Shown here: one piece after another, positions 1 through 64,000 of the stretch
How positions within the stretch are numbered: position 1 is the stretch's first letter
Layout of the letters: each line of letters opens with the position of its first letter
Sequence record: OQ411014.1
DNA from: Escherichia phage EJP2
Length of the DNA stretch: 64,000 nucleotides
Reading direction: 5' to 3' (one strand)
Notes under the pieces: model-generated
Databases searched by the model: none
What the model was told of the DNA's origin: nothing
Seen by the model: only the letters and a program-made list of their open reading frames with translations
Position numbers and translations under genes: made by a program

Positions 1-1
1 C

Positions 2-538
2 TGCTTAGATGAGAATCAAACTCATCTTATTGAACTGGCAGAAGATGGTATCATTCTTGAAAAAGTACCTGATATTTTTTCTTATGATGAAGAGTACAGC
101 TTGAGTCTACTTGAAAAGATTCACCCTGATGCATCTAAAGAGTACGACCGCCGAGCGAAGATGGCACGTATCAACCATGAAGCAGACTCGGTTGTGTATA
201 CAACTCTAATGCAGATGCGGGAAGGGAGAGTTGAAGTTGCAGGTAAAGACAAGTACAATATGGTTTTCTCGAATGGATTATCAGTCTGGACTGAAAACCG
301 ATATTTTGCTTTCGGACACTTGACCAAGAACGACGACAATCCTCGGTTCAATACTGTTAGATTCAACTGGGAATATGAGCGTTACTCTAAATTCACATTC
401 ATGTGGCTGGTGGATGTTTATCTTGAACATTATGAGAATGAAGTATGGCGTGGTCGCCGTGCCATGTACTCACATGATGATATTCAAGATCAAGAACAAT
501 CTGAAAAACTAAGATTCAAGAATGCAATCACATGGTAA
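2..538 (+). CDS. hypothetical protein, 5' end probably outside window
   Basis: ORF-track start at 101 is a TTG; the frame stays open back to the window edge with no stop. No recognisable motifs. Confidence 0.45.
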   Translation, partial: CLDENQTHLIELAEDGIILEKVPDIFSYDEEYSLSLLEKIHPDASKEYDRRAKMARINHEADSVVYTTLMQMREGRVEVAGKDKYNMVFSNGLSVWTENRYFAFGHLTKNDDNPRFNTVRFNWEYERYSKFTFMWLVDVYLEHYENEVWRGRRAMYSHDDIQDQEQSEKLRFKNAITW

Positions 539-598
539 AAGAATATTATGATGCATGGATAACAGAGATTATGATATTCATGAATATTATAGACTCTG

Positions 599-784
599 GT
601 GTATTACAGTATGGTAATCCAAAAGCAACTCTTGAACTCTTACAGTACTGTCAAGAGGTTTGGTATCGCTGAGTTAGATGAAGAATATCATTACTTTCAA
701 GGTGAATTACTAAAATACTTCAATGATTACAATAACTCTAGGTACGTTCCTAGATTATTTTTCTTTCATTCTGAGGATATGTAA
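599..784 (+). CDS. hypothetical small protein
   Basis: 61-aa ORF with GTG start (alternative ATG at 611). Its stop overlaps the next start (TAATG). Confidence 0.3.
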   Translation: MYYSMVIQKQLLNSYSTVKRFGIAELDEEYHYFQGELLKYFNDYNNSRYVPRLFFFHSEDM

Positions 785-1233
785 TGACGTTAGAAGAATT
801 ACTAAGTACTCATAAGTACTACATTGATGATGATAATAAAAATATTTCGGCTATCATTTCTATGTTGAATACAAAGTACAACCTACATGGTAAGTCCCCT
901 AAAGCTGACGAAATTTTGGAATCACCGAAGAAATTTTTGATGTACAATCCAAAAACAAAGTGCATTCGACTTGTTGACAAAAGTTACTTAGCACCAGAAA
1001 CAACATTTACGGATATCGTCCGTGTGTACACTGGATTGCCATTCACTATCAATCATTTATTCGTTGAGGTGTACAGTACTGGAAGTCCTAATTACTGGAA
1101 TTATGCAGTACATAAAGGTGATGTAACACGTTACTTCAAACTGACCAAACTCAATGCTTGGCTTGAAGAAGAATACGTTGATACATCTGAAATGATCAAA
1201 ATTGAAGATTCGTACATACAAAATGTGAGATAA
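784..1233 (+). CDS. hypothetical protein
   Basis: 149-aa ORF, start overlaps upstream stop. No recognisable motifs. Confidence 0.55.
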   Translation: MTLEELLSTHKYYIDDDNKNISAIISMLNTKYNLHGKSPKADEILESPKKFLMYNPKTKCIRLVDKSYLAPETTFTDIVRVYTGLPFTINHLFVEVYSTGSPNYWNYAVHKGDVTRYFKLTKLNAWLEEEYVDTSEMIKIEDSYIQNVR

Positions 1234-1254
1234 CGTCACAAAATGTGATATAAT
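1225..1254 (+). promoter_or_regulatory. early sigma70-type promoter (GTGAGA -35, TGn extended -10 TATAAT)
   Basis: -35 1225-1230, TG 1246-1247, TATAAT 1249-1254. Member of the TTGAGA-N18-TATAAT family. Confidence 0.45.
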
Positions 1255-1282
1255 GGAATAACACACTAAAGAAGGAAACTAT

Positions 1283-1426
1283 ATGAAACTACTCCGTAAT
1301 AGCTTATTTGCGTTTTACATGGATTATCAAATCTCGCTAAAACTAAATCCAGTACTGACAGTACTAGGAACAGCCACTGTTGCAGCTTTCACTGCATGGT
1401 TAGTTACACTGTTTTGTGCTCTATAA
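1283..1426 (+). CDS. putative small membrane protein (47 aa)
   Basis: ATG at 1283 follows an AAGAAGGAAAC RBS and the early-promoter motif at 1225-1254. C-terminal hydrophobic stretch VLTVLGTATVAAFTAWLVTLFCAL. Absent from the ORF track because it is under 60 aa. Confidence 0.4.
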   Translation: MKLLRNSLFAFYMDYQISLKLNPVLTVLGTATVAAFTAWLVTLFCAL

Positions 1427-1441
1427 TCTTAGGATAACAAA

Positions 1442-2071
1442 ATGACAACTCACGTTAGGTATTATATTGCATATAATGGAAGACCAGTTCGTTCTATTGG
1501 ATTAGATCTTGAGCCAGTAATGTCTGTACAGACTAATCTATACTTCAGTACTGAAGAAGAAGCAGACTCTTTCATTATGACTAGGATTGCAACTGCGTCC
1601 ACTACACTTTATCATATTCATTTTGATTGTATTGATAAGTACTCAATCGTCAAAGAAATTGTTCAGTTGGAACCGTGCAGTACTAAAACTAATTATATGC
1701 GAAACTATACTCTAACTTGGTTGCGATTACTCGACCAGGATATCTGTACTGATTCTATGATTTCCACTACTATACGTGCGTTCGTCATGCGTGGGTTTAG
1801 TACATCAGGATTGGATTTAGAAGAAGTGAAAAACTTGATTTTGGGTAATCCAAAACTTCAAAAAACCATTGACAAACTTATTCCAAAGCATATAATCTCT
1901 AATATTGAAAATTACATGCAAGATGGTTTAGTCAATGCTCCGGTGGAAGAGCTTGAATTCTTGAATCTAACAATTTCAGATGAAATGAAATTTGATCTTG
2001 ACTTCGAAGAACTCTTCCCTTACAATAAGTTCAAACCAACAAAATGGGAAAATCATGGAACTAGTAACTGA
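1442..2071 (+). CDS. hypothetical protein
   Basis: 209-aa ORF. No recognisable motifs. Confidence 0.6.
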   Translation: MTTHVRYYIAYNGRPVRSIGLDLEPVMSVQTNLYFSTEEEADSFIMTRIATASTTLYHIHFDCIDKYSIVKEIVQLEPCSTKTNYMRNYTLTWLRLLDQDICTDSMISTTIRAFVMRGFSTSGLDLEEVKNLILGNPKLQKTIDKLIPKHIISNIENYMQDGLVNAPVEELEFLNLTISDEMKFDLDFEELFPYNKFKPTKWENHGTSN

Positions 2072-3308
2072 AGGTCGCAAACTCGTAACAATTCGTAAAA
2101 TCAATGCAATTGATGCAATTGAAGGTGCAGATCTGATTGTCAAAGCAACTGTTGACGGTTGGGATGTAGTTGTGAAGAAAGATGAATTCAACGTTGGGGA
2201 TTACTGTGTATTCTTCGAAATCGATTCATTCCTTCCAGTACAGACACCACAATTCGCATTCTTGGCGGGTTCAGGCTGTAAACTCGATGAACAGAATGTA
2301 GAACGTTTCCGTCTACGTACTCGTAAACTTCGCGGGGTAGTCTCTCAAGGCTTGGCTCTACCAGTATCTCTATTTGAGGCAGTACTGGAAGCTATTGACG
2401 AAGCTGGTGGTCATCACCCTGACTCGTACACTACAACGGCACGTGAAGAACTCCTAGTGAGTCTAGAGGCGAATCGTGAAGGCATTGAGCAATTCCTCAA
2501 TGTAACCAAATACGAGCGTCCTGATGAGCGTAATGGCGGTACTGGTGCATCTAAGTGCAAAGCTGCTGGTAACTTCCCTATCGTCATTCCTAAGACTGAT
2601 GAAGACCGTATTCAGAACGTAATGGGTAAGTACTCTCAGACTATGAAAGGTGTTGCATTCCGTAAATCACTGAAACTGGATGGTTCTAGCCAGACAATTG
2701 CATTCATTAGCAATCCTGATTTCTTTGTAGATAAAGTTGATGAAGAAGTCCGTGCATGGAATGAAGAGACTCAAGAACTTGAAGTTGTTGAAGTGAAGCC
2801 ATACCCGTTCCAATGGGAAGATGGTCAGGTAGCAGTATGTTCTCGCAATCTTGCGTTGAAATTTGATGCTGAATCTCACTTCTGGAAAGCAGCACTGAAA
2901 GATGATATTCCAGCACGTCTGAAAGAGTACTGTGTTCGTAATGACCGCCAACTAGCACTACAAGGCGAAGTAATGGGTCCTGGTATCCAAGGGAACCGTG
3001 AAGAACTGACCGAACATCAATTCTACGTATTCCGTATTTGGGATATTGATAATAAATGTTTCCTTGATGATGGTGATTTCTTGACACTATCTGCACTACT
3101 GGGATTGACTACAGTACCGCAAGGTGATATCGTGTACTTCTTCGATGAATACACTTCTATCAAAGAAGCATTGGCATCTGCTGACCACGCATCTATCAAG
3201 CATAAGATCGCGGAAGGCGATGTGTTCAAAAGTGTATCTAAAGTGAATGGTGTTACTGTACACTTCAAGGTAATCAACAACAAATTCTTGCTCAAATGTG
3301 AGGACTAA
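2055..3308 (+). CDS. putative ATP-dependent RNA ligase (N-terminal OB-like domain plus nucleotidyltransferase domain)
   Basis: Covalent nucleotidyltransferase motif I KxDG (SLKLDGSS) and a motif-IV-like QGEVMG. N-terminal GADLIVKATVDGWDVVV...VGDYCVFFEIDSFLP resembles a tRNA-binding OB fold. Start moved from 1992 to ATG 2055, which has an RBS. Confidence 0.5.
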   Translation: MELVTEGRKLVTIRKINAIDAIEGADLIVKATVDGWDVVVKKDEFNVGDYCVFFEIDSFLPVQTPQFAFLAGSGCKLDEQNVERFRLRTRKLRGVVSQGLALPVSLFEAVLEAIDEAGGHHPDSYTTTAREELLVSLEANREGIEQFLNVTKYERPDERNGGTGASKCKAAGNFPIVIPKTDEDRIQNVMGKYSQTMKGVAFRKSLKLDGSSQTIAFISNPDFFVDKVDEEVRAWNEETQELEVVEVKPYPFQWEDGQVAVCSRNLALKFDAESHFWKAALKDDIPARLKEYCVRNDRQLALQGEVMGPGIQGNREELTEHQFYVFRIWDIDNKCFLDDGDFLTLSALLGLTTVPQGDIVYFFDEYTSIKEALASADHASIKHKIAEGDVFKSVSKVNGVTVHFKVINNKFLLKCED

Positions 3309-3916
3309 TGAAGAAAAAATTCGGCGTGGCGATAAATGACGCCGACTATGCTGTAACATCATATGACGATGCTGGTAAACGCCAGCATTGTCCCTTTTAT
3401 CGAAGATGGGCGAGTATGATAAATCGATGTTATGGTGATGTTGGTGCAACATACACTGAATCCTATGTATGTGATGAATGGTTAACCTTCTCTAACTTTA
3501 AGAGATGGATGGAAACACAAAAATGGGAAGGTATGGAGTTGGACAAAGATTTACTTTATATCAACAATAAGGAATATGGCCCAAATACATGTTTATTTTT
3601 ACCAAAGGTTATTAATTCACTATTCGTTGATAGTAAATCGAGCCGTGGTACTAATCCGATTGGTGTATCTTTTGAAAAACGTCGATTGAAATATGAAGCA
3701 TATATATCAATTGATAATAAGAAAAAACATCTTGGATATTTTGATAACCCAATTGATGCACATGTAAAATGGCAACATGCAAAATTGAAAGTATTGGAAG
3801 ATTTCATGAAAACGTTATCTGACCCTATACATATACAAATTGTAGATTTGCGAATCAACAAGCTAAAGAATGATATACAATCAAATATCATAACCGAATC
3901 TTTACATCATTTCTAA
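3308..3916 (+). CDS. AP2-domain protein, homing-endonuclease-like
   Basis: N-terminal YRRWASMINRCY...YVCDEWLTFSNFKRWM motif typical of phage free-standing endonuclease-like genes. C-terminal GVSFEKRRLKYEAYISIDNKKKHLGYFDNPIDAHVKW fits an AP2 DNA-binding domain. TAATG overlap with the upstream gene. Confidence 0.45.
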   Translation: MKKKFGVAINDADYAVTSYDDAGKRQHCPFYRRWASMINRCYGDVGATYTESYVCDEWLTFSNFKRWMETQKWEGMELDKDLLYINNKEYGPNTCLFLPKVINSLFVDSKSSRGTNPIGVSFEKRRLKYEAYISIDNKKKHLGYFDNPIDAHVKWQHAKLKVLEDFMKTLSDPIHIQIVDLRINKLKNDIQSNIITESLHHF

Positions 3917-3928
3917 AAAGGAAATAAT

Positions 3929-4123
3929 ATGATCAAAAAACGTCTAACTGTATATTGCAGTGGTGCACCTAATTTCTTTATCTATGGTGTAACAAAAGAT
4001 AATGAAACGTACAGCCTTATTGATAACCAGTACTGGATTCGTGCATCAAATGATTTGACACCTGCTGAAATTTCAGTAATGACTGTAGTTGAATCTGACT
4101 GTATGTATAACGTTCAAGAGTAA
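3929..4123 (+). CDS. hypothetical protein
   Basis: 64-aa ORF with AGGAAATAA-type RBS. Confidence 0.4.
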   Translation: MIKKRLTVYCSGAPNFFIYGVTKDNETYSLIDNQYWIRASNDLTPAEISVMTVVESDCMYNVQE

Positions 4124-4143
4124 ATAAAGTTGTATTGTTAGTA

Positions 4144-4172
4144 TTGACAATCAAACAGTTTCGAGATAGACT
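4144..4172 (+). promoter_or_regulatory. sigma70-type promoter
   Basis: TTGACA 4144-4149, 17-bp spacer, TAGACT 4167-4172. Upstream of the LysM-lysozyme gene. Confidence 0.4.
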
Positions 4173-4279
4173 AGTGTTTCACTAGAGCTATGTAGAAAGT
4201 CCAAAAGAGGCTTTGTGCAAACGGAGCCTAATAACTCCTGTTGCTGAAGCTACACAATAATTAGCAAATAGGAGGAATT

Positions 4280-5200
4280 GTGCATAAAGCGATACAAGAA
4301 CTCAAAACTCGTACTAAGGTTGTTCTATTAGTAAGTTTTCTGTTGCTTGCCGCTGCTATTGGATTATATGGTTTATATCAAAATGATCGTACTACATCAT
4401 CGGGTTCAGAAGAATCAGTAGTACAAAATCAAATTCAAAAGCAACCAGTTACAACGTTACCAATGCAAAAGGCAACAGTACTGGAAAGCAGGAAGCAATA
4501 CGTAGTGCAAGCAGGTGATAGTTATTGGATCATCACTAATAAGATGAAACCTAATAACGTTGAACCACTTGAGTATATGGCAGTACTGAAGAAAGTGAAT
4601 AACAATGTTCAGTTACACACTGCTGTACCAATCTACGTGCCGAATGACAATGATTTGATGCATGTTACATTACCAGATGTGGTTGTCAAATTTGACGTAT
4701 ACGACGATATTGTCGTAAACCACATCAAGGAAGCAGAAGGTTCGAAGGAAGCACAGTCTAATAACAAGAGACGTCTTCTGGGTGGTAAAGTAGGTCCGTC
4801 ATTTAGTAAAAATCGTTTCTATCCTTACAAGGACACGAAAGGAAATTATACTATTGGGTACGGTCATTATATTGGTCCCAAAGAGTCCGAAGCGAGAAAG
4901 TATCGTTTTGGGTTGACCGAACGTGAAGCACACAAACTGTTGATTCAGGATATGAAAAAGACTCGTGAAGATTTCATATTGTTGCTGAAGCGTAAAAATG
5001 CAGTGAATCTAAGTGTTGAACAGCAACGTGTTTTATACGAAATGGCATTCAACATGGGCGTTGACAAACTGAGTACATTTGGTAAACTATGGAAAAGTGT
5101 AGAACGTCAAAATGAAAAGAAGTTCAAAAAAGAAATTGAGAACTCATTGTGGTACAGACAAGTAGGCAACCGTGCTGAAATGTTACTGAGTTCTCTATAA
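4280..5200 (+). CDS. membrane-anchored LysM plus T4-lysozyme-like (GH24) muramidase
   Basis: GTG start with AGGAGG RBS. N-terminal TM helix VVLLVSFLLLAAAIGLYGLY, LysM-like YVVQAGDSYWII, and C-terminal YKDTKGNYTIGYGH...SLWYRQVGNRAEML matching the T4 lysozyme core. Confidence 0.7.
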   Translation: MHKAIQELKTRTKVVLLVSFLLLAAAIGLYGLYQNDRTTSSGSEESVVQNQIQKQPVTTLPMQKATVLESRKQYVVQAGDSYWIITNKMKPNNVEPLEYMAVLKKVNNNVQLHTAVPIYVPNDNDLMHVTLPDVVVKFDVYDDIVVNHIKEAEGSKEAQSNNKRRLLGGKVGPSFSKNRFYPYKDTKGNYTIGYGHYIGPKESEARKYRFGLTEREAHKLLIQDMKKTREDFILLLKRKNAVNLSVEQQRVLYEMAFNMGVDKLSTFGKLWKSVERQNEKKFKKEIENSLWYRQVGNRAEMLLSSL

Positions 5201-5216
5201 CAGAGAGGTGTTATAT

Positions 5217-5549
5217 ATGCTAAATGTAAACGTTCAAGGTAATGTAGAAATCACTGACGCAATTCATGAACATATTCTGGCTGAAGCGGATCATCTAGAA
5301 AAGTACAGTACTGATAAAGTACTGGAACTTGATGTTCACGTGAAAAAAGAACACAAAACTCAATACACTGTAACAATCGTTGGTAACGGCAAATCCAGTA
5401 CTGCCAACGCTGCTGATTTATACAAAGCAATCACTGACTCCTTTGGTAAAATGGATAAAGTGCTTGGTAAAGATAAGAGTGTAAAAATCAGTCGCCGTAA
5501 CAATCCTGTTCATCCTGTTGAAATTGACTTGACAGAAGACGAAGAGTAA
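5217..5549 (+). CDS. hpf: ribosome hibernation promoting factor / RaiA (YfiA) homolog
   Basis: NVEITDAIHEHILAEADHLEKY...DLYKAITDSFGKMDKVLGKDK aligns along its length with the bacterial HPF/YfiA family. ATG at 5217 with AGAGAGGTG RBS. Confidence 0.75.
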   Translation: MLNVNVQGNVEITDAIHEHILAEADHLEKYSTDKVLELDVHVKKEHKTQYTVTIVGNGKSSTANAADLYKAITDSFGKMDKVLGKDKSVKISRRNNPVHPVEIDLTEDEE

Positions 5550-5561
5550 TACATAATACAA

Positions 5562-5586
5562 GGAAGCCATATGGCTTCCTTTTTTA
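5562..5586 (+). terminator. rho-independent terminator
   Basis: Hairpin GGAAGCCATATGGCTTCC followed by a T-run. Confidence 0.6.
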
Positions 5587-5590
5587 ATAT

Positions 5591-6139
5591 ATGGAGAACA
5601 CAATGAGTGAATTTACAAAGGTAATCAATAAGGTTCGTAGTTTCACTGCTGAAGATTGGCACAGAACCAAACATGGCTCGTGGGAATCTTTTGACAAATA
5701 TAGTTTTCGTTCAGCAGATTATGAAATTATGTCCGAAGATATGGAAGATTTTGTTCTAGGTGATAGTACTCCATATCGTGAAGTACTCCCACTAATCGGT
5801 CATGTTGTTTGGCACGCTGAAGAGATGTCATATAGTAAAGATCTGCACTCAATTCAAATTATTGTTGGGTCTTCTAAAAGGAAAGGTGATATCACACTAT
5901 ATGTGCGTAAAGATTTGGTGTATCTGGTAAATGACACATTACGATACACGGAAAATCCCGAAGACTGCCCTACAGAATCGCAGTACTTCCAAATCTTACT
6001 TGAACAACCTGAATTTCCTGACATGTCCTACGATGAGTTCAAATCTTTGTTCACACTGTATGATCATTTGAACGAGGTAATCACAAAAGGTAAAACAATG
6101 ACATTTGCTGGGAGTAGATATCATGATTACAATGCTTGA
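5591..6139 (+). CDS. hypothetical protein
   Basis: 182-aa ORF (alternative start at 5603). Follows the terminator at 5562-5586. Confidence 0.55.
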   Translation: MENTMSEFTKVINKVRSFTAEDWHRTKHGSWESFDKYSFRSADYEIMSEDMEDFVLGDSTPYREVLPLIGHVVWHAEEMSYSKDLHSIQIIVGSSKRKGDITLYVRKDLVYLVNDTLRYTENPEDCPTESQYFQILLEQPEFPDMSYDEFKSLFTLYDHLNEVITKGKTMTFAGSRYHDYNA

Positions 6140-6242
6140 AGAAGACTGGGGCGTAGGTGGGGATTACAATCCATTTGAACCTGAAGAAAAAGAAGAGTCC
6201 CCATCGTGGTGGGATTGGGTTCGTGGATTATTCGGGCGATAA

Positions 6243-6657
6243 TATGAAAATAGAACCTGAACGCATTGCTAAACTAAAACAACTCATGGAACATACGTTA
6301 GAACTTCCACGAGAAAATCTAACATCATTCACAACCAAACCTTGGTGTACAGGTTGGTGGGTTAGTGATTATGTTTATGCTGATTATGACCACAACGAGC
6401 TAATGATTTGTGTACTGAAAAGTGACGTGGTGTGGGGACAGACTGGTAAGTTATACATAAGTTCAAATCACGTTCAATTGATAAAAACTGCACCACCGTT
6501 TACACTTAGCGTTCCGAGAATCAGTACTGAAGAAGAGTATTTTCAACAGTCAACACTTCATGATTTGACAAATTTGGACTTGGATTTCTTTTTGACTTGT
6601 AATAAACTCTATTCACTATGTTGCAGTTTACACACGATTGGGGATACAGATGTATAG
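6243..6657 (+). CDS. paralog-family protein 1 (conserved STEEE-YFQ-LHDL-LDLDFF C-terminus)
   Basis: First of four tandem paralogs. C-terminal ISTEEEYFQQSTLHDLTNLDLDFFL. Start set at ATG 6243 by alignment with paralog N-termini. Confidence 0.55.
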
Positions 6658-7042
6658 TCGTATGCTAAAAGAACTGAATGAACTTCTGGTGAATGTATTG
6701 GGATGGCCTGCTGATAATTACAGATACATCAGAGAACGTGATTTAGGAACCATCAGAGATTGCTGGGTGAATAAATTCACATTCGCAGAAGATAATTGTG
6801 GTGATGTTTCGGTATCTTTGTCTAAATGTTCGGATATTGATTTTTGTTACATCAAGATATTGGAAGATGCAGTGGAGTTCCGAAAAGGATTGTCTACGAT
6901 TTGGAGTTACCCACGATTGAGTACTGAAGAAGAGTTTTTTCAATTATCAGTACTGCATGATACATCTGGCTTGGATTTGGACTTCTTTTTGAATTGCACT
7001 AAACTATACAACCTGGGCAAAATTGCACTAATAGAGGGATAA
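6650..7042 (+). CDS. paralog-family protein 2
   Basis: C-terminal LSTEEEFFQLSVLHDTSGLDLDFFL. ATG at 6650 with GGGGA RBS. Overlaps the upstream stop. Confidence 0.55.
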   Translation: MYSRMLKELNELLVNVLGWPADNYRYIRERDLGTIRDCWVNKFTFAEDNCGDVSVSLSKCSDIDFCYIKILEDAVEFRKGLSTIWSYPRLSTEEEFFQLSVLHDTSGLDLDFFLNCTKLYNLGKIALIEG

Positions 7043-7043
7043 C

Positions 7044-7454
7044 ATGGCTATGAATCCAAATAAAGTAGTACAGCTAAGAGATTTACTACCGTACATTTTA
7101 GAACTTCCTGAGAAAGCACATAAACGATTGTCCTTCCGATATGAAGTTGGTGGTGGGTGGATCAATGACTTTGTGAATGTATTTTTCATCAATGACAAGC
7201 TCACAGTTTCCGTGACTGCTGATGTGGAGTTTAAAACTGGTTACTTCACTATAAGCGAAAATACAGTTGAATATTACACTTCCAATAAAGGTGGTGCGAA
7301 ACCGGAAATAACGTACAAACTTGTCAGTACTGAAGAAGAGCATTTCCAGGAGTCACTAATTCATGATTTAACACTTTTAGATCTGGACTTCTTCCTGAAC
7401 TGTGCTAAAATATACGCACTATGTGATGATTTGATCACGATTGATTATTATTGA
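7044..7454 (+). CDS. paralog-family protein 3
   Basis: C-terminal VSTEEEHFQESLIHDLTLLDLDFFL. GAGGGA RBS. Confidence 0.6.
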   Translation: MAMNPNKVVQLRDLLPYILELPEKAHKRLSFRYEVGGGWINDFVNVFFINDKLTVSVTADVEFKTGYFTISENTVEYYTSNKGGAKPEITYKLVSTEEEHFQESLIHDLTLLDLDFFLNCAKIYALCDDLITIDYY

Positions 7455-7462
7455 GGATTATA

Positions 7463-7864
7463 ATGTACAATAGTGTAATGATGCAGCATTTCACTACAAT
7501 GATTGGTGCTGCCATGAATAGTCCTAAACTGAAAACGTTACGCATCATTGATGGTGCGTGCTGGATTACAGAAAATGCTTTTATCTGGATGCATGAGAGT
7601 CGTGATAAATTAACTATCACAATAAAGCCATCATTTAGTTTAGAAGAGATACTACAACATAGTAGTATTGATATCAAACATGATAGTATAGATATTCGTA
7701 ACTCCCATAACCCAAAAGGTATTAATATCCCACGTATTAGTACTGAAGAAGAGTACTTTCAACAAAGTACTATTCATGATTTATCAAATTTCAACCTTGA
7801 TTTTTTCAAACAATGTGCAGTACTGTTCGATAAAACATGGGATCAACTTACATGGTGTAAGTAG
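7463..7864 (+). CDS. paralog-family protein 4
   Basis: C-terminal ISTEEEYFQQSTIHDLSNFNLDFF. ATG at 7463 with GAGGA RBS. Confidence 0.55.
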   Translation: MYNSVMMQHFTTMIGAAMNSPKLKTLRIIDGACWITENAFIWMHESRDKLTITIKPSFSLEEILQHSSIDIKHDSIDIRNSHNPKGINIPRISTEEEYFQQSTIHDLSNFNLDFFKQCAVLFDKTWDQLTWCK

Positions 7865-7891
7865 TATTTTACATTATTATGAGGAACTAAA

Positions 7892-9001
7892 ATGAAAAAG
7901 TATTTGGTTGGTGGTTTTGTACGCGATAAGCTACTTGGCTTACGTCCTAAAGACAAAGATTATGTCTTGGTAGGAGCGACCCCGCGTGATATTCAGTACT
8001 TAAAAAGTATTGGATATGAGCAGGTTGGTGCAGACTTCCCTGTGTTCTTGGATAAGGACGGCAATGAGCACGCACTTGCCCGTACTGAACGCAAGGTGTC
8101 TGATGGCTATAATGGCTTTGAAGTGAATACACAAGGTGTAACGCTTCAGGAAGACTTGTATCGTCGTGATTTGACCATCAATGCGATTGCCTTTGACCCA
8201 CAGTTAAAGGTACACGTAGACCCATATGGTGGCAAAGAAGACCTAAAGAACAAAGTACTGCGACATGTATCTGAACATTTTGAAGAAGATCCAGTACGTA
8301 TTCTGCGTATCGCTCGTTTCAGTGCACGTTATTCGGACTTTACAGTACATGAAAGTACTGAATCGTTGATTCGCCGTATGATCAATCGTGGCGATATTTC
8401 TGAATTGACTAAAGAGCGAGTGTACGTAGAATTCGAGAAAGCATTCTCCGAAGAAGAGCCAGTTATCTTCCTGGAGAAGCTATCCAAATGGGGAGCCATG
8501 AGTAAGTTGATTCCTGGTAATCCTGAAAGTACTTACAAGACTATTGAATACATTAGTTCCAATTGTACTTTAGCGTATAAGGATTTTTACTTGTGGGCTG
8601 AACTAATTGGTTCTAATGAAGTACAAAAAGATGGAGTCTTTGGTCAGGTCAAGCTACCATCGCGTTACTCTAAGTTCAGTGCGTATGTATGCAAGCACGC
8701 GGATAGTATCAAGAATTTCCGTAAGAGCACCCCAGAAGAAATGGTAAATATTCTTACTGAGATGAGCGTAAAGAACAACGGTGGTGAAGAGTACTTGTAC
8801 AAAGTACTGGAATACTTTATCCTACGTAAAGAGATTGATTTGGACTTAGAAGATTTGATTATTCGAGTTTATGATCGCTTTGAGAATACGGTCATTGGTA
8901 ATATTGATCAGATGCTTAAAGATGGAACTATCACTTCACGTGAAATTCCTTCTTTTGTGAAAGAGAAGCGAATCGCTGAGGTGGAAAAAATCTTCAAATA
9001 A
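7892..9001 (+). CDS. cca: CCA-adding tRNA nucleotidyltransferase (class II head domain, no HD domain)
   Basis: N-terminal LVGGFVRDKLLG...DKDYVLVGATP...GADFPVFL...ALARTERK...RRDLTINAIA closely matches bacterial CCA-adding enzymes. At 369 aa it lacks the C-terminal HD domain. Confidence 0.9.
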   Translation: MKKYLVGGFVRDKLLGLRPKDKDYVLVGATPRDIQYLKSIGYEQVGADFPVFLDKDGNEHALARTERKVSDGYNGFEVNTQGVTLQEDLYRRDLTINAIAFDPQLKVHVDPYGGKEDLKNKVLRHVSEHFEEDPVRILRIARFSARYSDFTVHESTESLIRRMINRGDISELTKERVYVEFEKAFSEEEPVIFLEKLSKWGAMSKLIPGNPESTYKTIEYISSNCTLAYKDFYLWAELIGSNEVQKDGVFGQVKLPSRYSKFSAYVCKHADSIKNFRKSTPEEMVNILTEMSVKNNGGEEYLYKVLEYFILRKEIDLDLEDLIIRVYDRFENTVIGNIDQMLKDGTITSREIPSFVKEKRIAEVEKIFK

Positions 9002-9002
9002 A

Positions 9003-9032
9003 TTGAGATATTTTCGAAAAAAGTGATATATT
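9003..9032 (+). promoter_or_regulatory. early promoter (TTGAGA -35, TGn TATATT)
   Basis: TTGAGA 9003-9008, TG 9024-9025, TATATT 9027-9032. Confidence 0.45.
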
Positions 9033-9064
9033 ATAAGTATCTGAGATATGTAAGAGATAAAAAT

Positions 9065-9742
9065 ATGCGATATACATGCGGGATAATATTTTATCGAAAC
9101 GGTCAGATACTTGTAGGTCACACGACTGGTCAGAGTCATTGGGATTTACCGAAAGGTAAGACTGAAGGTTCTGAGACATTCAAGGAAGCGGCAGTTCGTG
9201 AATGCTATGAAGAAACTGGATACAGTATTGATGAACGAGATTTACTGTACTTAGGTGATGTATCATACAGAAAGGGAAAGCGTTTAGTACTGTTCTTTTA
9301 CACAGCCAAGACGAAACCAATTGCTGAAGAGTTGCAATGTATCAGTACTTACACGAATAAGTACGGTATTGTACGTCCAGAGTTGGACAAATTCAAGTAC
9401 ATAGACATTGAGGACTGTGAACTCTACTTGACTGAACGGATGTGTGATAGTATAATCAAAGCTATTACACAATTTGATAAAAAGACAAATAAAAAGGAAG
9501 ATAATATGAAAGTTGTAATTTATGGTCGTAAAGCTGGTTGTAAGTGGTGTACTACTGCTAAAGAAGTTTGTGAAACTAACTCAATTGATTTTGATTTCAT
9601 TGATTTAGATGAAGCTGGTATTGATGGTGCTAAACTCGCTGAAATTTGTGGCACTCCAGTACGTACTGTTCCACAAATTTTCGTTGACGATCAACACATT
9701 GGTGGTTGTACTGAGTTTATTTCGCACCTATCCAAAATGTAA
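9065..9742 (+). CDS. Nudix hydrolase joined in-frame to a glutaredoxin-like domain
   Basis: Complete Nudix box GKTEGSETFKEAAVRECYEETGY. C-terminal 78 aa is glutaredoxin/NrdH-like (CKWC, TVPQIFVDDQHIGG) and has its own internal ATG at 9506 with an AAGGAAG RBS, but no stop separates the two domains. Confidence 0.7.
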   Translation: MRYTCGIIFYRNGQILVGHTTGQSHWDLPKGKTEGSETFKEAAVRECYEETGYSIDERDLLYLGDVSYRKGKRLVLFFYTAKTKPIAEELQCISTYTNKYGIVRPELDKFKYIDIEDCELYLTERMCDSIIKAITQFDKKTNKKEDNMKVVIYGRKAGCKWCTTAKEVCETNSIDFDFIDLDEAGIDGAKLAEICGTPVRTVPQIFVDDQHIGGCTEFISHLSKM

Positions 9743-9750
9743 GGTTTCAA

Positions 9751-10002
9751 ATGTCAAGTCTTCAAGAATTCCATAACAAAAGTTCTGCACAAGCCCAGCG
9801 ACTTGCTAAACATTTTGGTGTAGAACTCAAGATGCCGGATTTAGCAGAAATAGAAGCGAAAGCAAAGCATCGCATCATGTTGATGGAGAAGTATCATGAG
9901 CAGAAAGATATGTACGATGCAGCGATTCATAAACTGCTTGACATTGTACCTGCTGATGTATTACAATCTATCATATCGAAACTGCTAAATTCTTCGAAAT
10001 AA
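9751..10002 (+). CDS. hypothetical protein
   Basis: 83-aa ORF. No recognisable motifs. Confidence 0.5.
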   Translation: MSSLQEFHNKSSAQAQRLAKHFGVELKMPDLAEIEAKAKHRIMLMEKYHEQKDMYDAAIHKLLDIVPADVLQSIISKLLNSSK

Positions 10003-10053
10003 ATAACAATGAAGGGTAACAAATCCTTCGTTATGAAATTTGGGAGAAATACT

Positions 10054-10299
10054 ATGACTAGTTTCCGTGAACAATTGGCTCAAGGTAAATTCGAGAGCAA
10101 AACATCCAGTACTAACATTCCTAAGAAAAGTGCTTTTCTGGGAACAATTACTGAAGATGGTTATTGTGATTACAACGTGCCAGAAGACTCTTGGTATGTT
10201 AGTAAGGACATGAAACGCAGTATTCGCTTACACCAAAGTACGGTTGCGAGAAAACAACGTAAGGAACTTCGTCGTTTATTGACGGGTTCTGAAGACTAA
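10054..10299 (+). CDS. hypothetical protein
   Basis: ATG at 10054 with GGGAGA RBS; the ORF track starts earlier at 10009. Followed by the terminator at 10307-10336. Confidence 0.45.
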   Translation: MTSFREQLAQGKFESKTSSTNIPKKSAFLGTITEDGYCDYNVPEDSWYVSKDMKRSIRLHQSTVARKQRKELRRLLTGSED

Positions 10300-10306
10300 T
10301 AATTTA

Positions 10307-10336
10307 AAAGGACTCCTAAATCAAGAGTCCTTTTTT
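10307..10336 (+). terminator. rho-independent terminator
   Basis: GGACTC ... GAGTCC stem followed by TTTTTT. Confidence 0.55.
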
Positions 10337-10350
10337 CATCGAGATAAAAT

Positions 10351-10851
10351 ATGAATAACATCACACATCACGTAGGAAATCTTTTCAACTTATATAAAGA
10401 AGTAGGTGAAGAGAATAACAGTACTGATAGTGAAGTAATGAACGTTATTATTCATGGTTGTAACGCACAAGGTCGTATGGGTTCTGGTTTTGCTAAAGAA
10501 TTACGTGCACGTTTTCCTGGTGCTTATAACGAATATAAAAAACAGTACGAAAGTACTGGACTTCAGTTAGGAAAGAACGTATACTACTTACCACATGATG
10601 AAAACACCCTTATCGTAAATGCTATCACTCAAGAGTATTACGGATATGATGGTAAGAAGTACGTTAGTTATGACGCAATTGATGATTGTATGATTGAACT
10701 AAATACTCTACTTTCTGGAATGGATGGAAATATCCAAATTCACTTCCCAAAAATCGGAGCCGATTTAGGTGGTGGTAATTGGGAAGTAATCAAAAGTATC
10801 ATTGAAACACGGGTAATCTTTGGTACTAAGCATCTATATACCCTAGTATAA
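10351..10851 (+). CDS. macro domain protein, TARG1/OARD1-like ADP-ribosyl hydrolase
   Basis: HGCNAQGRMGSGFAKELRARFPG and PKIGADLGGGNWEVIKSIIE match the RMGAGIA and RIGCGLDRLQWENV segments of TARG1-type macro domains. Confidence 0.7.
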   Translation: MNNITHHVGNLFNLYKEVGEENNSTDSEVMNVIIHGCNAQGRMGSGFAKELRARFPGAYNEYKKQYESTGLQLGKNVYYLPHDENTLIVNAITQEYYGYDGKKYVSYDAIDDCMIELNTLLSGMDGNIQIHFPKIGADLGGGNWEVIKSIIETRVIFGTKHLYTLV

Positions 10852-10882
10852 TTTTATCAATAACTTCAAAGGAATGAACAAC

Positions 10883-11215
10883 ATGGCTACTGAAAAAGCA
10901 CAAATCGTCGTAAAACTACTACACATTGCAGGTCAAGGTCCAGTACTAGCAGTACTACAAGGTGAAACCAACGATTCCCTAATCACCATGCATCCAGCAC
11001 AACTTGGTCAAGATGAGAATGGCGATATTCAAATCCTATCCTATCTTGGTGGTCTAGTTGCTGAAGATGCACCAGTAGTATTCATGAAGTCTAACATTGT
11101 TGCGGTATGTGAAGTTGAACCGACTCTAGGTAAAGAATACGTTTCTGCTGTAGAAGCATTGACAAAATCCTCTGTTGGTGTTATTATGCCTCCAGAAAAG
11201 AAAATCATTCTATAA
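10883..11215 (+). CDS. hypothetical protein
   Basis: ATG at 10883 with AAGGA RBS. No recognisable motifs. Confidence 0.5.
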   Translation: MATEKAQIVVKLLHIAGQGPVLAVLQGETNDSLITMHPAQLGQDENGDIQILSYLGGLVAEDAPVVFMKSNIVAVCEVEPTLGKEYVSAVEALTKSSVGVIMPPEKKIIL

Positions 11216-11234
11216 GACAAAATAAGGTACTAAT

Positions 11235-11621
11235 ATGATCCGTAAAGAAGACACCAAACCAGTTGTAACTTTCCAAGCAATCGTAGTACTGAAAGGTACT
11301 GCACCAGAAGTCATTGCAGCAGAGTTAGTAATGGCAGGGATGACTACTCTACATCAGTACAATCCAAAGTCCAATTCATTTGTAGGTAATTATGAAGCGG
11401 GTGAATTCACTAAACATTGGGATTCATGGGTAAAAGACAATGACTTGCGTCAAGCTGTGTACTTTGCGGATAATATTGACCAGCTAAACGAAGTATCGTA
11501 TTTGGCAGAACTAGAAAGCGTTCCAATGAACGCATTCGATGAAGATAGTAGTGTTCTAGTACTGGGACCGTTCAGTGGAGAACGTATTGACTATCTGACC
11601 ACGAACTTCACTAAAGCATAA
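11235..11621 (+). CDS. hypothetical protein
   Basis: 128-aa ORF. No recognisable motifs. Confidence 0.55.
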   Translation: MIRKEDTKPVVTFQAIVVLKGTAPEVIAAELVMAGMTTLHQYNPKSNSFVGNYEAGEFTKHWDSWVKDNDLRQAVYFADNIDQLNEVSYLAELESVPMNAFDEDSSVLVLGPFSGERIDYLTTNFTKA

Positions 11622-11682
11622 TAAAATAAAAAAGCATCTCTAAATACAGTAACAGTAAACGTTACTTATGAAGAGGTGCTTT

Positions 11683-12468
11683 ATGGCATATGATTATCAG
11701 GGCAACCCAGAAGCCCCAAATTACGACCACAGAGAAAAATTAAAAGATGTAATTACTACACGTCTAGGAGCTGGGGCAGTAGAAGTAGAAATTACTGATG
11801 ACCAGTTAGAGTTAGCTATTGACATGGCAGTAGAGAACTACAGAGCGTGGTCAGGCAATTCCAAAGAAGAATCATTCTTGCATATGAAACTATTCCCATC
11901 TGAATCAGTCTATGTGTTACCAACAGAAGTTGAAATCGTTCGCAGAATTTACCGCAGGGGTAATGGTGTAGTATCAGGAAACAGTAGTACTGTTGACCCA
12001 TTTAGTCTTGCTTATAGCAATACTTATCTATTATCGGCAGTTCGTGGTAGTACTGGTGGTGGTCTATTAACTTATGACTTGTATCACCAATTTGATGAAA
12101 CTGTAGCACGTCTATTCGGTCGTGAGATTATATTCCAATGGAACCCAGTTAACAAAAAACTAATTATTGATCGTGACATTCGTGGTGAAGAAGATGTACT
12201 ATTACATGTGTACCAAAACGTACCAGAGCCAATGCTATTCAAACAGCAAATGACTTATCCTTGGTTGCGTGATTGGGCTATGTCTGAAGCGATGCTAATG
12301 TTAGGTCGTAACCGTTCTAAATTTGCTACCCTTCCAGGGCCACAAGGTACATTCAGTATGGATGGTAATGAACTTCGCCAGGAAGCAATGGCAATGCAAG
12401 AGAAATTAGAGCAACAAATCCGTAATTACAGAGATGGTTCAATGCCATTATCTTTCATTATTGGATAA
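11683..12468 (+). CDS. hypothetical protein, possibly virion (neck/tail) associated
   Basis: ATG at 11683 with GAGGTG RBS. Sits just upstream of the dNMP kinase and tail sheath genes. Function not recognised. Confidence 0.5.
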   Translation: MAYDYQGNPEAPNYDHREKLKDVITTRLGAGAVEVEITDDQLELAIDMAVENYRAWSGNSKEESFLHMKLFPSESVYVLPTEVEIVRRIYRRGNGVVSGNSSTVDPFSLAYSNTYLLSAVRGSTGGGLLTYDLYHQFDETVARLFGREIIFQWNPVNKKLIIDRDIRGEEDVLLHVYQNVPEPMLFKQQMTYPWLRDWAMSEAMLMLGRNRSKFATLPGPQGTFSMDGNELRQEAMAMQEKLEQQIRNYRDGSMPLSFIIG

Positions 12469-12504
12469 AGTACTTTTACAGTACTGAAGTTTCAATACAA
12501 TACT

Positions 12505-12540
12505 AGAGATGCACTATAATGGTGTCATCTCTTTTCTTTT
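12505..12540 (+). terminator. rho-independent terminator
   Basis: AGAGATG ... CATCTCT stem followed by a T-rich run. Confidence 0.45.
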
Positions 12541-12557
12541 ATATAAAGGAGTTATAT

Positions 12558-13202
12558 ATGGCACGGAAGATTGTAGCTATCAATGGGACAATTGGTTCAG
12601 GTAAGGACACATTTAGTGAAGAGTTTATTCAAGCTGGGTGGCATCGAATGTCATTTGCTTCTACACTAAAGGATGCTGTAGCAGTTATCTTTGGTTGGGA
12701 TCGTGAAATGTTAGAAGGTAATACTAAGGAAGCCCGTGTAATTCGTGAAACACGCGATGAGTACTGGAGTGTAAAACTCGGTCGTGAAGTTACTCCACGC
12801 TGGGTACTTCAAAACTTCGGTACTGATGTTGTTCGTACTCATTTTCATGATAATACGTGGGTATTTTCATTAGAAAACCAGATGCGTAAAATTGAAGGTA
12901 ATATTATTATTACTGACTGTCGTTTCCCGAATGAAATTCAGATGCTTCAAGAGAACGATGCAGTACTAATTGAAGTTCAACGTAACACTCCAGAATGGTA
13001 TGGTAAAGCATATGCATACAATTCAATTATAGATTCTGGTGCTTCTGCTGAAATACCTTCAGTACTGCAAGATATTCATCGTTCTGAATGGGCGTGGATT
13101 GGTCGTAATAAGAACAGAATTTTAGTAGAGAATAGTGGTACAATTGAAGAGCTACATAAGCAAGCTAGTTGGATTCGTCACGGTATAGAGGACTCTAAGT
13201 AG
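12558..13202 (+). CDS. deoxynucleoside monophosphate kinase (T4 gp1-like)
   Basis: Walker A GTIGSGKDT and FGTDVVRTHFHDNTWV, IITDCRFPNE blocks colinear with T4 Dnmk. ATG at 12558 with AAGGAG RBS. Confidence 0.8.
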   Translation: MARKIVAINGTIGSGKDTFSEEFIQAGWHRMSFASTLKDAVAVIFGWDREMLEGNTKEARVIRETRDEYWSVKLGREVTPRWVLQNFGTDVVRTHFHDNTWVFSLENQMRKIEGNIIITDCRFPNEIQMLQENDAVLIEVQRNTPEWYGKAYAYNSIIDSGASAEIPSVLQDIHRSEWAWIGRNKNRILVENSGTIEELHKQASWIRHGIEDSK

Positions 13203-13285
13203 TCCCTTTCAGTACATTAGATTTAATCCTCCAATAAATAACATTATACGAATATTCTATAATACCAATTTTTTGGAGGATTAAA

Positions 13286-15931
13286 ATGGCTGATCTATTA
13301 TCACCAGGTGTAAGTGTAACAGTCACTGATGAGTCAATGAGCGGTGCTTCTGCTCCAGGGACTGTCCCACTTATCATCATTGCAACTGCACAAGACAAAT
13401 TGGTTCCAGGCAGCACATCTGTTGCACCAGGGACTCTCAAAGCGAACGCTGGTAAACTACAGCTACTAACTTCACAAAAAAATGCCCTTGACGTATTCGG
13501 GACACCTATTTTTCAGAAACATTTAGGTTCAGTAGTTCAAGGCGACGAATTAAACGAATACGGCTTACATGCTGCTTATTCATATTTGGGAATTGCAAAC
13601 CGTGCTTATGTAGTACGTGCTGACATCGACCTAGCACAGCTAGCACCAACTGGTACTGCACCAACTGGCCCTGTTACCAACGGTAAACTATGGTTAGATA
13701 CTACTGCAAGTCAAGTTGAAGCATATGTTGCTAAGAAAGATGACCCACAATCATTCTACGACTGGCAACTAAAACCAGTACGCATCGTTAGTGCGGCTGA
13801 TATTGCTGATGTTGATACTATTGGTCTAAACGTTGATGACCTAGTACTACGTTACAACCCAGCGAATGGTCAACTACTAATGTACAAATTTTCTGCTGCT
13901 GGTCTAGTTCAAGTTGAAACTTACCTATCACCAATCAACAAAGTACCATCAGGTATTGAATACAATGAAGGTGATATTTGGATTCGTGATGGTTTCACTA
14001 AATCTGGTTCTAACTACTTCGGTACTCGTTTTGTTATTAAACGTTATGCTTCTCTAACTCGCGTATGGCAGAATGTTGATACCTTTACTGGTACAAGTTT
14101 CTATGAAATTGAATCTAAAACTGGTGTAATGTCGTCTTCTTACATCACTGCACTATTCGATTATGATAGTAATAGTTTCTCCTTCTATATGCAACGTGCT
14201 TCATTACCTACCGTTACCGCTGGTGCAGTTCCAGTTGGTCAATCTTCGGTAAACACTGCTGCTGTTGATGGTTTCTTAACTGTTAATTATCTAAATAAAT
14301 CCGTTAAAGTACTAGCAGTACTACAAGGTCAACTAATTAATGCTGCTGTTATCATTGAAAATTTGAATAAGAGTTCAGTACTAATTAACGCAGGTTTCAC
14401 ATTCACTGGAACACAAGATGTTGTCATTACTAACCGTAATGGATATAGTTTTAAAGTGAGTCAATCAGACGAAGTGATTTTTAGCCAACAAGAACTCAAG
14501 AAACTAACTCAAGATAGCAGTAACTATGCACTAGTTAACGTTAACAACCTAGTAACTTCAGCAACCGAACCACGTGCTGTTGCACCAGAAGGTACTTACT
14601 GGTATGACTTTAGTAACTCTGACAATCTTGAAGTAACTCTTTATACTGCTAATACCAGTACTGAAGATTGGGATCTAGTAATTGCTAGTGACAAGTACAT
14701 CCAAGTTGATGAACCTGCTGCTGACCGTTCTTTCTGGGTTCTACCACTATCTCAAGGTATTGATGGTTATGAGTTCTATCGTAACGTAAATGGTGAGTGG
14801 ATTAAACTAGATCCAGCAGACCAAAGTACTCTAAACGGTATGATTTACGAAGACTTCAATGACGAAGTACCAAGTGCTAACCTATACCAAAACGGTATGC
14901 TTGCAATTGACCTAGGCAATACTGAAGGTGTTGTTAAACAAATGGTTAATGGTAAGTGGGTAGTAGTAAGTGGTGTTGCTATTGATGGTTCTGGTCTATT
15001 TGGTCGTCATGCACAACGTCAAATGATTGTTGAAGCTATGGCATCTGTTATCGTTAGCAACGAAGCGATTCGTTCTGAGACTGTCGATTTCAACCTAGCG
15101 GTTGCTCCTGGTTATGTTGAACTACTAGATGAACTAGTAACTCTAAACACTGACCGTAAAGAAACATCTTTCTTGATTACTGATGTTCCAGCACGTTTGA
15201 AACCTTCCAGTACTGACGTACAAGAATGGGCTACTAACGCTAACAACGCTCCAAGTAACGGTGATATCGGTCGTGTAACTGCATACGATTACGCTGCACA
15301 ATACATGGGTTGGTGCTTAGGTACTAACGTTGATGGTGAAGAAGTTGCTATTCCTGGTTCTTCTGTTGCACTACGTACCTATGCGTACAGTGACAGTGTT
15401 TCTTATGTATGGTATCCACCAGCAGGTACTGCACGTGGTGTTGTTTCCAACGCTGCTTCAGTAGGCTTCATCAATGATGAAGGCGAATATGAGCCAGTAG
15501 TTTACAACCAAGGCCAACGTGATATCATGTATATCAACAAGATTAACCCGATTGCAATGCGTCCAAACCGTGGTCTACTAGTTTATGGTGATAAGACACT
15601 AACTGCGAACGAAACTTCAGCACTAGCGAACGTAAACGTAGCACGTCTAATCGTATACATTCGTCGTCAACTAGACATTCTTGCTGAACCATTCCTATTC
15701 CGTCTAAACACCCCAAGTACTCGTCAGGAGTTCGCTGGTGTAGTGAACAGCTTCCTAGCAGAAATCGTTCAACTAAATGGCCTATACGACTTTACTGTTG
15801 TGTGTGATGAATCAAACAACACCCCAACTCGTATTGACCGTACTGAACTATGGATGGATATTGCGATTCAACCAACTCGTACAATTAACTACATTTATGT
15901 ACCAATTCGTATCGAGAAAACTCAAGCATAA
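13286..15931 (+). CDS. tail sheath protein (T4 gp18-like, 881 aa)
   Basis: N-terminus MADLLSPGVSV and C-terminus VVCDESNNTPTRIDRTELWMDIAIQPTRTINYIYVPI match contractile sheath termini. GGAGG RBS and downstream terminator. Confidence 0.92.
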   Translation: MADLLSPGVSVTVTDESMSGASAPGTVPLIIIATAQDKLVPGSTSVAPGTLKANAGKLQLLTSQKNALDVFGTPIFQKHLGSVVQGDELNEYGLHAAYSYLGIANRAYVVRADIDLAQLAPTGTAPTGPVTNGKLWLDTTASQVEAYVAKKDDPQSFYDWQLKPVRIVSAADIADVDTIGLNVDDLVLRYNPANGQLLMYKFSAAGLVQVETYLSPINKVPSGIEYNEGDIWIRDGFTKSGSNYFGTRFVIKRYASLTRVWQNVDTFTGTSFYEIESKTGVMSSSYITALFDYDSNSFSFYMQRASLPTVTAGAVPVGQSSVNTAAVDGFLTVNYLNKSVKVLAVLQGQLINAAVIIENLNKSSVLINAGFTFTGTQDVVITNRNGYSFKVSQSDEVIFSQQELKKLTQDSSNYALVNVNNLVTSATEPRAVAPEGTYWYDFSNSDNLEVTLYTANTSTEDWDLVIASDKYIQVDEPAADRSFWVLPLSQGIDGYEFYRNVNGEWIKLDPADQSTLNGMIYEDFNDEVPSANLYQNGMLAIDLGNTEGVVKQMVNGKWVVVSGVAIDGSGLFGRHAQRQMIVEAMASVIVSNEAIRSETVDFNLAVAPGYVELLDELVTLNTDRKETSFLITDVPARLKPSSTDVQEWATNANNAPSNGDIGRVTAYDYAAQYMGWCLGTNVDGEEVAIPGSSVALRTYAYSDSVSYVWYPPAGTARGVVSNAASVGFINDEGEYEPVVYNQGQRDIMYINKINPIAMRPNRGLLVYGDKTLTANETSALANVNVARLIVYIRRQLDILAEPFLFRLNTPSTRQEFAGVVNSFLAEIVQLNGLYDFTVVCDESNNTPTRIDRTELWMDIAIQPTRTINYIYVPIRIEKTQA

Positions 15932-15945
15932 TTTGTGAAATAATA

Positions 15946-15975
15946 AAGGGAACCTTATGGTTCCCTTTTTCTTTT
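15946..15975 (+). terminator. rho-independent terminator after tail sheath gene
   Basis: GGGAACC-TTAT-GGTTCCC followed by TTTTTCTTTT. Confidence 0.6.
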
Positions 15976-16051
15976 CTAGTAACTACATTATGTGATAATT
16001 TTCTGATAAATATATTAAAGATAATTTTCCTTGTGAATTGGAGATCAATAC

Positions 16052-16741
16052 ATGGCAAATATGATAGATAAATATGGAGTCCCACTTCCTGGTGGTGGTC
16101 GCATTTCCATGAAGCAACCTAAAGCGAAATATAAGTTTCGTGTTATCTTCTTTGGCTTTGGTGTCGGGGATGATGGCAACTACATTACTGTAGATACAAA
16201 TACTGTTGGTGCAGTTCATGTGGAACACGAAGATGTAACCGTACATAGCTATAACAGTTCTGCACACTATAAAGGTAAGTACACTTGGAGTCCAATCGAA
16301 GTTGCTTTTCGTGATAGCGTTGGTAACATGAGTGCGAAAGCAGTTTACAACCAAATGCGTAAAGAATTTAACTACTACACCCAAGAATCCCGTATGACTG
16401 ACTCACAGTTCAAGTTCGAAATGTGGATTCAAGAGCTAGACGGTTCTAACAGTGAATCCACTACCAACCTATTCGAAGGTACTCTAAGTACTTGGGTATG
16501 TCAGGGTTGCTTTATTTCTGACTCTAACTTCGGTGAATGGGATTACTCCAGCAGTGATGCACAAGTAATCACCATGACTGTACGACCAGATGGTTGTGCA
16601 AAACTAGGTCCAGAAGGTCAACCATTCGGTGATGAAGTTTCCGGTAACGGTACTCCAGAAAACGCTACTAGTATTAGTGGTGCACAAACTGCAATTTCAA
16701 GTACTTCTATTACTGATAGTAACTTCTACAACGAACAATAA
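16052..16741 (+). CDS. tail tube protein
   Basis: Immediately downstream of the sheath gene. Paralogous to the next gene (MANMIDKYGVPLP...KAKYKFRV). Confidence 0.65.
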   Translation: MANMIDKYGVPLPGGGRISMKQPKAKYKFRVIFFGFGVGDDGNYITVDTNTVGAVHVEHEDVTVHSYNSSAHYKGKYTWSPIEVAFRDSVGNMSAKAVYNQMRKEFNYYTQESRMTDSQFKFEMWIQELDGSNSESTTNLFEGTLSTWVCQGCFISDSNFGEWDYSSSDAQVITMTVRPDGCAKLGPEGQPFGDEVSGNGTPENATSISGAQTAISSTSITDSNFYNEQ

Positions 16742-16767
16742 TAATAAAAGTACTTTTCAGTACTACA

Positions 16768-16801
16768 AAAGCCTTGGAAAAACATTCCGAGGCTTTTTTT
16801 A
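16768..16801 (+). terminator. rho-independent terminator after tail tube gene
   Basis: GCCTTGG ... CCGAGGC stem followed by TTTTTTT. Confidence 0.55.
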
Positions 16802-16846
16802 TGCTAAATAAATGATAATATGTTTTTTACAGATAGAGGTTACTTT

Positions 16847-17620
16847 ATGGCAAATATGTTAGACAAATACGGTGTACCGCTACCTAGTGGAGCTAACCGT
16901 ACAATGCTCCAGCCAAAAGCAAAGTATAAATTCAGAGTAATTGTATACAATTTCGGTACTGAGATTGATGAACGTGATCACATCGCACTGGACGTTGATG
17001 CAGTAGATAGACCAAGCATTACATTCAAAACACATAAGGTGTTTCAGTTCACCACGAACTCATCCTATGTTGGTAGCCACGACTGGAACCCAATTAAATT
17101 AACAATTCGTGATTCTATTGGTAACAAAAGTACTAAAGCGATTTCACGTCAATTACAAAAACAACTTGACTTTCAACGTAGGATTACGGCAAAATCAGAA
17201 CAGGATTATTCAGGCTATAAGTTCGGCATGATTATCCAAATGCTAAATGGTAGAAATAGTGATGATTCTCTTGACAATCTAGGAAGAGACACTATAATTG
17301 ATGCTGCAACTGCTGCAACCAATAATGGTGGTTTAGTTAACGCTGTGGATCAATTCCTAGGTGGAAGCAACTACAACAGTGCTGGAGTTATGGAGTACTT
17401 TGTATGTACTGGTTGTATCATAACTGATACCGACTATGATTCACTGGACTACTCTTCAAGTGCACCATTGAAAATATCCCTTACTATTAAGCCGGATACT
17501 GTACATCAATTTGATTCAATTGAGGAAATGTATAAAACCCGCATATCTTCTTTACTACCAGATGGTGTGAATCAGGGTCTTGATATACTTGATCGCATAA
17601 TCGGTTCAGTAGGTTTATAA
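16847..17620 (+). CDS. tail tube protein paralog
   Basis: N-terminus MANMLDKYGVPLPSG...KAKYKFRV nearly identical to the upstream gene. ATG at 16847 with GAGG RBS. Confidence 0.65.
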   Translation: MANMLDKYGVPLPSGANRTMLQPKAKYKFRVIVYNFGTEIDERDHIALDVDAVDRPSITFKTHKVFQFTTNSSYVGSHDWNPIKLTIRDSIGNKSTKAISRQLQKQLDFQRRITAKSEQDYSGYKFGMIIQMLNGRNSDDSLDNLGRDTIIDAATAATNNGGLVNAVDQFLGGSNYNSAGVMEYFVCTGCIITDTDYDSLDYSSSAPLKISLTIKPDTVHQFDSIEEMYKTRISSLLPDGVNQGLDILDRIIGSVGL

Positions 17621-17630
17621 GGAGAATAAT

Positions 17631-19739
<2,109 letters not shown>

Positions 19740-19764
19740 ATGAAACTACTGTTATGGAGTTATT

Positions 19765-20304
19765 ATGAATAATCTACAGAAAATTTTAACAGACAGCTTA
19801 CCAGTACTGGAATACCGCATTAAATTTGCGGTAGAGCCGTCTAAAGAGGATTTGAGTAAAATCCACAATCGCTTGAACGACCGATATGATGCAATTGAGA
19901 TTTCCCCTCTAATGAAATCAATCTTCCAAACACGCCCACTTGAGTTTTATGAACTCGATTGTGGTGAAATTTGGTGGTTAGATTTCAAATGTAATCGTGG
20001 TGTTCAACCTGAAGTACTACTATATGAAATCGGCAATATGCTCAAATGGTCTGAAGCACTATTACGTGTTCGTGGTAAATATGAGCCTATTGAAATCGAA
20101 GATGTACTGGACGATTCTGAAGAATTGGATTTTGATGAAATCGAACCAGTGATTGGTCAGCCATTTGGTGAACCCTTTGAGCCTGAAGCACAGGACATTG
20201 CGGGTCAACAACGTGCTGATGACGCAGTAAAAAATGCAAAAGAACGTTTAGGTAGATCACAGTACAGTAATTATATGTCTGCTGGTTATGGGAAAAAAGG
20301 ATAA
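19765..20304 (+). CDS. hypothetical protein
   Basis: 179-aa ORF with acidic C-terminal half. Confidence 0.55.
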   Translation: MNNLQKILTDSLPVLEYRIKFAVEPSKEDLSKIHNRLNDRYDAIEISPLMKSIFQTRPLEFYELDCGEIWWLDFKCNRGVQPEVLLYEIGNMLKWSEALLRVRGKYEPIEIEDVLDDSEELDFDEIEPVIGQPFGEPFEPEAQDIAGQQRADDAVKNAKERLGRSQYSNYMSAGYGKKG

Positions 20305-20307
20305 TAT

Positions 20308-20865
20308 ATGAGTATGTTACACGAACTATTTGAAGATGCCGAACCACTGAATGAGCGTCCTTATTCACGCACTCAATCAGCAATTGACTCCGCTAAGGGT
20401 GGAGTCAAGGGTATGTTCGGCTCCGGTCAAGTTGAGCAAGGAGCACGTGAAGCTGGTGATGTTGCTAACCGTCTATGGGTTGATTTCAAACGTATGATTG
20501 GTCGCAAATACGGAAAAGCTCAATCATCAGTACCTTTTGCTGATGTAGAAGCATTTTTCAAAACTAACCAACTAGATACCAAAGGTCTAGGTTCTAATGC
20601 TAATCGTACATTCACCCCTAAAGATGTAGGTAATGCACTATTAGCAGCAGCACGTGAGCAAGTCACTGCTGAGTATCGTCAATCACCTCCAGAACAAGCC
20701 CCTAACGCACCACAGGCGGCTCCTGCACAGGCACAAAGCGATTCTGAATCAGCACCAGTACCACCACAATCTAACCCCGCAGGACAAGCTGTAGACGGCT
20801 TAGAAGCTAAGATTGCATCACTTTCTAAAGCAGAACGTGACCAATTACTAGCAATGCTAGGGTAA
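20308..20865 (+). CDS. hypothetical protein
   Basis: 185-aa ORF with Pro/Ala/Gln-rich C-terminal region. Confidence 0.55.
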   Translation: MSMLHELFEDAEPLNERPYSRTQSAIDSAKGGVKGMFGSGQVEQGAREAGDVANRLWVDFKRMIGRKYGKAQSSVPFADVEAFFKTNQLDTKGLGSNANRTFTPKDVGNALLAAAREQVTAEYRQSPPEQAPNAPQAAPAQAQSDSESAPVPPQSNPAGQAVDGLEAKIASLSKAERDQLLAMLG

Positions 20866-20879
20866 TAGGAGAATAAACC

Positions 20880-22358
20880 ATGATCAATATTTTCGGTACT
20901 AATAATGTAGTACCTAACGGCTACATTTATAAGACACACAAAGGTTCCGAATACATTTTTCTAGAAGGATTCTGGTTCAACCATTCTAATCTAAAGATGG
21001 TTGACCCAGCCAAAACTACTAAAATGAATGAGGCAGCATCCGCACAAATCTTGAAACATAATAGTACTGGGAAGCAAATGATTGGTGAATCTTTTTCCTT
21101 TACTGGTAATGATTATGTATACTTAGGTGAAGGTCGATTCACTGAAAACGGCGTTATAGTCGAATCTTCAGTACTGACTGAACTTATGGCAGATGATGAT
21201 CGCGTATATAAGGTATCCCGTGAAACCCTAAACAAAGAATGGGCTACATTGAACTTCTATATCCTTCCACCACACGCAGAAGATGTTTCTATCCCTGCTG
21301 GTCTTGAAGTTGAAGGGTTCAAATTCGTTCCTAAAGGACAACGTTTCATTGATATGCAAACTGGTCGGCCTGCATCCCCTGAAATGACCCGTAAATTACA
21401 TGCTGCTGGTATGCGTTTAGCGAGACAACAAGCAACATCCAACCAACTAGTTCCAATCAACTCAACTCTAAAGATGGGTAATGCTGTTGCTACTTGGAAT
21501 GGTAAAGATTTTTGTGATAATGATGGCAACGTTGTAGTACCAGCAGCACAAGCATCTAATATTTTCTCCAAATATAAGCAATTTGTACACGCAAACCCTA
21601 ATGATTTCCAGAGTTTAGTACAAGACACTAGCAAAGAACAACGTTTTGGTGTTGGTGAAAAGCCTGTTCAGAAACAACCTGTTACTGAAGCTGATGAAGA
21701 AGGTAAAGGTTTAGTTGTTCCTGACGGATATACTATTGTTTCTAAGTCACAAATCCCGTATTATAAAAAGAATGGTGAGTGGATTTCTACTAAAACTAAG
21801 AAACCAATCAACTCATCTGCTGCTAAGAGTGTTGAACGTGCTGCACAAGTCCGTATTGCTGAATACAACAAGTCCGCACCAGTGAAAATTGGTGAAGAAT
21901 GGACTTCAAGTAAAGGTAAAACTTATACTTATGTAGGTGATGACCGATTTATCAGTACTGATGGAAAGCTAATCCCTAAAGATTCTGCTAAAAAGATTCT
22001 TGCAAAACTCGAAGGTGAGCGTAAAGTAGATACTGATAGTCCTTTGGATACAAAAGACAAAGAGCCTAAAGTTCAAGATGCACCAAAACAAGATGCACCG
22101 AAGAGTGAACCAGAAGTTCAGAGTCAAGAAGAACCAAAACAAGATGCACCGAAGAGTGAACCAACACCTTCCAGTACTGAAAACAGTGAACTGTCATCTT
22201 TAGCTGATGCTATCAAACAACATCCTAAAGCGAGAAAGATCACAGTACTGATGACTCGCGGTGACAAGGTATCATTACTAGCAGCGGATTTGATTCTAGC
22301 TGGTAAGGAACAAGATGCTATCAAGATTTTGAAAGCATTAAATAGTAATGATGAATAA
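20880..22358 (+). CDS. hypothetical protein with repeated motifs
   Basis: Recurring Y-x-Y-x-G-(D/E)-x-(F/W) modules and a duplicated KQDAPKSEP segment encoded by a 28-bp exact direct repeat. Confidence 0.6.
   Translation: MINIFGTNNVVPNGYIYKTHKGSEYIFLEGFWFNHSNLKMVDPAKTTKMNEAASAQILKHNSTGKQMIGESFSFTGNDYVYLGEGRFTENGVIVESSVLTELMADDDRVYKVSRETLNKEWATLNFYILPPHAEDVSIPAGLEVEGFKFVPKGQRFIDMQTGRPASPEMTRKLHAAGMRLARQQATSNQLVPINSTLKMGNAVATWNGKDFCDNDGNVVVPAAQASNIFSKYKQFVHANPNDFQSLVQDTSKEQRFGVGEKPVQKQPVTEADEEGKGLVVPDGYTIVSKSQIPYYKKNGEWISTKTKKPINSSAAKSVERAAQVRIAEYNKSAPVKIGEEWTSSKGKTYTYVGDDRFISTDGKLIPKDSAKKILAKLEGERKVDTDSPLDTKDKEPKVQDAPKQDAPKSEPEVQSQEEPKQDAPKSEPTPSSTENSELSSLADAIKQHPKARKITVLMTRGDKVSLLAADLILAGKEQDAIKILKALNSNDE
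22085..22164 (+). repeat. 28-bp exact direct repeat pair within a CDS
   Basis: AAAACAAGATGCACCGAAGAGTGAACCA at 22085-22112 and 22137-22164. Confidence 0.6.
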
Positions 22359-22376
22359 TTTATAAGGATTTATGAA

Positions 22377-23351
22377 ATGAAAAACAAAATCAATGAAGCA
22401 TCTATCAAACTTGATGTGAACGGTCTTGAGTCATCTGACTTCGATACCTTATCCCGTATGCTTGCTCTAGCTGGTCAAGCTGAAACACAGGGTGGTAATA
22501 ACCCTGGTATGTCCGAACTACCAAAAATGAAAGCATTCGACTTTGATGCATTTGGTGGTGACGAAGCTGAAGTTGAACCAATTCCTTCTGCTGATCCATT
22601 TGGAGAGCCGGAGGCTGAACTTTCCGTCGAACCAATGGCAGAACCTGAAGTTGGTTCTGAAGAAGAACTTTCTCTTGACTTAGATGGTTCACCGTCACTA
22701 GAATCTGGTGATGAGTTCGAAGAAGATGATTTCGATTTCGGACGTATGTCTGAACTAGCTGGTCTAGGTGAAAGTGTTTCTCTAGCAACTTCAGAAGACG
22801 AAGCTGGTGAAGGTGAAGTAGAAGATGCTGATGAACTTGCCAAAGATGAAGAAGATGCAGCAGCAGAAGAACTTTCTGAAAAACTACTCCCTGACCTATC
22901 TCTAGATGAAGATGCTGAAGCACGATCTGACGATGGTGATCGTCACCACGTTGTGGATTCAAAAGAACATGGTCCATTCAGTACTGAACGTGAAGCTGTT
23001 CATGATGCAATGCGTGTAACCAATGGTACTGAATTCGAACATTTTGCTATCATCCCAGGAAAAGACGGTTATTACTGGAGACGTAACCTACAAGAAGGTT
23101 TCGATAACGAACCAGAACCAGAAGTTGTTGATATGGATGGTATTGAAAATAGTCGTCATGAATTCAAACGTGTTCCAGGAACTGCACTTGGTGATAACCC
23201 ACTAAAAGAATCTGAAGATGAAGACTCAGATAAGTGTGACAAATGCCACGAAGATCCATGTGAGTGTTCGGACGAGAAACTAGATGAAGATGTATCTGAC
23301 ATTCTAGAGAGCATCAATGCTCGCTACAATGAATACATCAAAGGTCTATAA
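22377..23351 (+). CDS. highly acidic protein with C-terminal Cys cluster
   Basis: Long Asp/Glu-rich low-complexity region. C-terminal DKCDKCHEDPCECSDEK. Confidence 0.6.
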   Translation: MKNKINEASIKLDVNGLESSDFDTLSRMLALAGQAETQGGNNPGMSELPKMKAFDFDAFGGDEAEVEPIPSADPFGEPEAELSVEPMAEPEVGSEEELSLDLDGSPSLESGDEFEEDDFDFGRMSELAGLGESVSLATSEDEAGEGEVEDADELAKDEEDAAAEELSEKLLPDLSLDEDAEARSDDGDRHHVVDSKEHGPFSTEREAVHDAMRVTNGTEFEHFAIIPGKDGYYWRRNLQEGFDNEPEPEVVDMDGIENSRHEFKRVPGTALGDNPLKESEDEDSDKCDKCHEDPCECSDEKLDEDVSDILESINARYNEYIKGL

Positions 23352-23352
23352 T

Positions 23353-23748
23353 ATGGATTATCGGTCATTAGTAGAATCTCTTGACAATATAATGCATGGT
23401 GAAGAGGGTTCGGATGAACTCTCTCCACAAGAATTACTAAAAGGGATTGTTCAATCACTACAGGGAATCACAAACTGTATCAGTGCTGAAGAAATCCAAG
23501 ATTATGATGCATTGATAGAAGTTTTGAAAGATGTGAAAAATATGCTTGACGAAGTTCAAGATACCCAATATAATGAACCCCATCAAGACGAGACAGTTGA
23601 AGAAGACCTTCTACCTCTTGATAGTATTGAAGGTAACGAGTTAGGTACTAAAGGTATGGGGCCAACAATCGACAGTGCTGGTAAACAGAACTACGCGAAG
23701 AAAGACGGCAAATCATACGCAGAGCGGAAAGGCTTCGTAGGTCCATAA
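23353..23748 (+). CDS. hypothetical protein
   Basis: ATG at 23353 directly after the upstream stop; the ORF track starts at 23317. Confidence 0.5.
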   Translation: MDYRSLVESLDNIMHGEEGSDELSPQELLKGIVQSLQGITNCISAEEIQDYDALIEVLKDVKNMLDEVQDTQYNEPHQDETVEEDLLPLDSIEGNELGTKGMGPTIDSAGKQNYAKKDGKSYAERKGFVGP

Positions 23749-23749
23749 T

Positions 23750-24130
23750 ATGATGATGATACCGCCAACTGATCGTACTGACTCCCAGATGGAAGTACTT
23801 TCTAAAATACGGTCAGTACAAGTGGAAAAATCTGACTTAACCGACCGTTTAGTACTGAAGTCTATCTTTGAAAATTACAGATCCGGTTCGGGTATGAGAT
23901 TGAGTAAATTTGGTAAAGAGATGTGCATTGAGCATGAACTCTATGAGTTTGCTAAGTTTAATATCCCTAAAGGAACTAAGAAATCAGTACTGTTTATAAC
24001 GCTTGACAGATTATGCAAAGAGCCGTATTATGTAGAAGGTTTCGATGTGTTTCTGTCGGATGCACAAGTAATAACAGAACTGACATTTTGTTGTGATGAT
24101 TTTGAAAAATTGATTAAACTTTATTTGTGA
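23750..24130 (+). CDS. hypothetical protein
   Basis: 126-aa ORF. No recognisable motifs. Confidence 0.5.
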   Translation: MMMIPPTDRTDSQMEVLSKIRSVQVEKSDLTDRLVLKSIFENYRSGSGMRLSKFGKEMCIEHELYEFAKFNIPKGTKKSVLFITLDRLCKEPYYVEGFDVFLSDAQVITELTFCCDDFEKLIKLYL

Positions 24131-24154
24131 CAAACCAATAAAGTGTGATATAAT
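24125..24154 (+). promoter_or_regulatory. early promoter (TTGTGA -35, TGn TATAAT)
   Basis: TTGTGA 24125-24130, TG 24146-24147, TATAAT 24149-24154. Confidence 0.45.
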
Positions 24155-24301
24155 AGTTTTACAGTTTACAAGGCACTCTGATTTAAAATAAAATAAAATC
24201 AAAAGTGCCTTCTCTTTTGCCAAAATTTATGATACACTATAAATTCTGACAAAAGCATCTCACTAAAACGAGATGAGTTAAAAAAAGATTTAAAAAAGTG
24301 G

Positions 24302-24330
24302 TTGACAAGGCATTAAGAAGTACGTATAAT
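24302..24330 (+). promoter_or_regulatory. perfect-consensus sigma70 promoter
   Basis: TTGACA 24302-24307, exactly 17 bp, TATAAT 24325-24330. Upstream of the MoxR/VWA operon. Confidence 0.6.
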
Positions 24331-24448
24331 TAATCACATCAAGACGAGAACGTGATTGAACAAATGAGAAAAAGGACTTGACTCTACCAACGGATTTTGG
24401 TAAACTAAACAAACTTTACTTATCATCAATAAATGAGGAATCAATACT

Positions 24449-25780
24449 ATGTCTACTAACAACGACCTGCTGAACATCAAACTGTCCCCAAAACAAGCTA
24501 AAGCTGCTATGGAAGCTGCTGACCTGTGCCGCGATAGTCTGATGATTTGGGGTGCACCTGGTATCGGTAAATCCGCAATTGCACGTCAATACGCTGATGA
24601 GAAATATCCACTGCGTAAAGACAACGTTGGTCGTATCGCATCTCTGAACAATCGTATTGCTCAAGAAACTGATGCTGATGAGAAGAAAGCACTAGAACGT
24701 GAACTGGCTTCACTAGAATCCAAACTGATTGATCAAGATACCAACTTCATTGACTTCCGTCTGTCTCAGATTGAACCAACTGACTTACGTGGTATCCCAG
24801 TTCCAGAAAAACTGTTCCGTTCTACTAACGGTAACCTGTTGAAAGAATCTGAACTGGCTGAAGCGAAAGAGTACGTAGCTGAAACCGCAGTAACTTGGGC
24901 TGCTCCTAAAGTACTGAAACTGGCTGACGATTGGAAAGGTGTGATTCTGTTTGATGAAATCAACTCCGCAATGCCGATTGTACAAGCAGCGTCCTACCAG
25001 CTAATTCTGGACCGTTGTGTTGGTGAAATGAAACTACCATCTACTGCACTGATTCTTGCAGCAGGTAACCGTGACGGTGACGGCGGTGTAACTTTCACCC
25101 TAGCTACTCCACTGCGTGACCGTATGACTCACATTGAAGTCACTCCGAATCACACTGACTGGATTGATGACTATGCAATCAACAAGCGTCTGAACGCAGC
25201 GACTGTAGCATTCATCAACAACACTGGTAGCAAGTACTTCAACACGCTAGACCCGAACAACCCAAGCCATGCTGGTGGTACTTCTCCACGCTCTTGGGAA
25301 AAAGTAGCCGAGTACGAAGATCTGAATCAAAAAGGTCTGTTGACTAAAGAAATCTACCGTGCTATGATTGCTGGACGTGTTACCGATGGTATCGCAGTTG
25401 AGTACATCGAGTTTGTTGAGAACGTTGCATCTCTACCAGATACCATGAAGATTCTGACTGGTGAGATCAAAGAGATTGATAAAGACTTGGATATTTCTTC
25501 CAACTACTTCATCACTCTGAACCTAGTGTACAAGATTATCGCACTCTTCGAAGAGAAGAATGAGAAACGTCTAAGTGCAGAAGAGTGGAACCAAATGGCG
25601 AATAACTTCGTAGTGTTCCTAGACCACAACTTCTCTGCAACACAAGGTGAGTTGGCAGTACTAGCAATTCGTAACATTACTATCGCAGGTGTTACTATGT
25701 CTTACAACGATGTTCCAGCGTTCCAGCCGTTCGTAAAACGCTACATGGGTCTAGTTCGTAAAGCACGTGCACTGAAGTAA
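24449..25780 (+). CDS. MoxR/CbbQ-like AAA+ ATPase (AAA_5 type)
   Basis: Walker A IWGAPGIGKS and Walker B ILFDEINSAMP. GAGGAA RBS. Preceded by a perfect-consensus promoter. Confidence 0.8.
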   Translation: MSTNNDLLNIKLSPKQAKAAMEAADLCRDSLMIWGAPGIGKSAIARQYADEKYPLRKDNVGRIASLNNRIAQETDADEKKALERELASLESKLIDQDTNFIDFRLSQIEPTDLRGIPVPEKLFRSTNGNLLKESELAEAKEYVAETAVTWAAPKVLKLADDWKGVILFDEINSAMPIVQAASYQLILDRCVGEMKLPSTALILAAGNRDGDGGVTFTLATPLRDRMTHIEVTPNHTDWIDDYAINKRLNAATVAFINNTGSKYFNTLDPNNPSHAGGTSPRSWEKVAEYEDLNQKGLLTKEIYRAMIAGRVTDGIAVEYIEFVENVASLPDTMKILTGEIKEIDKDLDISSNYFITLNLVYKIIALFEEKNEKRLSAEEWNQMANNFVVFLDHNFSATQGELAVLAIRNITIAGVTMSYNDVPAFQPFVKRYMGLVRKARALK

Positions 25781-25790
25781 TAACTCAAAA

Positions 25791-25817
25791 GGAGGCTGAA
25801 TAATCAGTCTCCTTTTT
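25791..25817 (+). terminator. rho-independent terminator
   Basis: GGAGGCTGA-ATAA-TCAGTCTCC followed by TTTTT. Confidence 0.55.
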
Positions 25818-25840
25818 AAACAAACCGAGGAAATCATATA

Positions 25841-27253
25841 ATGAGTAAATTCAATAATTTGTCTACTAAACTTCCCGATTCAGTTTTGCAAGAATGTAAT
25901 GAACGTATGGTACTAGCTCGTACTTCACTGATGCTCTCTAAACCATTCTTTGGTGTTTTGGCATCTCGTCTTCGCCCAGTACCGAATGATACTTGGTGTC
26001 GTACGATGGCAGTAGATGGCAAACACTTGTACTATAACGTAGAATTCGTTATGGGTTTACAAGACCAAACTAAACGTGCACAATACGAAGAAGCACTAAA
26101 AGAATCAATCGACGATATCAGTACTGAACAAATCAATGACGTACTGAACGGTCTATCTGACCAGAACCTGATTGCTGTACTGTGTCATGAAATTCTTCAC
26201 TGTGCTTATGACCACTTCTTGCGTCGTGGTATGCGTGACCCACAACTGTTCAACAAAGCTGCTGACTATGCAATCAACCAGATTCTAGTTCGTGAAAACA
26301 TTGGTAAGATTCAGTCTTCTTGGTTGTACGACAAGAAATATGACGGAATGACCGCTGAAGAAATCTATGTTCTTCTTGAAGAAGAGAAGAAGAAAGAAGA
26401 GCAAGAAAACGGTGGTGGTGATGGCGACGGTGATGGTTCCGATGACCAAGATGGCGATGGTGACGGAAACAGCAACGGTGGTGGTAAGAAGAAAGGTAAG
26501 AAAGGTAAAGGCGGCACAATTGACCAGCATGACGTACCACAAGAAGGTGATGGTGAAGTAAGTGATGCCAAGCGTCGTGAATATATGGAAGATTTCAAAA
26601 CTGCAATGATGAACGCAGCACGTGCTGGTGGTACTCCAGCAGAAATCGAACGTATGATTGACTCCTTCACTAAACCAAAAATCGACTGGCGTTCTAAACT
26701 ACAACGTACTATGCGTTCTTGCATGAAGTCCGATGTAATTTTCTCTAACCCAAGTCGTCGTTCTTGGAGTACGGGCTTCGGTCACAGTGGTTCTTTCTTT
26801 GGTTCTCCTATCTTCCCAGGACTGAAACCAGATGAAGATATTGATATTGCAATTGCACTTGATGCGTCAGGTTCTATCAGTAATGATATGTTGCGTGACT
26901 TCATCAGTGAAGTGATGGGAATCACCAAACAGTTCAAACAGTTCAAGATTCGTATTATGACTTTTGATACTAAGGTTTATACTGTTCGTGATTATAAAAC
27001 TGGTGAAGAGAAGAAGATTCTAGAATATCCAGTTCATGGAGGTGGTGGTACTGATTTCCAAGCAGTTTGGGATCATATGCGTGATGACAACTACCGTCCA
27101 AAACAACTCGTAATGTTCACTGATGGTGAGCCGTGGGATTCCTGGGGTGACGAAAACTATTGTAAGACTCTTTTCGTAATCCACTCCAACCCTGAAAAGA
27201 TTGCACCATTCGGTGAAACCGTACACTACGAGTACGAAGCGAAGCAACACTAA
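25841..27253 (+). CDS. VWA-domain protein with N-terminal HExxH metallopeptidase-like motif
   Basis: HEILHCAYDH motif; MIDAS LDASGSIS and MFTDGEP in the C-terminal VWA domain; Gly/Asp low-complexity linker. Partner of the upstream ATPase. Confidence 0.75.
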   Translation: MSKFNNLSTKLPDSVLQECNERMVLARTSLMLSKPFFGVLASRLRPVPNDTWCRTMAVDGKHLYYNVEFVMGLQDQTKRAQYEEALKESIDDISTEQINDVLNGLSDQNLIAVLCHEILHCAYDHFLRRGMRDPQLFNKAADYAINQILVRENIGKIQSSWLYDKKYDGMTAEEIYVLLEEEKKKEEQENGGGDGDGDGSDDQDGDGDGNSNGGGKKKGKKGKGGTIDQHDVPQEGDGEVSDAKRREYMEDFKTAMMNAARAGGTPAEIERMIDSFTKPKIDWRSKLQRTMRSCMKSDVIFSNPSRRSWSTGFGHSGSFFGSPIFPGLKPDEDIDIAIALDASGSISNDMLRDFISEVMGITKQFKQFKIRIMTFDTKVYTVRDYKTGEEKKILEYPVHGGGGTDFQAVWDHMRDDNYRPKQLVMFTDGEPWDSWGDENYCKTLFVIHSNPEKIAPFGETVHYEYEAKQH

Positions 27254-27261
27254 TATAAATA

Positions 27262-27298
27262 ATGCGTAAGTTCAGGATGTTCTTACGCATTTTATTTT
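27262..27298 (+). terminator. rho-independent terminator
   Basis: ATGCGTAAG ... CTTACGCAT stem followed by TTTTATTTT. Confidence 0.55.
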
Positions 27299-27326
27299 GA
27301 GATATCATAAGAAATTGTGATATAAT
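27297..27326 (+). promoter_or_regulatory. early promoter (TTGAGA -35, TGn TATAAT)
   Basis: TTGAGA 27297-27302, TG 27318-27319, TATAAT 27321-27326. Confidence 0.5.
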
Positions 27327-27358
27327 ATGAGTACAATAAACAATACATGGAGTGTATT

Positions 27359-27589
27359 ATGAGTGAACAAAACCAAGAACAACTAAGCATTGAAATTGAA
27401 GATATCATCAATGCAACCAAAATCATGGAAGCAGCAATCAAAGCGGGTGCTTTCGGTGTTGAAGACTTAGTAAAAGTTGCACCAATTGTTGACCGTTTCA
27501 TCAAGTTCAGTAATGCAATTATTGAACAACACAACAAAAATGTTGAAGCTCAAGAAGCGGCACAAAATGGAGGTACTGACCATGAGTAA
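27359..27589 (+). CDS. hypothetical protein
   Basis: ATG at 27359 with GGAG RBS, downstream of the early promoter at 27297-27326. Confidence 0.45.
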   Translation: MSEQNQEQLSIEIEDIINATKIMEAAIKAGAFGVEDLVKVAPIVDRFIKFSNAIIEQHNKNVEAQEAAQNGGTDHE

Positions 27590-28232
27590 GATTATCCGTC
27601 ACCAAGGTGTAGTTCGTAGTACTGGTTCCCGTGTGTTCGTTCTATGGCGACACATTCCTGATGATATCAACCACTGCCTAGTCATTTATCGTGACTCTAT
27701 TCCTGAAGTTTATATGCATACAGTGAATGAACTTGTAATGAATCAAGGTCAGAAAAGCGTTGAACTATGGGAAGTGATGGATAAAGTTGGTTATCTTGAT
27801 AATCGTAAAATGCTTGATGTTCTACACAATCTAGGTTATATTCGTAAGCAACGTACATGTGACATTGACATGCACGTGGGTGGTGGTGCGAAAGTTGCAC
27901 TCGACGAACTAAATGCTAGTATTCTTGAAGAGCGTATCCATCAAGATGGTAAAGTCAAAGACTTCAACCCATTTGATGCAAATGCACAAGACAGTACTGC
28001 TGAACGTGGTACAATCGTTGATAAACTAATTGCAGATGCAGAACAGTATCTACGTCTTCATGAAGAAAATCTTGAACGTGCTTATAACATCGACCCATCT
28101 CGTCGTCCAGTAGTTGAAGCGGCTGGTGAAGAAGATGATACCACATTCTCTATCGTTCTTGAGAAAGGCGTTTCCCAAGCGAAAGCAATTGAAATCGTCA
28201 AAAAAGCACTAGCAGCACAAAAGGCAAAATAA
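27582..28232 (+). CDS. hypothetical protein
   Basis: ATG at 27582 with GGAGG RBS. Overlaps the upstream stop. Confidence 0.5.
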   Translation: MSKIIRHQGVVRSTGSRVFVLWRHIPDDINHCLVIYRDSIPEVYMHTVNELVMNQGQKSVELWEVMDKVGYLDNRKMLDVLHNLGYIRKQRTCDIDMHVGGGAKVALDELNASILEERIHQDGKVKDFNPFDANAQDSTAERGTIVDKLIADAEQYLRLHEENLERAYNIDPSRRPVVEAAGEEDDTTFSIVLEKGVSQAKAIEIVKKALAAQKAK

Positions 28233-28233
28233 T

Positions 28234-28530
28234 ATGACTCGTGATGAAATCATTCAAATGATTCTCACTGAGCGTAATCGTCAAACAGAGAATCCAAACA
28301 CTGTTTCTGACTTACACAAAACCAAAAATGATTGGGCTGCTTTGGCAGCCTATTATTTGTTTGAAGGTGCAAGTCGTTCCGATAAACATGTATCTTTCGA
28401 AGAGTTTCGTAGTTCTCTAGTTCAAACTGCTGCCGTCATTATTGCAGCACTAGAAACCAGCTATGCTCATGAGAATGAAACGGTTCGAGATTTACTATCT
28501 CAACTGGAAAATAAAGATGACAAGCAATGA
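28234..28530 (+). CDS. hypothetical protein
   Basis: 98-aa ORF. No recognisable motifs. Confidence 0.45.
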   Translation: MTRDEIIQMILTERNRQTENPNTVSDLHKTKNDWAALAAYYLFEGASRSDKHVSFEEFRSSLVQTAAVIIAALETSYAHENETVRDLLSQLENKDDKQ

Positions 28531-29107
28531 GTTACAACTTGCTCTTAGTGATCTAGATAATGTATGTTATAGTGGCGGTGCTAAAGGGGCAGACCGCCTC
28601 TTTGGTATCTGGGCTACTGAAAATGGTTTTCAAGAAGTACATTTCTCTTTCAAGAAACATAATTATGTTGTAGATGAAAGTACTATCATTGAAATTCCAG
28701 ATTCGATTCTACAGGATAGTACTGTAATCGATAAACTCAAGAAAGCGAACTACTCTTTAGGAAGAAGTATTCCAAAGAAAGGTTCTTATGTTTATAATCT
28801 ACTTGCACGTAATACGTTTCAAGTTCTTCTTACTGAACGTGTGTATTGCATCAGTCCTTTAGCATCACCAACAACCGTTTCAGGTGGTACAGCATGGGCT
28901 GTTCAAATGTACATTGACCAGTACGAGAATCCTGTAATTTACGGTTATGACCCACTTCGGAAAGAAGCATATCAGTACTGTAATACTAAGAAAGAATTCA
29001 TTACAGTTGATTCTGTTCCAGCACCTACTGGTAAATGGACAGGTATTGGTTCACGTGAAACTACAGAGAATCACATGCAAGCATTCGTTAGTTACTTCAG
29101 GAGTTGA
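28517..29107 (+). CDS. hypothetical protein with SLOG/DprA-like Rossmann motif
   Basis: YSGGAKGADRLFG resembles the GxARGID-type signature of Smf/DprA-LOG superfamily enzymes. Weak assignment. Confidence 0.4.
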   Translation: MTSNELQLALSDLDNVCYSGGAKGADRLFGIWATENGFQEVHFSFKKHNYVVDESTIIEIPDSILQDSTVIDKLKKANYSLGRSIPKKGSYVYNLLARNTFQVLLTERVYCISPLASPTTVSGGTAWAVQMYIDQYENPVIYGYDPLRKEAYQYCNTKKEFITVDSVPAPTGKWTGIGSRETTENHMQAFVSYFRS

Positions 29108-29373
29108 TGATGAGTGATGAGTGTGATAATTGCGATTACCGTTATGAATCAGGCCACAGAGACGGATATGAGCAAGGTTGTAAAGACTCCAGTTCGGAAA
29201 ATTACGAACAAGGTTATAAAGATGCAAAAGACGAAGGTGCTAGAGAATTAGATGATCAATTAGCGAACATGAGTTCGAACTTCTCTAGTGTAATACGAGA
29301 TTTAGTTGCAAGGAATAAGCAACTACAGCAAGAAATTTATGAGATAAGGAAATCCAATGCAACAGCTTCATGA
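29104..29373 (+). CDS. hypothetical protein
   Basis: ATGA overlap with the upstream gene. Internal YEQGxKD repeats. Confidence 0.45.
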   Translation: MMMSDECDNCDYRYESGHRDGYEQGCKDSSSENYEQGYKDAKDEGARELDDQLANMSSNFSSVIRDLVARNKQLQQEIYEIRKSNATAS

Positions 29374-30289
29374 TTTATATTCAAAAGTACTAAACGAAGG
29401 TGTCACATCAGAAGACCGTACTGGTACTGGTACTATCAAACTGATTGGTCAACAAATGCGTTTCGATTTGAAAGAAGGCTTCCCAGCGACAACAACGAAA
29501 CGTCTAGCATGGAAAGCAATGACTTCTGAACTGTTGTGGTTCCTCGAAGGTTCACAAAACGAACGTCGTTTATGTGAAATTCTACATGGTACTACTGACC
29601 CAGAGAAACGTACAATCTGGACTGGTAACTATGAGAATCAAGGACAGAAACTTGGATACGTCAATGGCAATCTCGGCCCTGTTTATGGTAAACAATGGCG
29701 TGAGTGGGAAGATGTAGTTATCCTTCCTGGTGTGTACACTGAAGTAGTAAAACATACTGAAATGGGTTACAATCTAGTTGAACGTACTACTAGTGGTATG
29801 TATGTAATGCAACGTACTATTGACCAGATTGCAGTACTGGTTGATGGTTTGAAGAATGATCCAAACGGTCGCCGCCACATCCTATCTGCATGGAACGTTG
29901 GTGATTTAGATAAGATGGCACTACCACCTTGTCATAGTTTTGTTCAGTTCTTTGTGGTTGATGGTAAGCTAAGTTGCTCACTATATCAACGCAGTGCAGA
30001 TCTCTTTTTAGGTGTACCATTCAATATTTCAAGTTATTCTCTACTAACTCATATGCTTGCACAAGTGTGTGGTTTGGATGTTGGTGAGTTCATTTGGAAT
30101 GGTGGTGACTGTCACATTTATCTAAACCACATCGACCAAGTTCGTGAACAATTGTCACGTGAACCAAAAGAATTACCACAATTGTGGTTGGATGAAAATA
30201 TTACTGATATTGATACATTTACAATGGATTCGTTCAAACTTCTGAACTACAATCCTGATTCAGTAATCAAAGCACCAATGGCAGTTTAA
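29357..30289 (+). CDS. thyA: thymidylate synthase
   Basis: RTGTGT...QMRFDL, ELLWFL and active-site PPCHSF ... LGVPFNISSYSLLTHM motifs. Confidence 0.9.
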   Translation: MQQLHDLYSKVLNEGVTSEDRTGTGTIKLIGQQMRFDLKEGFPATTTKRLAWKAMTSELLWFLEGSQNERRLCEILHGTTDPEKRTIWTGNYENQGQKLGYVNGNLGPVYGKQWREWEDVVILPGVYTEVVKHTEMGYNLVERTTSGMYVMQRTIDQIAVLVDGLKNDPNGRRHILSAWNVGDLDKMALPPCHSFVQFFVVDGKLSCSLYQRSADLFLGVPFNISSYSLLTHMLAQVCGLDVGEFIWNGGDCHIYLNHIDQVREQLSREPKELPQLWLDENITDIDTFTMDSFKLLNYNPDSVIKAPMAV

Positions 30290-30294
30290 TGCCA

Positions 30295-30326
30295 AAATAA
30301 AAGGAGCCTAATGGCTCCTTTTTTAT
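30295..30326. terminator. bidirectional terminator between convergent thyA and fiber operon
   Basis: A-run, GGAGCC-TAAT-GGCTCC, T-run. Confidence 0.6.
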
Positions 30327-32245
30327 TATCTGTATGTTATGATGACACGACCATTAAAGCGAACATCTGGTGTTGCCGGAATGGACAGTACTGCATTAGT
30401 AGGGGAGATAGATACACTATCAACTTCTACTAGGTTGTAATTAGAACCAACTAGTTCTTGAACTACGATTGACTGAATGTTAGTACCTGTGATAGTATAA
30501 GTGTAATATGAACCACTTAATACCCAAGAACTTGTAGTAAATGATTGTTCAACACCACCACCACTTACAGTAGTCCATTGACCATTTGACTTCTGCATTA
30601 CAGTGTTACGTTGAGTACTGTAAGCAATCATACCATCTTCACCCACAGCGTTGTCTATTGGATTAAGTTTAGGAAGACCAATACCATAACGGTTGAACTT
30701 AGTTCTTACTGCTGCTCCATCATTAATTGTCATATCACCAAAAGCTGTCATGTCTAATTTTAGATTACCAGTAATTTGTGATATTGCTGTTGCAGTTGTT
30801 GCATGTTCAAATGTCAAAATTCCTGCTGGCATCATGTTAAGATTTTTGAATCTATTACTTGAACCATTGAAAGTTGTAGTTGTTTGAAAAGCACTATTCG
30901 CATTAACAACGAGAGTATCAGTATTTGTGTCACCGAGAATTGTATTCCCCTTAACTGTCATATTAGCATCAGTAATAACTGCTCCGTGGAATTCAGTACT
31001 GGCATCTTTGAACTCAACTTGGTTCTTATTTGCAATACTAACGGTCATGATATTATTGATTGCACTTAGACCAACGTTCGCTGTATTACCAGTACCTTGG
31101 AATTGTAATGCAGGAGCAGTTGTTGGGTTAACGTTAGCTGCTTGAATTACAATAATACCAGTTGGGTTGATTCTAAATTTCTCAACTCCTGAAGTACTGA
31201 AACCCATTGTTCCGGTTGCTTGGTGGAATATACCAGTTTTAGTATCAGTCCATTGTGTTGGGTCAATACCAGTATTAGTTACTGGGTCATATAATGCATC
31301 GTTAAATGCAATTGCTGGTTCAGTAGCAGAGCCATATACAACACCTAAACGTCCTTTACCTGCACCACCCTTGTTCATAGAGTCACCTGTGCGACGTAGA
31401 GCACCTAGAGCGGACGCATCGATAATAGACTGTACGGTACTATCATCACCTTCAAAACCGCGTCCTGAGCTATCTAGGAGCGTACTATCATACATTACAG
31501 TACTTGCAAGAATACTTACACGGCTGTTACGTAGGCGTTGTGCACGAGTACCGTTAAGGATTACCCAGTCACCATCGGTTAATGCTCTTTCTGTTGCTGG
31601 AGTTGCAGTGCTGACAAATGCATCAGTTAATTCGGTATCTTCAGCAAGGGAAGTTAAACCACCATGACCTGCTGGAACTGGAGTGATAATACGTCCGAAT
31701 GCGGATGTTACTTGACGAGAACCAGGAACGGTTGGGTTCGAATCTAGGTAGTACTTTATTTGTAACCAGTTACCTTGTCCACTAGGGTTTGTTGGTGTGA
31801 AAATAACCGAAGCTGCTGCTGTTGGGTTTGCATTGAAGTGAGTTTGTGCAGCATTCATAATACCACGAACGATATAGTACTCACCTGAGTTTGCCGTTGT
31901 TGGTGTGGGGAGTGGGGTATACACACCTGGGGTTAATGGTGGATCAATATCATCAGATAATGGGGAATATGTACCCACATAATGTAGCCCTGCTAATATC
32001 GAGTCCGGTAGTTGTGAAGTAAGTAAACGTCCATTATCGTCGAGCATTGCAAAACGGCGATACGCTACAGAACCGTCATCAAAAGTAATTGCCCCTTCAA
32101 ATGCTTCCCATCCTTTGTTATATCTAAACATACCAGCACGTTGAGTGTCATTAGTAGCTTTGCTTGGTGCTTTAGGCACTTCAAGGAATGTAGCACTATC
32201 AATGACTACACCACCTTCACCTTTAATTCTATATACACTAGCCAT
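30326..32245 (-). CDS. tail fiber / receptor-binding-like structural protein
   Basis: 639 aa, Thr/Ser/Gly/Asn-rich beta-type sequence. AAGGA RBS. Sits in the fiber module. Confidence 0.55.
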   Translation of the reverse strand: MASVYRIKGEGGVVIDSATFLEVPKAPSKATNDTQRAGMFRYNKGWEAFEGAITFDDGSVAYRRFAMLDDNGRLLTSQLPDSILAGLHYVGTYSPLSDDIDPPLTPGVYTPLPTPTTANSGEYYIVRGIMNAAQTHFNANPTAAASVIFTPTNPSGQGNWLQIKYYLDSNPTVPGSRQVTSAFGRIITPVPAGHGGLTSLAEDTELTDAFVSTATPATERALTDGDWVILNGTRAQRLRNSRVSILASTVMYDSTLLDSSGRGFEGDDSTVQSIIDASALGALRRTGDSMNKGGAGKGRLGVVYGSATEPAIAFNDALYDPVTNTGIDPTQWTDTKTGIFHQATGTMGFSTSGVEKFRINPTGIIVIQAANVNPTTAPALQFQGTGNTANVGLSAINNIMTVSIANKNQVEFKDASTEFHGAVITDANMTVKGNTILGDTNTDTLVVNANSAFQTTTTFNGSSNRFKNLNMMPAGILTFEHATTATAISQITGNLKLDMTAFGDMTINDGAAVRTKFNRYGIGLPKLNPIDNAVGEDGMIAYSTQRNTVMQKSNGQWTTVSGGGVEQSFTTSSWVLSGSYYTYTITGTNIQSIVVQELVGSNYNLVEVDSVSISPTNAVLSIPATPDVRFNGRVIITYR

Positions 32246-32295
32246 TTAATTGTCCTTAGAATAGATTTATATTAAGTATTTATTTGATGACCCCA

Positions 32296-32327
32296 AAAGA
32301 AAAGGCCAACCGAAGTTGACCTTTTTT
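32296..32327 (-). terminator. terminator hairpin with UUCG loop
   Basis: Minus-strand reading GGTCAAC-TTCG-GTTGGCC followed by a T-rich run. Confidence 0.45.
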
Positions 32328-32338
32328 CTAATTTCAAA

Positions 32339-32971
32339 TTATAGGATTACATCTCCCCATTTAGCTGCTAGACGAACTGCTTCATAATCTTGTGCTGCAT
32401 CAATTGCAGAACAGATTTCTTGTTCAGTGTCAAACAAGCCGTCACGATACAAGGAAATTTCCAAGTATAGTGCTTTGATTTCAGCAGCAGACATTACTAC
32501 ATCATTTCCTGATTTATCACGAATAGAAAGACTTTCAATGCTTGGGTCTACTAGTAATTCAATTAGCAAACCTTGAAGTTCAAGTCTACCTTCACTAGAT
32601 AGGTCAAATACATTCAAATCTTTTTCGTATTCAGATGTTGCGAGATAAGAACGATGTGCTTCAACACGTTGTTTCATCTCTGCACGAACGATTGCCAAAT
32701 CCATTGGCTTGTAGGTATAGGTATTAATGATTTTACCTTCTACATCATCCATCACAACTTCTTTTTTCTCAAATTCGCAGAACTCACCAGTACCGACATA
32801 ATTATCTTCTTGAATCCAAAAACCGTGAGTTAGACGCCCTTCGGCGTCTAACTTGGTAATGTCTCCAATAGTATAACCAGATACTAATGAACGTTGTCCT
32901 ACGGTGGAACTTGTATATTTCACGAATTCCCATTGGTCGAGTTCGTTCTTGTTAACTACTACATAAACCAT
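32339..32971 (-). CDS. hypothetical protein (possible fiber assembly factor)
   Basis: AAAGGAGA RBS. Immediately downstream of the giant fiber gene. Function inferred from position only. Confidence 0.5.
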   Translation of the reverse strand: MVYVVVNKNELDQWEFVKYTSSTVGQRSLVSGYTIGDITKLDAEGRLTHGFWIQEDNYVGTGEFCEFEKKEVVMDDVEGKIINTYTYKPMDLAIVRAEMKQRVEAHRSYLATSEYEKDLNVFDLSSEGRLELQGLLIELLVDPSIESLSIRDKSGNDVVMSAAEIKALYLEISLYRDGLFDTEQEICSAIDAAQDYEAVRLAAKWGDVIL

Positions 32972-32995
32972 TTGATTTATCTCCTTTAATTGATA

Positions 32996-35900
32996 TTATA
33001 CGTTACGTTGTGCAATAAACACGTCAATGGTAGAACCTACACCGCTGTATACTAACTGACAGATAGATACAGAGTTTGGAGTGGTGTTAATCGCAGTATC
33101 AGCACCAATCACACTATATGGAGGTGGTAGAGTTAGCGAGTGGTTACCAGTTGCGTCTTGTGTTACATATACGAACCAAGAACCTGCATATCCTGGGGTG
33201 ATTGGTAGGTTACCAACGGTAGTATCACCTGTTAGGGTAATGTTATACACGTTAGAAGTACCATCAGGAGTCCAAGTACCAGTTGCAGAAGCAGCCGGAG
33301 CAGCTTTAACTAGGTATTTGCTAGTACTTACCGATTCAGTTACTAGGTCGCCGATATCAGCAGTTAGTGTACCAGTTACTGTTAGGTTGTTAGCATTAAT
33401 TGTACCAGTACTATCAATATCAACAGCAGTTACTTTACCAGTGAAATCGGAGGTTCCAGATACAGTAAGGCTTGTAGCAGTGATTGCACCTGTGGTTACA
33501 GCAGCTAAGGTAGAAGTACCAGTTACTGTTAGAGTATCAGTTTCTAGACCGCCAGTAATTGCAGCACCATCAGCACTAACAGTTAGTTTACCACCAGTAG
33601 TTAGTGTAGTACCTACGCTCGCCGCAGCAGAGAAAGTAGCAGTACCAGTGCTGGATAGAGTACCAGTTACTGTGGTTGCACCAGTAATTGCAGCACCATC
33701 AGCACTAACAGTTAGTTTACCACCAGTAGTTAGTGTAGTACCAACTGTTGCAGCACCAGTAACTTCAAGAGTTACACCTTTCAAGAAGGAAGTGGAAGTA
33801 ACAGATTGTGCAACTAGATCAGAAGTACTTTGGTCTAGTGTACCAATGATACGACCATTAACAGTAAAGTCACCAGTACAAACTGCGTTACCGTTAAGCT
33901 GTAGGTTGTTGTTTACAGAACCACTTGCACCGATAACAGCAGAGTCAATTGTTGCTTGACCTTTAACTTCGAGTGTAGTACCAACAGATACCGCTTGGGA
34001 AGTTGTTACAGACCGTGGAGAAATATCACGACCAGTTAAGTCGATTTGAGCAGTGATAGTACCATCAACATCCAAGTTACCTGTGATGTGGGTGTTACCA
34101 GAAATCTCAGCAATATATTCTTCTTCGTCCCATACTAGAGTACCTACGTGTAGGTTTGTGGTAGAGGTCTTCTTGAAAGAAGCGGTTGCAGTTGCAGCAC
34201 CGTTCTGTGCGATATTACCAGCAGTTACTGTTAGGTCACCAGTAGTAATTGTTGCACCGTTATCAGAAGTTACAGAACCAAATTTACCTGCACCTGAAGC
34301 AGTGATTGCACCACCTAGGGTTGTTGCACCAGTAGTTACGGTTAGACCGTTATCAGAGGTTACAGAACCAAATTTACCTGCACCAGTACTGGTTAGAGTA
34401 CCACCAACAGTTGTGTTGCCAGTTACACCTAGTGTAGTACCAACAGTTGCACCAGCAGCAGTAGAAACACTATTAACAGATAGGTCAGCACCCGCGAGGT
34501 TTAGACCACCAGCAGGAGTGAATGTACCATTAACGGTCATGTCACCAGTTGCTACCGTGTTACCTGTGATATCTAGTGATGCTAGAGTTGCTTTACCTGA
34601 AGTACTTAGAGTACTAACAGATGTTGCATCAGCAGTTACATCAGCTAGGGTAGATGCACCAGTTACATTTAGTGTAGTACCGATATTTGCACTGTTTAGA
34701 GTTGCTAGACCAGAAGTACTTACAGTACTTAGGGAAGTATTACCAGATACACCTAGGGTTGTAGTAACGCTTGCAGCGTTCGCATTGACAGTTCCTAGAG
34801 TAGATACGCCAGTTACTTCTAGAGTAGTGTTAACTTTAGCACCGTTTAGTGTTGCCAAACCAGTAGTCGTTAGTGCATCAGTAGTTACATCAGCTAGGGT
34901 AGATGCACCAGTTACATTTAGAGAACCACCAACAGTTGTGTCGTTAGTACTGGATAGTGTTAGTGCACTTAGGTTAGTTGCACTTAGGTCGAATTGACCA
35001 TCAACAGTCAAATCACCAGTTACATGAGCGTTACCGAGAGAGTTAAGAGACTTAACAGTTACATCAGTTGTGCTTAGGTCGATTGCTCCAGCAGTTAGTG
35101 TACCAGTTGCATGGAAATCACCAGTTACGTTGGTAGATTTAGCAAGTTGTACAGTAGTTCCAGCAGTTGTAAAGGAAGCAGCAGATACAGCACCAGTTGC
35201 GGATACAGATGAAGCACCAATTGCACCAGCAGTTACACCAGCAAGAGTAGTTTCACCAGTTACTGCTAGAGTACCAGAAGCAGTTACATCAGCCAGGGTT
35301 GAAGCGGCAGATACAGTTACAGCACCTAGAGTTGCTTCGTCGCTTGCTAATTTAGGGAATGTATTTGTTTTAGCAGCATCAGTAGATACAAAACTTAAAG
35401 CAGTTACATCAGCACCAGATAAGTCAACAGTACCAGATACAGCTAGGTTGCCACCGATTGTTGCACCTTCAGTAGTCGTAATAGACTTGGAAGCAATATC
35501 AACAGAAGATAGGTCAAAACCACCAACTGGGGTAAATGTCCCATTAACTGTTAGGTTTTTATCAGCAACAACATCACTTGCTAGAGTTACTGTGCCAGCA
35601 CCAAGTGGAGCAGCTTGAACAGTTGCGGATTCTACCGAAGCACCTTTAACAATACCAGTTGCAGTAATGTTTGTTGCAGAGATATCACCAATGGATTCAA
35701 TACCGCCATTAGGCTTGAAAGAACCAGTTACAGTTAAGTCTTTTGCAGCGACTGCATTACTTGCCAATGTTACTGTACCAGCACCAGCAGCAGCACCTTG
35801 AATAGATGGAACAGTTGCAGTTGCAGCACTTACATCACCAGTTGCAGCGAAAGATACAGCACTGATATCACCAGTTGCATCAATATCACCAGCATTTACA

Positions 35901-38605
35901 GTACCAGCAGTGATGGTAGTACTAGATAGAGTTGGGATGGTGCTTTGTGCAACAGTTGCAGTAATAGATTTAACATTAATATCCGCAGCACTTAGGTCGA
36001 ATGTACCGTCAACAACAAGGTTTCCACCAACGTTTACGTTACCTGTAGTGGTTACAGATGCAGCATCAACAGCAGTAGTACTTAGGTCAATTGAAGCTGG
36101 GGTTAGAACACCAGAAATAGTTACGTCATTTGCAAAAGTGGTATTACCAGTAATGCTTGGAACAACTAATGAATCAGCAGTTACTGAAGCTAATGTTGAA
36201 GCACCAGTTACGCTTAGAGATGCAGCAGATGCAGCACCGATTGCAGAAGCACCAGTTACATTTAGAGAACCACCATTAACTTCACCAGTTGCAGTGACAG
36301 AAGCAGCAGTTACAGCACCAGTTGCCGCGACAGATTCAGCAGAAACGCCAGCAGTTGCTACAACAGAGTTCGGTGCGATATCAAGACCGTCAACGTTTGC
36401 AGCAGCAGTTACACCAGTAGTAGTACCAGTTACAACTAGGTCTTTAACAGTTACAGTTTGACCATTAACAGTTACGTTACCACCAATTGTTGCACCAGCA
36501 GTTGCAGTGATTTCACCTGTTACGCCTAGAGTACCACCAACAGTTGCGTTGCCAGTTACAGCAGCGTTACCACCTACAGATAGATCAGTACCAACAGTAG
36601 TGGTGGTTACAGATTCTAGAGTATTACCATTAAGGGCAGCAGTTGCTACAACAGAGTTAGGTGTTAGGTCTTGACCACTAACATCAACAGTTAGACCAGT
36701 TACAACACCAGTAAATTCAACATCAGCAAGAATTGATTTACCATCAACTTTTAGTTGTGGTTGTGCAGTACCGATAGTACTGTTACCTTGGATGTGAACA
36801 TAATCCATAGTGGATTTGCCTAGTGCAGTTAGACCAGCAGTACCACCAACGTTACCAACAGATGCGTTCTGTAGTAGTGCTTTATCAGCTACAAGGTCAG
36901 AAGTTGCGATTTTGTATGGTTCGATGCTGGATTTGGTGTCGCTTGGGCGAGCCGGATCGTTATATGCAAATTGTAAAATACCGTGGTTACCAGATTCGCC
37001 ATCAATAACGTTTAGAGTACTAAAGTTAGCGATTGAAGTTCTTGCACCAGTTAAGTTACCAGATAGAGTTAGGTTTTGTAGAGTACTTGGACCAGAAACA
37101 TTTAGAGATGTTGCATTAATATCAGTAAATGAAAGACCAGATACTGCACCAGTAATAATCAAATCACCAACTGTGGTTTTTTGTAGTACTGTATCACCAG
37201 TTACTTCTAGTTTTGGTGTTGCTTCACCAATAGTACTGTTACCAGTAATGCTTAGGTAATCAATAGTTGCTTTACCTAGTGCTTTTAGACCAGCAGTACC
37301 TGCTACATCACCAACTTCAGCAGCTTTAAGAACAGCTTTGTCAGCTACTAGATCAGAAGTTGCCATTTTGTATGGTTCGATACTTGATTTTGTGTCATTT
37401 GGACGAAGTGTGTCATTATAAGCGAATTGTACAATGCCGTGGTTTCCAGCAGTACCGTCATCAACAGTAAAAGTACTGAAGCGTGCTACTGAAGAGTTAC
37501 CACCAGTTAGGTTGCCACTCATGTTAACGCCAGCTAGAGTTGATGCACCAGATACGTTTAGAGTTGCTACGTTTAGGTCAGTGAATGAAAGACCAGATAC
37601 TGCACCAGTAATTGTTAGGTTACGAACTGTAGTATCTTGTAGTACTGATTTACCAGTTACTTCTAGGAAGTTATCAGCAGTACCAATAGTACTGTTACCA
37701 GCAATTTTTAGGTAATCGATTTTTGCATTACCGAGAGCGTGTAGACCGTGGTCATCGCCACCACCAACAACACCAACGGTTGCTACGTCAGTTTGGATAT
37801 CGTTGGTATCAATTTCTTGAGTACTAACTTTGTACGGCTCAAGGCTAGTTTTGATATCAGAAGGACGTAGTGGGTCGTTATATGTGAACTGAACACTACC
37901 AGTTTGACCGGAAACACGATATTGGTTTACGGATACAGTACTGTTTGCACCAGTTACGTTACCTTGGATAGTAGTTGCACCTTTAATGTTTACGTTGTTA
38001 AGATCACTTAGTGTTTTAACTTCGATGTTATTGAAAGTACCAGCATCCATAGTGTAAGTGCCACTTAGAGTACCATTGATTTCCACATCACCTAGTGTTG
38101 TTTTGCCAGTTACGTCTAGAGTACTGTCAAGTACTGCTGCACCTTTAGCATGTAGGGCTTCAGTAGTTGTACTACCTAGAGCTACAGTACTAGTTGGTTC
38201 AGTAGAAAGATTGCCATTAACTTTTGCATTACCAGATACGGTTAGGCTATCAGCAGAAGTTTCTTTAAATGAAGCACTACCAGTAGTTTGAGTAATATTT
38301 GAATTAAAAGTTGCTTCGGCATCAACAGCCAAAGTACCTTTAACACTTACTGTATCAGTTAGAGCGTCACCAAGAACGGTATTACCAGATACGTTAAGAT
38401 TTCCGAGATTAGAAGTACCAGTACTTGTAATGTCAGCGAATTGAGCAGAACCCGTCACTGTGATAGCAGTGAATGTGGCATCTGCGAAAGAAACAGTGCC
38501 TTCTACAGAAAGATTTTGCTTGAATACAGCATTACCCTTCAATAGTAGGTCTTTGTCAATCGTTGCTCCACCGAGAACGCCTAGATCAGTTTTAATTGAA
38601 TACAT
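32996..38605 (-). CDS. giant repetitive tail fiber protein (1869 aa)
   Basis: GGAGGG RBS. Long runs of VTG/SGN/ATG beta-helix-like repeats and three ~150-aa tandem repeat units. Confidence 0.7.
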   Translation of the reverse strand: MYSIKTDLGVLGGATIDKDLLLKGNAVFKQNLSVEGTVSFADATFTAITVTGSAQFADITSTGTSNLGNLNVSGNTVLGDALTDTVSVKGTLAVDAEATFNSNITQTTGSASFKETSADSLTVSGNAKVNGNLSTEPTSTVALGSTTTEALHAKGAAVLDSTLDVTGKTTLGDVEINGTLSGTYTMDAGTFNNIEVKTLSDLNNVNIKGATTIQGNVTGANSTVSVNQYRVSGQTGSVQFTYNDPLRPSDIKTSLEPYKVSTQEIDTNDIQTDVATVGVVGGGDDHGLHALGNAKIDYLKIAGNSTIGTADNFLEVTGKSVLQDTTVRNLTITGAVSGLSFTDLNVATLNVSGASTLAGVNMSGNLTGGNSSVARFSTFTVDDGTAGNHGIVQFAYNDTLRPNDTKSSIEPYKMATSDLVADKAVLKAAEVGDVAGTAGLKALGKATIDYLSITGNSTIGEATPKLEVTGDTVLQKTTVGDLIITGAVSGLSFTDINATSLNVSGPSTLQNLTLSGNLTGARTSIANFSTLNVIDGESGNHGILQFAYNDPARPSDTKSSIEPYKIATSDLVADKALLQNASVGNVGGTAGLTALGKSTMDYVHIQGNSTIGTAQPQLKVDGKSILADVEFTGVVTGLTVDVSGQDLTPNSVVATAALNGNTLESVTTTTVGTDLSVGGNAAVTGNATVGGTLGVTGEITATAGATIGGNVTVNGQTVTVKDLVVTGTTTGVTAAANVDGLDIAPNSVVATAGVSAESVAATGAVTAASVTATGEVNGGSLNVTGASAIGAASAASLSVTGASTLASVTADSLVVPSITGNTTFANDVTISGVLTPASIDLSTTAVDAASVTTTGNVNVGGNLVVDGTFDLSAADINVKSITATVAQSTIPTLSSTTITAGTVNAGDIDATGDISAVSFAATGDVSAATATVPSIQGAAAGAGTVTLASNAVAAKDLTVTGSFKPNGGIESIGDISATNITATGIVKGASVESATVQAAPLGAGTVTLASDVVADKNLTVNGTFTPVGGFDLSSVDIASKSITTTEGATIGGNLAVSGTVDLSGADVTALSFVSTDAAKTNTFPKLASDEATLGAVTVSAASTLADVTASGTLAVTGETTLAGVTAGAIGASSVSATGAVSAASFTTAGTTVQLAKSTNVTGDFHATGTLTAGAIDLSTTDVTVKSLNSLGNAHVTGDLTVDGQFDLSATNLSALTLSSTNDTTVGGSLNVTGASTLADVTTDALTTTGLATLNGAKVNTTLEVTGVSTLGTVNANAASVTTTLGVSGNTSLSTVSTSGLATLNSANIGTTLNVTGASTLADVTADATSVSTLSTSGKATLASLDITGNTVATGDMTVNGTFTPAGGLNLAGADLSVNSVSTAAGATVGTTLGVTGNTTVGGTLTSTGAGKFGSVTSDNGLTVTTGATTLGGAITASGAGKFGSVTSDNGATITTGDLTVTAGNIAQNGAATATASFKKTSTTNLHVGTLVWDEEEYIAEISGNTHITGNLDVDGTITAQIDLTGRDISPRSVTTSQAVSVGTTLEVKGQATIDSAVIGASGSVNNNLQLNGNAVCTGDFTVNGRIIGTLDQSTSDLVAQSVTSTSFLKGVTLEVTGAATVGTTLTTGGKLTVSADGAAITGATTVTGTLSSTGTATFSAAASVGTTLTTGGKLTVSADGAAITGGLETDTLTVTGTSTLAAVTTGAITATSLTVSGTSDFTGKVTAVDIDSTGTINANNLTVTGTLTADIGDLVTESVSTSKYLVKAAPAASATGTWTPDGTSNVYNITLTGDTTVGNLPITPGYAGSWFVYVTQDATGNHSLTLPPPYSVIGADTAINTTPNSVSICQLVYSGVGSTIDVFIAQRNV
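33552..33742. repeat. 62-bp exact direct repeat pair within the fiber gene
   Basis: Identical 62-mers at 33552-33613 and 33681-33742, encoding duplicated SVGTTLTTGGKLTVSADGAAITG. Confidence 0.65.
34257..34383. repeat. near-exact direct repeat of about 37 bp within the fiber gene
   Basis: CGTTATCAGARGTTACAGAACCAAATTTACCTGCACC occurs at about 34257 and 34347, encoding GAGKFGSVTSDNG twice. Confidence 0.55.
36560..37950. repeat. three tandem ~450-bp repeat units inside the giant fiber gene
   Basis: Encoded segments (I/S)VQF(T/A)YND..RP(S/N)D.K(T/S)S(L/I)EPYK ... IDYL.I.GNSTIG recur three times. The nucleotide similarity is visible but diverged. Confidence 0.6.
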
Positions 38606-38664
38606 GTAATCCCTCCATTGGATTGTTAATAAGGAACACTTTTCCTGAGCTATGTTATTTCTTA

Positions 38665-38672
38665 TATTTATA
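38665..38672 (-). promoter_or_regulatory. T4-type late promoter box TATAAATA
   Basis: Exact TATAAATA on the minus strand upstream of the giant fiber gene start (38605). Confidence 0.4.
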
Positions 38673-38688
38673 CATCTTCATAATAATA

Positions 38689-38733
38689 AAACCGGATTAG
38701 GTCGATCCTTTCCGGTTTTATTTTTTATTTTTT
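38689..38733. terminator. terminator hairpin flanked by A-run and T-runs
   Basis: AACCGGA ... TCCGGTT followed by TTTTATTTTTTATTTTT. Confidence 0.45.
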
Positions 38734-39614
38734 TATTTCCCACTAATTACAACTTTCCCACTAAATGGTAGATAAGATGAGAACGTTACATTACCAGCTA
38801 CGTCGATAGTACTGTCAACAGTTACAACGTTATATGGGGAACTTGATGTTGCAGAATCAACCTCATTTTCCATAATAGCCAAATACAACGGACCAATTTC
38901 TTGACCATGTGTTGATTGCGGAATTGTTAGTGAATATTTCCCAGCAGAAGAACTCCATTGAGCCTTATTGACTGGTGAACTATATGGTGCTGTCATAGTT
39001 GTTGCTCCTATAAGTTTTACTATTACATATTCTGTCGGTACTGCGTCTGTACTGATTGTCACATTACCTACTGCATCAAGTGTTACGTTCATACCAATTG
39101 TATTCCCGCCTGGATCTTGCACTTGTACAAGCAGATCTGAACCGCGTTTGTGTACGGATTCAGGTAGACTAAACACATATTGTGAACCTTGCAAAACGAA
39201 ATCACCAGGCATCGAGGTGTGTGCAGTAACATAGTCGGAATCTGTTGTTGGGGCGGGTTTCTTAAAAGGTTTCCAGATGTCCTGGTCTTTAAAGAATATT
39301 TGTACAATACTAGTACCGTCAACTTGGAAATAAGTATCTCCATTAATCCCTAATGAAACGTCAGGCTCATCAGTTCCTGATAAAGCACCACCGGAACCGC
39401 CAGCGTTGTGCTCATTAAAGTAATTCAATGTTACTAAGTGTGATGGATTTATCGGTGCACCTGCACTGACGGGAACAAGTTCAGTTCCTTGATAGTTTTG
39501 GACTTGCATTTCTGTTTTGCCAGGAGCATAATCTACTGAACTAAAACGAACTCCACCCTTACCAAGAAAGAACGTCTTCTTCATGGTTCCTTCTAAGTTA
39601 GAAAAAACTGCCAT
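38733..39614 (-). CDS. tail fiber-associated protein
   Basis: AAGGAGAA RBS. 293 aa. Position in the fiber module. Confidence 0.5.
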   Translation of the reverse strand: MAVFSNLEGTMKKTFFLGKGGVRFSSVDYAPGKTEMQVQNYQGTELVPVSAGAPINPSHLVTLNYFNEHNAGGSGGALSGTDEPDVSLGINGDTYFQVDGTSIVQIFFKDQDIWKPFKKPAPTTDSDYVTAHTSMPGDFVLQGSQYVFSLPESVHKRGSDLLVQVQDPGGNTIGMNVTLDAVGNVTISTDAVPTEYVIVKLIGATTMTAPYSSPVNKAQWSSSAGKYSLTIPQSTHGQEIGPLYLAIMENEVDSATSSSPYNVVTVDSTIDVAGNVTFSSYLPFSGKVVISGK

Positions 39615-39629
39615 TGTGAGTTCTCCTTA

Positions 39630-40748
39630 TTATATGTTATTTGAAATTGGCACATCTGGTAGTTGATATGCCATTTGGATAGTGACATTCATTTTACCAG
39701 TTGGACTGTTGTTAACTGATGAATCAAAAACACAAGAAAGAATTTCATCTTTATCACTTGGTTCGTGATTAACTTCGTTTACTATGTATTTACGTGCTTC
39801 TGCAATATCAAAATAATCTTTAGGTGCAATTACAGTACCGTCAATTTTTGATTGTGCTGTACCACCAAAACGAACGAACATACCATCTTCAATCATTGAG
39901 TAACCTTGAGTAACATCAATTTGAATATCAGTTACTACATAACCTTTAGGACATGTTCCAACCACTAGTACTGCGTTAGTGAATGAGTTATCAATTACGT
40001 TATGAACGATGTAAACACTATCACCATTTTTACCTGGGTCGCCTTGAATACCTTTATCACCCTGAATACCCTGCTTACCACGGAAAGGAATTGGATTACT
40101 CCATTCTTTTTGACCCGGAACACTAGCACTTTCTTTTACATAGTATAACATACCATCATCAGTGTCATATACAGTGTAATTGTATGGAAGGTTAGTAATA
40201 TCTGGAAGTTCAGTTGCTTCTAAATCGATTTTAAAAACACCCTGTTCACCTTTAGGGCCAGTCCACTGATAAGGACCACGCCAATCAGTTGTAGGTTCAT
40301 CATACATCCAAATAGAGCCAGTACTGGTATCGAAGAAAGTATACTCATCGAATAAGTTAGTTGTAGGCTTTGTAGTACCACTGGAATCAATTGTGAATGG
40401 GCGGCCTGGGTCACCTTTTTCACCTTTACCGATTTCAGTACTGTTCCATGTTACTGGTGTTACATCTACATCAGAGGTTTTAAAATAGAGGATACTCTTA
40501 TTGTTTGCTAGACTTAGATATGACCAACCCAATGGTTTTTCGGGTCTAAAAGTCATGTCTGGAATTTCAAATCCAACTTCATCTGGGTAGAAGTCTGTAC
40601 CGTTCTTACCATTCATACCAACAACGTGGCCTAAGTTTTCGATGGTGTTATCGGGGTAGGTACAAATCAAATCACCAGAGGCGTTTATCTTGAATTTTAG
40701 TCCAGCGTTATTACAGGAAGATGAAGATCCATTAAATGAAATTGTCAT
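39630..40748 (-). CDS. tail fiber protein with short collagen-like Gly-x-x repeats
   Basis: GKQGIQGDKGIQGDPGKNGD and GEKGDPG segments. AAGGAAA RBS. Confidence 0.55.
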   Translation of the reverse strand: MTISFNGSSSSCNNAGLKFKINASGDLICTYPDNTIENLGHVVGMNGKNGTDFYPDEVGFEIPDMTFRPEKPLGWSYLSLANNKSILYFKTSDVDVTPVTWNSTEIGKGEKGDPGRPFTIDSSGTTKPTTNLFDEYTFFDTSTGSIWMYDEPTTDWRGPYQWTGPKGEQGVFKIDLEATELPDITNLPYNYTVYDTDDGMLYYVKESASVPGQKEWSNPIPFRGKQGIQGDKGIQGDPGKNGDSVYIVHNVIDNSFTNAVLVVGTCPKGYVVTDIQIDVTQGYSMIEDGMFVRFGGTAQSKIDGTVIAPKDYFDIAEARKYIVNEVNHEPSDKDEILSCVFDSSVNNSPTGKMNVTIQMAYQLPDVPISNNI

Positions 40749-40814
40749 ATTTATTTCCTTTTTTAAATTGCTTTATTATGAATATTTATCACTCTCTGAT
40801 TACATTCGCTGCCG

Positions 40815-40822
40815 TATAAATA
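40815..40822 (+). promoter_or_regulatory. T4-type late promoter box TATAAATA
   Basis: Exact TATAAATA 33 nt upstream of the ATG at 40855. Confidence 0.45.
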
Positions 40823-40854
40823 AGTAAAAGTTCATAAAAGAGGGGCTTATTAAA

Positions 40855-41352
40855 ATGGCTTTAAGATCAAAGAATTTTCTATTCAAAAGAAAGGGTAAAG
40901 ATGGCGAGTGGTATGATTTCCAAGATTCAGACTCGTGGTACGATACCAATAACGATTATCATTGGAATGAAGTTTCGTTACCACTGGCTGCTGGGGGATA
41001 CTATGGCAGTACTACAGGATTACATACAATTGCATTCACACTACGTCAATTCGTTGGTCGTATATATGTTGAAGCAACTCTGTCAAGCAACCCTGAAGAA
41101 GCGGATTGGTTCCCAATTAAGTTTACTGAATCTTGTCGGTACTATATGGAATTCACGGATACCAGAATTTACGATGAAAATCGTGACAATTTTATTGAAG
41201 AATCAGGGGCAACCGGAACATTTGCCGAAACTCTAGTTGGTAACTTCACATACCTTAGAGTCGGTATTGAACGTAATTACATTAGTATTGACCCAACCGA
41301 GTATCAGAAACGCAAAGGTGGGAAATTAGAAGAAGTTCAAATTAATTTCTAA
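40855..41352 (+). CDS. hypothetical virion protein
   Basis: GAGGGG RBS. Preceded by TATAAATA at 40815-40822. Confidence 0.5.
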   Translation: MALRSKNFLFKRKGKDGEWYDFQDSDSWYDTNNDYHWNEVSLPLAAGGYYGSTTGLHTIAFTLRQFVGRIYVEATLSSNPEEADWFPIKFTESCRYYMEFTDTRIYDENRDNFIEESGATGTFAETLVGNFTYLRVGIERNYISIDPTEYQKRKGGKLEEVQINF

Positions 41353-41363
41353 GGAAAAATAAA

Positions 41364-41972
41364 ATGGAAAACAAAATCGAACAACCAAGATTGTTTGTTA
41401 AAGGTCATGTGCTGATTACTGATGTTACTGACCCAGAAAACACAAAAGTAGTTTTGGATAAATCAAACGCAATCCATCCAGAAAACATGAGTCGTGCTAT
41501 TGCAAACGCTCTGGCAGCAAACGTAGATAGTGCTGGAGTAAGTTTAGGGGCTGTTTCTGAAATGCGTTTTGGTAATGGTGGTACTGTAGTGTTGAGTACT
41601 GGGCGTGTTACCTATAAATCCCCACGCGTCACTTCGTATGGTGGTTTGTATTCTGAAACTTATTCTAAAAAGATTAACCCACGTATTAATACTGGTGTTG
41701 ATGAACAATATAATAACATCACGACCGTTCACATTCCCGGACAGGCATATACTGACTTGGTATGCTTATGTACATTAGGTTTAAGTGAGCCGTCAGACCA
41801 AGCTGTTAGTTCCAGTACTTCAATGGATGGAACTTATGTATTTGATGAACTCGGTCTATATACTGACGGTACTAGTGGTTTACCACTATCACATATTATT
41901 TTCCATCCAGTTGAGAAAAGTGCAAACCGTATTCTACAAGTAAAATATACTGTGCGTGTTCAACTTCAATAA
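41364..41972 (+). CDS. hypothetical virion protein
   Basis: AAGGAAAAA RBS. 202 aa. Confidence 0.5.
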   Translation: MENKIEQPRLFVKGHVLITDVTDPENTKVVLDKSNAIHPENMSRAIANALAANVDSAGVSLGAVSEMRFGNGGTVVLSTGRVTYKSPRVTSYGGLYSETYSKKINPRINTGVDEQYNNITTVHIPGQAYTDLVCLCTLGLSEPSDQAVSSSTSMDGTYVFDELGLYTDGTSGLPLSHIIFHPVEKSANRILQVKYTVRVQLQ

Positions 41973-41981
41973 GGATAAGAT

Positions 41982-43079
41982 ATGATTAACTATGAAATTA
42001 AACGTGCCAATGGTAAAATATATGCATCAATCCCCAATAACGCAATATTGGGTCCGAACTCACCAAACCAAAACCCAGTACCGATCAACTTGGTCGGTCG
42101 TAATAAGGTAGGTTATGGTCAAGCATACAATGAAAACGCATTGTGGTTAGCAGAAAACTTTGCTGGTCAATATGCACCAAAGGGTAACGTAACAGGCCAA
42201 CTATGGTATAAGTATACATCTGGTACAGGGGAATTACTAGTAGCTCTTAAAGATGATGCTGCTCAACCAGTAGATTCACAAACCGAATTAGAATGGGGTG
42301 CTATCCCTGCTATTACAGTGTTTAATACTGTCCCTGATGGTACTAACTCAATTATGGGGCGTATGGTACTAACAAATAATGGCGACCGTCTGATGGTTCT
42401 CATGAAGGATAAAGAGTGGCGTGAAATTCAAACTACTCGTCCTTCTAACAAACAGTATGAACGTCTACTAGATATTAACTATGACACAGGTGAGAAATTC
42501 ATTTCTTATACACAAACTAACAGTACTAAACCAGTTGCATACTTTAACGTTGGTGGTGCTCCTATTGTTGATTCGAACGGTTATACTACCTTCCAAGATG
42601 GCGATGGTGTATTCAACTTCGGTGCGAACTATTTCTTTGAAATGAATATTATCGCCCGTCAAGTCACTAATACTGGCACTACTGTAGTTCCCCAACCTGC
42701 AAACTATAAGACTTGGCAGATTAAAGGTCAGTTTTATGTTGATAACGCTGGTAATTTCACACCTGGCGTTACTGTGGCTTCGGCTCTACCAGATCCACGT
42801 AAGGTTGCTAACCTAACACAGATTAAAGATGAAATCACTAGTACTCAAGGTACATGGGATGTTAACGTAGTAATCAACGGGGTTGATACATCAGTCCCTG
42901 GTGCAAACGGAAATACTGGGGCTGATTATGAAAACTACGTCCTAGGTTCACTAAACTCTACAAAACACTTAGGTATTCGTATTGACGGTACTGTTTCTGG
43001 TCTTGGTGCTGGTCAATCTACTCTAACACAGTGGAGTGTACTACTAAAAATCACGGGTGTTCCTCCGGTTGGTGTTTAA
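41982..43079 (+). CDS. putative tail fiber / baseplate protein
   Basis: 365 aa, Gly/Asn/Thr-rich. Followed by terminator hairpins. Confidence 0.5.
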   Translation: MINYEIKRANGKIYASIPNNAILGPNSPNQNPVPINLVGRNKVGYGQAYNENALWLAENFAGQYAPKGNVTGQLWYKYTSGTGELLVALKDDAAQPVDSQTELEWGAIPAITVFNTVPDGTNSIMGRMVLTNNGDRLMVLMKDKEWREIQTTRPSNKQYERLLDINYDTGEKFISYTQTNSTKPVAYFNVGGAPIVDSNGYTTFQDGDGVFNFGANYFFEMNIIARQVTNTGTTVVPQPANYKTWQIKGQFYVDNAGNFTPGVTVASALPDPRKVANLTQIKDEITSTQGTWDVNVVINGVDTSVPGANGNTGADYENYVLGSLNSTKHLGIRIDGTVSGLGAGQSTLTQWSVLLKITGVPPVGV

Positions 43080-43083
43080 TACA

Positions 43084-43111
43084 AATGAAAAAAGGAACCC
43101 GAAGGTTCCTT
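43084..43111 (-). terminator. terminator with UUCG tetraloop
   Basis: Minus-strand reading AAGGAACC-TTCG-GGTTCCTT followed by TTTTCATTT. Confidence 0.5.
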
Positions 43112-43587
43112 TAGAATATATATGGCAAGCTGTTGAAAAATGGCTTGCCATTTTTTATTGATTGCCATAGTGAGTTAAAGTCTGTTATAATATTGGTATT
43201 ATACAAAGTGCTTTTAGCTCCAGGGTGTAGTGGTTTAGGCCAGTTTCCTATCTTGACCCACGAATATCCTGCACTTTCATGGTTAAGTTCTGGTATAAAT
43301 TCACCCTGTACCACAACTATAAATGAATAATATTTAAACTTTCCATTTTTAGTACAGAATACATCGAAAGGGATTATATCTTCAATGTCCGGTACTGAAT
43401 CACCCAACTCTTCTGAGATTTCTCTATGAAGTGCTTGAATAGGAGTTTCAGTACTTTCAATCTTCCCACCAACGAAACCCCAGTTGTTTGCATATGTAGA
43501 AGTGTCTGAACGCAAGTTCAGCATCATCCTTCCAGTATTCTTCGATAAAAATATTGCTCCTACTGCTTCGTTAGTCATCTTTGTCAT
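43111..43587 (-). CDS. Nudix hydrolase
   Basis: Nudix box GKIESTETPIQALHREISEELG (G-x5-E-x7-R-E-U-x-E-E-x-G). Confidence 0.7.
   Translation of the reverse strand: MTKMTNEAVGAIFLSKNTGRMMLNLRSDTSTYANNWGFVGGKIESTETPIQALHREISEELGDSVPDIEDIIPFDVFCTKNGKFKYYSFIVVVQGEFIPELNHESAGYSWVKIGNWPKPLHPGAKSTLYNTNIITDFNSLWQSIKNGKPFFNSLPYIF
43123..43156 (+). terminator. rho-independent terminator
   Basis: TGGCAAGC ... GCTTGCCA stem followed by TTTTTT. Confidence 0.5.
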
Positions 43588-43589
43588 CC

Positions 43590-44930
43590 TTATGTGTTTC
43601 TAAAGCCAATCCTCCAATACCCTTGTCTATATTTGTTCATAATGGCCTTGTGCCAGCCAAACTTTGTGGTATACTTATACATTCCACTATCACTTGAGTT
43701 ATAAACATAATCAGTAATACTTGCTGGAGGGATAAGTTCAATACCTTGAGAAGTTATTCGAACAATATATTCAGGTGGGATACGATTATCCTTGTAGAAA
43801 ATATCACGTTCTGATATATTTACATAATATTGCTCCGGTATAGCTCCATTTAACTCTTGACTTTCAGTGACGAAAGCAACAATTGCCAATTGACGCTTCA
43901 TTAGTGAGTTATCAACTTCAACAATAATCTTATTCGCGGTATCATCAGAACCAATACTCAGTACTGTACCTTTGATTGCGGATGTGTCTTCAATTCCTCG
44001 TTGGAATTTGATGAACATTTCCTTCTTATCGAAGCTCGGTTCCAAATATTTGAGGTATATAGGCCATGAGAAGATTTTGTTATTGGCACTCAGCTTGTTA
44101 AGAGATGAATTCACAAGTGTTAGCTCATATTTTGACGTGGATGCACCTGGCTGTGTGATTTCATCCACCAATATACACATGTTTTTCGGTGTGAAGACAT
44201 CAACAATCGGTTCAGACCAGTTAGTTAGTTCAATATCGAGTTCGTCTTTCGCGTTATGCACGTTAGTAACGATTTGACTAATGAGTTTTGGTTTTTCAAC
44301 TGTTCCTGGAAGAGAAAACCACACAGTACTTTTGAATGATAAGGTCATTATGTCCATATCAGTGTCTGTGCCTTGTGGCATAGCACGAGAACTGAACTGA
44401 CAATCAATCAATTCAACATCAGTTGCTGAAGTCCAGTCTAATGGGTTCTCCGAAAGCTGTAAAGTTATCGATGGACTGAATAAAGTTGTGATTTGTTCGA
44501 ACAATTCCATTTTATTAGTTAATGTAGTTGTCCAAATGTTCAAATCAAACACAAATGTCCACGGAACAGGGTTGTATCTGGTAATCAAGTACTGTTCATC
44601 CAGTTCTTTTGTGTACTCGTTCTGTGCAGGGGACTTATTAGTCCCCATAATCACCTGTTCAGCCACTGGTGAGCGAATAGAATTGCGTTCCATCTTCAAT
44701 GACTGTACACTTATAGTCATCATTGGAGCAGTTGGTACTGTGTTTTCTGAACCTCCACTGATAATATACGCAGCTAAACGTGAAATATCAGCGTATCTGC
44801 AAGGTACACCACGATAAACTGGTAGACCTGCATCGTCAATTGAGTGTAGTACTTTGAAATCACCAAAAACTCTTATTAAGTGTTTCAGTACTCGTCTGAA
44901 TTGACCGTCATAATAATATTCTACTTTCAT
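43590..44930 (-). CDS. virion structural protein (baseplate or tail associated)
   Basis: 446-aa ORF with AAGGAA RBS in the structural operon. Function not recognised. Confidence 0.5.
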   Translation of the reverse strand: MKVEYYYDGQFRRVLKHLIRVFGDFKVLHSIDDAGLPVYRGVPCRYADISRLAAYIISGGSENTVPTAPMMTISVQSLKMERNSIRSPVAEQVIMGTNKSPAQNEYTKELDEQYLITRYNPVPWTFVFDLNIWTTTLTNKMELFEQITTLFSPSITLQLSENPLDWTSATDVELIDCQFSSRAMPQGTDTDMDIMTLSFKSTVWFSLPGTVEKPKLISQIVTNVHNAKDELDIELTNWSEPIVDVFTPKNMCILVDEITQPGASTSKYELTLVNSSLNKLSANNKIFSWPIYLKYLEPSFDKKEMFIKFQRGIEDTSAIKGTVLSIGSDDTANKIIVEVDNSLMKRQLAIVAFVTESQELNGAIPEQYYVNISERDIFYKDNRIPPEYIVRITSQGIELIPPASITDYVYNSSDSGMYKYTTKFGWHKAIMNKYRQGYWRIGFRNT

Positions 44931-44938
44931 GTTGTTCC

Positions 44939-46435
44939 TTATTTCTTATGAACACGGTAAACAATGTTCGGTTTAACTGCATCTTCCAACGGTACTCTGT
45001 TTGGACTATTAACAAAATCAGTTTTAGCTTTATCTGCACCAACCCACGGCTGACGACCGCCATAATCAAATATAGCCCATGATTTCTTATCGTCTGAGTA
45101 CTCCCAAAGCGTAACTGGGGTGTAATCAGTACGGTAAAAGTACTCACCATCAACTGGATTGCTTGGGAATTCAGTACCTTCACCTACAGTTCCTCTAGCT
45201 GGTGGAATCTTAGGTCTAGAGTCCGCAGAAAGAGTGATGTCGGCAGCAATACTACCTGAAGTGAATGGTACGTTGCTATGTTCATCAGGTGGAATCACCC
45301 ATGTAACACCATCATCCAGTACTTGATATAATTGTGGTTCAGCGTATAATACATAGAAGTCACCAGCGTCATTAGGTACACTTTCACCGGACTTAACGTA
45401 CGGTAAATCACAGTTCAACCATTTCTTGACATCTTTATCGTACTGATATAAAGTATATCCACTGACATCTGCTTCTTGCTCTTTAAAAAAGAAATCTCCG
45501 TCACTCGGTCTGCGAGGGAATGTGGTTCCGTACTTAACTTGGACTTCATCCCAGCTAGAATTCTCGAACTCCATCAGTACTGGATATGTTTTCTTAATGT
45601 AGAACATATTTGCTGAAGGTTTTTCAGGGAAATCATATCCACTTAAGATAACTCTTGACAGTTCCCATATATCTGATCTATCATTATATATGTGCTCATT
45701 AGTCCAGTGCATGTATGGCACTTCATCATCGGCTTGGATAATGATTTTGTTCATAATATCCATTTCGTTGTTGTAGTTACTGTTTTCACTACCACCATTA
45801 TTACCACTTGAGTTACCATTTCCGTTATTCGGATCATCTGGGTCATCTGGGAAGTTGTTATTGTCTAGGATTCCAGAATATTCAGGACTATCGGTTAGTG
45901 GTTTAACACGAAGTTTGAAAATATGGTGTTGCCATGTGACGGAGTAACCTTCGGATGTTCTAAACGCATCTTGAACGACATAGAAACGGTTCAAACCTGA
46001 ATCTTTTCCTATAACGTCAAAATCGCGTAAGTTAGGAAGTTCGATGACATCGCCTGGAATAATTTTTCTTCCCACGCGTTGCATCATTGTGTTATAATGG
46101 ATTGTAATGTCCATAGTGTTAAAGTTGAAGAAAATCCCTGGCATTTTTAAGTCAGGAGTTGCTTCTTGAATTTGGTACACTGCACTAAGTGTTATAGCTT
46201 CTAAGTTATATTCACGTTGTGCTGATTCACCGAAGATAATGTCACCGATACTAGAAATATCTAGTTGACCATCTCCGGTTTGTAGTGTACCATCATCATT
46301 AGTTGCTAATTGTTTTGGACCAACATAAGCGTACAGCCACATATCAACACCACCGATATTGTACTGTTCGGCAATGTTGCGGTCGATGAAACTATAATCA
46401 TTAGTTCGACCTTTTTTCCACATTTTGTATGCCAT
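44939..46435 (-). CDS. virion structural protein
   Basis: ATG at 46435 with TGGAGA RBS; the ORF track starts at 46492. First gene of the leftward operon. Confidence 0.5.
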   Translation of the reverse strand: MAYKMWKKGRTNDYSFIDRNIAEQYNIGGVDMWLYAYVGPKQLATNDDGTLQTGDGQLDISSIGDIIFGESAQREYNLEAITLSAVYQIQEATPDLKMPGIFFNFNTMDITIHYNTMMQRVGRKIIPGDVIELPNLRDFDVIGKDSGLNRFYVVQDAFRTSEGYSVTWQHHIFKLRVKPLTDSPEYSGILDNNNFPDDPDDPNNGNGNSSGNNGGSENSNYNNEMDIMNKIIIQADDEVPYMHWTNEHIYNDRSDIWELSRVILSGYDFPEKPSANMFYIKKTYPVLMEFENSSWDEVQVKYGTTFPRRPSDGDFFFKEQEADVSGYTLYQYDKDVKKWLNCDLPYVKSGESVPNDAGDFYVLYAEPQLYQVLDDGVTWVIPPDEHSNVPFTSGSIAADITLSADSRPKIPPARGTVGEGTEFPSNPVDGEYFYRTDYTPVTLWEYSDDKKSWAIFDYGGRQPWVGADKAKTDFVNSPNRVPLEDAVKPNIVYRVHKK

Positions 46436-46477
46436 TTTGAATCTCCAAAAAGAAATCGTATAAATGTATTTATTTTT

Positions 46478-46507
46478 TTGAGACAAATGCAAAAGATGTG
46501 ATATAAT
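46478..46507 (+). promoter_or_regulatory. early promoter (TTGAGA -35, TGn TATAAT)
   Basis: TTGAGA 46478-46483, TG 46499-46500, TATAAT 46502-46507. Upstream of the ClpA-like gene. Confidence 0.5.
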
Positions 46508-46554
46508 AGATTATGAAGCACATAAAACTACTTTTTTTTTAGGAGAGAATTATA

Positions 46555-48840
46555 ATGAGTCAAACTTTCATTCAAATCTTCACCGATACTGAAAACTTTG
46601 CACAGAGTCTTGGTCATCGTTATATGTCTATCGACCATCTTTCAGTAACCGTGCTACAAATTCCTAGCATCATTGAAGCGTTGAATGCAATGTCTCTCGA
46701 TGCGGAACAAATCCAAGAACGTGTTCACCAGTACTTGAAAAGTGCTAACATTCCAGAGATTCCACAGAGTACGATGGAAGCTATTGGTGAAGATCGTGCG
46801 GCTATGAGCATTCAAATGTCTCGTATCATGGCTGAACTAAGCAAGAAAGCTGTACTGGAACAATTGAAGACTGATGATTATACTATTGCTCCGTACTTTG
46901 TACTTTTTGAATGTTTGTCCTTCCCTAATACTGCAATTGAAGCAGTACTGGAAGAATTAGGAACAACTCGTACTGAAGTGGCTCGTTCTCTTCAGAAACA
47001 TGTTGAACAAGTTGAACCATCAGTAGAACTAACTAAAACTTTCCAAGAACCGACTAAAGAGGGTAAACGAGTGGCACAACAACCACAGTCCAAGTCTAAG
47101 GGTATTGAAGATTACACCACTAACCTGACAGAAAAAGCTCGTAATGGCAATCTTGACCCGATGATTGGTCGTACCAAGGAACTCCAGAACCTAATCGAGA
47201 TTGTTTCTCGTAAGAATAAAAAGAATGCGTGTCTGACTGGTGAACCTGGTGTTGGTAAAACTCAAATCATTGATGGTTTGGCTCAAGCAATCGCTGATGG
47301 GAATGTTCCAGAGCATTTACAAGGTATTGAGATTCTTTCTCTGAACATGGGTGCGTTTACTGCGGGTACTAAGTATCGTGGTGAGTTCGAAGAACGTGTT
47401 GATGATTTCTTGAAAGAATTGAAAACTCGTGATAACGTAATCGTATTCATTGACGAACTACATACTATCATGGGTGCAGGTTCCAACAGTTCTGGTTCTA
47501 TGGATATGAGTAATCTTATCAAACCAGCACTATCAAGTGGTGAAATCCGTGTTATCGGTGCAACTACTTACGAAGAATATCGTAAACACATTGAGAAAGA
47601 TGGTGCACTAGCACGTCGCTTCATGAAAGTTGATATTGTTGAACCTTCTTTCAGTGAAACTCGTGAAATTGTACTCGGCGTTACCAGTACTTATGAGAAG
47701 TTCCATGAAGTTTCTTTCAGTGAAGCAGCAATTGAAGCAGTACTGAACCTGTCTAACAAGTTCATGAAAAACAAGCGTTTCCCTGACAAAGCACTAGATC
47801 TTCTTGATGCAGCAGCGGCAATGAAACGTACTCGTGGTGAAGACGATAATATCGTTCAAGAATCACACATCCAAGAAGTTGTGGCACGCATTGCTAACCT
47901 GGATATTTCTGTGGTAGCATGTAACGAAAGCGAACGCATGTCTAACCTACCAAATGCACTACGTTCTCGTGTATTCGGTCAAGATGATGCAGTTGAAAAA
48001 CTGGTTGATAACGTAATGGTTGCTCGTGCAGGTCTACGTGATAGTGCGTCAGTACAGGGTGCGTTCATTTTCCAAGGGCCGTCCGGTACTGGTAAAACTG
48101 AAATCGCTAAAGCACTTGCTGATGCAATGGGTTCTGAACTAATTCGTTTCGATATGTCAGAGTTTGCTCAAGAGCATACTGTATCCAAACTAATCGGTTC
48201 CCCTCCAGGTTATGTTGGTCACGAATCCGGCAACGGTCTACTGTTAGACAAAGTAGAACAATTCCCGAACTGTGTCCTGCTTCTGGATGAAATTGAAAAG
48301 GCTCACCCTAACATTCTACTAACCTTTCTACAGGTTCTAGATGAAGGTCGTCTAACTGGCTCTCAAGGTAAAACAGTATTCTTCAATAACGTAACTGTTA
48401 TCATGACTACTAACCTAGGTGCTAAACAAGCAGAAGTTCGTGCAATCGGTGGTTCCGGTGGCGACGATGGTATGGACAAAGCACTAAAAGCGTTCCTCCG
48501 TCCAGAGTTTCTAAACCGTATCGACAGTGTTGTGAAATTCAAAGAACTATCTGCTGAGGCAATTGATTCTGTAATCACCAAGTTCATGGCTTCTCTGGAA
48601 GAAACCGTTGCACCTAAAGGTGTTACCGTGAAACTAACTACCGAAGCACGTGCATGGTTGGCTAAGAATGGTGTTCAGGTTGGTATGGGTGCACGTCCAA
48701 TGAAACGTACCATCGAAAAACACATTCGTGTCCCACTAGCTAAAGAAATGCTTTGTGGTTCTCTACAAAATGGTGGTTCAATTACGTTTGACGTGATTGA
48801 TGGAACTCTAGGTGTAAAATCCAAACGTTCTAAAAAATAA
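46555..48840 (+). CDS. clpA: ClpA-like two-ring AAA+ unfoldase
   Basis: Duplicated Clp N-domain. D1 GEPGVGKT ... FIDELHTIMGAG and D2 GPSGTGKTE ... LLLDEIEKAHP. No ClpB middle domain. Colinear with ClpA over about 760 aa. Confidence 0.85.
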   Translation: MSQTFIQIFTDTENFAQSLGHRYMSIDHLSVTVLQIPSIIEALNAMSLDAEQIQERVHQYLKSANIPEIPQSTMEAIGEDRAAMSIQMSRIMAELSKKAVLEQLKTDDYTIAPYFVLFECLSFPNTAIEAVLEELGTTRTEVARSLQKHVEQVEPSVELTKTFQEPTKEGKRVAQQPQSKSKGIEDYTTNLTEKARNGNLDPMIGRTKELQNLIEIVSRKNKKNACLTGEPGVGKTQIIDGLAQAIADGNVPEHLQGIEILSLNMGAFTAGTKYRGEFEERVDDFLKELKTRDNVIVFIDELHTIMGAGSNSSGSMDMSNLIKPALSSGEIRVIGATTYEEYRKHIEKDGALARRFMKVDIVEPSFSETREIVLGVTSTYEKFHEVSFSEAAIEAVLNLSNKFMKNKRFPDKALDLLDAAAAMKRTRGEDDNIVQESHIQEVVARIANLDISVVACNESERMSNLPNALRSRVFGQDDAVEKLVDNVMVARAGLRDSASVQGAFIFQGPSGTGKTEIAKALADAMGSELIRFDMSEFAQEHTVSKLIGSPPGYVGHESGNGLLLDKVEQFPNCVLLLDEIEKAHPNILLTFLQVLDEGRLTGSQGKTVFFNNVTVIMTTNLGAKQAEVRAIGGSGGDDGMDKALKAFLRPEFLNRIDSVVKFKELSAEAIDSVITKFMASLEETVAPKGVTVKLTTEARAWLAKNGVQVGMGARPMKRTIEKHIRVPLAKEMLCGSLQNGGSITFDVIDGTLGVKSKRSKK

Positions 48841-48844
48841 GAAA

Positions 48845-48878
48845 ATAAAAAGGAGCCTTTCGGCTCCTTTTTTTTATT
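48845..48878. terminator. bidirectional terminator between ClpA-like gene and giant gene
   Basis: A-run, GGAGCC-TTTC-GGCTCC, T8 run. Confidence 0.6.
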
Positions 48879-51800
48879 TGATTAATCCAATAAGAATTAC
48901 AGGTGCAATATCCAAACTATCAGAATAAGTACTCAATGGGATTGGTTCATAACCATCACCGTATACTGCAATTTCATTAGTGTTACCTAAATTCAATCCA
49001 GTACTGGTATACGTTACATCCTTTTCGTAATAATTCTGAACAGTACCGTTATAAGCTCGAACAACGAAGTTGTTTTTGCGAACAAGCATTTGTTCTGCAT
49101 TAGATAGGATAATATCGTCAGGTACAACACCAGGCATTGTAGCGATACCATTTTCATAGGTCATGGTGCTTGCCATCTTCGGCTGACTTACGTGAGTGAA
49201 GCTGTCAAACATTGACTTATAAACAACAGTAACAGTACTGTTAGTGTTAATATACACACCATCAACTAGTGGTTTACTATAGATCCAAGAACCATTGTTA
49301 GCAGTAGGGTTAATTTCAGCTACATCGTATTCAAATACTGAAATTTCCAACGCGTCGGTCATTTTAGTACGAACCAATTCACTTAGTACACCTTTACCGT
49401 ACACTGGTAGGTAATATCCATTATCAACCACAGTTCCATCTTCTAGTGTTTGTGTCTCATTAGTACTGTACCATACATCATAGTCATTGGTAGTTAGTTC
49501 TGGTTCATAATTACCACCAATTAAGGAAGTGTCATAGAACACATCATAATCTAGAGCATCGACTCTGTAAGAACGGTTATTAGTATAACGAGTAATTCCA
49601 CCAGCACTAAACTCTGGGTCATTGAAAGATGTAACTCTAACAATGTTGATACTAGTTGGTTTGTTCTGGTTGTAAAGTGATTCATCAGTACTGTTATAAG
49701 TACTAGTGAAAGTTAATCCACCAATAGTTACAGTATTACCAGATACCGAAGTTACTTTAAACAACTTAGGACGATTAGCATCTTTAATTGTTGCTACACT
49801 CAATACAGTTTTCCAAGAACCATCGTTAATAGCGACTGCGTAATCTGAATTGTCTGGGACAAATACAGCTACCGTTTCGCCAACAACGAAATCATTATCA
49901 CCGTCAAGTTCAACAACACCACTTACTGAAGTTACGTTCTTAATACGATATGAATATTGAATTTCATTCTTTTCCAAAATGCTTCTATTCATGTATTCAA
50001 GAGCAACATCATAACGTGGAATACTTACAAGGGCTTCTGAGCGATTATATGGGTTTTGTACGATATAACCTTCAATATTAAAGTTACCTTGATCACGTAA
50101 TTGTGTCTGTACTGAAGTATCAAATCCATATCCATCAACTGTGAATCTTAGCTGTGCCATATCACGTTTAGATGGGTTAAGTTCTGAAATGTCTACAAAT
50201 ACAGGATCGTTAGTACTGTTAGCGACACCAACAACGGAGTTAATAATAGTTTTAGTTTGTGATTCTAGAGCTAAGTTATCGAATGCGTTTTTATCATCAA
50301 AGAATACTTCTTTATTCAAGCCTGACATGATTTGTAAGAAATCACTATATAGTGGGTTCTTATCATCTTCTGGAACGTCATCAAGTGATGGTTGGCTTAG
50401 GCGAACCATATCCCCATCAGTGATATACACTTCTTCCATATATTCTTCTATGCCAACATTCGAAGGAATGCTATAATCTTTTCCTGGAGTAGTTTCACTC
50501 ATTAGGAAAACATATTTCCTAGGCATCAACACTACTGCATAAGCATCAACATCAAGATTCTCTAATACTTTCTCTGCTGCACTATACGGGTCAGTTTCAT
50601 CAGGATTATAAGTCCCTCTAAGTGCTGATAGAACGTGTACTGCATCAGTATAGAAACGATTAGATTCTGGATTATCATCAGTTTCAGGGATTACATATTT
50701 CCATGTATATAAACCGTATTCATATTCCATGTACTCTAGAATCTCAATGTGAGAGAATCCAGGGTTTGCTTCCTTAACTTGATCATAAATCAAATCATAC
50801 ATTGGTTTGCTGTAAGAGATATAACCATAGTTTTCACCATTGCTTGCACTAAATCCAAACGGCAACCTTGTGCTTGGGTTATCACTCAGTACTAGACCTT
50901 TAAATGGACAACCTACTTCAGAACCAATAGTTTCATCAGATTTGGAAGTTGTTAGCTTCAAACGGTTTGAAAGCGTGTTGTACTGAACATAGTTGCGTAC
51001 TTCACTAACCGATTCAGATTTCTCTTCTGCTTCTGCAATTACACGATTAAGTGTAGCTGTAAATTCATCAGATGCTTCAACATCATTAATTAGTGTTGCA
51101 TACATTTGGTCTAAACCATATTTCAAACCACTACTAATATTCATGTTCGGATAGTACTGCGTAATACCGTTCATGATTAATGTTTCCAACTCAGCATTAT
51201 TAATTTCAGGGAAAGTATATGCATAACGCTGGAGCATGTAGTGGGAGCCTTTTACAAGGAAGTCACCAGTATTAGATTGGTATTTCTTGTTCACGTTTTC
51301 TAGTGTTGTTATATCTGCCATATCGGAAGATGGTTTGCACTGGAAGTTGTCAAAGTCAAGAATAACATCAATCTCTTGGAAACGGCGGTTTGGTAGTACG
51401 AAGTTATTTGGTAGTGAGCCTACGATTTCCCACTTCTGACTTACATCGTTGAATTGAGCATATTCGTAATCCCAAATATCTTTTTGTGTTTTAACCCAAG
51501 CACCATCAACATAGATATAACCGTTAGGATCTAAATCGTTTAATAGACCGTTGATTTCATCTTCATCAGATGTCTTCTGCTCTATTTGTGAACGGATTTT
51601 AGTTCTGTATGGTTTCACTTCTTCAAAGTACTGTACGATTTCATTTATTAAATTACCATCAGTAGTTGATCTTTGTTGTAGTGATTGGTCTAGACCAATA
51701 ATATAAATGTAAGAGGTTTTGAATACCCAGTCCACGACTTTCTGCTCAGTGTGTACGTACTTAACCATGTCAAATACTACAGTACTTTGTACAGAGTTGA

Positions 51801-54800
51801 ATGAACCTTTGAGTAGTGCTAATGCTGCACGAACGTTTTTCTCATTATTCGTTAATGCACCATCGCTGTTGTATTGTGAGTAGTTGTTATAAAGAACATT
51901 GTTCAATTGTACAGTGCTCTTCTCACGACCAACTGCTACCCATTGAACTTGACCACGTGATTCAGTTTTTTCATATAATGTCCAGACACCATCGGCATCG
52001 GTAATACGAATCAAATCACCAATCTGGTAGTTTTTAGTGTTAGCAATTTGAATGCTTGTTTCTTCGGTATATTCTGATTCTTCATCAAAACCAACACTAT
52101 ACCAATCAGCATAATCCCAGTAGGTTGTCATATCTAATGAAGTACCAAGCTGATCAATATAGTCAGTTTGCTTAATCATAGTATGTTGACCTTCACCACG
52201 ACTCTCTAGAGTGATAGTTACCGCAGTACCAGAAGTACTTGGGCTATTCATCAAGTGAATGTAACCGTTGTCGTCGTAATGCACAAAGTACACACTAGTA
52301 CGGTTTAGTGGTGCTGGTAATGTACCATTAGTATTAACCAGTACTGCGTCATTCTCTACAAATTTGTTTTCATTTGTGGTGATAACCAATTCGTTGTTAT
52401 AAGTTAGTACTTTAAATCCAACTTCGTTCGGGTTCACAGCGTCAGTCTTCTTAAAGAAGATATCATCCATTACTACAGTGTCAGTTGTCATGTTAATATG
52501 CTTGTACACATTGTTTGCTGAATCAACAAACGTCCTACGAGCTTCTATAACGTCCATAAACCATGTTTTGTTTGCACCTAGACCCAAGTCAGTACTTGGA
52601 TAAGATAACTCAACCACGTTGCCGTTTAGGAGGGTTTCTTGAGACTCCAAAGAGTTCCATAGAGAATTCCAAATAGCTGGGTTGAAGTTGTATTCTTCAC
52701 CTTCTTTACAAAGTTGATACTGTTCATGTTTAATAACATCATCATTATTTTCTTTGTAAGAAACAGTCAATATACTCTTATCATCGTTAATGTCGTGCTG
52801 CATATTAGATAGAATAAAAGAATTCTCATCTACTGGGGAGAACCAAGGAACTCCGAGTACTGAAGGATCAGCAATAATGCGAGCAATCTCATTACAAGAT
52901 TTGGTACGATGCTTAACATGTGGAGTATAGATTGTATCTTTAACCCAGAAGTAATACATTGGCACATAAGTGTTAGTACTAGCATCATATTCAACAAAAT
53001 AAGAATAGTTTTCAGTAACTGCTGTACCGGATGGTAGGTAAGTGGTCTGGCCTTTATTTTGTTTTTGTTGTTCAGTGCAATACTGATCCCAGTTATATGG
53101 TTCTACTGGCGATTTAACCCATTCGTACACATCAATACTACCATGTGGAAGGATTTTACCCCAATTATAACGCTTATATTCTAGAGTCTTATTTACATCG
53201 ACGTTCCCATTAGCATCAAGGATTGGACGAGTATAATCCATGAAGAATGCAGAAGAAGTATCCCACCAAACTTCACCAACTTTATCAGAACCCCAAGCTA
53301 GTAATGTTTCACCATCACTATTGTAGGTTGCTGGGTCACGAGTAGAGGTATATGAAACGTTTGACATTGCCACACCAGGGATAATACCATTGATTGGGTC
53401 ATATGTGTTAATATACATCTCAACAACGTTAGTCATGGAGTTGTAGGTACTTGGGCGGTCGAACAACGAACTGTTAGGTGCTAAGTACTCATATTTTTTC
53501 TGAACGTATGCATCTTTCGCTGCTTTAGTACTGAAACGTGGAACGTATTTGTACATTACAGGTTCTGCACCACTGAAATCAAAATCTACAGTACTGTCGA
53601 ATGCAACAACTATAGTATTTGCAGTAACACCATAGAATTGTGTTTCTTCACGTAGGAAATCAGGCATATAACCGGACTCATCAACGAAGAAGTAAGTATC
53701 ACCATTACTTAGTGTAGATGAAGAACTTAATTCTAGTGTTACTTTCTGTGCTGCGTATTGGTCATCAGTAATAATTGGAGTAATTTTCTTCAAAGTGATA
53801 TTGGTTTTAACAATATCATAGATATTCCAGTTATCATTAGAATCCTGAAGAACCCATACAGACGATGGTAGTGTATTGTAATCGGAAGTATACTTAGAAC
53901 GGTCTTCATAAGCAGTTTGTAGGTCTAGAGTAGTGAATGACACTTCATCTAGAGTTACAGGGCCGATATTTGGCAACTGAATGTTGTCAGATGCACCTTT
54001 ACGCATTGGGAAAGAGAACAAACCATGTGGACGAGTAATCCAACGTGGGTCTACACCTGTTTTACCAAAATAAACGATGTTATTTGCAGTACTGTCCACA
54101 GTTGCATTCTGGTCGAATGTAACCAATTGTGGTTGTTGAGCAAATTCGTTGTTAATTAGTTGGAACTGTAGGTTCTTTTTGCCATATACGTTGCCATATT
54201 CACCGATTTTGAAAGCCCACTCTTGTAGTGCTTTGTAACCTTCGGTATTATAGGTTTTTGATACACGTAGAACACGTTCGAGTACTTGATTAGTACCTTT
54301 GTCACGGATGAAGCCTTTATAGAAATCAACGCGGGCTGGTTCTGATGTGATCATTTCGTTTAAGTAACTTCTGGACTGGTATCCAATTAAATGATTCGCT
54401 AGGGAACGCAATTGAACATCAGATACTGGATTTTCAGTGTCATAATAGTGTCTAAAGTCATCTACTAGTTTTTCAAAGTCAGGTAGTGTGCCAGTTTCGA
54501 GGATAATAAAGCCAGGTGCTTCCAAACGACCATTCCATGAGCCAGTTACATAACCGTACATACGAATCAATTCTTGAATTGAACCATAAGTTGGAATATA
54601 GATGTTATCACCAAAAATAGTTTTATCATCAAACACGATAGCATGTTCATAAGCGATTAAGCTCAAACGAATAAGAGCAATACGCTTGTTGTATTCTTCT
54701 AAACTACGAACAGTGATGATGTTACCGATACGTGCAGTTTCAATTTCATACGGACGAATACCTGTATTATTATCATCTAGTAGAGTCCATAGACCACCAC

Positions 54801-57800
54801 TATATTGTGCAACTGATTCAACAGAACCAAAAGACGCACCGAATTTAACACTTTTAGTACTTGGAGAACAAGAAATATATTCACCACGAGCTAGAGCAGT
54901 CTGACTCCAGTTCAAATAATCCTTCGCAATTTGATTCCAGTTTAGAGTGTTGCCGTTCTCGTCAGTTTCTTCGAAAATAAACCCAACACGTTCCAAATAT
55001 TCACCATAAGCACACAAGAAAGTGTAAACTTCTTGGAAAGAATTCAGTACTGTACCGTATTCAATACTTTGAACTTTATCAGTGTACTCATTGTAATGAA
55101 CTACTGTACGATTACCTTCACGAATAGTAACACGCTTACCATTACGGTTAGGAGTTAAGTATTTGAAGGATGCACCAACTAGATCATAACCAGTAATCTG
55201 ATATCCAGTGCCGTTCCATGTGATATCAACAGCACTCATTGATTCTTCACGGATGGAAGAGCTACGAACTAGACCGATATGTTGGTTTTCTTGAGAAATT
55301 AGACCGAATGTATCAGAATAAAAACTCAATTGGTCTTCTTTACTGAATCCACCAAGTTTATGACCCACATTAATATGTGAACTACGTAAAACGTCACCGT
55401 ACTTAGTAGTAATATCCATTTGTTTGTACTGTAGGTGATCAGTTATGAACATTTGGTATCCTAGGATACGGCTATTGTTCTCATTGTTCACTAGTGTAGT
55501 ACTGTTTAGGTTCAAACGTTGGTTGGTTTCACCAAATAGGAACTGTTCTTTACCACGATAAACTGTTTTAAGAGTACTACCACGAGTATCATAGAAATAG
55601 TTTGCAAACTGTGCTGGTTTAGCACGATATAGTAGTAGAGCTTCATCATATGGGAACATTGCAGTGTTGCGGTAAGTGAATTCAATATCACCCATGTCAC
55701 CATAAGACCACGGTTCTGCACGATGATCAAGGGAACCAGCCACTAAACCTAGAACTTCTGGAGCAATCAGTTCAAATGTGCGAATTTCTTCACCATCTGC
55801 TGTGAAATTACCAGTACCTTTAATAACGAATGGCTGTTTACCAAAACGTTTGTATTTTGCATAAGTTCCTTTGTTCTTACCATATAGAATTGTACCAGTA
55901 CTAGCGTCACCTTTAATACTACCAACATCCCATAGACCACTTGGTACTAATTGGTTGTTTTCATCAATAACTTCAGCTTCATACACGTATACAACTTCAG
56001 TTGGGTCTTCACCAATACGAATTTTGGTTGGTTCATATTCTTGGTTCCACCAAGATGGGCGTTGAGCAAAACCTAACATTTCCCACGGGTGGGTTGCTGG
56101 GCGATATGTACCGAACATGTCACTATAAATTGCTCTCCATGAGCCACGTGCTGGAATATCGGTAACAACGCCATCAACAACATAAGTTGTTCCTTTGTAG
56201 TTCCAAGTTAACCAGTTATTTGCATCATAATCATGTGTACTGTTATCAATACCGTTAGTTGCGATGAAGTTAGTGTAACCACGTAGTAGAAGTGTTTGCT
56301 TCTCGTCACGAGTATAGTCAGTTTCAGTAAAATAAGGAGTCGGGAATAGATCACTCTGAACAAGTTCAGGTACATAATCAATATCTTTGAAATCATTATC
56401 AATACTGTTGAAAATACGGTTTTCTAGTTCGTAAATCACATCATCCATACGACCTACACCATTCAGTACTTTATACGCCTTGGTAATTGTACCAGTATGG
56501 CTTACGTTATAACAACCTAGGTCACGACCAGCATACATATAAGTCGCTTTCTGTGGAGCGTACGCTTTTAGAATACCAATAAACTGTGGAGTCGGTGGAA
56601 TGAAGGCACGAATGTTAGAACTGGAACTACCCATCGCATCAATGAAGAATGGGAAAGTATTATTCTTACCAACGTTAATATTATTAAGAATTGCGTCAAC
56701 AATATTAGATGCACTGTTGGAAGTGAATGCAGATGGATCTTCATTGTACATATTAACCATTTGAGTATTGAATTTGTTCATGAAACGGAAGTATTCAGAT
56801 TGCATAAATTCAATTGCAGCAAATAGGTCAATATTTTCATTCGCTGTGTTAATCATTAGTGGAAGCATAGATGCTTCGTTCTGGATAATCTTAGTACCGA
56901 CAGAGTTATCAACTAGACCTTTAGCAAGACGTTCTTCGTAGTCGTTAAAATCATTTACTGTACCAGTAGTGATGTTACGTTGAATAATTTCTTGGAAATG
57001 TGGTGTATATAGACTTTGATCAATATAAGTGATAAAATCATTATACGGGTTGTTCTGTAGGTTGATTGGAATTTCATAAGAACCCAAGTTAGTATCTGGT
57101 GTTTGTACAGGACTGTAAGTTCTGATTTCAACAATGCTATCATCGGTTAGTTTGATAGAACTATCTAGAGTTATAGATTCAACAAGACCATTTTTATCCA
57201 ATTTAGTACTGAACTTTGTGGTTTCTTCTGTACCAACACGCACATAAAGTACATCTGTGCTTGATGATAGGTTGACACGTTGAGCTAGTTCAAATGTGTG
57301 GTTAAAAAGTTCAGATGGAACGTAGTCATTACCAGCTTCACGATGCCAGTCCATAAAAGTACTGTTATCTGCTTTGTAATATTTGAATGTTGCATCAATA
57401 TCCATTACATAAGCGTACATATTTTCAATTGGATTTTGGAAATTATTCATCTCTTGTACAGTACTGAATACATTGTACATAGAGGTTTTGGTCATAGCAG
57501 GAACTTGACGAACATACTGTTTGGTAAATTCATCGCTACGATCCCAGTCTGATTTTAGATTTACTGAACCGTCAGAACCAATTACGTTATAGTAATACAA
57601 ACCAGAAATTTCAGTAGTTGCTCCAACTTTATCATAATCATAACGAGTACTCTGAATGAAGTTCTCGAAAACATAATAGTTGTAAGAGTTCAATTCAACG
57701 TTAGTGTTATAGATTTTATTGTAGTTGTAGTCAAAGTTAACTTTAAGGCCAAATAGTGGGGAACCTTTAAAAGAACTACTTGGGTAAATTTGAGGATCGT

Positions 57801-58887
57801 TTAGTTTAGTCCCGTTGCGATCATACAATTGGAACAATGGGGTACTGTTAATACCTGATTTAACTTGTGTACGAATCCATGCTGAACCATTCCAGTACAT
57901 AGAAGTGTTTTCATAAACTTGACCAGATTTAATTAGAACAACGTCACCACGCAAAGGTTCACCCGTTGGGCGTAGCTCAGATTCTTCATCTTCATCAAGA
58001 GCAAGACCATATACACGAGTGCCAGCTTCGGTTTGTTTAATGTAAACTTTATAGATTCTGTTATTTTCACCGCTGTTACCGATACTAGTGAATAGAATAC
58101 GGTCACCAGCTTTAAGAATAAAACCATCAACACGAATTTCATCAGAAACTGATTTCTGTACAATATCTTCTGGTTTGATGGAGTCTGATAGGTACGTGAC
58201 TACACCACGGAAAGTAGTTCCGTAATTCATTAGTTCGATGTTTTTGTTATATTCAATGATTGGTGCTTGAGCATGAGTGAAGCGTTCATCTTGAGTCATG
58301 TCATCAGTTAGTACTGTGCCGTCTGGTAATTCTTGACCTACAGTAAACCAATAGTTTTGTAGTGACCATGTGTTACCGTTATCAGCACCACGTTCCATAA
58401 CGATATAATCCGGTGCAATACCAAATTCGTTATTATTGTCCCAAACATAAGAACTGTAGTTCATCATTTTATTTGGGTTGATTGGTGGAGTCCATGAATA
58501 AAACTTACCATCAAATAGGCGTGACTGGTTATCAGTTAAGGAACCATAATGGGACATATATCCTACTAGGTCTTCATAGAACTGCATAGAGCGAACGCTT
58601 GTGTCGGTATTACGAGACACATAAACTGGTGATAGTTGGTAGTCTTGGCGTTGTTGAGAACTTTCTTTGATGAAAATCTTTCCAGCCGCTGACGGAGTAC
58701 CACGGTCACCTATATACCCGTCAACAATTTCTTGTTCGGCAGGGTTGAACCATTGCTGGATTACATCATCACAAAAAGTTTGGATCTGTTCTAGACCTTG
58801 CATCCACTCAGGCAATCTTTTAATGAATAGCTTTTTTTGTACAGCATCTGCCGCTAGGGTTGGCTGGAACTTAAATTCATTCGACAT
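48874..58887 (-). CDS. giant virion protein (about 3337 aa), probable baseplate/fiber network component
   Basis: Single uninterrupted ORF. ATG at 58887 with GGAGAA RBS. TATAAATA late-type box upstream. Adjacent to baseplate genes. Confidence 0.65.
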   Translation of the reverse strand: MSNEFKFQPTLAADAVQKKLFIKRLPEWMQGLEQIQTFCDDVIQQWFNPAEQEIVDGYIGDRGTPSAAGKIFIKESSQQRQDYQLSPVYVSRNTDTSVRSMQFYEDLVGYMSHYGSLTDNQSRLFDGKFYSWTPPINPNKMMNYSSYVWDNNNEFGIAPDYIVMERGADNGNTWSLQNYWFTVGQELPDGTVLTDDMTQDERFTHAQAPIIEYNKNIELMNYGTTFRGVVTYLSDSIKPEDIVQKSVSDEIRVDGFILKAGDRILFTSIGNSGENNRIYKVYIKQTEAGTRVYGLALDEDEESELRPTGEPLRGDVVLIKSGQVYENTSMYWNGSAWIRTQVKSGINSTPLFQLYDRNGTKLNDPQIYPSSSFKGSPLFGLKVNFDYNYNKIYNTNVELNSYNYYVFENFIQSTRYDYDKVGATTEISGLYYYNVIGSDGSVNLKSDWDRSDEFTKQYVRQVPAMTKTSMYNVFSTVQEMNNFQNPIENMYAYVMDIDATFKYYKADNSTFMDWHREAGNDYVPSELFNHTFELAQRVNLSSSTDVLYVRVGTEETTKFSTKLDKNGLVESITLDSSIKLTDDSIVEIRTYSPVQTPDTNLGSYEIPINLQNNPYNDFITYIDQSLYTPHFQEIIQRNITTGTVNDFNDYEERLAKGLVDNSVGTKIIQNEASMLPLMINTANENIDLFAAIEFMQSEYFRFMNKFNTQMVNMYNEDPSAFTSNSASNIVDAILNNINVGKNNTFPFFIDAMGSSSSNIRAFIPPTPQFIGILKAYAPQKATYMYAGRDLGCYNVSHTGTITKAYKVLNGVGRMDDVIYELENRIFNSIDNDFKDIDYVPELVQSDLFPTPYFTETDYTRDEKQTLLLRGYTNFIATNGIDNSTHDYDANNWLTWNYKGTTYVVDGVVTDIPARGSWRAIYSDMFGTYRPATHPWEMLGFAQRPSWWNQEYEPTKIRIGEDPTEVVYVYEAEVIDENNQLVPSGLWDVGSIKGDASTGTILYGKNKGTYAKYKRFGKQPFVIKGTGNFTADGEEIRTFELIAPEVLGLVAGSLDHRAEPWSYGDMGDIEFTYRNTAMFPYDEALLLYRAKPAQFANYFYDTRGSTLKTVYRGKEQFLFGETNQRLNLNSTTLVNNENNSRILGYQMFITDHLQYKQMDITTKYGDVLRSSHINVGHKLGGFSKEDQLSFYSDTFGLISQENQHIGLVRSSSIREESMSAVDITWNGTGYQITGYDLVGASFKYLTPNRNGKRVTIREGNRTVVHYNEYTDKVQSIEYGTVLNSFQEVYTFLCAYGEYLERVGFIFEETDENGNTLNWNQIAKDYLNWSQTALARGEYISCSPSTKSVKFGASFGSVESVAQYSGGLWTLLDDNNTGIRPYEIETARIGNIITVRSLEEYNKRIALIRLSLIAYEHAIVFDDKTIFGDNIYIPTYGSIQELIRMYGYVTGSWNGRLEAPGFIILETGTLPDFEKLVDDFRHYYDTENPVSDVQLRSLANHLIGYQSRSYLNEMITSEPARVDFYKGFIRDKGTNQVLERVLRVSKTYNTEGYKALQEWAFKIGEYGNVYGKKNLQFQLINNEFAQQPQLVTFDQNATVDSTANNIVYFGKTGVDPRWITRPHGLFSFPMRKGASDNIQLPNIGPVTLDEVSFTTLDLQTAYEDRSKYTSDYNTLPSSVWVLQDSNDNWNIYDIVKTNITLKKITPIITDDQYAAQKVTLELSSSSTLSNGDTYFFVDESGYMPDFLREETQFYGVTANTIVVAFDSTVDFDFSGAEPVMYKYVPRFSTKAAKDAYVQKKYEYLAPNSSLFDRPSTYNSMTNVVEMYINTYDPINGIIPGVAMSNVSYTSTRDPATYNSDGETLLAWGSDKVGEVWWDTSSAFFMDYTRPILDANGNVDVNKTLEYKRYNWGKILPHGSIDVYEWVKSPVEPYNWDQYCTEQQKQNKGQTTYLPSGTAVTENYSYFVEYDASTNTYVPMYYFWVKDTIYTPHVKHRTKSCNEIARIIADPSVLGVPWFSPVDENSFILSNMQHDINDDKSILTVSYKENNDDVIKHEQYQLCKEGEEYNFNPAIWNSLWNSLESQETLLNGNVVELSYPSTDLGLGANKTWFMDVIEARRTFVDSANNVYKHINMTTDTVVMDDIFFKKTDAVNPNEVGFKVLTYNNELVITTNENKFVENDAVLVNTNGTLPAPLNRTSVYFVHYDDNGYIHLMNSPSTSGTAVTITLESRGEGQHTMIKQTDYIDQLGTSLDMTTYWDYADWYSVGFDEESEYTEETSIQIANTKNYQIGDLIRITDADGVWTLYEKTESRGQVQWVAVGREKSTVQLNNVLYNNYSQYNSDGALTNNEKNVRAALALLKGSFNSVQSTVVFDMVKYVHTEQKVVDWVFKTSYIYIIGLDQSLQQRSTTDGNLINEIVQYFEEVKPYRTKIRSQIEQKTSDEDEINGLLNDLDPNGYIYVDGAWVKTQKDIWDYEYAQFNDVSQKWEIVGSLPNNFVLPNRRFQEIDVILDFDNFQCKPSSDMADITTLENVNKKYQSNTGDFLVKGSHYMLQRYAYTFPEINNAELETLIMNGITQYYPNMNISSGLKYGLDQMYATLINDVEASDEFTATLNRVIAEAEEKSESVSEVRNYVQYNTLSNRLKLTTSKSDETIGSEVGCPFKGLVLSDNPSTRLPFGFSASNGENYGYISYSKPMYDLIYDQVKEANPGFSHIEILEYMEYEYGLYTWKYVIPETDDNPESNRFYTDAVHVLSALRGTYNPDETDPYSAAEKVLENLDVDAYAVVLMPRKYVFLMSETTPGKDYSIPSNVGIEEYMEEVYITDGDMVRLSQPSLDDVPEDDKNPLYSDFLQIMSGLNKEVFFDDKNAFDNLALESQTKTIINSVVGVANSTNDPVFVDISELNPSKRDMAQLRFTVDGYGFDTSVQTQLRDQGNFNIEGYIVQNPYNRSEALVSIPRYDVALEYMNRSILEKNEIQYSYRIKNVTSVSGVVELDGDNDFVVGETVAVFVPDNSDYAVAINDGSWKTVLSVATIKDANRPKLFKVTSVSGNTVTIGGLTFTSTYNSTDESLYNQNKPTSINIVRVTSFNDPEFSAGGITRYTNNRSYRVDALDYDVFYDTSLIGGNYEPELTTNDYDVWYSTNETQTLEDGTVVDNGYYLPVYGKGVLSELVRTKMTDALEISVFEYDVAEINPTANNGSWIYSKPLVDGVYINTNSTVTVVYKSMFDSFTHVSQPKMASTMTYENGIATMPGVVPDDIILSNAEQMLVRKNNFVVRAYNGTVQNYYEKDVTYTSTGLNLGNTNEIAVYGDGYEPIPLSTYSDSLDIAPVILIGLIK

Positions 58888-58922
58888 TTTATTCTCCATA
58901 AAATTCATTTCTTCATTTGTTT

Positions 58923-58930
58923 TATTTATA
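58923..58930 (-). promoter_or_regulatory. T4-type late promoter box TATAAATA
   Basis: Exact TATAAATA on the minus strand about 36 nt upstream of the giant gene ATG (58887). Confidence 0.4.
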
Positions 58931-58937
58931 AAAGAAA

Positions 58938-58961
58938 TAAAGGCGACCGAAGTCGCCTTTA
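58938..58961 (-). terminator. terminator hairpin with UUCG tetraloop
   Basis: Minus-strand reading AAGGCGAC-TTCG-GTCGCCTT followed by a T-rich run. Confidence 0.5.
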
Positions 58962-58964
58962 ATG

Positions 58965-61900
58965 TTAGTTACCAATATTAATGTTACTCTTAGCCAAAGA
59001 ACTGACTATCTGAACGTTATCTACCGTTGCAGTACTGATAAACAACTGGTCAGGTCTACAAGGTATTTCAAACAATTCACCGAACTTACTATTGGGGTCT
59101 TGTGGAACGATCACAACTGCTGCCACATCAGTAGCCATACTTACTTGAATGTAAGTACTCAATTCTGTGAAGTAGAATGTCTCACCAAAGTCCCAGTTCT
59201 GAACATCGAAGTAATTACGAGTCAACTCGACAACTTTCTGACGAATTTCATCATTACTCAATGTGGTAGTAGGTAGTTTAACGATTTTTAAATCTGCACG
59301 ATAATCTTCATCTGCACTTGCACCAAATAGTTTTAAGAACTCAGCACTATGCCAAATGGAACTATCACTAATTACCATTTTACCCTCAACTTCAGTAAAC
59401 ATGTCTTGTAATTCAACTGATGTTGGTGGTTTAGGGAATTCACCAACTGCACCATTCTTAATCCAGATATTAACTGAATCATAATAGTTAGTAGTTAGAA
59501 CATACATATCAATTAAGTTTGTACGGCTTGGGTCGATACGGTTATCATCTGGAGCATAATGTTTCCATTGGAAATTTATACCGGTACGTGCACCAGTCCT
59601 GACAGTGTATTCATTACTCACATCAACATAACCATAATAAGACAATTTTAGCTTCTCGTCTTTATCATCTTGACCTTCATTCTGTGTTGCACGATAGAAT
59701 GCGAGTTCAGGACTGATAGTACTAGTGTCAGTTGGTAGCATCAGGTTGGAAATGAAATTATCAAGACGTTCGTTGTTGTTACCAACTGTTTGTTGAATGA
59801 AATGATATTCACCATCGTACTGATATGCAATCAAATACCCTGAACCATGATTATACAAATCACTAAAAGAATTGCTTCTTATTTGAACATTTCGCAAGAA
59901 CTCTTTTCTACGATACGCATTCACTTCTGCGTTTGCTTGTGCAGTGGTGTAAGTCCATGATGTATCAAGAATAGTATATGAATCATCATCTTCCAACATA
60001 TCAATAGTAAAATCATCGTTCTCATGGAATATCAACACACCACCATATTTTTGAAGGTCAGTACCGGACAATGTTGGAACTAAGCTACTGTACAAATCTG
60101 GTTCAAGAGGAATACCGTTGCTATCAGTGTTTTTACTAGTTATGATAACACGAGAACCATCAAGATATCCATTCTCTTGTTGAATAGTATCGTAGATTTG
60201 GAAATCAATATTCTGACTGTAACCCAAGTTACTTGTGTAAGATGCGTTATTGTTTAGGATTGCAATCTTGTCAGACTGAACAGTACCAGTACTGATATCA
60301 CTAATCTTCTTGGATGAAACAAAGTAGAATTTAACTTTAGAACCACCAACAAAAATGTACTCAACACCATTACTAACAAATTCCCATGATTCCGCAGTGT
60401 ATTGAACGTTCACTAGAATTGGATATGTAATACCATTATATAGAATTGTTGAACCACTGTATGTTCCTTCAATTGGAATCCATGTATGGGATGATGTGTC
60501 ATAGATGATAACGAAATCAGTCTTCTTATCAATGGCTGCTGCAATTTGTTGAACTTCAGAAGTATTGAACTTAACACGATATGGTTCAATATAAGAATCA
60601 ATAGTCATTGCTGCATCTACTGGTGTAGACAATACATAATAACCATCATCCAGTACTGATACGATAGAAGTCCAAACGGAGTTACCAGTAGTACCTTCCA
60701 TCTTAATCAACGTACCAACTTCATAGGTTTCAATCGGTACACCACTCTGTAGGAATTGACCATAAGTATTGTTCGTATAAGATGAGTTGTGCTCTGGAGT
60801 CCATATTTGGTTAAACGTAACAACGATTGTGTTGCTGTCCCATTGTTGATAATATTGAATAACAGAGTTCTCCCCAAGCAATGGTTGAATATTATCTATC
60901 ACAATACTTTCATTGCTTTTTGGTGATGGTAGAAGAAGAGTGTTACTCTTATTCACGTTCTCTTTATACATTGCACCATCATCACTAAACACATCAGTGT
61001 TTTGATATTTCCCAGTAGGGTCATTGATATCAATGAATCTGGACATACCGCTATAGATACGGTTTAGTGCTTTTCCTTTAATTACTGCGTTACCTAGCAT
61101 TAGTGGTGCGATATTATAATCTTCACCAGTAACGAAACGGTCTTGGGTGTAATACATTTGTGGAGCACGGTCTTTAATCTGTTCGATGGTTTCAGCACTC
61201 TGTGCTAGTCTGGATTCACGTTGTAGTGTGAATTTGACATCCAATGAACTATTTTCATAATCAGTTTGTGACTTAGTACGGTAAACATACTTAACACTTT
61301 TATTCTGAATTGAACTGGTCTTGATAGTGTATGATTTACCATTACTAACACGATACCATACACGGTATGTACCACGAGGAACAGTACCTGAACGTGCATC
61401 TGGATACTTAATTGTGATTTGGTCACGGTCACGAGTAGTTACAGAATAAATTGTTTTCTTTTGACGATCAACTGAGTTATATGCAATACTTTCCATTGAT
61501 GGAACTTGTGTCCATTTGGTTCTTACTATACCATCTTCGTTGATTTCTTGAACCCATACATCAGTTTGGTTTATATTGTCAACGTTCACATCCTGTAAAC
61601 GGTTTTCAATTCGAGTATCATACTGATAATCACTATAAGACAATGAACCTTGTTTAAAGTAAACAAAGAAGCCTGTATCTGGTGAACTAAAACCATTACC
61701 ATCATTTGAATAGATAATGTACTTCTGGTCTTGTGGTTCTGGCATACGTTCAGAAACACCAACAGTACTGATATCTGGGTTAACAACTTCGAACGTTACT
61801 GTTTCGCCGTTGATGTTTGCACTAAATGGCATATTAGGAGCACTCATAGGTAGAGTGTTCATGCGATACAATTGAGTGTTAATACCATTAATCATAATCT

Positions 61901-62426
61901 TCTTAACTGGATTACCAAATTGGTTAGTACTGATGAATGAACTATTCATAACTAGAATAAAGTTCTCGTACCAGTTAGGATCTGCTGGGTCATTCCATTG
62001 AATCGTACGGCCTTTAAGAGATTGGTTGTAGCTGTTTAGTACGTCTTGGTTTGTTTTAATTTCAGTAATTTTGGCTACTGCACGACCTGGATAAGCACGC
62101 TTAGGTGAATACGAAATCATCTTAGCAAGTTTCAGTACTGAAGCTCTGCGTTCTGCGGTATCTAGGAAGTTTTCACGAGTGTTCATGTCCATACGGAATG
62201 CCAAGTTCTGCCCTAGCATACTAATGGTGTCGAGAATGAAGATGAATTCGTCGTTTTCAATCCAGTCGTTGAACTGATCTGGATAAGTGATTCGTAGATA
62301 CTCTACCATACTTTCACGAATCGTATCAAAGTCAAAAGCGGTAAGGTTGATCTTATAAAAACTCTCATACACCTGCTTCCAGTCCTCGGCAGTGTATAAG
62401 TTGGACTGTCTTTTTTGTTGTGCCAT
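58965..62426 (-). CDS. large baseplate wedge-like protein (about 1153 aa)
   Basis: ATG at 62426 with AAGGA RBS. Immediately downstream of the gp25-like gene, as gp6/J-type wedge genes are. Confidence 0.55.
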   Translation of the reverse strand: MAQQKRQSNLYTAEDWKQVYESFYKINLTAFDFDTIRESMVEYLRITYPDQFNDWIENDEFIFILDTISMLGQNLAFRMDMNTRENFLDTAERRASVLKLAKMISYSPKRAYPGRAVAKITEIKTNQDVLNSYNQSLKGRTIQWNDPADPNWYENFILVMNSSFISTNQFGNPVKKIMINGINTQLYRMNTLPMSAPNMPFSANINGETVTFEVVNPDISTVGVSERMPEPQDQKYIIYSNDGNGFSSPDTGFFVYFKQGSLSYSDYQYDTRIENRLQDVNVDNINQTDVWVQEINEDGIVRTKWTQVPSMESIAYNSVDRQKKTIYSVTTRDRDQITIKYPDARSGTVPRGTYRVWYRVSNGKSYTIKTSSIQNKSVKYVYRTKSQTDYENSSLDVKFTLQRESRLAQSAETIEQIKDRAPQMYYTQDRFVTGEDYNIAPLMLGNAVIKGKALNRIYSGMSRFIDINDPTGKYQNTDVFSDDGAMYKENVNKSNTLLLPSPKSNESIVIDNIQPLLGENSVIQYYQQWDSNTIVVTFNQIWTPEHNSSYTNNTYGQFLQSGVPIETYEVGTLIKMEGTTGNSVWTSIVSVLDDGYYVLSTPVDAAMTIDSYIEPYRVKFNTSEVQQIAAAIDKKTDFVIIYDTSSHTWIPIEGTYSGSTILYNGITYPILVNVQYTAESWEFVSNGVEYIFVGGSKVKFYFVSSKKISDISTGTVQSDKIAILNNNASYTSNLGYSQNIDFQIYDTIQQENGYLDGSRVIITSKNTDSNGIPLEPDLYSSLVPTLSGTDLQKYGGVLIFHENDDFTIDMLEDDDSYTILDTSWTYTTAQANAEVNAYRRKEFLRNVQIRSNSFSDLYNHGSGYLIAYQYDGEYHFIQQTVGNNNERLDNFISNLMLPTDTSTISPELAFYRATQNEGQDDKDEKLKLSYYGYVDVSNEYTVRTGARTGINFQWKHYAPDDNRIDPSRTNLIDMYVLTTNYYDSVNIWIKNGAVGEFPKPPTSVELQDMFTEVEGKMVISDSSIWHSAEFLKLFGASADEDYRADLKIVKLPTTTLSNDEIRQKVVELTRNYFDVQNWDFGETFYFTELSTYIQVSMATDVAAVVIVPQDPNSKFGELFEIPCRPDQLFISTATVDNVQIVSSLAKSNINIGN

Positions 62427-62496
62427 AATTAATCCTTGCGTTCTAATATGAGTTATATATCTTACGTTTTCTATGCACACGTATTATGAATTTATT

Positions 62497-62527
62497 TATC
62501 CAAAAAGAAAGACACCCGAAGGTGTCT
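62497..62527 (-). terminator. terminator hairpin with UUCG tetraloop
   Basis: Minus-strand reading AGACACC-TTCG-GGTGTCT followed by TTCTTTTT. Confidence 0.5.
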
Positions 62528-62533
62528 TAGAAA

Positions 62534-62926
62534 TTATGCGGCATTTGAAACAATTGCCATCTTTTCGTTCGCTTCTCTGTCGAACTGTATGAATAGAGTT
62601 TCTTCGGTGTCGAGTTCCACATAGTAAAGGAACAAGTTAACACGAAAACCTCTATCAGTACTTAGGACTTCAACATATTGGAGTGAAACTCTAGGGTCAC
62701 CAGCAACAATGCGACGAGCATCCGCTTCTAATAGATTTTTATTACTATAAATGTCCAATTCAAATAATAAATCCCACCCTACAAATCCATATTGTGCATC
62801 CATAGCACGTTCACCTTTTCTGGTGTTGAAGTGGTTTAATAGATCGCGTTTGACTAGCTCCACATCATAAAGAACTTCAGTTCTTCCCACCTGTGGGGAT
62901 GCAAACCCCTTGTATATCACTGCCAT
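62534..62926 (-). CDS. baseplate wedge protein, gp25/GpW-like
   Basis: NTRKGERAMDAQYGFVGWDLLFE ... RVSLQYVEV pattern as in T4 gp25-family proteins. Confidence 0.7.
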   Translation of the reverse strand: MAVIYKGFASPQVGRTEVLYDVELVKRDLLNHFNTRKGERAMDAQYGFVGWDLLFELDIYSNKNLLEADARRIVAGDPRVSLQYVEVLSTDRGFRVNLFLYYVELDTEETLFIQFDREANEKMAIVSNAA

Positions 62927-62941
62927 ATTATTTTATCCTTA

Positions 62942-63430
62942 TTATTGGGATTCTACAATACGAGCTAATTTCTCTGCACGTGAAGTAGTTTGCTTATACC
63001 AAGTACTATCACGCATTTGACGTCCAGCTTCTTTATAATCACCCGCACCCATAGCAGCTAATGCTTTTTTGAAACCTAGAACACGACGTTTACCCATTTG
63101 AAAACACATTTGCCACAATACACGCTGGAGATCAATACCACCTTTCATACCGAATTGCTCATAAATCTCTTTTGCGTCATTAAATGCAACAGTTGCGTCT
63201 TTAATTAGTAGTGCATCGCCTTCTGACTCAGTTAAACCATTAGGAAATGTTTCGCCATTTACTAGCAAGTGACCATAACCAATAGTTGGTAAACCTAGAC
63301 TGTCTTTATATACATGAAACCGCCCGTTTTTAAAATATCCCTTCTTAGTTTGATAAGCGATAGTACCTTCATGCTCACGTACTTCTTTGTGGAAGATACT
63401 ATCGTCATTTTTTAAAACCCAATTGCTCAT
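62942..63430 (-). CDS. T4-lysozyme-like muramidase (GH24)
   Basis: HEG ... YKDSLGLPTIGYGHLL (Glu, Asp and Thr equivalents present) and CFQMG ... DSTWYKQTTSRAEKL colinear with T4 lysozyme. Confidence 0.8.
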   Translation of the reverse strand: MSNWVLKNDDSIFHKEVREHEGTIAYQTKKGYFKNGRFHVYKDSLGLPTIGYGHLLVNGETFPNGLTESEGDALLIKDATVAFNDAKEIYEQFGMKGGIDLQRVLWQMCFQMGKRRVLGFKKALAAMGAGDYKEAGRQMRDSTWYKQTTSRAEKLARIVESQ

Positions 63431-63463
63431 AATTTACCCTCTGTTATGTTAGTGGTAAATTAT

Positions 63464-64000
63464 TTATGCACATGCCTCGATTCTGCGTGCTAATTCCTCA
63501 ACACGTCTACGAGTTTGTCTATACCAAGTACTGTCACGCATTTCATGGGCTGCTAATTTGTAATTGCCTGCTGCTAGTGCTTTTAAGAAATTGGTAAACC
63601 CACGAACGCCACCACCACGTGTTTTACTACCAGCACCAAGCTGGAATACCATCTCTGTCAGTACTATCTGTGCCATATAAGGTGTTTGCATCTTATATTC
63701 AGCATAAATTTGACATGCAGAGTTTACGGATGAAACCAAATCTTTTTTAAGAATAGTTTCAGCTTCAGCTTCTGTAATACCATTAGGGAAACCACCATCT
63801 GCTCTAGTTAGGAAGTGACCATAACCAATTGTCAGACCATGAGCATCAACATAAGGCCAGAATCTACCATTACGGAAGGTTCCAACTGATGTTTGGTATC
63901 CAATGTTACCTTCAAACTCTTTAATATCCGAAACAAGCTGGTTATCACTCGGTTGTACCTTCCAACCAATCTTGGATTTGTCAATAGAACTCAAATCAAC
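63464..64000 (-). CDS. T4-lysozyme-like muramidase paralog, start at or beyond window edge
   Basis: FEGNIGYQ ... HGLTIGYGHFL ... DSTWYRQTRRRVEEL. The only in-window start is a TTG at 63994 and the frame is open to nt 64000. Confidence 0.7.
   Translation of the reverse strand, partial: VDLSSIDKSKIGWKVQPSDNQLVSDIKEFEGNIGYQTSVGTFRNGRFWPYVDAHGLTIGYGHFLTRADGGFPNGITEAEAETILKKDLVSSVNSACQIYAEYKMQTPYMAQIVLTEMVFQLGAGSKTRGGGVRGFTNFLKALAAGNYKLAAHEMRDSTWYRQTRRRVEELARRIEACA

Follow-up and report, generated by a model that had tools for sequence, protein, structure and literature searches.

Counter-defence functions have already been predicted for several of the gene families considered here. Iyer, Anantharaman, Krishnan, Burroughs and Aravind (2021, PMC7824862) and Iyer et al. 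(2022, PMC9503650) described a jumbo-phage repertoire in which Macro and Nudix domains, a CCA-adding enzyme, and RNA ligases are predicted to counter tRNA-cleaving and NAD/ADP-ribose-based immunity, and in which Macro and Nudix co-occur above chance. That repertoire does not include an HPF, a glutaredoxin link, the gene order described below, or the paralog family. For stand-alone phage macrodomains, the evidence from T4 is genetic, in that knockout of tk.4 makes the phage sensitive to DarTG2 (HIDEN-SEQ preprint, 10.1101/2025.11.20.689424), and PhiKZ AdfM (anti-DarT factor macrodomain) strips DarT2 ADP-ribose from DNA in vitro (Cell Rep 2026, PMC13309987). The known substrates of NudE.1 are ADP-ribose, Ap3A, FAD, NAD, and NAD-RNA caps. 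A CCA-adding enzyme of phage RaK2 was reported in 2013, and an HPF of phage GAP32 (AFC21633) in 2019 by Mizuno et al. (PMC6375957), who did not detect the rV5 HPF on ribosomes.

We analyzed a 64,000-nucleotide stretch of Escherichia phage EJP2 (OQ411014.1), hereafter called the window, whose source is a Rak2/GAP32-like jumbo myovirus. Homologues of these genes stand side by side in it, and a preliminary description had read them as one auxiliary island that serves as a counter-defence toolkit. We favor, with a probability of roughly 60%, a different reading, in which separately acting, separately transcribed accessory genes form a conserved row and not one machine, with the roles assigned below.

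Results

Gene content and order of the locus

Profile-HMM and structure searches recovered every gene named in the preliminary description, each on the plus strand and in the place given for it. The block is bounded by the lysozyme gene and the neck-tail module, and its genes are closely packed on a single strand. The features are as follows.

2055–3308, plus: Rnl5/DRB0094-type ATP-dependent RNA ligase (PF21189, E = 1e-33; PF09414, E = 1e-19; phrog_968, E = 2e-102)
3308–3916, plus: HNH endonuclease gene (phrog_953, E = 2e-79)
4280–5200, plus: phage lysozyme (PF00959, E = 2e-11; phrog_15410, E = 2e-134)
5208–10851, plus: the gene block (start first placed at 5217)
5208–5549, plus: short-form HPF/RaiA homologue (PF02482, E = 1.7e-12)
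5591–6139, plus: paralog 0, 182 aa, diverged and longer (jackhmmer E = 9e-16 after iteration; alignment)
6244–6657, plus: paralog 1, 137 aa (alignment; ORF opens at 6157, likely start ATG 6244)
6638–7042, plus: paralog 2, about 130–134 aa (alignment)
7044–7454, plus: paralog 3, 136 aa (alignment)
7451–7864, plus: paralog 4, 133–137 aa (alignment; AF2 model)
7892–9001, plus: class II CCA-adding tRNA nucleotidyltransferase (PF01743, E = 5e-20; PF12627, E = 4e-9; phrog_2244, E = 3e-108)
9023–9742, plus: fused Nudix-glutaredoxin ORF (PF00293, E = 6e-13; PF00462, E = 1.4e-11)
about 9065–9500, plus: NudE.1-type Nudix half with intact Nudix box (T4 NudE homology)
9506–9742, plus: GrxA-like glutaredoxin half with CKWC motif (E. 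coli Grx1 match)
9751–10002, plus: conserved small ORF, 83 aa (phrog_34640 and phrog_26469)
10054–10299, plus: conserved small basic ORF, 81 aa (phrog_15319, E = 9e-42)
10351–10851, plus: orphan macrodomain, TARG1/DarG class, Tk.4 (AdfM-T4) subtype (PF01661; PADLOC DarG)

No gene of the block is disrupted, and all show purifying selection against the closest relative (dN/dS ≤0.51). The core order of lysozyme, CCA, Nudix, Grx, macro, and neck genes is kept in five relatives from several genera, and that of CCA, Nudix, Grx, orf81, and macro does not vary across five phages, which represent three genera or more. The lysozyme gene is the left neighbor of the block in all five relatives, in each of which the 81-aa ORF is also found (63–100% identity). 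The lysozyme N-terminal stretch looks hydrophobic by eye. The invariant order from CCA to macro could mean functional coupling. Adjacency is nevertheless weakly informative, because the neck, dNMP-kinase, and sheath genes are equally syntenic; across the five phages, the order of the neck and dNMP-kinase neighbors is as invariant as that of the CCA-to-macro core. The term island does not fit either, given that the GC content of 0.37–0.39 is that of the surroundings and that the block belongs to the core synteny of the phage group. A dNMP kinase gene lies near the block, and a thymidine kinase gene lies upstream in L008.

The RNA ligase candidate noted upstream of the block proved to be of the Rnl5 type, with a TIGR02306 (DRB0094 type) score of 226 bits (cut-off 151). 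Its ORF is open from 1992, with ATG 2055 as the likely start, and encodes an N-terminal OB domain and a nucleotidyltransferase domain with a KLDG motif. The gene is not adjacent to the block in JP4 or K64-1. The HNH endonuclease gene that abuts the ligase stop codon is missing in all five relatives, and is probably a mobile insertion outside the conserved block. In related genomes, Rnl1 and PNK, which make up the T4-type tRNA repair pair, are found at other locations, as are NAD-salvage genes.

HPF homologue and tandem paralogs

The proposed HPF/RaiA homology is borne out by matches to PF02482 (48 bits; cut-off 23.7), TIGR00741 (41.8 bits; cut-off 40.9), and the E. coli HPF structure 6h4n (E = 2e-5). 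The protein, of 113 aa from GTG 5208 or 110 aa from ATG 5217, is acidic and lacks the C-terminal dimerization domain. It resembles the HPFs of GAP32 and of the rV5 group (PMC6375957), which belong to the same Pfam family and have the same short form. The GAP32 protein is its orthologue, and its position is that of the gene annotated as HPF/RaiA in PBECO4, 121Q, and related phages. Its sequence has diverged (34–66% identity to other jumbo-phage copies), and its dN/dS relative to L008 is 0.02. The family was found in only 42 phage records, all of them Rak2-like jumbo phages, and K64-1 has no HPF at the corresponding position. The copy in rV5 represents an independent acquisition.

A tandem family follows, as had been described, with five copies and not four, because the iterated profile also recruits the ORF at 5591–6139. 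Paralogs 1–4 have in common the C-terminal motif S-T-E-E-E-[YF]-F-Q..S..H-D...L-D-L-D-F-F, and the AF2 model of paralog 4 predicts an N-terminal helix, a six-stranded beta-meander, and two C-terminal helices. This acidic family gave no match to a known fold or domain, and it is the only novel element of the block.

CCA-adding enzyme and Nudix-glutaredoxin ORF

Assignment of the CCA-adding enzyme was upheld by the PF01743, PF12627, and phrog_2244 matches, and the translation contains the motifs GGFVRD..DKD, RRD, and EDPVR. The head and neck align with residues 1–208 of the 409 of E. coli Cca (PRK10885, E = 3e-82); motifs A, B, and D occur as well. Unlike E. coli Cca, the phage enzyme has no HD phosphohydrolase domain at its C-terminus, and its last 160 residues are phage specific (phrog_2244). 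No tRNA genes were found in the window, so the evidence on tRNAs was drawn from relatives: CCA is not encoded in 3 of the 7 tRNA genes of K64-1 and 3 of the 8 of JP4. Because roughly 40% of the tRNA genes in these two relatives therefore lack an encoded CCA, housekeeping is the simpler account of this enzyme, and the RaK2 authors proposed the same role in tRNA maturation.

The joining of a Nudix hydrolase to a glutaredoxin in one ORF was confirmed. The Nudix half is 39% identical to T4 NudE/NudE.1 over 124 residues (E = 1e-21), is similar in size, and retains the Nudix box; in contrast to T4 NudE, it is fused in frame to glutaredoxin. Only the window, L008, and Hallingskeid showed this fusion, whereas JP4, pEa_SNUABM_12, and K64-1 have separate genes. 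The glutaredoxin half matches E. coli Grx1 (4e-14) and scores 82.5 bits with the NCBIfam GrxA model, just under the cut-off of 84; its ATG at 9506 is preceded by a Shine-Dalgarno sequence of its own, AAGGAAGA. The glutaredoxin gene of rV5 is located inside the RNR operon. Plain housekeeping can explain both the CCA enzyme and the glutaredoxin.

Macrodomain

The macrodomain scores 24 bits with PF01661 (cut-off 22; E = 4e-5) and E = 1e-12 with the PADLOC DarG model. Its description as TARG1-like holds at the class level, because Foldseek ranks BT1257, DarG, Poa1p, SCO6735, and TARG1 above MacroD-type and viral macrodomains. Among these close structural neighbors, SCO6735 cleaves thymidine-linked ADP-ribose on DNA. 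Like the AdfM proteins, this phage macrodomain of the DarG/TARG1 class stands alone, at about 155–166 aa, and it lacks the DarT-binding domain of DarG. It is 34% identical to T4 Tk.4 (AdfM; E = 3e-16), with the N-x-[YI]-T-Q motif and the invariant Asn in common, whereas overlap with PhiKZ AdfM (gp104) is limited to a 46-residue N-terminal stretch. Asn38 is equivalent to DarG N22, and Gln94 occupies the position of the catalytic DarG K80; this residue is also Gln in Tk.4 and is Lys (K78) in PhiKZ AdfM. The lack of the catalytic Lys is a point against the glycohydrolase assignment. The gene adjoins the neck genes, whereas that of Tk.4 is in the tk region. The earlier suggestion that the locus counters DarT-type toxins is well founded for the macrodomain alone, given the Tk.4 homology and the tk.4 knockout phenotype.

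The closest characterized enzyme by sequence is yeast Poa1p (6lfu, E = 8e-7), an ADP-ribose-1''-phosphate phosphatase, and a small-molecule substrate is possible for this reason. A separate alternative for the locus is pure metabolic housekeeping with no link to immunity. On this account, the macrodomain and Nudix proteins clear ADP-ribose-1''-phosphate and ADP-ribose that arise from NAD-dependent processing of RNA ends (KptA/Tpt1) or from NAD turnover, RNR receives its electrons from glutaredoxin, and phage tRNAs are matured by the CCA enzyme. It would accord with Poa1p being among the best solved matches (Foldseek rank 3), with the PHROG/GenBank label of the macro family ("phosphatase / Appr-1-p processing"), with the neighboring nucleotide kinase genes, and with the incomplete tRNA genes of relatives. 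However, T4 Tk.4, the closest homologue in a phage whose phenotype has been tested, is conditionally essential, solely in the presence of DarTG2; the DarG models outscore the generic macro model (PADLOC E = 1e-12 versus Pfam Macro E = 4e-5); and the block yielded neither a KptA/Tpt1 nor a 2H phosphoesterase gene. We therefore regard this account of the whole locus as unlikely.

Transcription signals and distribution of the genes

The following signals were found in and near the block.

1869–1896, plus: sigma70-type promoter TTGACA-16-TATAAT, 12/12 consensus, upstream of the RNA ligase gene
5529–5557, plus: near-consensus sigma70-type promoter TTGACA-17-CATAAT, its end 3 nt short of a hairpin
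5560–5581, plus: intrinsic-terminator-like hairpin and T-run just 3' of the HPF stop codon
9428–9456, plus: near-consensus promoter TTGACT-17-TATAAT within the fused ORF, lying about 45 nt 5' of ATG 9506
10306–10336, plus: second terminator- or attenuator-like hairpin and T-run immediately 5' of the macro gene

Near-consensus sigma70 promoters number five on the coding strand and zero on the other, against an expectation of 0.28, and that at 5529–5557 probably drives the paralog array. The first hairpin recurs at this position in five phages, with stem sequences that differ but compensate; the second is likewise kept in five phages, and its inner stem covaries.

These signals bear on the reading first offered, in which the genes cooperate to repair or shield tRNA 3' ends and ribosomes and to remove ADP-ribose or nucleotide adducts, with anticodon nucleases, toxSAS/MenT-type tRNA-end toxins, and DarT as opponents. 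Its general form has been published by Iyer et al. (PMC7824862, PMC9503650), and the unvarying core order, the close packing on one strand, and the AdfM homology of the macrodomain all speak for it. So does the faster divergence from Hallingskeid of HPF (50% identity), the macrodomain (57%), and the paralogs (28–42%) than of CCA, Nudix-Grx, and neck proteins (76–88%). Nevertheless, the two conserved hairpins and five promoters split the block, and its components occur independently in other phages, with unequal distributions (macro, 2,423 records; Nudix, 1,281; CCA, 505; HPF, 42); the rV5 counterparts are scattered 13–50 kb apart. HPF and the RNA ligase are inconstant neighbors, as K64-1 and JP4 illustrate, the Rnl1, PNK, and NAD-salvage genes of related genomes stand elsewhere, and the structural neighbors are just as syntenic. 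Our literature search found no paper that connects either a CCA enzyme or an HPF of a phage with a defence system. A single cooperating module is thus improbable.

Another arrangement, modeled on proposals around T4 Alt/ModA/ModB and NudE.1, would have the macrodomain and Nudix proteins reverse or tidy the phage's own ADP-ribosylation and RNAylation, and HPF tune late translation. T4 does have both homologues (Tk.4 and NudE.1), the NudE.1 preprint discusses links to NAD-RNA and RNAylation, and the HPF gene stands immediately 3' of that for lysozyme, with a terminator behind it. We judge such self-regulation very unlikely, since no ADP-ribosyltransferase gene was identified in the annotated part of the window and the Tk.4 phenotype is specific to DarTG2. 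Sigma70-like promoters are spread over the whole window, structural region included, and hence are uninformative on timing.

Discussion

The counter-defence interpretation of this locus is supported in part: it has good grounds for the AdfM-like macrodomain, and the predicted substrates of the NudE.1-type Nudix protein are compatible with a possible part in defence. It is not supported as a claim of a single module, an island, or novelty. Although the combination was thought not to have been described, its genes are already annotated in dozens of public genomes, and the reports on RaK2 and GAP32 cited above, together with the counter-defence reading of 2021 and 2022, precede it.

As a row of separately acting genes, the locus would provide the phage with several distinct activities. 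The short HPF presumably binds the 30S decoding region, and could protect ribosomes against hibernation imposed by the host or attack by nucleases, or else throttle translation. The five acidic paralogs appear to be a lineage-specific family of variable copy number under a host-type promoter. The CCA enzyme would complete and repair tRNA 3' ends; its first substrate is probably the phage's own tRNAs, and by the same reaction it would restore damaged tRNA ends of the host as well. By homology, the Nudix half is a predicted pyrophosphatase for ADP-ribose, NAD, Ap3A, and NAD-capped RNA, and the GrxA-like glutaredoxin most likely acts as reductant for the phage ribonucleotide reductase; its internal promoter and start codon probably allow it to be made alone as well. 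Finally, the macrodomain is a putative ADP-ribosyl glycohydrolase of the orphan-antitoxin type, akin to T4 Tk.4/AdfM, and would remove from thymidine in phage DNA the ADP-ribose attached by DarT2-type toxins.

Gene content and genomic setting of the block

The block under study and its flanks consist of densely packed ORFs, all on the + strand, with a GC content of 0.37-0.39 that is the same as in the remainder of the window. The closest public genome is that of Erwinia phage Hallingskeid (366 kb), which shares 75% nucleotide identity across the segment from the CCA-adding enzyme gene to the macrodomain gene, and Cronobacter phage GAP32 is second. A 125-kb metagenomic contig (L008, from Logan SRR22213601) is near-identical, with 92-100% amino acid identity per gene. 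These affinities identify the window as part of a Rak2/GAP32-like jumbo myovirus. The preliminary description had named an HPF/RaiA homologue, a CCA-adding enzyme, a Nudix-glutaredoxin ORF, a macrodomain and an upstream RNA ligase, and profile matches bear out every one of these assignments.

Features of the block and its surroundings
1992(2055)-3308, + strand, RNA ligase
3308-3916, + strand, HNH endonuclease gene
5208(5217)-5549, + strand, HPF/RaiA homologue
5560-5581, + strand, predicted terminator-like hairpin and T-run
5591-6139, + strand, acidic paralog recruited by the iterated profile
6244-6657, + strand, acidic paralog
6638-7042, + strand, acidic paralog
7044-7454, + strand, acidic paralog
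7451-7864, + strand, acidic paralog
7892-9001, + strand, class II CCA-adding enzyme
9023-9742, + strand, Nudix-glutaredoxin ORF
9428-9456, + strand, predicted promoter inside the Nudix-glutaredoxin ORF
9751-10299 and 10874-11621, + strand, four small conserved ORFs flanking the macrodomain gene
10306-10336, + strand, predicted terminator-like hairpin and T-run
10351-10851, + strand, macrodomain protein

Comparison with five relatives (L008, Hallingskeid, JP4, pEa_SNUABM_12 and K64-1) revealed that the order lysozyme, CCA-adding enzyme, Nudix, glutaredoxin, orf81, macrodomain, two small ORFs, neck and dNMP kinase is kept in all five, with variation limited to HPF, the number of paralogs and the HNH gene. 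The synteny of the block is weakly informative because the flanking structural genes are equally conserved. Ordinary base composition, like that of the flanks, together with a core order common to all relatives also speaks against the term "island" that had been applied to the block.

The RNA ligase matches TIGR02306, the DRB0094/Rnl5 equivalog, at 226.5 bits (cut-off 151), carries the N-terminal OB domain (PF21189, E=1e-33) and displays KLDG, an instance of the KxDG motif, in its translation. The HNH gene (phrog_953, E=2e-79), whose start overlaps the RNA ligase stop (ATGA), is missing in each of the five relatives and is probably a homing-endonuclease insertion.

The small ORFs that flank the macrodomain gene encode proteins of 83, 81, 113 and 128 aa (phrog_34640, phrog_15319, phrog_527 and phrog_14786, respectively). 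The genes orf81, orf113 and orf128 were found in all five relatives and orf83 went undetected in K64-1; the orf81 product is basic (pI 9.4), with 63-100% identity among relatives. Between its glutaredoxin gene and the small ORFs, pEa_SNUABM_12 has an additional gene (8868-9275 of region L003) labelled "aspartyl-tRNA amidotransferase" (GatB/YqeY-like), a further translation-related accessory gene at the same spot.

Predicted transcription signals and scattered homologues argue against a single module

The component genes had been proposed to form a single, previously undescribed module. Predicted transcription signals, the uneven distributions and scattered positions of the homologues, and an earlier published proposal count against this view. 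Rather than one transcription unit, the block is predicted to contain two conserved hairpins and five near-consensus promoters. One GC-rich, terminator-like hairpin with a T-run directly follows the HPF stop codon, and the other directly precedes the macrodomain start codon. Both occur at equivalent positions in five phages (the window, L008, pEa_SNUABM_12 and the relatives L001 and L004), with stems that differ by compensatory changes. At each hairpin the T-run lies a mere 10-15 nt ahead of the following start codon, and these elements may therefore attenuate transcription or affect RNA stability instead of acting as complete terminators.

Near-consensus sigma70 promoters, defined by a match at 11 or all 12 of the hexamer positions, number five on the coding strand of the block region (predicted at 1869, 5529, 9428, 9938 and 11159) and zero on the other strand, against 0.28 expected. 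Across the whole window, structural-gene part included, there are 16, every one of them on the + strand, a pattern that suggests that the phage relies heavily on host RNA polymerase with sigma70. The enrichment is confined to this near-consensus class, as a loose threshold yields 49 sites versus 45 in shuffled sequences. The T4 late-promoter motif TATAAATA gave four matches with 5.9 expected and was not used, and an Rfam scan of the whole window returned no match.

The spread of the components over phage records is very uneven. The macrodomain family matches 2,423 records, T4 Tk.4 among them; the Nudix half matches 1,281; the CCA-adding enzyme matches 505, about 75 of these across 80% or more of its length; and HPF was found by tblastn in only 42, all from jumbo phages of 310-384 kb. 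Neither rV5 nor T4 reproduces the co-location in an independent lineage. In rV5, RaiA (98 kb), Tk.4 (120 kb), glutaredoxin (85 kb) and RNA ligase (67 kb) are separated by 13-50 kb, and T4 Tk.4 and NudE lie 6 kb apart with unrelated genes in between. Among the relatives, the RNA ligase is not adjacent to the block in JP4 or K64-1, and in related genomes Rnl1 and PNK, the repair pair of T4 type, lie at other sites, as do the NAD-salvage genes.

In K64-1, genes for a T4-type RNA ligase 1, nicotinate phosphoribosyltransferase, PhoH and ribonucleotide reductase lie far from the block (287-308 kb and 128-131 kb of the record). A bifunctional NMN adenylyltransferase/ADP-ribose pyrophosphatase is likewise distant (regions L014/L011), which indicates that a second, NAD-salvage-linked Nudix enzyme is encoded elsewhere in that genome. 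In T4, tk, tk.4 and nudE all fall inside ~7 kb (60.9-67.5 kb of the record), a stretch that presumably also holds the e lysozyme gene, and L008 has a thymidine kinase gene (1478-2032) ~3 kb upstream of its RNA ligase. The window block may be an enlarged relative of this T4 tk-e accessory region.

The underlying concept also has a precedent. Iyer et al. proposed that the Macro, NADAR and Nudix proteins of jumbo phages degrade ADP-ribose-derived signals and toxins and that tRNAs damaged by host immunity are restored by RNA ligases and CCA-adding enzymes, and noted that Macro and Nudix co-occur above chance (PMC7824862, PMC9503650). The repertoire in these 2021/2022 reports differs from the block in that HPF, glutaredoxin and the gene order of the window are unmentioned (PMC7824862, PMC9503650).

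The macrodomain protein is a strong candidate anti-DarTG2 factor

A counter-defence role had been suggested for all components together. The part of this suggestion that finds support concerns the macrodomain and, loosely, the Nudix domain, which fit an ADP-ribose role documented in homologues; for the CCA-adding enzyme and glutaredoxin there are simpler explanations.

The macrodomain ORF matches PF01661 at 24 bits (cut-off 22), and its best solved relatives by sequence are BT1257, yeast Poa1p, SCO6735 and the DarG macrodomains; TARG1 is reached by sequence only at E ~0.6. DarG models match at 1e-12 (PADLOC) and 6e-10 (NCBIfam), in both cases over the macro half only. The 166-aa protein aligns to positions 15-132 of the 329-position PADLOC DarG model and lacks the DarT-binding C-terminal domain of DarG (NF048014, 38.8 bits versus a cut-off of 250). 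No ART (darT) gene adjoins the macrodomain gene.

An AF2 model (pLDDT 86) places BT1257, Thermus aquaticus DarG, Poa1p, SCO6735, Mycobacterium tuberculosis DarG and TARG1 at the top of a structural ranking (TM 0.7-0.84), with MacroD-type and viral macrodomains below this set; Foldseek comparison with DarG 5m3e gave TM values of 0.73/0.79. On the basis of this ranking, the earlier designation "TARG1-like" is correct at class level. As expected for the DarG/TARG1 class, Asn38, which corresponds to DarG N22, is invariant. Inspection by eye did not recover the catalytic Lys84 and Asp125 of TARG1: the window protein reads ITQE and IGADLGGGNW where TARG1 has ITKK and IGCGLDRLQW. A MAFFT alignment that included TARG1 misaligned the catalytic region, and an alignment with Tk.4 and PhiKZ proteins was used in its place.

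The window protein shares 34% identity with T4 Tk.4 (E=3e-16) and, like it, carries the HGCN..MG.G and N-x-[YI]-T-Q motifs. It differs from PhiKZ AdfM (anti-DarT factor macrodomain) in having Gln94 at the position of the catalytic lysine (K78), as judged from a sequence alignment with PhiKZ AdfM and with the Tk.4 proteins of T4 and rV5, which also have Gln there. K78 of PhiKZ AdfM has been equated with DarG K80 (PMC13309987).

Knockout of T4 tk.4 renders the phage DarTG2-sensitive, for which the gene was named adfM (10.1101/2025.11.20.689424), and PhiKZ gp104, also named AdfM, strips DarT2-placed ADP-ribose from DNA (PMC13309987). SCO6735, one of the closest structural matches, cuts thymidine-linked ADP-ribose on DNA. 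Homology to Tk.4/AdfM therefore makes the macrodomain gene of Rak2-like jumbo phages a strong candidate for countering DarTG2. The DarT counter-defence idea is thus well founded, from this homology and the literature, for the macrodomain gene only, and the biology that it invokes is already known.

The Nudix domain, and simpler explanations for the glutaredoxin and the CCA-adding enzyme

The first half of ORF 9023-9742 is a Nudix domain (PF00293, E=6e-13) whose translation contains GKTEGSETFKEAAVRECYEETGY, in agreement with the Nudix box GX5EX7REUXEEXGU, and which shares 39% identity with T4 NudE/NudE.1 (BLASTP, E=1e-21). In vitro, NudE.1 removes NAD caps from RNA and accepts ADP-ribose, Ap3A, FAD and NAD as substrates for hydrolysis, and the study that established this leaves its contribution to defence or counter-defence undetermined. 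PADLOC matches of the Nudix domain to PDC-S07 and PDC-M53A were taken as generic or due to chance.

The second half is a glutaredoxin with a CKWC (CxxC) motif, supported by PF00462 (44.9 bits versus 22.9) and similarity to Escherichia coli Grx1 (4e-14); its score against NF008401 GrxA (82.5 bits) is slightly below the cut-off of 84. The fusion is restricted to the window, L008 and Hallingskeid; the two domains are encoded by two genes in JP4, pEa_SNUABM_12 and K64-1, and the fusion looks like the loss of a stop codon between genes that are separate in relatives. Within the fused ORF, ahead of the glutaredoxin half, a near-consensus promoter is predicted at 9428-9456, followed by a Shine-Dalgarno sequence and an ATG at 9506, so that free glutaredoxin is probably still made. 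The rV5 glutaredoxin gene sits within the ribonucleotide reductase operon, a location that, by analogy, points to an ordinary reductant.

Class II CCA-adding enzymes are defined by a PolyA_pol head with a catalytic DxD (motif A), RRD (motif B) and an EDxxR nucleotide template (motif D). ORF 7892-9001 belongs to this class by profile (PF01743, E=5e-20; PF12627; phrog_2244, E=3e-108), and its translation contains GGFVRD..DKD, RRD and EDPVR as motifs A, B and D. In NCBIfam the highest-scoring models are those of CCA enzymes (276 bits), with pcnB at 104 bits, and all are below their own cut-offs. Unlike E. coli Cca, to which it aligns over positions 1-208 of 409 only, the window enzyme has no HD phosphohydrolase domain. 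Among phage records, the top matches are from Rak2-like jumbo phages. A PADLOC match to GajB (E=0.004) was taken as generic or due to chance.

The RaK2 authors proposed in 2013 that this enzyme matures the phage's own tRNAs. Because no tRNA genes were found within the 64-kb window, we examined the question in relatives. A tRNA cluster from Hallingskeid was sought by similarity and was absent among the matches listed, and JP4 was taken instead. CCA is not encoded in three of the seven predicted tRNA genes of K64-1 and three of the eight of JP4, which indicates a genuine need for CCA addition. The same chemistry could also serve to repair tRNA ends that have been damaged; our literature search found no paper tying a phage CCA-adding enzyme to a defence system.

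The HPF homologue and a family of small acidic paralogs

The HPF/RaiA homologue is recognized by PF02482 (48.3 bits versus 23.7) and TIGR00741 (41.8 versus 40.9) and matches the E. coli HPF structure 6h4n (E=2e-5); scores for the specific models PRK10470 (HPF; 27 bits versus 125) and PRK10324 (RaiA; 21 versus 158) are far under their cut-offs. The jumbo-phage copies are already labelled HPF/RaiA in RefSeq, and Mizuno et al. described the orthologue from GAP32 in 2019 (PMC6375957). The rV5 HPF, which was separately acquired, was undetected on ribosomes (PMC6375957), and our literature search found no functional work on phage HPF later than that study. With a dN/dS of 0.02 relative to L008, the gene is under strong purifying selection. 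K64-1 has no HPF at the block position.

The acidic paralog family is the sole novel element among these components. Four tandem paralogs had been described previously; these are genuine, with a C-terminal motif common to all of them, and an iterated profile draws in ORF 5591-6139, bringing the count to five. They are small acidic proteins, most of them with a pI of 4.3-5.3, and conform to the family motif TEEE[FY]FQ.S..HD. Relatives with detected copies have one to about six of them, and none was detected in pEa_SNUABM_12. Wherever detected, the paralogs lie directly upstream of the CCA-adding enzyme gene, after HPF where HPF exists.

A word-indexed search recovered 23 unnamed relatives, and an exhaustive profile search expanded the family to 95 clusters at 50% identity, all of small proteins. 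None of 10 diverse distant members tested contains a Pfam domain. The window paralogs themselves have no Pfam match and only weak PHROG matches to families of unknown function, and the family profile retrieved nothing from PDB sequences. A GSP_synth match of ORF 5591-6139 in Pfam (E=0.007, 16 bits versus a cut-off of 29) was discarded. In BFVD every match is to an uncharacterised protein, and most of these come from GAP32, RaK2 and jumbo phages related to them. One distant member, P0079, is encoded by one of seven or eight unannotated genes (190-250 aa) arrayed in tandem on a 4.8-kb metagenomic contig (L020, Logan SRR15306717).

An AF2 model (pLDDT 78) predicts a six-stranded beta-meander that is preceded by one helix at the N terminus and followed by two at the C terminus, a fold that would weakly resemble p32/MAM33. 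All copies are intact, and comparison with L008 reveals purifying selection, the only kind visible at 98-100% identity, which is too close to reveal positive selection. The paralogs might represent a new class of phage proteins that act on the translation apparatus in host takeover or anti-defence; on this reading, which we consider unlikely, their fixed position between the two translation-related genes would reflect a functional tie and their variable copy number an arms race.

Implications for Rak2-like jumbo phages

The counter-defence concept has been published before, as have most of the components, and the block does not amount to a new type of system. Experiments can be aimed at the macrodomain gene directly, without removal of the 6-kb "island," which makes for a sharper and cheaper plan, and several Rak2-like jumbo phages are being studied for therapeutic use against E. 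coli, Klebsiella and Erwinia. Also worth attention in these phages are an HPF that is kept under strong purifying selection and a family of small acidic proteins whose copy number varies.

Follow-up and report, generated by a model that had tools for sequence, protein, structure and literature searches.

Hibernation factors of bacteria and phages

Studies of bacterial hibernation factors have shown that they occlude RNase sites and block YbeY and RNase R, and that RaiA stabilises 70S ribosomes and carries an extension of about 18 residues past the end of HPF, which reaches the RMF site (PMC7913689). This tail is thought to clash with RMF. In the YfiA protein of K. quasipneumoniae, residues R95 and R96 make strong contacts to the ribosome (16S rRNA) and to uS7, and Arg83 has been called the one indispensable contact to m4C1402. 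The short HPF of E. coli (YhbH) stops at residue 95 without a tail and requires RMF for 100S dimers, whereas long HPF (Firmicutes, Actinobacteria, plastid pY/PSRP1) carries a C-terminal dimerisation domain.

Phage HPFs were described in 2019 by Mizuno et al. for GAP32 and rV5. The HPF of rV5 was expressed, yet under high-salt conditions it was absent from salt-washed 70S and 100S ribosomes, and the ribosome profiles were unchanged (Mizuno et al. 2019). The rV5-like (Vequintavirinae) protein, a phage-encoded PF02482 protein of about 105 aa, is the only phage HPF tested experimentally so far, and it did not behave as expected. Orthologues of the gene described here are annotated in the jumbo phages 121Q (gp533), PBECO4, phAPEC6 and UE-S1 (Asteriusvirus), in Munch, 7t3 and fENko-Kae01, and in GAP32 (gp183), and those of 121Q and PBECO4 bear the RefSeq name 'HPF/RaiA family ribosome-associated protein'. 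The phage HPF is therefore a known kind of gene, already published and annotated, and the copy of Escherichia phage EJP2 adds a member. New here are the recognition of an old vertical clade, its RaiA-type architecture with an acidic end, and its place in a putative lysozyme unit behind a conserved structured leader.

The gene lies in a stretch of 64,000 nucleotides of EJP2 (OQ411014.1), referred to below as the window. Its product resembles E. coli RaiA (YfiA, protein Y) in family, predicted fold, single-domain organisation and length (110 aa against 113 aa). However, the two share only about 20-26% identity in structural alignments, and the phage protein falls outside the RaiA clade. RaiA is the product of a stress-induced host gene, whereas the HPF-like gene belongs to a lytic jumbo phage. 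Compared with short HPF, the family, the fold and the presumed binding site are the same, but the phage protein has a tail thought to exclude RMF. It shares the fold of the N-terminal domain with long HPF. The rV5-like proteins form a separate clade nearer to gammaproteobacterial HPF, and their tail is basic (KGKGKGKVKIDFGE) where that of the jumbo-phage protein is acidic; their genes are located among small early-type ORFs with a sigma70 promoter of their own. The closest counterparts are the jumbo-phage orthologues (59-66% identity in Asteriusvirus, 50% in Hallingskeid, about 34% in the Munch group), which likewise follow a lysozyme gene, precede the CCA-adding enzyme and carry the same tail motif.

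Family membership and predicted fold

The HPF-like ORF runs from an ATG at 5217 to a TAA at 5547-5549 as read from the sequence (Table 1). A mechanical ORF list opens it at GTG 5208; ATG 5217 was supported as the start because all orthologues begin with ML(N/K). It has its own accessible Shine-Dalgarno (SD) sequence, which sits in a loop, and the surrounding region showed no significant structure (z=0.01).

Table 1. Features of the HPF-like locus and its surroundings, with positions in the window.
Feature	Position	Strand	Description or basis
RNA ligase	1992..3308	+	PHA02142 OB domain + RNA_ligase (Pfam)
Promoter-like site and conserved structured leader	4145..4279	+	Promoter scan, leader comparison, folding
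Membrane-anchored T4-type lysozyme	4280..5200	+	306 aa; upstream gene of the same inferred unit; PF00959 Phage_lysozyme
Shine-Dalgarno GAGAGG of the HPF-like gene	5203..5208	+	8 nt before the ATG; read from sequence
CDS of the HPF/YfiA-family protein	5217..5549	+	110 aa, stop codon included
Core S30AE/HPF domain, residues 1-88	5217..5480	+	AF2 model, pLDDT 72-89
RaiA-type C-terminal extension, residues 89-110	5481..5546	+	Basic stretch with R93-R94, variable linker, acidic end
Acidic end DLTEDEE, residues 104-110	5526-5546	+	Conserved in clade
Intrinsic terminator after the lysozyme/HPF-like unit	5560..5587	+	9-bp GC-rich stem, then TTTTTT; terminator scan
CCA-adding tRNA nucleotidyltransferase	7892..9001	+	PF01743, PF12627
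Nudix hydrolase fused to glutaredoxin	9023..9742	+	PF00293 + PF00462, one ORF
Macro domain protein, DarG-like	10351..10851	+	PF01661; PADLOC DarG, 9.7e-13

An earlier note on this DNA had proposed a phage-encoded homolog of HPF/RaiA, and the searches bore this out. The protein scored 48.5 bits (E=1.5e-12) against Pfam PF02482 over residues 5-87, well above the gathering cut-off of 23.7 bits, and passed the curated cut-off of TIGR00741 (HPF/YfiA) marginally, with 41.9 bits against 40.9. Both models were matched by all 16 of the 16 clade members. Sequence matches in the PDB were B. subtilis and E. coli HPF (E=1.9e-5), with RaiA at 0.03; short HPF gave the best pairwise score among E. coli proteins, with about 32% identity over 85-95 residues. 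The AF2 model was predicted to have the b-a-b-b-b-a order of the HPF family fold, with strands at residues 2-8, 36-46, 49-56 and 59-65 and helices at 14-30 and 68-85. When the predicted model was compared with the PDB by Foldseek, ranks 1-36 were all HPF/YfiA/pY proteins, many of them solved on ribosomes, with a target-normalised TM-score of up to 0.76 and Listeria HPF as the best match; dsRNA-binding domains appeared as weak matches from rank 38. Together, the profile matches and the predicted model confirmed the gene product as a member of the HPF/YfiA (S30AE) family.

The motifs that had been quoted for the protein were all found (NVEIT at residues 9-13, LEKY at 27-30, DLYKAI at 67-72 and KDK at 85-87). 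The alignment had been described as full length, which held for the part spanned by the family models (about residues 3-93) but not for the last 17 or so residues, a tail outside the domain. The phage origin was evident from the tail sheath, tube and baseplate genes of the window and from its 74-77% nucleotide identity to jumbo myoviruses. Homologue searches by word index, run with the protein and with a clade profile, reached the phage clade alone (12-14 proteins, no cellular HPF), and cellular homologues were reached by an exhaustive profile search. One repetitive protein of 1605 aa with 29 matched stretches (P0015) was left out of the homologue set.

The C-terminal extension and the subtype

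Beyond the position aligned to H95 of E. coli HPF, the phage protein continues for 17 residues, compared with 18 in RaiA. R93 and R94 aligned with the Arg-Arg pair R95/R96 of RaiA, and are followed by 16 residues where RaiA has 17. A (K/R)R pair was kept in all aligned members of the jumbo-phage clade except XaC1. The extension was predicted to be disordered (AF2 pLDDT below 50), and it closes with an acidic end comparable to that of RaiA (DLTEDEE against FVEEVEEE). Within the clade D104, E109 and E110 are invariant and L105 and T106 nearly so, and the acidic end is more conserved than the linker that precedes it, persisting down to about 25-35% identity. KR together with the acidic end was also found in Munch, Hallingskeid, GAP32 and Kaldavass. 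No C-terminal dimerisation domain was detected, PF02482 being the sole domain in the 110 aa, and 100S formation by self-dimerisation was therefore excluded. In its single domain, its Arg-Arg pair and its predicted disordered acidic tail, the protein is of the RaiA type rather than the short-HPF type in architecture, as judged from alignment and model. The RaiA-like tail may be convergent, since the tree described below keeps the jumbo-phage clade apart from RaiA.

The equivalog models did not separate HPF from RaiA. The protein widely missed the RaiA model NF007654 (21.2 bits, cut-off 158) and also missed the short-HPF model NF007780 (27.2 bits, cut-off 125), the latter score being slightly higher and both far under the cut-offs. 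The small advantage of the short-HPF model, together with the better PDB match to HPF than to RaiA, would suit a protein that works together with host RMF in turning 70S ribosomes into 100S dimers and so shuts down host translation. We consider such a function very unlikely: the 17-residue tail is absent from short HPF and a clash with RMF is assumed for its RaiA equivalent, the protein falls in neither group of the tree, and expression of the rV5 HPF left 100S levels unchanged.

Ribosome-contact residues and proposed function

Contact positions were taken from the literature on ribosome-bound YfiA and transferred by alignment. The aromatic residue Y30 was kept, as were K29, T51 (=T53), K78 (=K80), K85 (=K87) and K87 (=K89). 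The equivalent of R83 is K81, a conservative change from Arg to Lys. This position is non-basic in most clade members (the other aligned proteins have Thr, Val, Ser, Glu or His), and the EJP2 copy differs from the jumbo-phage orthologues in having Lys rather than Thr, whereas the rV5-like proteins keep R83. Cellular homologues also vary at position 83 (T, S, L). The equivalent of K91 has been lost, and K26, K91 and K93 equivalents are all absent in the Asteriusvirus-like branch of the alignment. The protein as a whole is acidic, with a net charge of -6.

Based on the architecture and the contact positions that are kept, we propose that the protein is a phage-adapted RaiA-type factor that keeps vacant host ribosomes locked in a protected 70S monomer state and shuts off the RMF/HPF route to 100S, a proposal to which we give an even chance of being correct. 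During infection, the protein would bind the decoding centre of vacant host 30S or 70S particles, over the positions of A- and P-site tRNA and mRNA, through the lysine track of helix 2 and the conserved aromatic at position 30. Its tail would head to the mRNA exit and the RMF pocket, as does the tail of RaiA, and would thereby block the host path from RMF and HPF to 100S dimers. Idle ribosomes would be kept as inactive but intact 70S monomers, with 16S rRNA out of the reach of YbeY, RNase R and similar RNases, so that a phage with a long cycle might preserve a finite ribosome pool for quick reuse. The roles suggested in the earlier note, namely stabilising or silencing ribosomes or protecting them against degradation, are reasonable and overlap with this proposal. 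The benefit to the phage is not obvious, because a blocker of the decoding site would also stop phage translation. If the jumbo-phage protein does act on ribosomes, large lytic phages would control the condition of the host's ribosomes, beyond supplying tRNAs and repair enzymes, with consequences for phage replication under starvation or in stationary phase and for defence systems whose action is to shut down translation.

Several observations run against a RaiA-type hibernation role, namely the rV5 result, the loss of Arg83 in the clade, the charge of -6, the miss of NF007654 and the tree.

The fold may instead have been kept as an RNA- or protein-binding module that no longer targets the ribosomal decoding site, its partner being phage mRNA, tRNA, the operon's own leader, or a protein docked through the acidic C-terminal motif. 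Such neofunctionalisation seems possible, though on the unlikely side. It would account for the absence of the rV5 HPF from ribosomes, for the variation at Arg83 in the clade and the lysines lost in the Asteriusvirus-like branch, for the net negative charge, and for the long separation of the clade from cellular HPF and RaiA; the weak Foldseek resemblance to dsRNA-binding domains is consistent with an RNA partner, and a DLTEDEE better conserved than its linker is what would be expected of a docking motif. However, the protein still has most helix-2 lysines, its aromatic residue 30 and the Arg-Arg pair of RaiA type, and the strong structural matches are all ribosome-bound hibernation factors. 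In addition, position 83 varies in cellular homologues too, and the tail of RaiA is itself acidic.

Phylogeny and selection

The source phage is a jumbo myovirus of the ~350-kb type, related to Erwinia phage Hallingskeid and to Asteriusvirus (121Q, PBECO4). It was absent from a 2025 phage collection, in which the best nucleotide identity was 77%, and the exact HPF-like protein was found in 38 blocks of public assemblies. In a neighbor-joining (NJ) tree, the jumbo-phage proteins formed a clade of their own (86% bootstrap) that fell within neither E. coli HPF nor RaiA; XaC1 did not join this clade with support (2%). This is a distance tree on 94 columns, a weak method, and it resolved the clade but not its deep placement. 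Synteny was kept across phages of Escherichia, Salmonella, Erwinia, Cronobacter and Xanthomonas. The jumbo-phage proteins are an old, vertically inherited clade of one jumbo-phage lineage, long separated from cellular HPF and RaiA.

Among strain variants, all eight of the eight variable sites of the HPF-like gene were synonymous, and the gene is under purifying selection. That it might be a captured host gene in decay or without function, or an ORF that arose by chance, is scarcely credible given these substitutions, its conserved position and length across genera, the HMM E-value of 1e-12, and its own SD sequence and terminator. The product has moreover been detected in a related phage: the fENko-Kae01 orthologue was seen by mass spectrometry with six peptides in the phage-particle proteome. 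Packaging of the protein in the virion was considered and rejected. Thymidine kinase, RNA ligase, CCA-adding enzyme and Nudix were found in the same particle proteome, and the peptides demonstrate expression rather than packaging.

The putative lysozyme unit and its leader

The lysozyme gene upstream matched phrog_15410 over its full length, with weaker matches to tail lysozyme and endolysin. It is separated from the HPF-like gene by a gap of only 16 nt without a terminator, and the order of lysozyme and HPF was kept in 121Q, Munch, Hallingskeid, XaC1, GAP32, Kaldavass and L006. The terminator that follows the HPF-like gene folded with -14.4 kcal/mol (z=-4.0; none of 200 shuffles was equally stable), and in phage Munch a terminator is annotated at the equivalent place. 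We infer that the two genes form one transcription unit, from one promoter-like site to one strong terminator.

The promoter-like site, TTGACA-17-TAGACT at 4145-4173, scored 10/12 in the promoter scan; its hexamers TTGACA and TAGACT are identical in Hallingskeid, and a similar pair was found in 121Q. The leader that follows is present once in the window and is 97% identical to that of Hallingskeid, against about 77% for the coding flanks. Two hairpins were predicted, an invariant one at 4192-4219 and one at about 4237-4275 that pairs the lysozyme SD sequence. RNAalifold recovered only the invariant 5' hairpin of the consensus and found no compensatory changes in it. The lysozyme SD had a pairing probability of 1.00, compared with 0.54 in shuffles. 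Because the region downstream of the 5' hairpin aligns too poorly, the SD-sequestering hairpin was tested sequence by sequence. It lay above shuffled controls in nine of the 16 leaders, and not above them in the 121Q, Munch or L006 branch.

A conserved TTTCGAA-TAG upstream of the leader was rejected as a promoter element: in GAP32 it is the annotated 3' end and stop codon of the upstream gene, as it probably is in the remaining lineages. A permissive Rfam scan of the leader returned a chance snoRNA match only.

Genomic neighbourhood

The lysozyme, HPF-like, CCA-adding enzyme, Nudix, glutaredoxin and macro genes form a syntenic block across the lineage (Table 1). Orthologues of the CCA-adding enzyme are annotated as tRNA nucleotidyltransferase in 121Q, Hallingskeid and XaC1, and the block of the relatives also contains a DUF2828 'RNA-binding protein' and a weak match to 2H-phosphoesterase. 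A review of jumbo phages regards such neighbour genes as systems for undoing host assaults on the translation machinery, and the RNA ligase, CCA-adding enzyme, Nudix and macro genes fit a theme of translation-apparatus maintenance. Scanning the entire window for tRNAs and Rfam families gave no match, so the HPF-like gene does not lie beside a tRNA cluster here. PADLOC gave no match for the HPF-like protein or for the five hypothetical ORFs downstream (5591-7864).

These neighbours raise the alternative that the protein serves as a counter-defence shield, occupying the decoding centre together with the 16S 3' region and thereby keeping abortive-infection effectors off their targets, alongside the neighbouring RNA-repair genes. 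The effectors would be A-site mRNA interferases, rRNases, or defence-triggered hibernation or ribosome degradation. Both the conserved block, which includes the RNA ligase, and the view taken of these neighbours in the review are in line with this, as is the known occlusion of RNase sites by hibernation factors (PMC7913689). Nevertheless, the argument is one of guilt by association in phages whose gene order is conserved genome-wide, the protein matched neither PADLOC nor an anti-defence family, and no HPF-family protein is known to block a defence system. We therefore regard this alternative as unlikely.

A more elaborate possibility, which we consider quite unlikely, joins the leader, the contact residues and the neighbours in a viral 'ribosome custodian'. 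The protein would be made early from the sigma70-type promoter while the leader holds the lysozyme cistron untranslated, and its binding to ribosomes would be weak and reversible owing to the lost Arg83 contact. Its acidic end, as a mimic of mRNA or RMF, would deny host RMF/HPF, RNases and defence toxins access to the ribosome while phage translation went on, and the gene would belong to a conserved translation-maintenance island with the RNA ligase, CCA-adding enzyme, Nudix and DarG-like macro genes.

Two details of the neighbouring genes were also noted. The true start of the RNA ligase is probably an internal ATG, as gene calls in near-identical contigs of close relatives give a protein of 417 aa. 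Nudix and glutaredoxin, fused in the window, are encoded separately in 121Q, Munch and XaC1.

Family and fold of the HPF-like protein

The mechanical ORF list gave the HPF-like gene a longer version beginning at a GTG at 5208. Since ML(N/K) opens every orthologue in the alignment, we took the ATG at 5217 as the start. The product matched PF02482 (Ribosomal_S30AE) over residues 5-87 with an E-value of 1.5e-12 and 48.5 bits, against a Pfam gathering score of 23.7, and TIGR00741 (HPF/YfiA family) with 41.9 bits, barely over the cut-off of 40.9. Among the PHROGs, one annotated S30EA matched as well, and one without annotation gave the stronger match and spanned the whole protein. In comparisons with PDB sequences, E was 1.9e-5 for the HPFs of B. 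subtilis and E. coli and about 0.03 for RaiA. These significant matches over curated cut-offs agree with the earlier note, which had assigned the 110-aa product to the HPF/YfiA family, and the motifs quoted there were found in it. The full-length alignment also claimed needs correction: the family domain spans residues ~3-93, and a distinct tail of ~17 residues makes up the rest.

The AlphaFold2 model, built from a 13-sequence alignment, had a mean pLDDT of 75 (72-89 in the core blocks), with strands at residues 2-8, 36-46, 49-56 and 59-65 and helices at 14-30 and 68-85, and pLDDT was below 50 for residues 89-110. Foldseek ranks 1-36 against the PDB were exclusively HPF, YfiA/pY or long-HPF N-terminal domains (E from 2.8e-7 to ~1e-3, target-normalised TM-score ≤0.76), and weak matches to dsRNA-binding domains appeared only below them. 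Among viral predicted structures, the 'ribosomal subunit interface protein' of PBECO4 came out on top, together with the S30EA protein of GAP32. The predicted elements, in the order β-α-β-β-β-α, and the Foldseek ranks show the HPF/YfiA fold.

The source of the window is a jumbo myovirus. Its structural region showed 77% nucleotide identity to Erwinia phage Hallingskeid and ~74% to Asteriusvirus coliphages such as PBECO4 and phAPEC6, confirming the phage origin of the gene, and the 2025 phage collection held no closer record. The identical HPF-like protein was found in 38 blocks of public assemblies. Across four of these strain variants, all 8 variable sites in the gene were third-position and synonymous, which argues for purifying selection and contradicts a dead gene, a reading with practically negligible probability. 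The gene is real, conserved and selected, and its identification in the earlier note is correct.

The C-terminal tail is of the RaiA type

The equivalog models scored 27.2 bits for HPF and 21.2 bits for RaiA, both well under their cut-offs. By definition, RaiA differs from HPF in an additional 18 C-terminal residues (PMC7913689), which are proposed to extend to the RMF site and to hinder 100S formation (PMC7913689; 2025 structural preprint). In the multiple alignment, R93-R94 of the phage protein coincide with R95-R96 of RaiA, which contact 16S rRNA and uS7 strongly (2025 structural preprint). The Arg pair is followed by 16 residues in the phage protein and 17 in RaiA, and the tails end in the acidic stretches IDLTEDEE and FVEEVEEE, respectively. 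Within the phage clade, the linker before the acidic end varies and contains indels; D104, E109 and E110 never vary, and L105 and T106 hardly do. A basic pair and then an acidic end were also found in Munch (DLTESDE), Hallingskeid (DLTEDNE), GAP32 (STEDNEE) and Kaldavass. Since many cellular relatives of 110-125 aa have acidic ends as well, this end is a trait of the tail-bearing subtype. Judged from sequence, it is the architecture, unlike the equivalog models, that decides for the RaiA type. Long-HPF function is excluded because the protein has no second domain, and promotion of 100S formation in the manner of short HPF, against which the tail speaks, is very unlikely.

Ribosome-contact residues and proposed function

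Using the contact positions of the 2025 structural preprint, we found equivalents of the aromatic residue 30, K29, T53, K80, K87 and K89 retained. The position of Arg83, the contact to m4C1402 (2025 structural preprint), is Lys in the EJP2 protein and Thr, Val, Ser, Glu or His in other clade members. The K91 and K93 equivalents are lost in the EJP2 branch, and the net charge is -6. Position 83 is not always Arg in cellular homologues either, so this change weakens the case for ribosome binding without excluding it.

HPF homologues of GAP32 and rV5-like phages were catalogued by Mizuno et al. (2019), who speculated that these proteins compete with host factors and prevent ribosome dimers. The rV5 protein was expressed, yet it was missing from salt-washed ribosomes and 100S levels were unaffected (Mizuno et al. 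2019). The rV5-type HPFs (~100 records) form a separate group and are much more HPF-like than the jumbo-phage proteins. This negative experiment and the altered contact residues both favour a neofunctionalised module whose target is no longer the decoding site, which we regard as conceivable but unlikely.

Family, fold, architecture, selection and synteny are established by the comparisons made here. The reading best supported is a RaiA-type factor on vacant ribosomes, to which we give about an even chance; its binding, the path of its tail and any gain for the phage are inferred. The protein would bind vacant 30S/70S ribosomes across the A/P site, and its tail would run towards the mRNA exit and the pocket of RMF. 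In this way it would keep idle ribosomes as intact 70S monomers, shield them from YbeY and RNase R, and block the RMF/HPF pathway to 100S; the RaiA biology and RNase protection behind this mechanism are taken from the literature (PMC7913689). The same binding could have been selected as a shield against defence effectors, a role hinted at solely by the RNA-repair neighbourhood and quite unlikely. The large comparative jumbo-phage review that treats these neighbouring RNA-repair genes makes no mention of HPF or RaiA.

Age of the jumbo-phage clade

Phage genes of the HPF/RaiA kind are already known, and the EJP2 copy is a further member. Orthologues in 121Q, PBECO4, UE-S1 and phAPEC6 are named in RefSeq and several GenBank records as HPF/RaiA family, ribosome-associated inhibitor or sigma-54 modulation protein, and our literature search turned up no functional work on the jumbo-phage clade. 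The present analysis adds the assignment to the RaiA type, the conservation of the acidic end, the clade's age and monophyly, and the unit shared by the HPF-like and lysozyme genes behind a conserved leader.

When 1.84 billion representatives were searched exhaustively with the profile, no more than 62 proteins reached E≤1e-3, and the phage clade was tight and far from all else. In a neighbour-joining tree on 94 columns, in which deeper nodes were poorly supported, 22 jumbo-phage sequences (window clade, Hallingskeid, Munch group and metagenomic relatives) grouped as a single clade (86% bootstrap) that lies within neither the HPF group of E. coli nor the RaiA group. On these comparisons, the gene is old and vertically inherited, with no recent host capture.

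One library match outside the window, P0015, is a predicted protein of 1605 aa with ~29 tandem copies of a 53-residue unit, which aligned to profile positions 45-81 of the phage clade at E=1.4e-34, and an unrelated C-terminal end rich in proline and arginine. Possibly an artefact of assembly or gene calling, it was left out of the analyses.

Gene neighbourhood and expression

Features around the HPF-like gene in the window
Feature	Position	Strand	Remarks
HNH homing endonuclease gene	3308-3916	+	phrog_953, E=2.4e-79; between RNA ligase and 64-aa ORF
Sigma70-like TTGACA-17-TAGACT	4145-4173	+	kept in Hallingskeid, similar counterpart in 121Q
Non-coding leader	4170-4279 (core 4192-4222)		~110 nt, before lysozyme gene; single copy in window
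Membrane-anchored T4-type lysozyme gene	4280-5200	+	directly precedes HPF-like gene
Shine-Dalgarno GAGAGG of HPF-like gene	8 nt upstream of ATG	+	sequence reading
HPF-like CDS	5217-5549	+	110 codons and stop, ATG at 5217
Sigma70-like TTGACA-17-CATAAT	5529-5557	+	11/12, best such match of region; overlaps final HPF-like codons, directly 5' of terminator stem
Strong intrinsic terminator	5560-5587	+	3' of HPF-like gene, z=-4.0
Four tandem paralogous ORFs	6157-7864	+	134-166 aa; between HPF-like gene and CCA-adding enzyme
Fused Nudix hydrolase and glutaredoxin	9023-9742	+	single 239-aa ORF
Macro-domain protein gene	10351-10851	+	PADLOC DarG model, E=9.7e-13

The lysozyme and HPF-like genes are separated by a 16-nt gap without a terminator. 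The window shares its gene order with 121Q, Munch, Xanthomonas phage XaC1 and a metagenomic relative with just ~37% identity in the HPF-like protein: lysozyme, HPF-like, small ORFs, CCA-adding enzyme, Nudix, glutaredoxin and macro domain. It agrees in Hallingskeid through the Nudix gene, where the stretch shown ends, and GAP32 and Kaldavass have the lysozyme-then-HPF portion in common. In some relatives the gap is an insertion site (L002 2362-2988, L009 4378-4995 and L013 3553-4166). One strain variant has a gene of 208 aa there, Munch a similar one of 205 aa, and GAP32 two genes for HNH endonucleases; the lysozyme and HPF-like genes are thus often, though not always, adjacent.

The HPF-like gene has its own, unstructured ribosome-binding site. 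Six peptides of the orthologue in fENko-Kae01, a Munch-group phage, were identified by mass spectrometry; since that preparation also held many non-structural enzymes, we take them as expression, not virion packaging. The sigma70-like match at the end of the HPF-like gene could be chance or the promoter of the downstream gene at 5591.

The leader shares 97% identity with that of Hallingskeid, compared with ~77% for the coding flanks. It was also found at L001 4974, L009 3326, L010 3982, L013 2501, L014 2501 and L006 6986 (loci in other genomes), and in ~11 IMG/VR loci among L016-L030; no Rfam family matched it. It contains an invariant hairpin, GUAgAAAGUC...GRCUUUgUGC, i.e. GTAGAAAGTCC-N3-5-GNGRCTTTGTGCA. 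In the window, a downstream hairpin was predicted to pair the lysozyme Shine-Dalgarno (P=1.00, 0.54 in shuffles), and such pairing exceeded shuffled controls in 9 of 16 lineages. T4 gene e is subject to translational masking, and by analogy the leader may be a similar translational control element.

The HNH gene is absent from the gene calls of four contigs with the identical HPF-like protein (L002-L005), where a 63-aa ORF comes straight after the RNA ligase; it thus looks like a recent mobile insertion in the EJP2 strain. Nudix hydrolase and glutaredoxin are separate neighbouring genes in 121Q, Munch, XaC1 and the metagenomic relative L006, and the Hallingskeid 'nudix hydrolase' gene is comparably long to the fusion. 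The four tandem paralogues share an invariant C-terminal motif, STEEE.FQ.S..HD...(L/F)(D/N)LDFF..C; three of them weakly matched phrog_21500, and no match was obtained in PADLOC or, for the first paralogue, in Pfam. DarG is the antitoxin of the DarT ADP-ribosyltransferase, and the macro-domain protein of the conserved block is a candidate counter-defence enzyme.

What the first reader, a model, noticed from the sequence alone, without database searches (positions are those of the whole stretch)
6122..6241. Possible 39-aa Trp-rich overlapping ORF at the junction before the paralog array
An ATG at 6122 opens a 39-codon frame (MITMLEEDWGVGGDYNPFEPEEKEESPSWWDWVRGLFGR) overlapping the end of the 5591 gene and ending just before the ATG at 6243. 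It may be a small protein or a translational coupling element.
Basis: seen in the sequence. Interest (0 to 1): 0.2.

Follow-up and report, generated by a model that had tools for sequence, protein, structure and literature searches.

The report
Conserved 39-residue acidic jumbo-phage protein
The 39-codon frame is a real small gene, already annotated as a hypothetical protein, that a clade of jumbo phages keeps between their ribosome-hibernation-factor and tRNA CCA-adding-enzyme genes; its function is unknown.

Summary
The ORF exists as described, one base off. The ATG is at 6123, the TAA stop at 6240-6242, and the next gene's ATG at 6244. An ORF this size is at chance level here: the window has 88 of similar length. 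Conservation is what makes it a gene.

- **Identity.** The peptide is identical to 'hypothetical protein EJP02_186 [Escherichia phage EJP2]'.
- **Spread.** Homologues of 38-76 aa occur in about 42 jumbo-phage records (121Q/PBECO4-type, Munch, fENko-Kae01, Hallingskeid) and in metagenomes.
- **Family match.** A family profile built without the window's own sequence hits only this frame among 1223 window ORFs (E 6e-13).
- **Architecture.** An invariant N-terminal M-I-x-Φ-L-E-E-D-W-G-V (Φ = M, V or I), encoded by varying synonymous codons. Then an acidic, aromatic linker of variable length. Then a C-terminal amphipathic helix, which is the only part AlphaFold2 predicts as structured.
- **Translation signals.** Nearly every member has a GGAG Shine-Dalgarno. 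The stop abuts or overlaps the next start.
- **Position.** The gene always lies between the HPF and CCA-adding-enzyme genes, with or without the paralog array. In the window it sits inside that array, not before it.

I infer a disordered two-site binding peptide of the phage's translation/tRNA-repair module. The partner and function are not established. It is a real gene, already catalogued (phrog_34272), and of modest interest.

The parts
6110..6114 (+). Shine-Dalgarno GGGAG, 8 nt upstream of the start codon, lying inside the 3' end of the upstream gene
   Evidence: Sequence. A GGAG/GAGG at 4-9 nt upstream is present in all family members examined except the degenerate second copy in fEgEco12. 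An SD-like 4-mer precedes only 5.2% of all ATGs in the window.
6123..6242 (+). Small protein gene, 39 codons plus TAA; identical to EJP02_186 of Escherichia phage EJP2; same family as 121Q gp538 (phrog_34272)
   Evidence: P0006 identical; called as a gene on at least 23 assembled contigs; leave-one-out HMM E 5.9e-13.
6123..6155 (+). Codons 1-11, invariant N-terminal motif M-I-T-M-L-E-E-D-W-G-V
   Evidence: L, E, E, D, G and V are invariant across 13 sequences, and W and I nearly so; the same holds across 22 clusters. Synonymous codon variation occurs at Leu (CTT/CTC/CTA/TTA), Asp, Gly and Val.
6123..6139 (+). 17-nt dual-coding overlap with the 3' end of the upstream paralog gene (5591-6139, frame +2)
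   Evidence: The overlap is not conserved: there is a 35-nt gap in Hallingskeid, 11 nt in 121Q, and a 4-nt ATGA overlap in several metagenomic loci.
6156..6206 (+). Codons 12-28, acidic and aromatic linker (GGDYNPFEPEEKEESPS), predicted disordered
   Evidence: AF2 pLDDT is 55-66 with no secondary structure. Linker length varies from about 12 to about 55 residues across the family. The whole peptide has net charge -7.
6207..6233 (+). Codons 29-37, C-terminal helix (WWDWVRGLF)
   Evidence: This is the only element AF2 predicts, with pLDDT about 81. The family consensus is S-[WF]-[WY]-[DE]-[KR]-Φ-x-[DE]-Φ-Φ..G. The best 11-residue hydrophobic-moment window of the family, which in most members lies in the C-terminal helix, scores about 0.4-0.8.
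6240..6246 (+). Stop-start junction TAA-T-ATG between the small gene and the next paralog gene (6244-6657)
   Evidence: There is no SD-like 4-mer upstream of 6244, nor of the alternative GTG at 6223.
5591..6139 (+). Upstream gene, the diverged first member of the five-gene paralog array
   Evidence: Alignment A4 shares the invariant W..TE..FQ..D..D.F columns.
6244..7864 (+). Four further paralogs (6244-6657, 6650-7042, 7044-7454, 7463-7864) lying between the small gene and the CCA-adding enzyme gene (7892-9001)

Best explanation
SHOWN. The frame 6123-6242 is an independently initiated protein-coding gene. It encodes a 39-residue, very acidic (net charge -7), Trp- and aromatic-rich peptide. The peptide belongs to a small family confined to 121Q/PBECO4-like and related jumbo phages.

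The family has three parts:
- an invariant N-terminal motif M-I-x-Φ-L-E-E-D-W-G-V (Φ = M, V or I);
- an acidic, aromatic linker of variable length, predicted disordered;
- a C-terminal amphipathic helix ending Φ-Φ-x-G.

The gene is a fixed resident of the interval between the ribosome-hibernation-factor (HPF/RaiA) gene and the CCA-adding tRNA nucleotidyltransferase gene. That interval lies in a lysozyme-HPF-...-CCA-Nudix-glutaredoxin operon.

INFERRED, translation. The gene is translated from its own Shine-Dalgarno. Its stop, 1 nt before an ATG that has no SD-like 4-mer of its own, probably hands ribosomes to the next gene by termination-reinitiation.

INFERRED, mechanism. The product acts as a disordered, bivalent binding peptide. 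The LEEDWGV element and the C-terminal helix would be two docking sites joined by a flexible polyanionic tether. The tether would occupy a basic, nucleic-acid-binding type of surface.

The most likely partner is a component of the translation/tRNA-repair machinery. That means the phage CCA-adding enzyme, to which the gene is tightly coupled in most lineages, or a host factor.

My probabilities:
- real translated gene: about 0.93;
- contributes to coupling of the downstream gene: about 0.6;
- bivalent protein-binding peptide: about 0.35;
- partner lies in the CCA/HPF/tRNA module: about 0.25.
For: Gene is real:
- The peptide is identical to an NCBI-annotated protein, EJP02_186.
- It was called as a gene on at least 23 independent assemblies.
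- Homologues are annotated as CDS in Hallingskeid, 121Q, G17, Munch, fENko-Kae01, UE-S1, JNE01, phAPEC6 and fEgEco12. tblastn finds the protein in about 42 jumbo-phage records.
- An exhaustive profile search of 1.84 billion representative proteins finds 17 clusters, all stand-alone proteins of 38-76 aa.
- The leave-one-out HMM hits only this frame in the window, E 5.9e-13.
- Selection acts on the peptide. The N-terminal motif is invariant while its Leu, Asp, Gly and Val codons vary. Pairwise dN/dS is 0.08-0.8 where dS could be estimated.
- GTG replaces ATG at the same codon in fEgEco12 and UE-S1, which fixes the initiation site.
- An SD is present in nearly all members.

Not an RNA element: there is no Rfam hit, and folding energy is no better than shuffles, z = 0.21.

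Architecture: AF2 predicts only helix 29-37 (pLDDT about 81), with the rest at low confidence.

Context:
- The gene always lies between HPF and CCA.
- It is directly upstream of CCA, 0-11 nt apart or overlapping as ATGA, in 121Q-type phages, Munch/fENko-Kae01 and loci L013, L014, L023 and L025.
- It is present where no paralog exists at all, in L023.
- The role of phage CCA-adding enzymes and neighbouring genes in repairing attacks on tRNA comes from the literature (PMC7824862).

Coupling: the TAA-T-ATG junction and the absence of an SD-like 4-mer for 6244.
Against: - There is no direct evidence of translation.
- The GenBank record of fENko-Kae01 carries an 'identified with LC-MS/MS analysis' note for HPF, the CCA enzyme and Nudix. 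It carries no such note for the small protein, ENKO_221. The published analysis used an ultrafiltered lysate. I could not check the full table: a search of the one supplementary file held found none of the identifiers I tried.
- No partner has been identified, and no complex prediction was possible with these tools.
- In the window and in Hallingskeid, 3-4 paralog genes separate the small gene from CCA. Related phages with the same operon lack a stand-alone small gene (RaK2, fHe-Yen9-04). It is therefore not an obligatory CCA cofactor.
- The amphipathicity of the window's own C-terminus is not above shuffled controls (2117 of 5000 shuffles reach it).
- dS is saturated for several pairs, so the dN/dS values are rough.
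Confidence: 0.55

Rival explanations
1. Membrane-anchored micro-protein. The C-terminal helix would be an in-plane membrane-targeting sequence like that of MinD. It would place the acidic N-terminal part, and whatever binds LEEDWGV, at the inner membrane.
For: The window peptide ends ...WVRGLFGR, and several family members end ...LLFGN, ILFGK or ILFGD. The E. coli MinD membrane-targeting sequence is KGFLKRLFGG (PMC5471200). The best, though non-significant, PDB profile hit is the C-terminal helix of Nup53, KKSWLNRLNNWLFG (E 1.2); its membrane-binding role I know from memory only. The helix is terminal, is the only part predicted as structured, and has hydrophobic residues at i, i+1, i+4, i+7 and i+8 across the family.
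Against: Across the family the best amphipathic 11-residue window carries about zero net charge (-1 to +1 in 23 of 24 sequences), against +4 for MinD and FtsA in the same calculation. The whole peptide is -7, so it should be repelled by an anionic membrane. 121Q- and Hallingskeid-type members end in ...DWLMGE or ...DWLGL without a basic face. The PDB match is not significant.
Confidence: 0.15
2. Pure coupling or leader ORF. The frame is translated only to deliver ribosomes to, or regulate, the downstream gene, and the peptide itself has no function.
For: The stop lies 1 nt before a downstream ATG that has no SD-like 4-mer. Stops abut or overlap the next start in all relatives.
Against: The amino-acid sequence is conserved with synonymous codon changes. 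The gene downstream differs between phages: a paralog, CCA, or a small membrane protein. The conserved part is the N-terminus, at a variable distance (27-65 codons) from the stop, which is unlike arrest peptides. The same tight spacing is found between most genes of the operon.
Confidence: 0.06
3. Detached module. The small gene descends from the C-terminal part of a larger neighbouring protein by gene fission or truncation, and still works together with such proteins.
For: Xanthomonas phage XbC2_187 (78 aa) carries VMLEEDWGLG plus a C-terminal TFWGELINTDIL (HMM E 2e-3 among six-frame ORFs). Its neighbours XbC2_186 and XbC2_188, and Yersinia phage fHe-Yen9-04 g182, end in [ST]FWG.LI..DIL at the same position upstream of CCA. 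g182 and XbC2_186 also contain M[FY][DE]EY[MF]G[WT]DD. fEgEco12 has two copies, each following a paralog.
Against: The family HMM does not match g182, XbC2_186 or XbC2_188 (full-sequence scores 0.2-3.4 bits, below the inclusion threshold). The helix register differs, FWxxLxDWL against FWxxLxxxDIL. hhalign of the small family against the window's paralog family gives probability 0.2%. L023 has the small gene with no paralog at all.
Confidence: 0.12
4. Not a separate gene. It is either a chance ORF or a frameshifted C-terminal extension of the 5591 gene.
For: ORFs of this size are common in the window (88). The frame overlaps the end of the upstream gene.
Against: All the conservation evidence above argues against a chance ORF. 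In Hallingskeid the open frame begins after the upstream gene has ended (that gene ends at 4513; the small frame opens at 4525), so a frameshift fusion is impossible there. In L023 the upstream neighbour is HPF, 67 nt away.
Confidence: 0.02

Closest known systems
121Q gp538 / phrog_34272 (unknown function) and EJP02_186 of Escherichia phage EJP2
   Same: EJP02_186 is the identical 39-aa sequence. 121Q gp538 shares the same architecture and sits in the same HPF-to-CCA interval.
   Different: The phrog_34272 profile is dominated by 121Q-type sequences. It matches the window peptide only over residues 1-12 (E 0.009). The window and Hallingskeid lineage has a different linker and helix, and has paralogs between the small gene and CCA.
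C-terminal amphipathic membrane-targeting helices (E. coli MinD MTS KGFLKRLFGG; Nup53 C-terminus)
   Same: A terminal amphipathic helix of 10-15 residues ending Φ-F/L-G.
   Different: The family helix has no net positive charge and follows a polyanionic chain. There is no homology. This is an analogy only.
Small acidic phage proteins that mimic nucleic acid or block a basic surface (for example T7 gp5.9, Ocr and phi29 p56; recalled from memory, not tested here)
   Same: Small size, strong negative charge, phage origin, and a location among genes that deal with host nucleic-acid-directed functions.
   Different: Those proteins are folded, often as dimers, and have experimentally known targets. 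This peptide is predicted to be mostly disordered. It has no sequence similarity to anything in the PDB or in Pfam, NCBIfam or PHROGs families of known function.
Regulatory leader or arrest peptides (SecM, TnaC type; recalled from memory)
   Same: A short ORF immediately upstream of, and coupled to, another gene.
   Different: Conservation here is N-terminal, at a variable distance from the stop. The downstream gene is not constant.

Membership tests
EEDWG small-protein family (121Q gp538 / phrog_34272 / EJP02_186) | Significant full-length profile match | tested here: met
   A family HMM built without the window's own sequence scores E 5.9e-13 (44.9 bits) and is the only hit in the window. 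With the window's sequence included in the profile, the match spans profile positions 1-40. The PHROG profile alone matches only residues 1-12, E 0.009.
EEDWG small-protein family (121Q gp538 / phrog_34272 / EJP02_186) | N-terminal M-I-x-Φ-L-E-E-D-W-G-V directly after the initiator | tested here: met
   The window has MITMLEEDWGV.
EEDWG small-protein family (121Q gp538 / phrog_34272 / EJP02_186) | Location between the HPF and CCA-adding enzyme genes on the same strand | tested here: met
   Window: HPF 5208-5549, small gene 6123-6242, CCA 7892-9001. The same order holds in all relatives examined.
MinD/FtsA-type C-terminal membrane-targeting sequence | Terminal amphipathic helix | tested here: inconclusive
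   AF2 predicts helix 29-37. The window's maximal hydrophobic moment of 0.51 is reached by 42% of shuffles. The family-wide hydrophobic periodicity is consistent.
MinD/FtsA-type C-terminal membrane-targeting sequence | Basic polar face or net positive charge for binding anionic lipid | tested here: not met
   The best amphipathic 11-residue window has net charge -1 to +1 in 23 of 24 family sequences, against +4 for the MinD and FtsA sequences. The whole peptide is -7.
MinD/FtsA-type C-terminal membrane-targeting sequence | Membrane localisation | not testable with these tools
   This needs GFP-fusion microscopy or liposome binding.
Ribosome-arrest or leader peptide | Conserved residues at a fixed short distance from the stall or stop site, and a constant regulated downstream gene | tested here: not met
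   The conserved block is residues 1-11, with 27-65 residues to the stop. The downstream gene varies.
Window paralog family (TEEE[FY]FQ..HD..LD.DFF proteins) | Detectable profile similarity to the paralogs | tested here: not met
   hhalign of A2 against A5 gives probability 0.2%.
Structured RNA element or known RNA family at the junction | Rfam match or folding energy beyond shuffles | tested here: not met
   There is no Rfam match at E <= 1, and the folding z-score is 0.21.

The most novel reading that the evidence does not exclude
The peptide is a dedicated micro-protein regulator or decoy in the phage's tRNA-repair arm. One version: an acidic, aromatic mimic of a tRNA acceptor end that modulates the phage CCA-adding enzyme. 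Another: it traps a host tRNA-targeting defence toxin. In either version the LEEDWGV motif and the C-terminal helix would be the two contact sites. That would make it a new class of anti-defence or RNA-repair accessory factor of under 50 residues.
Probability: 0.1. Interest if true: 0.55.

Novelty: already known. Interest (0 to 1): 0.22.

Why it matters
Proteins of about 40 residues are easily dismissed as chance ORFs. Here the call can be trusted, and it tidies up the gene map of the region:
- The small gene lies inside the paralog array.
- The array starts at 5591.
- The next gene most likely starts at ATG 6244 and depends on coupling.

The family is a compact, sharply conserved, uncharacterised component of the HPF/CCA/Nudix operon of the large coliphages now being isolated for therapy. 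If a partner were found, it could show how these phages regulate or protect their translation-repair functions. As it stands, it is one more conserved hypothetical phage micro-protein. It is already present in GenBank and PHROGs, so the finding is sound but of modest interest.

Tried and rejected
1. Megablast of 5200-7900 against phages found nothing. tblastn with the 45-aa TTG-extended peptide and with the 5591 protein also found nothing. Homologues appeared only through blastn 'distant' synteny and a different family member as query.
2. The search for homologous proteins refuses queries under 40 aa. I got round this with an alignment query.
3. Pfam, NCBIfam and a PDB sequence-profile search gave no informative hit for the small protein. 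PHROGs gave only an unknown-function family.
4. I considered homology between LEEDWGV and the paralogs' TEEE[FY]FQ motif and rejected it (hhalign probability 0.2%).
5. I considered a link to the C-termini of g182, XbC2_186 and XbC2_188. The HMM is not significant and the helix register differs. I keep it only as a weak lead.
6. I considered the idea that L-E-E is a T4-type prohead-protease or capsid-targeting signal (recalled from memory). No other ORF in the 64-kb window shares the N-terminal motif. The only proteome available is of a crude lysate and does not list the protein. I did not pursue it.
8. A literature search for the motif string, and searches for the EJP2, Asteriusvirus and fENko-Kae01 papers, found nothing about this gene.

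Full report
**1. Observation**

The coordinates are one base off.
- The ATG is at 6123-6125 and the stop TAA at 6240-6242.
- The next gene's ATG is at 6244-6246.
- The upstream gene (5591-6139) ends with TGA at 6137-6139, so the overlap is 17 nt.
- The translation, MITMLEEDWGVGGDYNPFEPEEKEESPSWWDWVRGLFGR, is exactly as given.

On its own such an ORF means nothing, because the window contains 88 ATG-ORFs of 39-60 codons in six frames. One local feature does speak for it. A GGGAG sits 8 nt upstream of the ATG. An SD-like 4-mer (GGAG, GAGG or AGGA) at -17 to -5 precedes only 5.2% of all + strand ATGs, against 49% of the first ATGs of long ORFs. The alternative TTG start at 6105 has none.

**2. 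Where the window comes from**

Megablast against the phage collection found nothing. Sensitive blastn matched the HPF/RaiA gene (5208-5549) of 37 jumbo phages: Asteriusvirus members such as 121Q and PBECO4, some Salmonella phages, and, most completely, Erwinia phage Hallingskeid.

The 39-aa protein is identical to 'hypothetical protein EJP02_186 [Escherichia phage EJP2]' (P0006). The window is therefore EJP2 or a near-identical phage. The same protein was called as a gene on at least 23 assembled contigs from independent samples.

**3. Conservation**

In Hallingskeid a 39-codon CDS is annotated in the syntenic region: MIYVLEEDWGVTDRDWSDEEEQIESPKSFVDRLVDWLGL. BLASTP against the window peptide gives E 3e-6. 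In 121Q, gp538 is MIAMLEEDWGVSEQGTDEYEYPEYQPKGFWERLRDWLMGE and belongs to phrog_34272, a family of unknown function.
- tblastn with a family member finds the gene in about 42 jumbo-phage records, nearly always annotated 'hypothetical protein'.
- IMG/VR adds three loci, including a 76-aa version.
- An exhaustive HMMER scan of 1.84 billion representative proteins finds only 17 clusters. All are stand-alone proteins of 38-76 aa.
- A family HMM built without the window's own sequence hits exactly one of the window's 1223 stop-to-stop ORFs, this one, at E 5.9e-13.

Within the invariant N-terminal block the codons differ synonymously between phages: Leu is CTT, CTC, CTA or TTA; Asp is GAC or GAT; Gly is GGC, GGT or GGA; Val is GTA, GTT or GTC. 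Pairwise dN/dS lies between 0.08 and 0.8 where dS is not saturated. The constraint is therefore on the peptide, not on an RNA.

In agreement, Rfam gives no match and the region folds no better than shuffled sequence (z = 0.21). In fEgEco12 and UE-S1 the initiator is GTG at the same codon, which pins down the start site.

A frameshift fusion to the upstream gene is excluded. In Hallingskeid the small frame opens only after the upstream gene has ended. In locus L023 the upstream neighbour is HPF, 67 nt away.

**4. Anatomy of the protein**

The family has three parts.
- An invariant N-terminus, M-I-x-Φ-L-E-E-D-W-G-V.
- A linker of about 12 to 55 residues, rich in Asp and Glu with interspersed Tyr, Phe, Trp and Pro.
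- A C-terminal segment S-[WF]-[WY]-[DE]-[KR]-Φ-x-[DE]-Φ-Φ..G.

AlphaFold2, run with the family alignment, predicts only one element, a helix at residues 29-37 (pLDDT about 81). The rest has pLDDT 55-66.

The window peptide has net charge -7 and 7 aromatic residues in 39. Across the family, net charge runs from 0 to -12 and is -4 or lower in all but one sequence. No similarity to any solved structure or any Pfam or NCBIfam family was found.

**5. Context**

The five genes 5591-6139, 6244-6657, 6650-7042, 7044-7454 and 7463-7864 are paralogs. They share invariant W..TE..FQ..D..D.F columns. The small gene therefore lies inside the array, after its first and most diverged member, and not in front of it.

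Across all relatives examined, the small gene always lies between the HPF gene and the CCA-adding enzyme gene. That interval is part of a lysozyme-HPF-...-CCA-Nudix-glutaredoxin operon.
- Upstream of the small gene there are 0 to 4 genes before HPF is reached.
- Downstream there are 0 to 4 genes before the CCA gene.
- L023 has no paralog at all (HPF, small gene, CCA), so the small gene does not depend on the paralogs.
- In the most divergent lineages it directly precedes CCA, with 0-11 nt between them or an ATGA overlap. These are 121Q-type phages, Munch/fENko-Kae01, and loci L013, L014, L023 and L025. This is probably the ancestral arrangement.

Related genera with the same operon (RaK2, fHe-Yen9-04) lack a stand-alone copy. 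It is therefore an accessory gene, not an obligatory CCA cofactor.

The comparative-genomics literature places CCA-adding enzymes, RNA ligases, Nudix and macro domains of jumbo phages in the repair of host attacks on the translation apparatus (PMC7824862).

**6. Translation and coupling**

All members except the degenerate second copy in fEgEco12 have GGAG or GAGG 4-9 nt upstream. Every stop abuts or overlaps the next start.

In the window the junction is TAA-T-ATG. Neither ATG 6244 nor the alternative GTG 6223 that automatic callers chose on related contigs has an SD-like 4-mer. The N-terminus from ATG 6244 aligns with the other paralogs.

The downstream paralog is therefore probably translated by ribosomes terminating on the small gene. 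The same spacing is found throughout the operon (gaps of -17, 1, -8, 1 and 8 nt), and the downstream gene is not conserved, so coupling cannot explain the peptide's conservation.

**7. Mechanism**

Shown: a conserved, independently initiated small gene whose product is mostly disordered and polyanionic. It has two conserved elements at its ends.

Inferred: it works as a bivalent binding peptide. The LEEDWGV element and the terminal helix would dock on a partner, and the acidic, aromatic tether would lie over a basic, nucleic-acid-binding kind of surface. Position and coupling make a partner in the CCA/HPF/tRNA-repair module the best guess. I put about 0.35 on the binding-peptide idea and about 0.25 on that partner class.

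The main rival is a membrane-anchored peptide (0.15).
- For: the window ends ...WVRGLFGR and other members end ...LLFGN or ILFGK. These resemble the MinD membrane-targeting sequence KGFLKRLFGG (PMC5471200) and the non-significant best PDB hit, the Nup53 C-terminal helix.
- Against: the family helix has no net positive charge, and the chain is strongly acidic.

A function-less coupling ORF (0.06), a chance ORF or frameshift extension (0.02), and descent from the C-terminal module of larger neighbours (0.12, a question of origin rather than function) are discussed under the rival explanations.

**8. What is missing**

There is no direct evidence of translation. The GenBank record of fENko-Kae01 marks HPF, CCA and Nudix as identified by LC-MS/MS, but not the small protein. 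The sample was an ultrafiltered lysate. A search of the one supplementary file held found none of the identifiers I tried. No paper in the searchable library mentions the motif. Complex prediction was not possible.

**9. Verdict**

The small-protein interpretation is supported. The gene is already in GenBank (EJP02_186) and its family is in PHROGs (phrog_34272), with no known function. It is a tidy example of a genuine micro-protein and a reasonable target for a pull-down or multimer-prediction screen. It is not a surprise to a phage genomicist. Interest 0.22.

Noticed in passing
[not shown]
   Followed up: partly
window 6157-6243 / 6223 / 6244: The start of the gene after the small ORF is ambiguous. 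The ORF listing extends it to GTG 6157 (166 aa), and gene callers on near-identical contigs chose GTG 6223 (144 aa). ATG 6244 (137 aa) aligns with the N-termini of the other paralogs and directly follows the small gene's stop. None of the starts tested has an SD-like 4-mer.
   Followed up: partly
window 5529-5581: A strong intrinsic-terminator-like hairpin (5560-5581, 9 bp, followed by a T-run) lies after the HPF gene. Immediately before it is an 11/12 match to a sigma-70 promoter (TTGACA-17-CATAAT, 5529-5557). Terminators are annotated at the same place in G17, Munch and UE-S1.
   Followed up: no
L011 (Escherichia phage fEgEco12) 2866-2991 and 4001-4123: There are two copies of the small gene in one phage. 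The second copy (g279, MNTIILEEDLGV...) has Trp replaced by Leu in the invariant motif and no Shine-Dalgarno, so it may be decaying. JNE01 has a g279-type copy with the Trp and the SD intact, followed by a small membrane protein.
   Followed up: partly
L020 (Xanthomonas phage XbC2) 1454-2489; L018 (Yersinia phage fHe-Yen9-04) 2124-2504: XbC2_187 (78 aa) is a distant family member (VMLEEDWGLG...TFWGELINTDIL). Its neighbours XbC2_186 and XbC2_188, and Yen9-04 g182, end with the same [ST]FWG.LI..DIL helix directly upstream of the CCA gene. This may be a larger protein family carrying a related C-terminal module, but it is not statistically supported.
   Followed up: partly
window 9023-9742 (and L004 6943-7620): In this lineage (window/EJP2-like loci, L022 and L026) the gene after CCA carries both Nudix and glutaredoxin Pfam domains in one 225-227-aa product. 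Hallingskeid has a Nudix CDS of the same size at that position. In 121Q, Munch, RaK2, XbC2 and L023-L025 they are two separate genes.
   Followed up: no
L015 (Klebsiella phage fENko-Kae01) 1318-4278: The GenBank record marks the phage HPF, CCA-adding enzyme and Nudix hydrolase as 'identified with LC-MS/MS'. The paper shows the sample was an ultrafiltered lysate with 220 phage proteins detected, so this does not demonstrate packaging into virions.
   Followed up: partly
L013 (IMGVR_UViG_2029527005_000005) 3501-3731: This 76-aa version of the small protein keeps both terminal elements. It has a linker of roughly 50 residues containing a basic KRRKEEAEKK stretch, and it overlaps the CCA start as ATGA. 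The linker length is therefore free to vary.
   Followed up: no
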